IMG/VR virus record: IMGVR_UViG_3300028589_000045
Span: 1 to 24,944 of that record
Length of the DNA: 24,944 nt
Direction: 5' to 3' (one strand)
From: a virus
Taxonomy: Duplodnaviria; Caudoviricetes
In this document: piece by piece, positions 1-24,944 of the stretch
How positions within the stretch are numbered: the first letter of the stretch is position 1
Layout: every line of letters starts with the position of its first letter
The notes under the pieces: generated by a model
What the model was told of the DNA's origin: nothing
The model's database searches: none
Seen by the model: the letters and a program-made list of their open reading frames with translations, nothing else
Position numbers and translations under genes: made by a program

Positions 1-3000
1 GCTCCAGGGCGGAGGCGTGACCACATCACCAACCCTTCTTCGCCTAGAAGCTTCATCTTGTCCTTCAACGCCTGCGCACCGCCCTGGAGCTTCTCGAACT
101 CCTCAAGCAGTTCCCGAGCCGATGGCCCAGCGTCGCGGAACGCGCCAATGAGCGCCCCTCCGAGCGCGCCGACCGCTATGCTCACTCCAAGTGTCGCGGG
201 CGCGAAGGCCGCGCCTATCGCGGCGCCTGCCGCCGCGCCCGACATGGCCCCGCCGAGCACCCGTTCGAGGTCCGTCCCTGTCCCTGTCCCTTCGATGACC
301 CCAGCGACGCCGCCGACGAGGGCCGAAAGCTTCTGTCCGCCTGTCGCCGTGCCGCCGACGTTCTCGGCGTACTTACGCACGGCGATCAACGCTTCGCCCC
401 AAGCGGAAATCACTCGGCCAATTCCCGACACGGCGAGGCCAGTAAACCCGTTAATCGCTCTACCCGCTTGCTGGATGCTGTCGCCGACATCCAAGATAGT
501 CGCTACTTGACGCCTCCACTTCTCAATCGCGGCCTCGTTCGCTCGATCCTCCGCCTCACGCATGTCGCGCCAAGCCTTGCCGATCATGGCAGGCGTCGAC
601 GTGCCCATTTCTAGAATCTTCTTGTACGTGATGCGAGCCTTCTCCGCGAGGCGATCAAGCTCGAGCTGAGGAACGAGACCGGCTTCGCGCATCCGCATGA
701 GAATGGTCGACGGCTCGAACTCCATCAGCTCGGAAACGTCCAGCGCCTCCTGAAGCGGACCAGACAGCGCGACGCCCTTGTCCTTCAAGTCTTTCAACTG
801 TTTGCCAAGCTCCTGAAGCTTCAACGCCCCGATGCTGGCGACGCCTCCCATGAACTGAATGGCGTCGGAAGTCAGTTGAAGTTCCTGATTCAAGTCATCA
901 AGAGCGACCGCGGCGTCCTGAACTTTCTCCAGATAGTCTGGAAGATTCCGAGCCTGCGCCGTCGCCAGCACGTCGTTGAAGGTCCTCGATCTGTTGATAA
1001 AGTCCGCAAGGGAGTCGACCGCTGCCTGCGTCGTGTCCTTGAGACGCATAGAAAACGCGTCGAACCTATCGAGCGCTGGTTGAAGTGCCTCAGGGATCTC
1101 GCCGCCACGCTCCCGAACCTCGGCCAGATGCTTTCCGACCTTCTCTAGCGCCGGTATTGATAATTCGAACGCGCCGCCGATCGCCGTCACCTGCCGCGCT
1201 ACCTCAGATAGGCCAACATCTATGCCGGCGAGCTCGGCCGTCTTGCCGACCGTCTTGTCGAGAACGTCGAACACCTGCTGCTGCGATGCGGTGAGCTGCC
1301 CTCCCTTGTCGATGATCGCCTGTAGCGCTCCGAGCCACTCCTGCTGCATCTTCACCGGGAGCCCTTCCGTGTCGCCGCCCGCGAAAAGTGAAAATCCCTC
1401 GGCCTGCACGCTGAGCTCGCGGAGCGACTGTCGCATCTTCGCCGCGACTTCCGCCGCTGTTACGAACGACTTGACGAGGTCGTCGGTTCCTCCCTTGCCC
1501 TTCTCGAAGACCTTAGTCCTTCTCTCCTCGGCGTCGGCAAGGATGTTGAGCTCATAATGCAGGAGCGGGATGCCTTGATTCCGCAGCAGGAGCGCCTCTT
1601 TGCCGACCTGCCCCATGACAAAAGCGTTCCGCCGTTGCGAATCCGACAGCGACTCCCAGCGCTTCGTCAGCTCGGCAACATCCCTAGCCAACGCCGCGCC
1701 GGTGACGTTGTCCGTCCACCGCTGTGTTTCCTCGGCCATTGCTTGGAGATTGGCCACAACCTTCTCGCGCATGTCGCGAGCTGCCTGCCCAATCCCGAAC
1801 ATACGGCGGACCCAGTTGTCTTCATCCTGTTGAGTAAAAAACTCTACAGCCCCCATTTCCTTTCCAGCTTTCCAGCGTGCCCATGTATCGCTGACCGCCT
1901 TGCTGAGTTCCCCAAATGAAAACGCAAGTGCCGTGATGGCTACGAGGGCAGGTCCGCTTGTCAGTGCGAGTAGTGCCGTACCGAGAAGACCCATCGCGAC
2001 CGTCGTCGCCCCCGCCGCTATCCTAGTGACGTTCAAGGCCGCCGACGTCAGGCCCATGGCCGCGGTGAACCTCGTCATGACCCCCGTTACGAAGGTCGTG
2101 ACCGTGCCGAGAAGACCCTTGGCCGTTGTATACAGCGTCGTCGCCCCAGTCGCCGTCCGCTGGACCGCAGTCTCGAGCCCGACCATCGCGAGCAGCGACA
2201 TCGTCTCCTTGACAAGAAACGACGTGATCCCGGCGAGAGCCGTCTTCGACGCCGTCGCCATTGCCGTCACGCCCGTCGCGACCCGCTGCGCTGCCGCGAG
2301 CAGCCCGGTGCTGGTCGCCAGCGTGAGGACCGCTCCCTCTGCTTTGACAATCGCGCCTGTCCAGAAAGTCGTCGCGATGGTCATGGAATCCGTCGCGATA
2401 ACATACGCTCCGATGACCACCGTCGTGTTACTGATGGCAAAAATCAGCTTGTCGATGTTCTGAACAGCCGGGACTATGTTCTTCGTGAGCGACGCAAGGC
2501 CTCCTGCCCCCTGGACCCAGTCGGCCATCTTAGAGGCAACATTCCCGATTGGGCCAGCCGCCGCGTTGGCTGCCACCGTGACGCCAGTGATCCCGGCCCC
2601 GGCGAGAAGAGCCGTCTTGGAAATCTGCTGGAGCCACTCAGGCATCTGCCGCCATGCCGCGATCACGCCGGCAGCAGCGTCACGAACGAGGTTGAATGCG
2701 TCCTTGAGGAACGTCCACGACGCCCGCGCGACCCTCACGACCGTGTCAGTAATCTTGAACTGGTCGTTCAAGTCCACAAGCCAGTCCCAGAAACCCTTTA
2801 CCGTGTCGATGACGGACATGATCGCGTTCTTCAACGGGACTATGCCTTGCGCGGCGTAGCTCACGCCCTCGGCGAACTTGTCAATCCCTTTCGTCAGCGT
2901 GTCGATCAGCCCCTGACCCTTGTCGCCAAACGCCTCCGCTATCGCGTTGGCGACGTCGTCGAACGCCTTCATCACGGCGGGCGAACTGGCTATCGTCTTG

Positions 3001-3731
3001 CTGAGCGTGTCAACCCAATCCCCGACGGCGACCTGTGCCTGCTGCACGCGCTCTTTGAATGACAATTGCGACTCGCCGTACAGCTCGAGCTTTTGTCGCG
3101 CGGCCTCCATGATGGCGTTCTGCGCGGCCAAGGTTTGACCATGACGGTTTAGTTTATCTACCGTCGTATCTAAACTCGCCGCAAGCAGTTTCTGGTGCTT
3201 TTCCAGGTCGACCACGAGTCCGGACTGACGGATAAGACGCGGCTGCCCGGTCGTCAGCGCCCTGAACAGCTTGTCGAGCTCCGTCGCCGCGTCCGTCCCT
3301 GCCGCCTTCCCCATCTCTCTGGAAACGCTGCCGAGCGTCTTCATGTCCGCCGCAGTCAACTTCACGCCGGCCGACAGAGCGCGATTTGCTGACTGCATCA
3401 ATTCAAAACTGTCAACTGTGCTCTTGACCCCCTCCGTCAGGCCACCTAGCAACGCGTCGCCGGTCTCCCCGATTGACACCGCGAGCTTGTCGAACGCCTC
3501 CTCGACACCAAGGATCGTCGAGCCCTTTTCCCCGAGAAGGACAATGCCCGCCGCGATCCCGCCTATCGCGCCGACAATGGCAGCGGAACCGATGACTAGG
3601 CCCTTCGTGATCCCGTCGAACTTGGAGCCGATAGAGTCCAGCTCCCTGTTCACGCGGGCAGCGGTCTTCGTGATCTCCTCGCTGATCTCGATGTTCCCCT
3701 GAAGGGTTCCTATGTCAAAGATTCCGGCCAT
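1..3731 (-). CDS. Tail tape measure protein (3' end outside window, >1240 aa)
   Basis: ATG at 3731 (MAGIFDIGTLQGNIEISEEIT...) directly follows the tail chaperone. The same frame is still open at the window edge (...ELLEEFEKLQGGAQALKDKMKLLGEEG...), which explains its absence from the ORF track. Ala/Gly/Thr-rich helical sequence with hydrophobic stretches. Confidence 0.9.
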   Translation of the reverse strand, partial: MAGIFDIGTLQGNIEISEEITKTAARVNRELDSIGSKFDGITKGLVIGSAAIVGAIGGIAAGIVLLGEKGSTILGVEEAFDKLAVSIGETGDALLGGLTEGVKSTVDSFELMQSANRALSAGVKLTAADMKTLGSVSREMGKAAGTDAATELDKLFRALTTGQPRLIRQSGLVVDLEKHQKLLAASLDTTVDKLNRHGQTLAAQNAIMEAARQKLELYGESQLSFKERVQQAQVAVGDWVDTLSKTIASSPAVMKAFDDVANAIAEAFGDKGQGLIDTLTKGIDKFAEGVSYAAQGIVPLKNAIMSVIDTVKGFWDWLVDLNDQFKITDTVVRVARASWTFLKDAFNLVRDAAAGVIAAWRQMPEWLQQISKTALLAGAGITGVTVAANAAAGPIGNVASKMADWVQGAGGLASLTKNIVPAVQNIDKLIFAISNTTVVIGAYVIATDSMTIATTFWTGAIVKAEGAVLTLATSTGLLAAAQRVATGVTAMATASKTALAGITSFLVKETMSLLAMVGLETAVQRTATGATTLYTTAKGLLGTVTTFVTGVMTRFTAAMGLTSAALNVTRIAAGATTVAMGLLGTALLALTSGPALVAITALAFSFGELSKAVSDTWARWKAGKEMGAVEFFTQQDEDNWVRRMFGIGQAARDMREKVVANLQAMAEETQRWTDNVTGAALARDVAELTKRWESLSDSQRRNAFVMGQVGKEALLLRNQGIPLLHYELNILADAEERRTKVFEKGKGGTDDLVKSFVTAAEVAAKMRQSLRELSVQAEGFSLFAGGDTEGLPVKMQQEWLGALQAIIDKGGQLTASQQQVFDVLDKTVGKTAELAGIDVGLSEVARQVTAIGGAFELSIPALEKVGKHLAEVRERGGEIPEALQPALDRFDAFSMRLKDTTQAAVDSLADFINRSRTFNDVLATAQARNLPDYLEKVQDAAVALDDLNQELQLTSDAIQFMGGVASIGALKLQELGKQLKDLKDKGVALSGPLQEALDVSELMEFEPSTILMRMREAGLVPQLELDRLAEKARITYKKILEMGTSTPAMIGKAWRDMREAEDRANEAAIEKWRRQVATILDVGDSIQQAGRAINGFTGLAVSGIGRVISAWGEALIAVRKYAENVGGTATGGQKLSALVGGVAGVIEGTGTGTDLERVLGGAMSGAAAGAAIGAAFAPATLGVSIAVGALGGALIGAFRDAGPSARELLEEFEKLQGGAQALKDKMKLLGEEGLVMWSRLRPG

Positions 3732-4099
3732 TGTCCTTTTTCTTTGAGGCTTGCGTTATGCCCGTCCATCCACGCCAGGAGGACCGTCTCCATGTACTCG
3801 ACCGTCTGCGCTGGCTCCTCCGGCTTCGCCTCCTCAGAGTCGAAACTCAGCACGAACCGCTCGATCGGCAACCCGTCCGGGTGCGTTTTCGGATCCCTGT
3901 GGATGTTGAACAGCATCTGGGCGATGTACGCGAGCTGGTAGACCTCCCTGTCGAGTGGTTCCAGCTGAGTGAAAATCCTCCAATCCTCGAACGTCTTCCA
4001 CTGGATCTCCTGCAGCATCCCGTAGACGTCGGGACGCCGCATGTGCGCCGCTAGGCGGAAGGCGAAACGCTTTAGGGCGTCCCGCCTGAAGAGTTTTTT
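3710..4099 (-). CDS. Tail assembly chaperone frameshift extension (lambda gpT-like)
   Basis: The -1 frame from the slippery site reads KKLFRRDALKRFAFRLAAHMRRPDVYGMLQEI... and is continuous with ORF 3710..4042. It lies between the chaperone and tape measure genes. Confidence 0.85.
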   Translation of the reverse strand, partial: KKLFRRDALKRFAFRLAAHMRRPDVYGMLQEIQWKTFEDWRIFTQLEPLDREVYQLAYIAQMLFNIHRDPKTHPDGLPIERFVLSFDSEEAKPEEPAQTVEYMETVLLAWMDGHNASLKEKGQWPESLT

Positions 4100-4611
4100 G
4101 CGTCTTCCTCAACCTTCCCAGCGGCAACCGCCTTCAGCTTCTCCTTGTCCGTCCCGGCCGCCTCGAGGCTGTCCGCTGACTGCCGGAGCACGGCGATAAG
4201 AGCGCCGAGCTTCGTCGGGTCCTCCCCGGCTTCCTTCAAGCGGTCTTGGAAATCGAACGGCTTCTTCTCGACACCGTTGAGCTTGAGGATCTCCTCGGCG
4301 ACCTTCTGGATGACCATGTTGTTCTTCTTCTTGAGCATCTCCATGTGGCTCAACTGGCCGATGCGCTTACCGTTCGCGTCGACGAGGCTGTCCACGATCA
4401 TCCTGAGGCCCGAGTTGAACTTCGCCGCCGTGTCGTTCGACTTGACGTACTCGAGCATCGTCCCGGCGTTGATGGTCCCTATCCTAATGCTTCCACCCCA
4501 CTCCGGGACCTCGACGGTCTTGAACGCCGTGTCGTCGACCCTCTCGATATCGTCGATCCCGAGCAAACCCCTGAGTTCCGCTGCCATTTCCGGATTTTGT
4601 ACTGTCGCCAT
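4072..4611 (-). CDS. Tail assembly chaperone (lambda gpG-like)
   Basis: 179 aa; 'VEVPEWGGSIRI' and 'LVDANGKRI' are typical chaperone motifs; GGAGG RBS; follows the tail tube gene; ends in a slippery site. Confidence 0.85.
   Translation of the reverse strand: MATVQNPEMAAELRGLLGIDDIERVDDTAFKTVEVPEWGGSIRIGTINAGTMLEYVKSNDTAAKFNSGLRMIVDSLVDANGKRIGQLSHMEMLKKKNNMVIQKVAEEILKLNGVEKKPFDFQDRLKEAGEDPTKLGALIAVLRQSADSLEAAGTDKEKLKAVAAGKVEEDAKNSSGGTP
4093..4099 (-). promoter_or_regulatory. Programmed -1 ribosomal frameshift heptamer A AAA AAC
   Basis: Minus strand GAC GCA AAA AAC TCT has an X XXY YYZ heptamer in the correct phase, near the end of the chaperone ORF. Slipping joins it to ORF 3710..4042. Confidence 0.85.
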
Positions 4612-4756
4612 AATGCGCCGCCTCCAGAGCGGCTGGTTGAAAATGTGCCCCTCCCGTATTGTCGCCGTGACGGGAGCGCCCCGGTGGTAGCGCCGAAACC
4701 CACCGAAACGCCTGGGGCCGACGGCCTGGAAGACGCGTGTGGCGCGCCTGACCTCT

Positions 4757-5176
4757 TTACGTCGGAGAGTCGGTCACGGGACCGGCCCACGCCAACGCAC
4801 ACGTCACTCCCTGAATCGAATCGACCGGCGCCGGATCGAACACGAACTGCTGCACGCGCGCGTTGCCCGAGCGCTTCACGCCCGAGGGGAACGCGAACTG
4901 CCAGCTGTTCGGGATGTTGCCGTCGATGTCCGCGATGATGGCAATGTGCGTCGCGTCGGACCCGACGTAGTTGATGTGGAACCCCGGATCTCCCTGACGG
5001 AGAATGCCCAGGACGAAGCTCTCTGAGCCGTCGTTGTGCGTCGACGTCTCGAGCTTATTCCTGCTCTTCCCTGCCGGCGTCACGCTCGTGAGCTCCCCGA
5101 CCGTGACGTACGACGTGGTGTTGATGCCCGCCGACCTCTTGACGAGTATCCCTGTTGCTGCTACTGCTAGACTCAT
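4757..5176 (-). CDS. Major tail (tube) protein
   Basis: 139 aa beta-rich, 'VGELTSVTPAGKSRNKLETSTH...FVLGILRQGD' resembles siphovirus tail tube proteins; AGGAG RBS; synteny. Confidence 0.8.
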   Translation of the reverse strand: MSLAVAATGILVKRSAGINTTSYVTVGELTSVTPAGKSRNKLETSTHNDGSESFVLGILRQGDPGFHINYVGSDATHIAIIADIDGNIPNSWQFAFPSGVKRSGNARVQQFVFDPAPVDSIQGVTCALAWAGPVTDSPT

Positions 5177-5188
5177 TGTGTCTGTCTC

Positions 5189-5587
5189 CTATGAGGGTGT
5201 CTTCAATGTCTCGACGTTGAACACGAATTGAACACGACCCTTGGTGTCCAGACCAAGAGGATAGGGTTCCTGAAGCGGGTTGACCTGTATGTAGGTCGTG
5301 CCGCTTATCACGGTATTGACGAAGCAAAGCGCGTTGTAAGCCTGATACGCGAGCGCGAGGGAGTCGACCGTGTTCGGCGCGTGCGCGATCACCTGTAGCC
5401 CCGGCCGCGCGTACCGCGTCGCAGCTCCGGTATTGTGGACGCGCCACGGCGCGCGTCCGCCGTATTCCCGCATGGTGATGAACTTCTTTCCAGCCTCATC
5501 CGGAAGCACGGGCTTCATGCCGACGAGGATCAAATCCGTCACCCCTTGGGCGACCAGCCTCGACTTGATCTCGTCGGTGAAGCTCAT
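5189..5587 (-). CDS. Tail terminator / tail completion protein
   Basis: 132 aa from ATG 5587 (ATGA overlap with the upstream stop); 'RPGLQV', 'PLQEPYPLGLDTKGRVQFVFN' resemble tail-terminator ('minor capsid') family motifs; directly precedes the tail tube. Confidence 0.75.
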   Translation of the reverse strand: MSFTDEIKSRLVAQGVTDLILVGMKPVLPDEAGKKFITMREYGGRAPWRVHNTGAATRYARPGLQVIAHAPNTVDSLALAYQAYNALCFVNTVISGTTYIQVNPLQEPYPLGLDTKGRVQFVFNVETLKTPS

Positions 5588-5730
5588 CCGAATATCCTCA
5601 TGACAATCCACGTCGCGCCGAGCAACGCGAAGCTCAAAAACAAGATAACGCCGAAAAAAGCCAGTACCAATGAAAATGGCAACTCTGTCAAGTAATCGGG
5701 CCGACGTGGCGGTAGTGGCGAAAAAGACAT
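5584..5730 (-). CDS. Small membrane protein (48 aa, not in ORF track)
   Basis: MSFSPLPPRRPDYLTELPFSLVLAFFGVILFLSFALLGATWIVMRIFG; fills the gap exactly with TGATG and ATGA overlaps; one long hydrophobic segment. Confidence 0.7.
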   Translation of the reverse strand: MSFSPLPPRRPDYLTELPFSLVLAFFGVILFLSFALLGATWIVMRIFG

Positions 5731-6146
5731 CAGACGATCACCTTCTCGACCCCCGCGCGCCGCGCGATGCGGTCGCCGAGGAAGCGCTCAGACTCGTTCA
5801 TCACCGACTCGAGGAACTTCGCTTCGCCGACCGGGTGGATCGCGTCGAGGTTCTCGTGGAGCGGGACAATATACGTCTCGACCAGCTCGCCGGTCTTCGG
5901 GTTCGTCTCACCCTGCGCGGCGTACGCCAGCGCGGCCACGACGCGGCCGGGCCTGATGTCCGGCCCGAGCACCACGGCGCTAAGTTCCGCGGCATGCGTG
6001 TCCTTCGGTATCCGGCGCTGCGACTCCGGCTTCTCGATCTCGTTCAGCTCGTCGTAGAGCGCCTGACCCACGACTCGTGGGTACTCCTGCGCGAAGCGTA
6101 GCAGGCGGCCCTTCATGTACGAGAGGCCTATGAGTTTAGCCATCAA
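5730..6146 (-). CDS. Neck / tail completion protein (HK97 gp10-like)
   Basis: 138 aa; 'IPKDT..AELS', 'YIVPLHENLDAIHPVGEAKFLE' pattern; synteny. Confidence 0.7.
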   Translation of the reverse strand: MMAKLIGLSYMKGRLLRFAQEYPRVVGQALYDELNEIEKPESQRRIPKDTHAAELSAVVLGPDIRPGRVVAALAYAAQGETNPKTGELVETYIVPLHENLDAIHPVGEAKFLESVMNESERFLGDRIARRAGVEKVIV

Positions 6147-7534
6147 AAAGATCCTCGATGAACTGGATTGGGGTCCGGCAGTTCCTCAGGTTCAGGCGTC
6201 GGGACGGAGCCCTCGCGCAAGACGCGAAGCTTCGGCGCGACGGGCTTCGGCGGGACCTCGAAAGGATCCCGGAGCTGCTTCTCGCCCTTCCAGAGCGGCT
6301 GCGATTTGGTCTTGAAAACCCCCTCCACGACAGCGGCGAACGCGTCACCGATGTTCTTCCAATCGAACCGCGGCTCGGCGGCCCGGTCGAGGCCCTTCTG
6401 CGACCACCACCGACGCGTGATCGGGTCCGAGTACAGCTCCTCGAGCCCAACGACGTAAGCCTCTCGGTCCGGCAATCCGCCGATGACGTTGATCGAATTG
6501 TGCGTGCAGATGTTCCCCGTGCACGGGACGAGGTACGCCGCGCCGCGCGCCCAGTCCCCGAGCGCAGACCAGTTCCCCGCCATCGCGACGCAGCCGCAGG
6601 CCATGGCCTCGAGCGACGGTAAATGAAAACCCTCGCTCTGCGACGTCGACATGTGGACGTCAAACGCCGAGTAGAGCCGCGCGAGCGTCTCCTCTGTCTC
6701 GCCCTTCCTTGCCTCGGGCGAGGAGACGATCACGCGGGACTGTATCTTCAGGTACCGGACAAGCTGCTCGAGGTCGAAGGCCATCTCGCCTGTCGGCGCG
6801 CAGTGGACGAAGAGGTACGCGTCGCGCCTATCGTACTTCTTGATCCACTCCGCGAAGTACATGAGCGTCAGGTCGAGGCGCTTCCGTGGCTGGTTGCGTC
6901 CGACGTATCCGGCGAGGAATGCGTTCTCCGGTATCGGTAGCCCCAGCCAACGCCGCGACTCGGCCTTGTCGTACGGGTGATAAATGTCGCGATCGACCCC
7001 GAGCGGCACGACGGCCGCCGGTCCCTCGTAGCCGCCGAGCTCCGCCTCGAGACGCCCGAACTCGGTCCAGAAGACGGTCAGGGCGAGAGCGTTCATCCCC
7101 AGTTCCTTCATCGTCTTGCCCGACGCTGTGCCGCCGCGGCAGTTCTTCCCGTCCACGGGGACCGAGGCGACGATGGGGATCCCCGTCTCCTTGAGCACCT
7201 CCGTGTAGTACGGGACGTTCCACGGGTCGTTCTGCACGACAACCACGTCCGGCCGGGGCATCGGCCACGCGCCGTCGATCCCGCACGCCTCGGGATTCGT
7301 GAGCCAGAACGGCAGCGCCTGCTCCAGCCTGCCGACGCCCCACATGTCCTGGCCCGGCCAGCAAGGGTAGACGTTGTACGGGTACGGGTGCGGGTCGCCC
7401 AGGTAGTTCAGCCCCAGCACCGAACAATCGAACTTGCCGCGGAGCCTATAGTCGAGTCCCTCCATCGTGTAATGCGTAGCACGCGCGAAACCGCTATCCA
7501 CACACGCGTCGCCGATCCAGAGTAGGCGCTTCAT
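6143..7534 (-). CDS. GT-B fold glycosyltransferase, family 4
   Basis: 463 aa; N-terminal 'LLWIGDACVDSGFAR', 'YVGRNQPRKRLD', and the GT4 signature 'SEGFHLPSLEAMACG'. Confidence 0.92.
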   Translation of the reverse strand: MKRLLWIGDACVDSGFARATHYTMEGLDYRLRGKFDCSVLGLNYLGDPHPYPYNVYPCWPGQDMWGVGRLEQALPFWLTNPEACGIDGAWPMPRPDVVVVQNDPWNVPYYTEVLKETGIPIVASVPVDGKNCRGGTASGKTMKELGMNALALTVFWTEFGRLEAELGGYEGPAAVVPLGVDRDIYHPYDKAESRRWLGLPIPENAFLAGYVGRNQPRKRLDLTLMYFAEWIKKYDRRDAYLFVHCAPTGEMAFDLEQLVRYLKIQSRVIVSSPEARKGETEETLARLYSAFDVHMSTSQSEGFHLPSLEAMACGCVAMAGNWSALGDWARGAAYLVPCTGNICTHNSINVIGGLPDREAYVVGLEELYSDPITRRWWSQKGLDRAAEPRFDWKNIGDAFAAVVEGVFKTKSQPLWKGEKQLRDPFEVPPKPVAPKLRVLREGSVPTPEPEELPDPNPVHRGSF

Positions 7535-7695
7535 GCTTTATGTTCCTGTCTCCAAGACTTGAGCCAAACCGCAACACGCAACGGAATCCGGATGAACCAC
7601 AACTTCGCGCGAAGATCGCCGAGCTCAGCCATCTCCTCGCCGTCGCCGACCTCGACGTAACGGAGGATCGGCCTGTAGAAGTGGACGACGCTCAT
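7531..7695 (-). CDS. Hypothetical protein (54 aa)
   Basis: MSVVHFYRPILRY...; ATGA-coupled to both neighbours. The longer 145-aa call overlaps the head closure gene. Confidence 0.6.
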   Translation of the reverse strand: MSVVHFYRPILRYVEVGDGEEMAELGDLRAKLWFIRIPLRVAVWLKSWRQEHKA

Positions 7696-8051
7696 CCGAG
7701 AAACACTTCCGTCGCGAACGGTTTCTTCGTCACCGGGTCCCCGAAGCCGCTGAGCGATACGATCAACCCGAGCTTCCCGTCGGGCAGCGTGAACTCGTCG
7801 CGCGCGTCCACATCTATGGGCCGCGGGAAGATCAGGCTCGAGGTCGACGTCACCTGCTGTCCATTTAGCCCCGCGACTATACGGACGCGCTTGTCCCAGG
7901 TCGCCTTCCGCTTCGTGCCCGCCGCAGGCGTGAACGCCTTCACGCCGTCGTCGCTCTGCGACGTCCAATGGAAATGCACGACCTCGGACTGCAGCCCGAG
8001 CGACTGCGTCACGGAGTCCAGAATCGCGACGGCGTTGCTGAGAATGCTCAT
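7692..8051 (-). CDS. Probable head closure / head-tail joining protein
   Basis: 119 aa beta-rich ('GQQVTSTSSLIF...DARDEFTLPDG'); positioned after the adaptor. Confidence 0.65.
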   Translation of the reverse strand: MSILSNAVAILDSVTQSLGLQSEVVHFHWTSQSDDGVKAFTPAAGTKRKATWDKRVRIVAGLNGQQVTSTSSLIFPRPIDVDARDEFTLPDGKLGLIVSLSGFGDPVTKKPFATEVFLG

Positions 8052-8269
8052 ATCACTACCAAATCCGACTCTGGGTTCTCAGCCAGGAACTTTGCGAACG
8101 CCCGCTGGAACCGCGCCAGCCTGTCGCCCGTCATGAACACCTCGTAGCGAACCGTCAGGACGCCATCGGTCGGGAAGTTGATCTGCACGTTGAGGGACTC
8201 CTTCGGGATGAGCTCCTCCTCGATCAGATGCTTGATGATGCCGGACGCCGCCACAGAGTAAGCCATCAA
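8048..8269 (-). CDS. Hypothetical protein (73 aa)
   Basis: Coupled by overlaps on both sides; plausible codon usage. Confidence 0.6.
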   Translation of the reverse strand: MMAYSVAASGIIKHLIEEELIPKESLNVQINFPTDGVLTVRYEVFMTGDRLARFQRAFAKFLAENPESDLVVI

Positions 8270-8847
8270 ATCACCTCGAATTCGAACCGCCCGACCGACT
8301 CGACCACCTCATCCGTCAGCCACGACTGCACTAGCAAGTCGTAGACGGCATCCGGTATGACTTGCTTGAAAATCATGTCGTCGCGGAACGTCACGGCGAC
8401 GGACCCGGCCTTGACCGACGTGATACCTTGCTGCGCGACCTGGTTATTCAGCGTGAAGTCCTGCGCCAGCAATTGCCCGGCGAGCTCCGCCGTCGCGTCC
8501 TTCAGCTCCTGCGGGATGACGGTCGACGCGAGTGGGTATCCGTTCCGGGTGAGCATCCCCGTGCGGGGCCACGCGAGCCGCTGCGTCGACGTCGCCGCCG
8601 CGCCCGTCCACTGTCGCCGGACGCGGTAATAGCCCGGGTCCCCGGGAGGACCCGGCACGAACGTCTTGAACGGTTGCGCGAGCGCGTCCATCAGACGCGT
8701 CGCCATGATCAGAGCCGCCTCAGGGTCCGCGGCCGAGGCCCACGGCGGCACGAGCGCCGTCCTCGTGTCGAAGTACGCGTCGGCCTCGGCCGTCGTGAGA
8801 TACGAGTTCGAGGTCGCGCCGCCGACCGTCGCGTCGATGACGGCCAT
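8266..8847 (-). CDS. Head-tail adaptor (family often annotated 'DnaT-like ssDNA-binding protein')
   Basis: 'NSYLTTAEADAYF', 'ALIMATRLMD', 'TQRLAWPRTG', 'IPQELKDATAELA', 'SVKAGSVAVTF'. Confidence 0.85.
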   Translation of the reverse strand: MAVIDATVGGATSNSYLTTAEADAYFDTRTALVPPWASAADPEAALIMATRLMDALAQPFKTFVPGPPGDPGYYRVRRQWTGAAATSTQRLAWPRTGMLTRNGYPLASTVIPQELKDATAELAGQLLAQDFTLNNQVAQQGITSVKAGSVAVTFRDDMIFKQVIPDAVYDLLVQSWLTDEVVESVGRFEFEVI

Positions 8848-8997
8848 CTACCGGCCCAGGCCGCCGAGGACGGCGAGGATGAAGACCACGAGCGACGTCA
8901 CGAAGCAGCTCCGCGCCGCAAGCGTCGGCTCCTTGAGCGCCGCGTAGCTCCCGAACGCCAAGGCGAGCCCCGACAGGACGATGGGTATCGTGAACAC
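8848..8997 (-). CDS. Small two-TM membrane protein (49 aa, not in ORF track)
   Basis: GTG start; MFTIPIVLSGLALAFGSYAALKEPTLAARSCFVTSLVVFILAVLGGLGR; its stop abuts the next ATG. Confidence 0.65.
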   Translation of the reverse strand: MFTIPIVLSGLALAFGSYAALKEPTLAARSCFVTSLVVFILAVLGGLGR

Positions 8998-8999
8998 GG

Positions 9000-9287
9000 C
9001 TACTGCCCCGCCGCCGTGGTTTCGAGCTTCGAGGCCGCGGCCTCCAGCCCTGCCTTCACCTCGTCGACCTCTTCCTGGGTCATCTGCGTGCCGATCTTGT
9101 CCTTCAGGGCCTGCAGGTCCGCCGCGATCTCGGTCGTCGCCGCGTCAACACGCTGAAGCAATGCTCTGAGATCATCGATCGCTGCCATGATTTTTTCTCC
9201 TTGTTTGACTAAAAGTCCGACCTGCTCAATCAAAAGTATGATTGCTGGACTCCAAAACTGCGACCATATCAATAAGAATCTGTTCAT
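9000..9287 (-). CDS. Coiled-coil protein (95 aa; alternative in-frame start at 9188)
   Basis: ATG 9287 has an AGAGGA RBS and ATG 9188 has an AAGGAG RBS; heptad-like 'IDDLRALLQRVDAATTEIAADLQALKDKI'. Confidence 0.65.
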   Translation of the reverse strand: MNRFLLIWSQFWSPAIILLIEQVGLLVKQGEKIMAAIDDLRALLQRVDAATTEIAADLQALKDKIGTQMTQEEVDEVKAGLEAAASKLETTAAGQ

Positions 9288-9343
9288 CGTCGTTTCCTCT
9301 GCGCCGAGGGGTCCCAGACCCTCCGGCCTCGAGGCGACTTCAA

Positions 9344-9727
9344 CTACAGGACGATCGTTGCCTTCTTCGAGGTCCTGTCGTCGACGTGCACGACGACCTC
9401 CGTCTCGCCGGACAGCCCGCCGGGCGTCTGCCCCGCGATGTACTCCGGGCCCCACTCCACGGTGTTCGCCTGGTGGGGGCCGAATTTCACCGTCCCGGAC
9501 TTCCCGAGGCCGGAGCCGCGGATGACGAACTTCCCTTTCGCGTTCGCCGTGACGGTGATCTCGGGCGGCGGGCCCGCCGTCTTCGCCTTTGACGCGGCCT
9601 CGACCGCCGCGTCCGCCACCTTCTTCACGGCGTCCGCCACGGAAGACGCCCCTTCGACCGCGGCGCGCTTCTCCGCCGCCGCGGCCTCCGGGGCCGTCAC
9701 TACCGCCGGTGTCGTGGTTGTGCCCAT
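9344..9727 (-). CDS. Ala-rich protein with C-terminal IPT/TIG-like Ig domain
   Basis: 'PPEIT...FVIRGSGLGKSGTVKFG...VEWGPEYIAGQTP...EVVV' matches the IPT/TIG pattern; AAGGAG RBS; immediately follows the major capsid gene. Confidence 0.7.
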   Translation of the reverse strand: MGTTTTPAVVTAPEAAAAEKRAAVEGASSVADAVKKVADAAVEAASKAKTAGPPPEITVTANAKGKFVIRGSGLGKSGTVKFGPHQANTVEWGPEYIAGQTPGGLSGETEVVVHVDDRTSKKATIVL

Positions 9728-9770
9728 CTTCTCTTTCTCCTTTCGAGGGGGAAGCTCGCTCCCCTTCCGT

Positions 9771-10871
9771 TTACGTGAGGGTCCCGATGCAGATCCCGCT
9801 GTTGCCGTCGTAGTCCGAGCGGACGCGCGGGATCATGATCGCCATGACCAGGTTGTGGATCGTGAAGCCGTCCAGCGACGTCCACGGGATGACCGTCGGG
9901 GTCTGCCCGACGACCATGTCGATGACGTCCGACGTCATCTGCACGAGCGCGACTTTGGTCGCCGGCAGGAGGTCCGCCACGCGGATCGCCTGAAGATTCT
10001 CGATCTTCAGGAGCCGTTGACGGATCGTCAGGCCCTGCGACGGGCTCGTCGCGTCGTAGTCGTTGTCAAGGGCGTTCCCGACAACAGTCGGCACGTACAA
10101 GCGGTACGGTCCGTACTTCTTGTTGTCCTGGAGCTTCTTGATCATCGCCATGGTCTGCGCGAAGACCGTGGCGCCGACCGGGACCGTCGACCACGCGGCG
10201 GCCGTCAGCGTCTCGGCCTCCGCGTTCGGCGCGTTCAGCAACCCGGGGGCCTGGTAGCCGGCGTCCTGGAGCGGCTGTCCGTCCAGCGTCGTCGCGCCGT
10301 TGATGGCCGCGTCCTCGATGGCCTCGTTCACGGCGCGTGTGCACTGCTTGACGATCGCCGTGTCGAGCGGCGTTCCGACGCGCTGAGACATCTTCAGCGT
10401 CCGGATGTCGATCTCGAACTGGTCGGTCGTCAGGTAGATCGGCAGGCGGTTCGGCGTCACGATGGGCATCTTGTTCTCACCCCTCGCCGACGGTGACATC
10501 GTCCTCTGCGCCGCGCCGATCTTGTTGATGGCGTTCCACTCGAGCTGGGCCACCGAGAGCGGGTCGGTCAGGTTGTACGTCAGGCCCGCCGCCATGATGT
10601 CGGCCGCGAACGTCAGGCGCTGGAGCCCGACTTCGACGACCGCCTGGTCGATGAGCACCTGCGCCTTGTCCTGCAGAGGACCGAGCGCCCTGAAGGCGAA
10701 CTCGTTCTCCACCGCCGCCATCATCTTGAAGCCGGGCCGCCGCATGGCCTCGATCGACCATCCGCCCGCTTCCTGAAGCGCCCGCATCACGACATTGGTG
10801 AGGGGAGACGTCCCCTTCCAATTCTCGTTGTTACCCGCCATGAATCTCATTTCCTTTGGCTGCGTTTCCAT
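9771..10871 (-). CDS. Major capsid protein, HK97 fold, encapsulin/linocin-M18-like
   Basis: 366 aa; 'LPIYLTTDQFEIDIRTL', 'PLDTA', 'PGLLNAPN', 'YGPYRLYVP', 'MIPRVRSD'; AAGGAG RBS; synteny after scaffold and decoration genes. Confidence 0.9.
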   Translation of the reverse strand: METQPKEMRFMAGNNENWKGTSPLTNVVMRALQEAGGWSIEAMRRPGFKMMAAVENEFAFRALGPLQDKAQVLIDQAVVEVGLQRLTFAADIMAAGLTYNLTDPLSVAQLEWNAINKIGAAQRTMSPSARGENKMPIVTPNRLPIYLTTDQFEIDIRTLKMSQRVGTPLDTAIVKQCTRAVNEAIEDAAINGATTLDGQPLQDAGYQAPGLLNAPNAEAETLTAAAWSTVPVGATVFAQTMAMIKKLQDNKKYGPYRLYVPTVVGNALDNDYDATSPSQGLTIRQRLLKIENLQAIRVADLLPATKVALVQMTSDVIDMVVGQTPTVIPWTSLDGFTIHNLVMAIMIPRVRSDYDGNSGICIGTLT

Positions 10872-10904
10872 TCGCGTTCTCCTTGTGGGCTAGAGGCCCC
10901 CGTG

Positions 10905-11339
10905 TTAGAGGACCTCGACGCGAATGCGCGTCAGGACCGTGACCGATGGTTTGTTCTCGAGCGCCGTGAACCGCGCGACGGTGGCACCCGACTTGAGCGT
11001 GCCGCCGCCGGCCGAGCCGAGCAGCGCGCCGGCCGCGATGTTCTGGCCCGACGCGATCAGGCCCCAGAACGTGGCGCCCTTGTGGCCGATGCTGACCTCG
11101 AGGAGGTCCGACGCGATGTAGTTGTCGTCGACCCCGCGGTTCGCCATCGCGTGCTCCGTGGCGATGGCCGGCGGCCCCGCGATGTCCGCCGTCGCCTTGC
11201 GCCACCGGATGATGCCGCCGTTGTTGAACTCCTCGACGAGCATGCCAGGAGTGATCGCTTCGCTGCAGGCAAGATCGCCGACTTGCGTGCGCTCGCCTCC
11301 CAGGAAGATCGTGTTCGGGTTGAGTCTCGTGATTGCCAT
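10905..11339 (-). CDS. Capsid decoration / cement protein
   Basis: 144 aa; 'EAITPGMLVE', 'GQNIAAGALLGSAGGGTLK' typical of the small gene upstream of the MCP. Confidence 0.75.
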   Translation of the reverse strand: MAITRLNPNTIFLGGERTQVGDLACSEAITPGMLVEEFNNGGIIRWRKATADIAGPPAIATEHAMANRGVDDNYIASDLLEVSIGHKGATFWGLIASGQNIAAGALLGSAGGGTLKSGATVARFTALENKPSVTVLTRIRVEVL

Positions 11340-11375
11340 GAAAGCCTCTCCTTTTGCTTGGCGCCTTCGCGCCGG

Positions 11376-11933
11376 TTACTGGGTTCTCTCTCGGAGGGCC
11401 TTCAGGCCCGACGCGTACGGGTCCGGCGGAACGTAGCTGTTACGATCCGTCGCATTCGGCTCGCGCGGCACGCCGCGTCCGCTGAAGTCAGGAACCTCGA
11501 CGCGAGCGTACGACGCGAGCGTCTTCAGTTCATCCGTCGACTTCTTCTTCAGGTCTTCCTCGCTGATCGCCCCGCAGTCCTTCAACTGCGACACGAGCGA
11601 CGCGCGGATCGTCGCTTCCTGGGCCTTCGCCGCCTCGATGATCGTCTTGTAAGGCGCCGGTGCCCGGGCCAGGAACTCATCTTCCGTCAGTTCCTGCTCC
11701 GACGTCTTGAGGCGCTCTTCGGCGATCTTCAGCCGCGCCGACACGTTGCGGTGGTCCGTCTCGAGCTTGGTTTTGGACGAGACCTCCACCTTGCGCGCCT
11801 CGCTGGCCGCCTGGAACTCGCCGAGCCGCGAGTCCGAGCACGCCTCGAGGATGATCTCATCGCCGTCCTTGAAACCGCTGTACTTGTCGGTCACCAAGGC
11901 AGCGATGACTTCTGCTCTTGTGGTCTTTTCCAT
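11376..11933 (-). CDS. Probable capsid scaffolding protein
   Basis: 185 aa, charged and helical; lies between the protease and decoration genes; AGGAG RBS. Confidence 0.65.
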   Translation of the reverse strand: MEKTTRAEVIAALVTDKYSGFKDGDEIILEACSDSRLGEFQAASEARKVEVSSKTKLETDHRNVSARLKIAEERLKTSEQELTEDEFLARAPAPYKTIIEAAKAQEATIRASLVSQLKDCGAISEEDLKKKSTDELKTLASYARVEVPDFSGRGVPREPNATDRNSYVPPDPYASGLKALRERTQ

Positions 11934-11951
11934 GGTTCATGTACTCCTGGT

Positions 11952-13811
11952 TTAGTGTTTCTGACAGCCGCACGTCGGTGCGGCCTTGTCGCCTGCTTGC
12001 TCCAAACTACGTCGCTTCTTCGCTGCCTCGATTGCTCTTTCCTGCTCCTCGGCCTCACCCTTGGTCTCGTGAGTGCCGAGCTTTCGAGTTCCGTCTTTCG
12101 TGTAGAGGTGCCACTTGCCGCCCTCGTGCCGAACCGTCGCCGTTCGAATTTCCGAGGCCGCCTTGCCTTCTGCCGTCGCGTACTTCTGAACGACCTCGAC
12201 CGGCTCTCCGACGAGCGTCACGCTGCCGTCTTTGGCGACGGTGTAAGAAACCGAGTAGAGTTTCTCCTTCAACTGGACGATGACGTAACTGTCGAAGACT
12301 TCGCGGACGTAGGCGTAGTCGGAAGAAACGATCGACGCGCCCCCGTTTCCCGGCCATTTCTTGCCGACCGCCTCGTTGATAGCTCTTTGGCGCTGCTCGA
12401 GGGACTGCTCCGACAACCCGGTCAATCGTGACGCCATCATCTTGTAGTTGTTGCGATCGCACTGCGCGCCCAGCTTCACCGCGTGATCATGGACTCCCTG
12501 GATGATCTCAGCATCCTTCATCGAGTTCCGGGCGCCGAGAAGGACGCGGAGGTCTTCGAAGGCTTCCGCGATGATCAGATCGGATGCTTCAACCACGTCG
12601 CACTCGAACGCGGCAAGGGCCTTCGGTTCAAGCCCTTTCAGGATCTTGTCCCAACGTTTCGGAGCGTTATACTGTGCTCGCTCCTTTTCACGCGTGAGTG
12701 CGAACCGAAAGTCCCTGATGGCTCGTTCCTTTGCCGAGATCTGACGCGCCGTCCGTTCCGGCATCGAGTTGAACGCCCTCGTAGCCTTGTCGAACAGCTT
12801 CCCAGCATCCGGGGGGTTTTCCAACGCGCCCTCGACGATATTTCTGGCGGCCAGGGCCGGACTCTTGTACATATCCTCTTCGGACATCGAGTGCGCTTCT
12901 TTGAGCGAAGAGGAAAACGACGACTTTAAGTCGTCTCTATCGTCTTCTGACGTCTTCCGTACAGTCCTGACAGTATACGTCCCATCCTTGTTGTATTCCA
13001 TCTCGTTTGAGACGTTCTTGCCCTGAGTGGTAGTCTGTCCCTGACCCATCTTTTCATAGTGCTCTCTTGCCTTCTTTTCCGAGGTGAATGTCTTCTCGAT
13101 CGTTTCAGTCTTACCACCACCACCGGACGGCGCACTGCCGCCTATCTCTCCCGGCCTCCCCTCATGCCCGTGATGACCAGACCCTGGCCCTCCAAGCGCC
13201 CGCGGCCCGCCTTCCTCGAGCGCGTAGAGCTGCGCCGCCCTATGCGACCCGCACCCCATCTCGAGCGAGCACGCCCCGCGCCCGCGCGGCAAGAACGCCA
13301 GGTGATCACCCTGCGCCTTACGCCAGGACTTTTTGTACTGACGACCGTTATGCTGCGCGCCGCCGTTCGCCGTCATGACGTGCGCGCCGACGCTGATCTC
13401 GGACGCCTTCCCGGCGCGTATCCGCGCGAGCAGCTCGTGCTCGCCGAGTTGCTCCAGCCTCTCGGGATCGGCCCAGGCCTCCATGCCGAGGCGCGTGCCG
13501 TTCATCGCCGAGTTGAAGACCTGCCCGAACGCCTGAAGCTCCATCACGCGCGGATCGTTTGCCGAAACCGGCCGCCCATTCTTCATGGGGTGTCCAACCA
13601 CCAGCGGTCGGCCGTTCCAGCTGTCGGCGGCCTCGGCCAGCGTCGCGGCCGGCACGAACTCCGGCTCGTCGGCGTTGACGGCGTGGATGATTCCCTCCAT
13701 CAGCGCGACGACGGGGAACACAAGGTAGTCCCTGCCGTTGAGCTTCTCAGTCCGCACCTGTCCGGCCGCGCCGAGGAGATGGAGGTGGCGGTCTTCAAGT
13801 GTTTCGCTCAT
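11952..13811 (-). CDS. DUF2213-type prohead protease with tagged insert and C-terminal accessory domains
   Basis: Start at 13811 (ATGA overlap with the MuF stop). N-terminal domain has 'WNGRPLVVGHP', 'SEISVG', 'DHLAFLPRGRGACSLEMGCG', followed by a repeat tag, a ~170-aa insert and further small domains. The protease role is inferred from family and position. Confidence 0.8.
   Translation of the reverse strand: MSETLEDRHLHLLGAAGQVRTEKLNGRDYLVFPVVALMEGIIHAVNADEPEFVPAATLAEAADSWNGRPLVVGHPMKNGRPVSANDPRVMELQAFGQVFNSAMNGTRLGMEAWADPERLEQLGEHELLARIRAGKASEISVGAHVMTANGGAQHNGRQYKKSWRKAQGDHLAFLPRGRGACSLEMGCGSHRAAQLYALEEGGPRALGGPGSGHHGHEGRPGEIGGSAPSGGGGKTETIEKTFTSEKKAREHYEKMGQGQTTTQGKNVSNEMEYNKDGTYTVRTVRKTSEDDRDDLKSSFSSSLKEAHSMSEEDMYKSPALAARNIVEGALENPPDAGKLFDKATRAFNSMPERTARQISAKERAIRDFRFALTREKERAQYNAPKRWDKILKGLEPKALAAFECDVVEASDLIIAEAFEDLRVLLGARNSMKDAEIIQGVHDHAVKLGAQCDRNNYKMMASRLTGLSEQSLEQRQRAINEAVGKKWPGNGGASIVSSDYAYVREVFDSYVIVQLKEKLYSVSYTVAKDGSVTLVGEPVEVVQKYATAEGKAASEIRTATVRHEGGKWHLYTKDGTRKLGTHETKGEAEEQERAIEAAKKRRSLEQAGDKAAPTCGCQKH
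13128..13196 (-). repeat. Peptide tag copy 9 (protease): LGGPGSGHHGHEGRPGEIGGSAP
   Basis: Direct translation; preceded by RA. Confidence 0.97.
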
Positions 13812-15868
13812 GATTTCAGCTCCTCTATGCACCTGCACCGCGGATGAAGCGGCGGCCCCTCGACGCTGTCGTGATAAAGCTCATCGAGCCCCACTTCCTC
13901 GCCGTCGTACTCGTCGCACTCCGGGCAAGCGTCGGGGAACGTCAACCAGCGGCGCTTCTCATCGCTGCCTAGAAACCCGCTTTCAACCTGTTCGTTCCAA
14001 GCTGCACGTTGACCGGCGTTAGCCGCCGCCATGACCTCGGTCTCGGCGATGGTCTGGGCGCGGGCGTCGTCACCCACGGCGTCCAGGATTTCATCGACGA
14101 GATCCTTCCACGCTTTACCCTTATCGCGTTCTTCAAAAGCATTTGCGATGGCCTCTGCAATTGCATCACGTGTAGTATCCGAAAGCCCTTTAGCTAACTT
14201 CGCCGCGTGCTTCTCCGCCCAGTCCTGAGCGTAAGAGGGATCGAAGAGTTTGGGAAGCTTCGCGCGCTTAGAGACATCGGCGCTCTTGCGGATGACGAGG
14301 TCGTCACCCGAGGCAAGCGTCTCAAGTTCGTCGTCTTTTTCGAATAAAATGGCAATGTACCGCGTGACGTACTCGTCACCGGATTCTAGTTGCTTCAATT
14401 TATCTGGATGAAGCATTTCATGACGGCCGATTCTTCCAACTCGAATGCTCTTGATCCACTCAGGCGGGATGCTCCCCTCGAACCTTTTCGCGCCAGTCAC
14501 GAAGGACAAGTTCTTGTCTCGCTTCAACTGTTCATTTGCGATTGACGCAGGGACTTGAATCTCTATCAAGGCAACGTCTAAGTCTCCGCTTTCAGGAGCT
14601 AGTTTTACTGCAGCCTGTCGCGCCCAGAACATCGCCTCGTTTTCCGAGGTGGCCACGTAGACGTTGCCCTTCTTCGACTGGCGGTAGACGTTGCCGGCCT
14701 TTCCGGAGTCTAACCCATGCTTCTTGATCGACTCGACGGCGGCGAGGGTCGTCCCGTGGAAGACGATCGCGGCAGACCCGCCCACCTCCCCGGGCCTGCC
14801 AGCATGACCAAAGTTCCCAGACCCGGGACCGCCCAGCGTCTTGAGCGTCCCCTTCCCGGCCTCCACGAACAGCTTTGACAAAACCCCCGGCAGCACATCC
14901 TCGAGCGCCGCCTTGACCGCGTCCGGCACCCCACGCATCGCGGCCTGGACGTCGCGGATGCCTTTTGCGCCTTGTAGCCTTTGCCTATCGACGGCCCGCC
15001 GCCCCGCGGCAAACGCATGCTCGACGGCGTTCTTGACGCGCGCGTGGTAACTGTCGGCGATCGCGTGGAGGGGACGCTCGCGGCGGGCCAAGATTCGATC
15101 ATCCTCGTCCGCGAACAGAACCCCGTACAGCGTCTCTGTCTTCTCAAGTGCGCGCCACTTGCCCGATTTTTGCATTCTTATAGAGGTGATCCATTCTGGC
15201 TTAACCTCTCGCAGACGAGTCGAGCGGTTCGGGTCAAGTTCATCCTTTTTGGTCTCGATTCCGACCGGCAGTCTTATCTCGAGGATGACCGGATGTCCTC
15301 TGGTTACTTCGGCAGCCCGCTTCGCGTAAGCAGTGGCCTCGTTTCTGGTAAACGCGACATAGACCGAAGCCTTGCGGCCAGCGATCTCGTAGTTCACGCT
15401 GTCCGACAGCCCGTTGTTCAACGCCCAAGAGTCGTTACCGGGACCAGCTAACGGCTTCAAGCCTTCCTTCTTGATCGCATCTACCGCCGCTGAAGACGTG
15501 CCGTGCCAGACGGTGATCTCCTCACGCAAGGCGTAAGCTGGCTCGTTGGCGCGTGACTCGAGGTCATCTCTCCGAGCCTGTGGACTCTCATCATAGGCCG
15601 CCTTTTCTTTCGGAGAAAGTTGTTGATATTCCTTCGTCTGCCAGTAACGTTTGCCCTCGGCCTTTCCCGGCCAGTCGCGACTGACTGTACCTTCGGCCCA
15701 TCCTCCGGGTGCACTGCCACCTACCTCCCCAGGTCTACCAGCATGTCCGAAATTGCCGGAGCCGGGCCCTCCAAGCCCTCGTGCCTCAAACAACAGCAGG
15801 TCAGACATCTTGTCCGGCGTCCGCTTCGGCCAGTCGGCGTTCTCGATGAGGGCGTCGATGTTAATCAA
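13808..15868 (-). CDS. MuF / SPP1 gp7-like minor head protein carrying two tagged HGT-type ART-fold domains
   Basis: C-terminal MuF signature 'RAQTIAETE...KRRW...CPEC...DGEEV...GPPLHPRCRC'; two tags, each followed by an [WF]HGT...IKK.GL...VYVA...PEWI domain. Confidence 0.88.
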   Translation of the reverse strand: MINIDALIENADWPKRTPDKMSDLLLFEARGLGGPGSGNFGHAGRPGEVGGSAPGGWAEGTVSRDWPGKAEGKRYWQTKEYQQLSPKEKAAYDESPQARRDDLESRANEPAYALREEITVWHGTSSAAVDAIKKEGLKPLAGPGNDSWALNNGLSDSVNYEIAGRKASVYVAFTRNEATAYAKRAAEVTRGHPVILEIRLPVGIETKKDELDPNRSTRLREVKPEWITSIRMQKSGKWRALEKTETLYGVLFADEDDRILARRERPLHAIADSYHARVKNAVEHAFAAGRRAVDRQRLQGAKGIRDVQAAMRGVPDAVKAALEDVLPGVLSKLFVEAGKGTLKTLGGPGSGNFGHAGRPGEVGGSAAIVFHGTTLAAVESIKKHGLDSGKAGNVYRQSKKGNVYVATSENEAMFWARQAAVKLAPESGDLDVALIEIQVPASIANEQLKRDKNLSFVTGAKRFEGSIPPEWIKSIRVGRIGRHEMLHPDKLKQLESGDEYVTRYIAILFEKDDELETLASGDDLVIRKSADVSKRAKLPKLFDPSYAQDWAEKHAAKLAKGLSDTTRDAIAEAIANAFEERDKGKAWKDLVDEILDAVGDDARAQTIAETEVMAAANAGQRAAWNEQVESGFLGSDEKRRWLTFPDACPECDEYDGEEVGLDELYHDSVEGPPLHPRCRCIEELKS
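14768..14836 (-). repeat. Peptide tag copy 8 (inside MuF): LGGPGSGNFGHAGRPGEVGGSAA
   Basis: Direct translation; preceded by KT. Confidence 0.97.
15707..15775 (-). repeat. Peptide tag copy 7 (MuF): LGGPGSGNFGHAGRPGEVGGSAP
   Basis: Direct translation; preceded by RG. Confidence 0.97.
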
Positions 15869-17186
15869 TCAGCCCTCCTCTCGAGACGACGTTCACGGAA
15901 AGCTTCCCGCCGAGCATCAAGACCTCGGCTTCCTTCAGGCAGCCGCGCCCAGTGACGGCGGTGCTCAGTATCTTGCCTACGGGAACCCGCGCCGCGAGGA
16001 CGAAGGACGGTCCCCGCATGTAATGATTGTCGGCGAAGCTCTGCGCGACGGATTGGTCGGTAGTCCACGACGATGCTGGCTGCATCGTCACCTTCTGCGT
16101 CGAGCCTACCTTCAGTCCTGGGTCGCTCGCGAAGCTCTGCCCTCGATAGACGGTCACCTCGCTGATGCCGCGCTCCTTAAACCAGGCCTGGGTATGCTCG
16201 TATTCCGTACGGTTGTAAGCCCGGTCGATGTCATACTCCTGTTGGTTTGTTTGGTAGTAGGCCAGGTCTGTAGAGTGATATTCCATGTGGTCCATGGCAG
16301 CATCGTGAAGCAGGAACTCGTCCCTGATTGCCTGCTGCATCGATATAGCCTCTACATGAGAATCCCCAGACGTCGTCGCCCATCTATCAAGCCTGTCCTG
16401 GACAGCCGCCTCCGCCACATCGCGGTAACTGTTTGTGAAGCCGCTGTACTTCGTCCCAGTTAGCTCAGGGACGCGCGCCGCTAGATCTTTCGACAACGTC
16501 TTGACAACATACTCCTTGACCGTACCACGCTCGGCCGGTGCCGCGTGCGTGGGCCCGCCGTCTCGGAGGGGTGACAGCCCTTCGCCAGTCAACAAACCCT
16601 TCGCCTTGAGAATCTCTAAAGCCTGGTCGGTAATAGCTTTCTCGAGCGCGGCCCGCGTCTCTTCTGAGGGGGCCGAACCCCCGACTTCTCCTGGTCTGCC
16701 GGCATGACCGAAATGCCCAGATCCAGGCCCTCCCAGCACCCTCGGATCGGGCACCACAAGGTTCCACCGCCCGGCGTCGTAATACAACTGCTCTTTCAGC
16801 GTCACGCCCTCGCGCGCGAAGAAACCCTCAACTGCATGGTAATCATCCAGGTCAGGCTTCTCGTCCCACTTGACGCGGCCGTTCGAGTAACGAAAGCGCT
16901 GGCTGGCAAACCGCTTCTCGCCGAACAGTTGGTCGTGGTCGTTAAACTTCTCGGTCGAGTTCAGGACCTGAACGTCTCCCTGCACGCCTATGATGCCGAG
17001 GGCCGGCTTGCTGACGTCGAGCGTGCGATCGAAGAGTCCCGAGGGTGCGGAGCCGCCCACCTCCCCCGGCCTGCCAGCGTGCCCGTGATGACCAGAGCCG
17101 GGGCCGCCGAGGGTCCTGATCTTTCGACGCTGCCGCCTGATGAACACCACCCCGTCGGCCGGCTGGACGTATCGCTCGACGTTCAT
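15861..17186 (-). CDS. Two-module protein: tag + unknown domain, tag + R-S-E ADP-ribosyltransferase-like domain
   Basis: 441 aa; second module has 'VTVYRG', 'ASSWTT', 'KEAEVL'. Confidence 0.8.
   Translation of the reverse strand: MNVERYVQPADGVVFIRRQRRKIRTLGGPGSGHHGHAGRPGEVGGSAPSGLFDRTLDVSKPALGIIGVQGDVQVLNSTEKFNDHDQLFGEKRFASQRFRYSNGRVKWDEKPDLDDYHAVEGFFAREGVTLKEQLYYDAGRWNLVVPDPRVLGGPGSGHFGHAGRPGEVGGSAPSEETRAALEKAITDQALEILKAKGLLTGEGLSPLRDGGPTHAAPAERGTVKEYVVKTLSKDLAARVPELTGTKYSGFTNSYRDVAEAAVQDRLDRWATTSGDSHVEAISMQQAIRDEFLLHDAAMDHMEYHSTDLAYYQTNQQEYDIDRAYNRTEYEHTQAWFKERGISEVTVYRGQSFASDPGLKVGSTQKVTMQPASSWTTDQSVAQSFADNHYMRGPSFVLAARVPVGKILSTAVTGRGCLKEAEVLMLGGKLSVNVVSRGGLID
16668..16736 (-). repeat. 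Peptide tag copy 6: LGGPGSGHFGHAGRPGEVGGSAP
   Basis: Direct translation; preceded by RV. Confidence 0.97.
17043..17111 (-). repeat. Peptide tag copy 5: LGGPGSGHHGHAGRPGEVGGSAP
   Basis: Direct translation; preceded by RT. Confidence 0.97.
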
Positions 17187-18940
17187 CGCTGCCTCAGGTG
17201 AACGAGAGGGAACGTCCGGCCTTGGTGCCGCACTCTGCCGATACCTAGAATCTGATACGTGTCGCCGTGCGGGAGCAACATCTCCATCTCACCCTCGATG
17301 GAGTGCGCGTGCCCGAACGCGATGCCATACTTCGCGTCGATCTTCAAGAGGATGCCATCAAGGTCGTCGCCGCGCGCGAAGCCGCCCGTCTTACTTCCCA
17401 TGAACGCCGCGGCGACCTTCGGGTCGAACGACGTCGACTGGAAGCCGTTCAACGTGACCTGGTCTCCTTTGACGAAGTCCTCAACCTTCACGCCGCGCAG
17501 GCCGCGGTAGACGGTCACCGGCTGCTTGATCTTCGGCGCGTCGGCCATCGCGTTCTCGACCTCGGCCCCCGTCTTCGCGAGGTCCAGAAGCCTGTGGCCC
17601 CCGCGGGGCCGGTCGTCGTCGTCATCTTCGTCATCGTTGTCGTCATTCTCAGAATGATCGGCTAAGTCCAACAAGTCGGGGTTCTCCCGAAGCGCATTGT
17701 TCAAGCGGTCCGGAGCGTGGACATAATCATCCAAAGCCTGACGCATCTTCTCAAGGTCATCGTCCATCGAGGCCCCGTCGTCGAGCTTGTCGAGGAACGC
17801 GTCGTGGGCCAGGATCGCCTTCCACTCGGGCGTGTCGGGGTCGTCCTCGTCGAAGCGCGGGAGGTCCGTCTCGCCGAGGTCCGAGGGTGCGCTGCCGCCC
17901 ACCTCTCCGGGTCTTCCTTCATGGCCGAAGTGACCGCTGCCGGGGCCGCCGAGGGTCTTCAACGACCCATCCAAAATGATGACGACAATCAGGTCGCCCT
18001 CGTCAAGGCCCTCGAGAACCTTGTACTTGAGCTTTTCGCCGCCCGTCTGATACGGAAATTGTCCCTCGCGGAGCTTGTCTATCTCGCGGGCGCTGTAAAT
18101 TCGAACTTCCTTGATGAATTTGGACGGAACTGTTTTTGAGCCCTGCGAGTAGTGATACGTTCCTGGATGATGTTGCTGCCCTGTAACGTTGAAAAACTTT
18201 GCCGCTTCCTTCGACAAAACGACGACGGCAACATCGTCCTTCCCAGTAGACTGCGACGCGTAGTTCAGGGCCAAGTCGAGCTCATGCGCGACGTAGACCC
18301 TGCCGCCGTGCCCCGGGCGGAGGCCCTCTTTCTTGATCTTTTTGGCAACGTCAAGGCGGGTCCCGTGGAACGTCTCGCCGGAAGCGGAGCCGCCTACCTC
18401 TCCTGGTCTTCCGGCATGTCCGTGATGCCCACTCCCGGGGCCGCCGAGAGCCTTCAACCGACTAACAGACTTAATCGGCTTCGCCAACGACAGCGCATCG
18501 GTCTGTATGCCCTTCGAACCATGAAAGACCGGATAAACGCTTCCTGCCGGTGTCTCGACCCTGAACACGACTGGCTGATCGCCCTCGCGTCGCACCTTGG
18601 CGATCTCCAAGGCGTATTCCGGGGTGAGGGCCAAGTTGCCGAATTTCAATCCTTCCGCCTCGATTTTGCCGGCGCGGCTTTCCGTCGTCCCGTGGTAAAG
18701 GACCAAAGACTCGGCGTTCACGTAGTATCGGCCCTGCTTTTCCCAGCGAATGCTACGGTTCTCGACGGTGTTGCTTAACCCTTCCGGCAAGTCGGCACCG
18801 GGCGCACTACCGCCTACTTCCCCGGGTCTGCCAGCGTGACCGTGATGACCAGAGCCGGGCCCACCCAGCAGTCGCAGCCCAACGACAGCGCGCGCCAGCA
18901 GCCTGGAGGCACGTCTCGGCTCAAGCGGCAGCTGGAGCAT
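17183..18940 (-). CDS. Three-module protein: two HGT-type ART-fold domains and a VIP2/Alt-like ADP-ribosyltransferase, each preceded by a tag
   Basis: 585 aa; 'LYHGT...IEAEGL'; 'FHGT...IKKEGLRP...VYVA...VPSKFI'; 'LNNALR...VYRG...FQSTS...EMEMLLP'. Confidence 0.85.
   Translation of the reverse strand: MLQLPLEPRRASRLLARAVVGLRLLGGPGSGHHGHAGRPGEVGGSAPGADLPEGLSNTVENRSIRWEKQGRYYVNAESLVLYHGTTESRAGKIEAEGLKFGNLALTPEYALEIAKVRREGDQPVVFRVETPAGSVYPVFHGSKGIQTDALSLAKPIKSVSRLKALGGPGSGHHGHAGRPGEVGGSASGETFHGTRLDVAKKIKKEGLRPGHGGRVYVAHELDLALNYASQSTGKDDVAVVVLSKEAAKFFNVTGQQHHPGTYHYSQGSKTVPSKFIKEVRIYSAREIDKLREGQFPYQTGGEKLKYKVLEGLDEGDLIVVIILDGSLKTLGGPGSGHFGHEGRPGEVGGSAPSDLGETDLPRFDEDDPDTPEWKAILAHDAFLDKLDDGASMDDDLEKMRQALDDYVHAPDRLNNALRENPDLLDLADHSENDDNDDEDDDDDRPRGGHRLLDLAKTGAEVENAMADAPKIKQPVTVYRGLRGVKVEDFVKGDQVTLNGFQSTSFDPKVAAAFMGSKTGGFARGDDLDGILLKIDAKYGIAFGHAHSIEGEMEMLLPHGDTYQILGIGRVRHQGRTFPLVHLRQR
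17885..17953 (-). repeat. Peptide tag copy 4: LGGPGSGHFGHEGRPGEVGGSAP
   Basis: Direct translation; preceded by KT. Confidence 0.97.
18380..18448 (-). repeat. Peptide tag copy 3: LGGPGSGHHGHAGRPGEVGGSAS
   Basis: Direct translation; preceded by KA. Confidence 0.97.
18800..18868 (-). repeat. Peptide tag copy 2: LGGPGSGHHGHAGRPGEVGGSAP
   Basis: Direct translation; preceded by RL. Confidence 0.97.
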
Positions 18941-19437
18941 CAGACGACCCCCACGATGACGACGTCGTACGAGGCCGAGGCCCCGGCGGCATTCGCTACG
19001 TTGATCAAGTCCGCGCTGCCACCAGTCACCGCGACGCCCGCGGCCGACGGGTCAACGAAGACGAAGATCCCGCCGGGCGTGAGAACGAGCGCGTCGCCAA
19101 CGGCGGAGAGGAATGGTAGCCCGTTTGCTGGACGACTAACCGTCAGGTTCGTCGTGTTGGCCGCTAAGGATTGAATAGCTATCGCCTTGATCTTCGTAAA
19201 CACAAGCGACGTGCCAAAGAGGTTCGTCAAGCTGCCCGAGACGTCCAAGTCCTCGCTCGCGCCCGTCGTCAGCGTGCGGCGCTTCGAGTAGACGTTGTTC
19301 GCCTGGCCGAGCCCCGTGCCGTTCGCGAACAGGGACTCGAGCGTCAAACGGAGCTGGTCCTTCCCGGACGAGAAGTCGCCGGCGTTTATCAGGTCGGTGT
19401 CGACCTTAACGCGTATGGAGCCGGTGAAGGTGGGCAT
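18940..19437 (-). CDS. Beta-rich hypothetical protein, probably virion-associated
   Basis: 165 aa, rich in Thr/Ser/Gly/Ala/Val; coupled to both neighbours; no tag. Confidence 0.75.
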   Translation of the reverse strand: MPTFTGSIRVKVDTDLINAGDFSSGKDQLRLTLESLFANGTGLGQANNVYSKRRTLTTGASEDLDVSGSLTNLFGTSLVFTKIKAIAIQSLAANTTNLTVSRPANGLPFLSAVGDALVLTPGGIFVFVDPSAAGVAVTGGSADLINVANAAGASASYDVVIVGVV

Positions 19438-19438
19438 A

Positions 19439-22039
19439 CTACCGTGACCCCTTCAACTTGTCGGAATGAGCGCGGGCAATCGCCTCGGTCGCCTGCTTGC
19501 GACCAACCTGACTTGCTACGGTGTTTCCTTCGTAGACCGCGTTGAATCCCTCTTGGGACCTCATCTGCTGCGCGCCATGAACAGTCTTGAACCCGGTATA
19601 GGTCACCGGCTCGAGCGTGCCGATAGTCTGCCCACTATGTTGAACCGAGTAGCCACCGTCGTCACGCTTGACCAACTTGGCAGACGCAGCGATGGCCTCT
19701 TTTCGAGTGGGCTCAAGCTCATTCTTCAGTCTTTCTTGCTCGGCAATGAGCGGCTCAATTTCCCTCATCCGCGCCTTAATTTCCTTTGCAGAGTTACCGC
19801 CGCCGCGGCTCGAAATCTCCATGATCTTTCGGTCAATTTCATTAATGCGCTCGGCGGCAGCTGATGGCGCGCTTCCGCCTACTTCTCCAGGTCTTCCTTC
19901 ATGACCAAAATTACCTGAACCGGGTCCACCAAGCATTCTATTGACCCCGATGATCCTGTCGATGACTTCCGTGTTGTTGACCTTGATGGCCTCTTCGAGT
20001 ACCCGCACCAGCTCATCGTCATACGCTTCTGTGTCCGCGCGCATCGCTAAGTCAATCTCGACATCCTCGCCCTCCGCCGGGCTGAAGACTATCGACCCGA
20101 CAGACGCGTTAAGCCCCGAAAACAAATCATCGTTGTGGTCGTAGGCCGTGTACTTTTGCCCAAGCCCCGGCTTAACGTAGGCCAGCGTGGCGTGCGGCAC
20201 GTAGGTCGGGTGCGTGTCGGTGACTTCCAGCCTGTCAGCGAGCCGCTTGTTCAGGTCCTCGAGGTCCGCGCTCTTGACCTCGACATACACGACGTCGTAT
20301 ACCGGCGCACTGAAAAACGCAAGGTTGCCGAGTGCAAGCCGAACTGGACCCGGATGACCACCCAGCGCAGCGCGGACAGCCGCGGCGTCGTTCGTGTGGA
20401 TGCCGTACTTGACCGTAACATGCGGCTGAAGCTCGACCCCGTCGTCAGCTAAGTCCTCGCGTGGGATAGAGAGCGCATACTTTAGCAACTTCTCGCCGAT
20501 GACGCGCGGGAGGTTGACCTGCGTCGACGAAAACTTCGTTCCCTCCGCGGCGGCACGGATCCGCGGGTCGGCTGCCGCGCGCGGGAACCGCTCGTCGCCA
20601 TCTATTTCTTTTTCAGGTGCCGGCGGCGGCGCGGGCGGGACGAGCTCGATCTCATCTTCCTTCAGCGGCTCGAAGTCATACCAATGTGACCGCGTCTCGG
20701 CCGTCGTGAACACCGTCGAGCCCTGCGTCCTGTTGACCGCGGCCCACTTCTGCGCGCCCTGCGCCCGCTCCTCGGACGTCAGGGTCTGGATGGTGGACCA
20801 CTTGACGATGTACGTCTCCGACGGCGGCAGGTACCCGTACTTGATGAGCCGGTCGGCCAGCTGTCGGACGATGTAGGGCCCGGCGTAGGCGTTCTGCCGG
20901 CCGACGATTTGGTCCTTCCAGTTCTCGCGGTCCTGCGACGAGGCCAGCTCGCCCATCTCCGATCCCGTCAGGATGCGCTTCGGGATACGCTTCGCGCCAG
21001 CGATCTGCGTGAGGATCGCGTCGGCGTTCCCGCCGAAGTCCGAAACGTCCGAGCCGAGTGTGTTGATATCCACGCCCCGCGTCCTGAACATCCGCCGCAT
21101 CTGATGCGCGTACTCGTCGGCCTGCGTCTGAAGACTAGCGCGCTCAGAGTCGGACATGTCGCCCATCGACTTGTCGACGTTGAGATGCATGCCCTGGTTC
21201 GCGCGGAGCCAATGAGCCTCAGAGCCGCCGCCGGTAACTTTGTCGAGGTCATCAAGCAGATTCCACACGCGCTCGAGGCACGGCTGCCCATAAACGTCGT
21301 TGTCGAGGCAGCCCTCGGCGATGTGGATGATCCGGCTCCAGTGAACTTCCTTCTGGAAATCCGGATTGTTGATGTCCGTGCGCCGCAAATTGTAGGCGCG
21401 CGGCAGTCCGAAGCGCGGGTTGTGCGGGTCGTCCTCGAACGAGGCGATCGTCGCGTCGCCGTCGAGCGTCGCTATCGCGCCCCTGTTCTGCGTGCCCGGC
21501 CCGCCGCCGCCGGCGAACGGCCAGAGCCCGATGAGCTTCTCGGGCTTACCCCGCGGCAGCTCCTGGTCGAGGGCGCCATCCTGCGAGCCGATGAGCACGA
21601 CGGAGTAAGTGCTAAGCTGCGACAGAATGTCGGCGCGGAGCAGGATGGACGTAATGTTCAGACGGCGGTCGAGGTCGTCCCAGGCCTTCTCGAACGCGGT
21701 GACGTTCTTCGGGTTGTCGTTCTCCTCGAGCCAGACGTCCGAGCGCCAGGTGGCCTTGGGCAGCGCGTCGACGACCGCCCCAGCGATTCCGCCGCGCGCG
21801 TAGCGGTCGTGGTAGTCCTTCGTCGTGAGCTGTCGCTGGTAGCCGAGGACCTCGTACGTGTCGCGCTTCGTCCCGAAGGTGACACCCGCTAGGCGCATGA
21901 ACTGCGCGCGGTCAAGAAGAATGGAAGTCGCCGCGCGGAACTCCTCCGCGGACCTGAAGGACGTGGGCGCCGAAGGCGGCAGCGCGTCCGTCAGGATGAT
22001 GCGCGAGGCGCCGTTGCCGTTCGTCTGTTCAGATGGCAC
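19439..22039 (-). CDS. DUF1073-type portal protein fused to a 2H phosphoesterase (Acb1-like) and a tagged C-terminal domain
   Basis: GTG start with GGAGGAG RBS. Portal motifs 'YARGGIAGAVVD', 'VHWSRIIH', 'IPKRILTGSEMGELASSQD'; Pro-rich linker; HVTV and HATL motifs; tag; ~140-aa tail. Confidence 0.9.
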   Translation of the reverse strand: MPSEQTNGNGASRIILTDALPPSAPTSFRSAEEFRAATSILLDRAQFMRLAGVTFGTKRDTYEVLGYQRQLTTKDYHDRYARGGIAGAVVDALPKATWRSDVWLEENDNPKNVTAFEKAWDDLDRRLNITSILLRADILSQLSTYSVVLIGSQDGALDQELPRGKPEKLIGLWPFAGGGGPGTQNRGAIATLDGDATIASFEDDPHNPRFGLPRAYNLRRTDINNPDFQKEVHWSRIIHIAEGCLDNDVYGQPCLERVWNLLDDLDKVTGGGSEAHWLRANQGMHLNVDKSMGDMSDSERASLQTQADEYAHQMRRMFRTRGVDINTLGSDVSDFGGNADAILTQIAGAKRIPKRILTGSEMGELASSQDRENWKDQIVGRQNAYAGPYIVRQLADRLIKYGYLPPSETYIVKWSTIQTLTSEERAQGAQKWAAVNRTQGSTVFTTAETRSHWYDFEPLKEDEIELVPPAPPPAPEKEIDGDERFPRAAADPRIRAAAEGTKFSSTQVNLPRVIGEKLLKYALSIPREDLADDGVELQPHVTVKYGIHTNDAAAVRAALGGHPGPVRLALGNLAFFSAPVYDVVYVEVKSADLEDLNKRLADRLEVTDTHPTYVPHATLAYVKPGLGQKYTAYDHNDDLFSGLNASVGSIVFSPAEGEDVEIDLAMRADTEAYDDELVRVLEEAIKVNNTEVIDRIIGVNRMLGGPGSGNFGHEGRPGEVGGSAPSAAAERINEIDRKIMEISSRGGGNSAKEIKARMREIEPLIAEQERLKNELEPTRKEAIAASAKLVKRDDGGYSVQHSGQTIGTLEPVTYTGFKTVHGAQQMRSQEGFNAVYEGNTVASQVGRKQATEAIARAHSDKLKGSR
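19865..19933 (-). repeat. Peptide tag copy 1 (portal): LGGPGSGNFGHEGRPGEVGGSAP
   Basis: Direct translation; preceded by RM. Confidence 0.97.
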
Positions 22040-22214
22040 GGGCGAGCTCCTCCGGCTCGTTGTCCTTGATCACCCTGGCGTGCTCGACGCAGAAGACGCC
22101 GGACTCAAGGCTCCGCTTGTGCGACTCCTCGCGGCAGCGCGGGCAGGTCAGCGCGCCCGAGGCCATGTCCGGATGCAGCTCCTGGCGCCGGTGGTAGCGG
22201 CAGTGCTTGGTCAT
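22029..22214 (-). CDS. Cys/His-rich micro-protein (61 aa)
   Basis: MTKHCRYH...CPRC...CVEH; TGATG-coupled to the upstream ORF. Confidence 0.6.
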   Translation of the reverse strand: MTKHCRYHRRQELHPDMASGALTCPRCREESHKRSLESGVFCVEHARVIKDNEPEELARAI

Positions 22215-22375
22215 CACCTCTTGTGCGCCTTGCGAATCCACGAGAAACAGAATCCGACAGGCCCAGCCGCCAGCGCGATCCAGCCTGCCGTCGGCCCGAT
22301 ATTGCGGGTCAAGGACCAGTATGGTTTGCCGCCGTTTTTCAAAAGGCTCGTGGTCGTGAATCTGATCTTCATCAT
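22214..22375 (-). CDS. Micro-protein (53 aa)
   Basis: MMKIRFTTTSLLKNGGKPYWSL...; ATGA-coupled. Confidence 0.55.
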   Translation of the reverse strand: MMKIRFTTTSLLKNGGKPYWSLTRNIGPTAGWIALAAGPVGFCFSWIRKAHKR

Positions 22376-22536
22376 GCCCGCCTCCCGTGCTTCCCGCACG
22401 CGCATTTGTCGGCGAACACGGCGAACTGATGAATCCCGTTGCCGCACAGTGCCGTAAACGCGGGGTCGTGTGGCACGACGGTAAACCATCGCCACTCGCG
22501 CGCGTGCTCGTCGTAGACCTGGATGCGGACGGTCAT
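22372..22536 (-). CDS. Cys/His-containing micro-protein (54 aa, not in ORF track)
   Basis: MTVRIQVYDEHAREWRWFTVVPHDPAFTALCGNGIHQFAVFADKCACGKHGRRA; ATGA overlaps at both ends. Confidence 0.6.
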   Translation of the reverse strand: MTVRIQVYDEHAREWRWFTVVPHDPAFTALCGNGIHQFAVFADKCACGKHGRRA

Positions 22537-22727
22537 CGGGCCAGCGCCTTCGCGCCGTGCGACGCAACAAGGTGCTCGTAGTACGCGTCCTTGACGCGGT
22601 CGTCATTGCGCGCGGAGATCGGCCAGCCGCAGTGCGGGCAGCGGGTCTTCAGCAGCGCCGTCGCGATTCGTTTATCGACCGAGATGGGCGTCAGTGCGAC
22701 CATGACGTAAAATCCTTCGATGTTCAT
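22533..22727 (-). CDS. Putative C2H2-like zinc finger micro-protein (64 aa)
   Basis: MNIEGFY...CPHCGW...EHLVASH; ATGA-coupled. Confidence 0.6.
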   Translation of the reverse strand: MNIEGFYVMVALTPISVDKRIATALLKTRCPHCGWPISARNDDRVKDAYYEHLVASHGAKALAR

Positions 22728-22876
22728 ACGCGTTCCAACAACAAACGAATGAACGCCCACGCAGCGAGCAACGCCAGGTCGTGCTCCTGCGGCGACGAGA
22801 TGTAGCGCGTCAGCCGATCCTCGAGCTTGGCGGCCTCAGCTTCGCACCGCGCCTCAAAATCAGCGAATGTCATCAT
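22724..22876 (-). CDS. Micro-protein (50 aa, not in ORF track)
   Basis: MMTFADFEARCEAEAAKLEDRLTRYISSPQEHDLALLAAWAFIRLLLERV; ATGA overlaps. Confidence 0.55.
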   Translation of the reverse strand: MMTFADFEARCEAEAAKLEDRLTRYISSPQEHDLALLAAWAFIRLLLERV

Positions 22877-22965
22877 CGTCGATACTTCCTGAAGCCGTAA
22901 ACTACCGCCCCGAGCACCAGCAACGCACCGACGACGCCTATGAAGTCGAAAACTATGTCGCCCAT
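22873..22965 (-). CDS. Single-TM micro-protein (30 aa, not in ORF track)
   Basis: MGDIVFDFIGVVGALLVLGAVVYGFRKYRR; AAGGTGAG upstream; hydrophobic helix followed by a basic tail. Confidence 0.55.
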   Translation of the reverse strand: MGDIVFDFIGVVGALLVLGAVVYGFRKYRR

Positions 22966-22992
22966 CTCACCTTGCCGAACCCGGCGGAAGGC

Positions 22993-24333
22993 TTAAAACG
23001 TCACCCACTCCTTCGGCTTCCGCAACTTCTCGACCGCGTAGCGCAGCGAGTCGATCACGTGGTTCTTCTTGTCCTCAAGCACAGGCATGACGATGTCCGT
23101 CTGCGGGTCCGTCTTATAGGAGTACATCGTCAGCTCTTCGATCGTCTTTTCGCAGCGCGGGTGGACCTTGATGTCGTAGCCCTGTAGGAAAATTACGCCT
23201 TCCTTGACCGAATCCTTGCCCTTGATCGCCGCCTCGAGCCTCGGGAACCCGTGGCGCTGCAGATAGGCAATCGTCTCAGGCCGGGCTGAGTCAGCTACGA
23301 CCGGCCACTCGCGACACCCGGGCACCTTGTCGAAGAGCGCCGGTATGTGGTCGATCTCGCAGCCTACCTGATATGCTTCGTAGTCGACGTAGAGCACCTT
23401 GCCGCGCGCGAAGCACCTGATCAGCACCGTCGGGTCGACGCTGTAGCCCCAATCCCCGCCGTAGTAAAACACCTCGTCATGCCGTAACTCCGGCCAATCC
23501 TTAACTTTCAACACCTCCCAATTCTTGAAGACCCGCGCCTCAGACTTCCGCTCGTAGCCGCCGAGCCACACATGGGCATATTTCTCAGGGTCGCGCGCCT
23601 GATCGCGTTTCACCTCTTTAAGCAATACCTTGGGAAAATGTGGATTTTCCTTATAGGAAGACCCGATGATGATCGCGTCGTCAACCGGCTGCCACGGCGG
23701 CAGCTCAGGACTCCGCGGAGCGTTGCCGCGGAACAGATTGTCGACAGGATCTTTCGGAAACCGTGGATTCCACGAGAACCAAATTTCCGAGTGTGTCCCG
23801 TCCGGATATTCCTTGCGGATCGTCGGTCTTAAAAGCTCTAGTGAACGTTCCGAGCATACTTGCGCCTCTTCAAACCACGCGCCATCAAACCCCTCTAAAG
23901 ACTTAATCGACTCCGAGGTGTGATTGTTCATCCCCTGAAAGATGATGCGGCCAGCGCCAGGCGTCTCGATGTGATTCATCATCACGCGGAAGTACCGGCC
24001 TACTTGATATTCTTCTATTTTGTCCTCAAGCAGCCGCTTAACAGACTCCTCCAACGTAGTTTGAAATTCACGTACGCAGACCCAGCGTGTCCCCGGCCGT
24101 TCGAGGGTCCTCGCTAGCAACAGCTCGGCAAACGTGTGGGATTTTGCCGAACCACGGCCGCCATACAGTCCTTTGTAACGTGCCGGCCGTAGGAGAGGCC
24201 TAAAAACCTCTGGAATTGTTTCGTTGTTGACGAGCTTCTGTTCTTGTCTGCGGCGAGACAACTCACGCTCGACGGCGAGCAGCTCGACTGAGATCTGCTC
24301 AAGCGACGGCGCCTGCTGAAGCCCAGACGTCAA
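22993..24333 (-). CDS. terL: Terminase large subunit, PBSX family
   Basis: Walker A 'YGGRGSAKS', Walker B 'AWFEEA', 'FSWNP', nuclease motifs 'GGDWGYSVDP' and 'DKKNHVIDSLRY'. Confidence 0.96.
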   Translation of the reverse strand: MTSGLQQAPSLEQISVELLAVERELSRRRQEQKLVNNETIPEVFRPLLRPARYKGLYGGRGSAKSHTFAELLLARTLERPGTRWVCVREFQTTLEESVKRLLEDKIEEYQVGRYFRVMMNHIETPGAGRIIFQGMNNHTSESIKSLEGFDGAWFEEAQVCSERSLELLRPTIRKEYPDGTHSEIWFSWNPRFPKDPVDNLFRGNAPRSPELPPWQPVDDAIIIGSSYKENPHFPKVLLKEVKRDQARDPEKYAHVWLGGYERKSEARVFKNWEVLKVKDWPELRHDEVFYYGGDWGYSVDPTVLIRCFARGKVLYVDYEAYQVGCEIDHIPALFDKVPGCREWPVVADSARPETIAYLQRHGFPRLEAAIKGKDSVKEGVIFLQGYDIKVHPRCEKTIEELTMYSYKTDPQTDIVMPVLEDKKNHVIDSLRYAVEKLRKPKEWVTF

Positions 24334-24734
24334 TGAACGCCCTCCGCCTCGAGGGGTTCCGAGGGTTCATCTTCGACTGGCTGCCCGGCCTGAGCCTTCC
24401 GCATCTTCCGCGCCAGAGAGACGAGGGCTAGAGCTCGCTCCTCAAGTTGCTCGACGGTCATGTTCTCGATTGCCGTTTTGTCTGTGACTTCTATCTTCTC
24501 GACGGGCTTGCCGCAGGCATACGCGTAGAACATCTGCTCGATTGAAGGTGGGAGGTCGTCCATCGTGATTCGTCGATAGACAGATTCGCGATACTCGCGG
24601 CTGCTCAAGACGCCTTGGCAGAAATCTTCCGCGCTCTGAGGGGTGATGTCAGGAGAGAACGACGACTCCGCTGGTGCATCCGCCTGCGGGTCTAGGACAC
24701 CGAGAAACTCGGCGAGAGATTGGACCTTTTCCAC
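24330..24734 (-). CDS. Probable terminase small subunit
   Basis: 134 aa; its stop overlaps the terL start; 'YACGKPVEKIEV...MTVEQLEER' is typical of small terminase C-termini. Assigned mostly by position. Confidence 0.6.
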   Translation of the reverse strand: MEKVQSLAEFLGVLDPQADAPAESSFSPDITPQSAEDFCQGVLSSREYRESVYRRITMDDLPPSIEQMFYAYACGKPVEKIEVTDKTAIENMTVEQLEERALALVSLARKMRKAQAGQPVEDEPSEPLEAEGVH

Positions 24735-24767
24735 CGGTAATTAGAAGGTAAAGCCAGCGGAAATGGC

Positions 24768-24935
24768 TGTAAAGTGTAATGATGTTAAAAGAAATGTACA
24801 ATTTTCGCTAGGTGTAATCCTTTCTTCGCGTTTCGGTCATCATCGCTTACAACTTCGCTTACAACGAATCGCGTGATTTCCGAGGCTGGGTGTACGCTTT
24901 GTCTTCTTGTAATACTTGTAATCTTTGTAATGTAA
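24768..24935. repeat. Cluster of TTGTAA/TTACAA repeats in an AT-rich noncoding region
   Basis: TCGCTTACAAC at 24843 and 24855; TTGTAAT at 24907, 24916, 24925; TGTAA at 24768, 24775, 24813, 24931. Confidence 0.75.
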
Positions 24936-24944
24936 GTATAAAGA

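Follow-up and report, generated by a model that had tools for sequence, protein, structure and literature searches.

Five head-region proteins of the window (the whole 24,944-base virus record analysed here) carry nine copies of a 20-residue peptide, hereafter the tag, each directly behind a triplet [RK]-x-L that, judged from sequence, is very probably the cut site of the head protease. The preferred reading is that the tag is a handle that would retain the freed module in the maturing head for exit with the DNA, and we give this reading a probability of roughly 0.5. The cut rule is well supported and the function proposed for the peptide is a hypothesis; the tag itself is real and widespread, and it is apparently undescribed.

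Pfam and PHROGs place a head-tail module on the minus strand, in the order terminase, portal, a 165-aa protein, two free-standing polyproteins, MuF, a DUF2213-like protease and a probable scaffold, followed by a decoration protein, the capsid protein, adaptors, a lambda-like tail tube and the tape measure. The relevant features are as follows.

19439..22039, minus strand: portal polyprotein, 866 aa (PF06381, E 2e-27; phrog_146)
About 20591-21895, minus strand: portal domain within the portal polyprotein (PF06381)
About 20045-20542, minus strand: 2H phosphoesterase of the portal polyprotein, with no tag and with its two HxT motifs (PF13563, E 2e-8)
19442-19867, minus strand: tagged module of the portal, no family
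17183..18940, minus strand: 585-aa free-standing cargo polyprotein with a 24-aa leader, two HGT (KptA-like) modules and one R-S-E ADP-ribosyltransferase module
15861..17186, minus strand: 441-aa free-standing cargo polyprotein with a 25-aa leader, a no-family module and a DRAT-like R-S-E module
13808..15868, minus strand: MuF polyprotein, 686 aa (PF04233, E 1e-9, over cut-off), with two tagged HGT modules N-terminal to the MuF domain
About 13811-14236, minus strand: MuF domain (aa 570-680), the last domain of the MuF polyprotein
11952..13838, minus strand: predicted prohead protease polyprotein, 628 aa (PF09979, E 1e-6; phrog_760, phrog_12864)
About 13239-13811, minus strand: divergent DUF2213 domain of the protease polyprotein, His83 and Ser149 in conserved motifs
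11376..11933, minus strand: probable scaffold of 185 aa, with one KTL/A motif; in four related phages it forms a single protein with the protease
10680..10691, minus strand: RAL/G at aa 61-64 of the major capsid protein, the predicted maturation site, no tag behind it
9771-10871, minus strand: major capsid protein gene

The DUF2213 domain of the protease polyprotein, whose nearest relative in the protease tree lies on a Terriglobus MAG contig (62% identity), ends in R-A-A (aa 200-202) and is followed by a tagged no-family module and untagged C-terminal modules; at the C-terminus stands a small untagged module (12003-12155, minus strand; phrog_3684) that is N-terminal in related proteins. The capsid protein gives a marginal PF04454 match (E 2e-5). 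Between the portal and the cargo genes, the 165-aa protein (18940-19437, minus strand; phrog_22694) has neither tag nor cut motif. A family-1 glycosyltransferase gene (6143-7534, minus strand) sits among the head-tail adaptor genes, and glycosyltransferases also occur 3' of the capsid gene in several phages of the K group described below. No small immunity gene lies directly downstream of MuF, since the 585-aa, 441-aa, MuF and protease ORFs abut or overlap and leave no room for one.

The nine in-frame copies of the tag, all on the minus strand, are distributed as one in the portal, three in the 585-aa protein, two in the 441-aa protein, two in MuF and one in the protease.

19871..19939, minus strand: junction 1, portal, RML (predicted P3-P1, 19931-19939) plus the 20-aa tag
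18806..18874, minus strand: junction 2, 585-aa protein, RLL plus tag
18386..18454, minus strand: junction 3, 585-aa protein, KAL plus tag
17891..17959, minus strand: junction 4, 585-aa protein, KTL plus tag
17049..17117, minus strand: junction 5, 441-aa protein, RTL plus tag
16674..16742, minus strand: junction 6, 441-aa protein, RVL plus tag
15713..15781, minus strand: junction 7, MuF protein, RGL plus tag
14774..14842, minus strand: junction 8, MuF protein, KTL plus tag
13134..13202, minus strand: junction 9, protease polyprotein, RAL plus tag

A preliminary description of this DNA had counted nine copies in five proteins and none elsewhere, and a looser pattern run over all six frames recovers the same nine and no others, with no match in 300 residue shuffles of those frames. 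Three copies start at aa 26-33 and six are internal. Tag pairs within the window are identical at 18-22 of 22 residues and at 43-53 of 66 bases, and they differ at 9-18 synonymous codons per pair; copies 5 and 8, previously given as matching at 52 of 69 nt, share 52-53, according to the frame chosen for the 23 residues. Fixed tag positions likewise use all synonymous codons in 286 tags from other phages. Read from these codons and the near-constant residues, the nine copies are selected at the protein level, as had been claimed. The triplet [RK]-x-L precedes all nine tags and occurs at 42 of 3,196 positions in the five proteins. What had been treated as a single label from [RK]-x-L to GGSA is better divided: the conserved peptide spans 20 aa, and [RK]-x-L is a separate, genome-specific, predicted protease site.

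The core of the tag, GGxGSG-xxx-HxGRPGxxGGS, is near-constant across unrelated head types, its carriers including siphovirus-like and sheath-bearing phages. In a table of 835 distinct tags, for which 7 gapped matches out of 855 were left out and for which the search favours model-like tags, 11 of the 20 positions are at least 97% fixed (G1, G2, G4, S5, G6, H10, G12, G15, G18, G19 and S20), with His10, Ser5 and Ser20 at about 100%; the other positions include G9 (85%), R13 (92%), P14 (89%) and P3 (55%). Insertions sit between the GGxGSG start and the His core, and searches anchored on one half usually, though not always, find the opposite half intact. AlphaFold, given 121 tag sequences, returned no confident fold (pLDDT 58), and the 585-aa protein modelled without an alignment reached a pLDDT of 36. 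Two familiar motifs were considered for the peptide and dropped. An AT-hook consists of an R-G-R-P core with basic flanks, and the residue before GRP in the tag is A in 49%, E in 14%, S in 11% and K in 8%; tethering to DNA by charge is unlikely because most tags have a net charge of -1 to +2 and Arg13 is replaced in 8%. A collagen-like repeat is a long stretch in which every third residue is Gly without interruption; the tag has only five triplets, and 15% of tags have another residue in place of Gly9.

The residue immediately before GGPGSG, P1 of the predicted site, is Leu in the window and Asp, Lys, Arg, Glu, Asn or His elsewhere. Across 70 multi-tag contigs with 269 tags it is identical in 562 of 641 same-contig tag pairs (0.88), against a shuffled mean of 0.21 and a maximum of 0.30 in 2,000 shuffles, and the next residue upstream agrees in only 0.22 of such pairs. 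Some contigs have mixed P1 residues, namely K/R/P in G030 and A/F/H/N in G049. Protease classes were obtained from Pfam searches (DUF2213 in 19 of 49 records, S78 in 3 of 49 and S77 in 2 of 50), extended by local profiles. After 16 of 140 contigs had been left out as near-duplicates, a class could be assigned in 56 of 124 contigs, no protease being seen in the other 68.

Residue and protease class go together, a co-variation that is directly observed, as are the copies of the tag, their conservation and their position. P1 is D in all 45 tags of phages with a canonical DUF2213 (24 contigs), K in all 33 tags with an S78/HK97-type protease (8 contigs), E in all 8 tags with an S77/T4 gp21-type protease (2 contigs) and L in all 14 tags with a Mu-I-like protease (2 contigs). 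Two unnamed groups, assigned by gene position and sequence inspection without Pfam support, have K in 27 of 27 tags (6 contigs) and R in 29 of 30 (3 contigs), and the window-type DUF2213 is found with L (18 tags), A (6), H (4), N (4) and F (2) in 11 contigs. The S77 match comes from only two Glu-type records, the other Glu-type records being fragments. In the DUF2213 tree, from which one truncated protease was left out, a branch separates each of the D, L/A and H/N classes from the rest, weakly supported in the case of H/N, and P1 class changes three times, which is the minimum. Because P1 class and tree clade coincide, the independent evidence amounts to about eight protease lineages rather than 56 contigs.

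The same residues recur at untagged sites in the proteases and capsid proteins of these phages. At the end of the protease domain stands D in all 24 D-phages, R-x-A in all 7 L/A-phages and N in all 3 H/N-phages. In the capsid protein, the N-terminal slot is filled by RAL or RTL in all 5 L/A-phages (RAL/G in the window, and four close relatives), by VTN or TVN in both N-phages compared and by xxR in three R-phages; the Hardycor1 capsid protein has FRAN where the window has FRAL. Tag sites therefore share P1 with the capsid maturation site and the protease end, and this P1 covaries in relatives, as would be expected of prohead-protease substrates. T4-type proteases cleave after Glu according to the accessible parts of PMC5694885 and PMC9026906, and the HK97 capsid cleavage site is given as K103/S104 in that of PMC10275583; the Glu and Lys classes agree with these measured cuts in T4-like phages and HK97. 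The lineage-specific residue sits immediately before the tag, which places the tag on the downstream side of the predicted cut; the tag would therefore be kept as the N-terminus of the freed module. Two genes annotated as hypothetical, in Hardycor1 (L683:6968-8452) and in Brevundimonas phage MaInes (L682:8953-10659), are homologues of the protease-scaffold and contain repeated x-x-N motifs. Behind each of three HGT modules of the window stand an [RK]-x-L-E motif and, up to the next site, a short spacer that is hydrophobic and strand-like (about 15086-15145, 14300-14383 and 17954-18010, minus strand); these spacers are possibly removed propeptides.

The modules behind the tags are of several kinds. 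The earlier tally of four HGT-type, two R-S-E and three no-family modules holds as a reading of motifs and mostly weak profile matches: the four HGT modules weakly match KptA/PARP-like models of Pfam, NCBIfam or PHROG (best E 8e-7, 0 of 4 over the curated cut-off), one R-S-E module matches PF03496 over its cut-off (E 1e-9) and the other is DRAT-like below it (E 1e-4). The remaining three show no convincing family match (best Pfam E 0.014) and no homologue in a local set of 5,616 proteins, and the ESM Atlas gave no usable match for the tag or for the no-family module of the 441-aa protein. The tag had also been placed at the exact N-terminal border of each domain, which is too precise a description: the distance from the tag to the HGT motif is 4-5 residues in two modules, and 36 and 68 residues in two others. 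Spans from one tag to the next or to the end of the protein are at least 70 aa in 195 of 198 cases and shorter in 3. That the tag precedes exchangeable enzyme modules in head-region proteins proved true of many phages; among the best 120 of 474 tagged proteins, 31 match a Pfam family of ART type, 20 match one for portal, MuF or protease, and 58 have no Pfam entry.

Extra domains also occur untagged, in the window as the portal 2H domain and the C-terminal modules of the protease. A tag directly upstream is missing in all 6 portal 2H homologues, in all 12 related Nudix domains of portals and in the one Tad3 domain detected. The latter, a Thoeris inhibitor domain, lies untagged directly after MuF at aa 1652-1766 of P0132, a polyprotein with eight tags. 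The homologue of the portal 2H in P0013 (E 2e-30) has a match to Acb1 below the cut-off, and the portal 2H may for that reason degrade defence signals.

The proposed mechanism has four steps. Cargo would enter the procapsid fused to the portal, MuF or the protease, or by way of a short leader that is specific to the genome and precedes the first cut. The DUF2213-like protease would then, with high probability, cut after Leu or Ala, as at RAL/G of the capsid protein, and free modules of 100-390 residues. Provided that this cut takes place, the odds slightly favour binding of the exposed peptide to a lineage-invariant partner, for example other tag copies or a conserved inner-head surface. By analogy with T4 Alt, the infected cell may finally be where the freed enzymes act. 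A post-cut role is favoured because the tag lies downstream of the predicted site, because cargo follows nearly every tag and because the tag is kept in genomes that have it only in the portal; the partner should be something general, since portal, shell, protease and tail type vary among the carriers and the tag does not. In its widest form, the proposal is that a portable handle exposed by the protease couples any enzyme to those capsid contents that can be ejected across bacterial and archaeal tailed viruses, whatever their portal, shell, protease or tail, that other short His/Gly peptides are interchangeable with it, and that the preceding residue reads out protease specificity. We put this forward as a tentative whole, with the odds somewhat against all of its parts holding jointly.

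The preliminary description had seen in the tag an address label, either for procapsid loading or for ejection. The ejection branch is the preferred reading and the loading branch is weakened. As a loading address, the tag would bind scaffold, portal or shell before cleavage, or link free cargo to tagged anchors, and the cut would merely release the module. This is unlikely, although the tag is the sole element common to the two free-standing cargo proteins and the three anchor proteins of the window, and tagged free-standing genes occur far from the head module in G016 (39.7 kb, with the head cluster at 59.6-74 kb) and G027 (14 tags across 33.5-72 kb). In G009 and G012, both rated 100% complete, all tags (2 and 1) lie inside the portal ORF, so that no loading address is needed there and yet the tag is kept; it is also unchanged across different families of portal, capsid protein and protease. 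A better candidate for the address is the separate leader of 8-25 residues with which free-standing cargo often opens, similar within a genome (M-x-[FY]-T-[IL]-R-L-K in G027, for example). Leaders before the first tag have a mean BLOSUM sum over P8-P2 of +4.6 within genomes and -5.0 between them, and internal junctions reach -1.3 within genomes, a likeness that gene duplication could also explain. In the window itself the three leaders are unlike one another, so that its free-standing cargo has no common feature other than the tag.

Action after ejection, through a conserved host component, in crossing the envelope, in refolding or as a shield from host proteases, is distinctly improbable. The constancy of the tag from one head type to another suggests that its partner lies outside the head, and modifying enzymes are mostly tagged, with the nucleotide-degrading 2H, Nudix and Tad3 domains observed here untagged; yet the carriers, in Bacillota, Gammaproteobacteria, Acidobacteriota and archaeal MAGs, have few envelope components in common, and several unrelated-looking peptides occupy the same slot. 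Little credence is given to the idea that the tag is an extended prime-side element that improves the substrate for the head protease by docking or timing and has no later role. GGxGSG does fall exactly at P1'-P6' in nearly all copies, with insertions between it and the His core, but the capsid site and the protease's own end lack a tag, the tag is constant while the proteases span at least four Pfam families, and the His core, 10-20 residues downstream, is fixed as strongly as the start. That the tag is an inert linker or a DNA-level handle for cassette exchange is scarcely credible: it is Gly-rich and without a confident fold, and its variable positions are more alike within genomes (0.56-0.79 against 0.23-0.51 expected), as from duplication, but three of its residues are practically invariant and its codons vary freely.

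Retention of a short peptide on cargo inside a phage-like shell has a precedent in encapsulins, whose cargo-loading peptides are short, Gly/Pro-rich, bind the inner face of an HK97-fold shell and stay on the cargo inside it, each serving one shell family and having no protease site. The tag resembles them as a short Gly/Pro-rich peptide that would be retained, next to the marginal PF04454 match of the window's capsid protein, and differs in adjoining a predicted protease site. The T4 capsid-targeting sequence (CTS), as described in the accessible part of PMC9026906, is a short peptide common to unrelated internal proteins (IPI-III and Alt, the latter an injected ADP-ribosyltransferase) at the site of the prohead protease gp21. 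The tag is like it in being a short shared peptide at a prohead-protease site on unrelated proteins; unlike the CTS, which forms the first 10 residues, upstream of the cut, and is removed, the tag lies downstream of the predicted cut and is internal in six of nine copies, so that it is neither confined to the N-terminus nor, as far as the predicted cut holds, removed. Moreover, the tag is common to phages with four or more protease families. In position and size, the leader before the first cut is the closer analogue of the CTS (PMC9026906, accessible part).

Fusions of effectors to MuF, portal and capsid peptidase are already known, and ART, 2H and Nudix domains fused to or encoded beside head proteins have been predicted to be packaged and injected (Iyer 2017, PMC5512222; Iyer 2022, PMC9503650; Jamet 2017, PMC5576092; Zhang 2012, PMC3482391; accessible parts). 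The 585-aa, 441-aa, MuF and portal chains, judged as virion genes by their context, each have at least two unrelated effector domains, as do phage polyvalent proteins. In the accessible polyvalent and MuF literature processing is proposed to be carried out by built-in MPTase, HINT or papain-like peptidases, whereas here head-protease junctions are predicted. As in MuF polymorphic toxins, the MuF domain lies near portal and terminase genes, both upstream of it; in those toxins, however, the toxin is C-terminal to MuF, and in the window the ART-like modules are N-terminal and MuF comes last. In SPN3US and phiKZ, one head protease cuts the capsid protein, the portal, itself and internal proteins at one short motif, as measured by mass spectrometry (PMC10052503, PMC5694885, accessible parts), whereas the cuts in the window are predicted from sequence. 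Those cuts remove propeptides, and the accessible text describes no conserved post-cut peptide and no strings of enzymes split at repeated junctions. The junction is thus a variation on capsid-cargo processing that is already known and does not form a category of its own.

The release and host delivery of effectors fused to portal, MuF or protease are an open point in the polyvalent-protein and MuF literature, for which the junction gives a testable rule: the cutting enzyme, the residue cut after and the N-termini expected in virions. The tag also provides a search handle for packaged cargo of no assigned function, such as the tagged proteins without a Pfam entry, and through the residue before it P1 specificity can be predicted in several protease lineages that have not been studied (D, L/A, H/N and R). 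If it is indeed a general retention or ejection handle, it would represent a new step in phage infection and a protein-delivery tool for bacteria.

Searches of family models gave nothing for the tag in Pfam (E<=1), NCBIfam (E<=0.1) or, with whole proteins, PHROGs, and PDB sequences gave no match at E<=10; tblastn against cultured phages also found none, a negative that carries no weight because of the low-complexity filter. The stretches examined from three cultured relatives with this protease family lack the tag in all three cases. In the literature, GGPGSG led, among the papers listed, to nothing on phage heads by title or abstract start, and searches for phage cargo polyproteins and encapsulin-phage links returned nothing relevant. 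No description of the motif or of the junction rule was found in a search that left most subscription journals outside, and the Iyer supplements could hold the motif; the accessible parts of PMC5512222, PMC9503650, PMC5576092, PMC3482391, PMC9026906, PMC10052503, PMC5694885, PMC10275583 and PMC7911831 name neither.

A strict DNA pattern matched 193 stretches in 28 of the 64 parts of IMG/VR, from which about 280 are estimated overall, and the estimate for a core-only pattern is about 540. Against 1.84 billion representatives, the tag profile found 6,230 proteins at E<=0.001, the weaker of which may include Gly-rich false matches, and 970 at E<=1e-10. Among GTDB genomes 84 stretches match; by hand count, 28 distinct contigs have the full tag within an ORF and the other stretches do not. 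Phage head genes adjoin in 20 of these 28, in keeping with the expectation that the tag is not a generic cellular linker. Confinement to the head region, which had also been expected, is not strict: in G016 and G027 tagged free-standing genes lie up to tens of kb away from the head module. Carrier contigs are assigned to Bacillota, Gammaproteobacteria, Acidobacteriota and archaeal MAGs, following MAG binning as given. On an Acetobacteraceae MAG contig in which no head gene was detected, a 2,102-aa helicase with an intein (L305:1046-7354, plus strand) opens with a leader of 7 aa and has the tag from residue 8.

The slot behind the predicted cut can also be filled by other short peptides, among them WxExxHPRxxxG[RK]F, FDPxQPRxxxGxW and HGxHDQxxH (L009:12835-15864, minus strand; L230, L260, L018, L030 and L300). 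They follow the predicted cut residue of their genome and sometimes precede the same HGT domain. Hybrid tags also exist, such as GGPGSGSWDGPGQPR in P0132.
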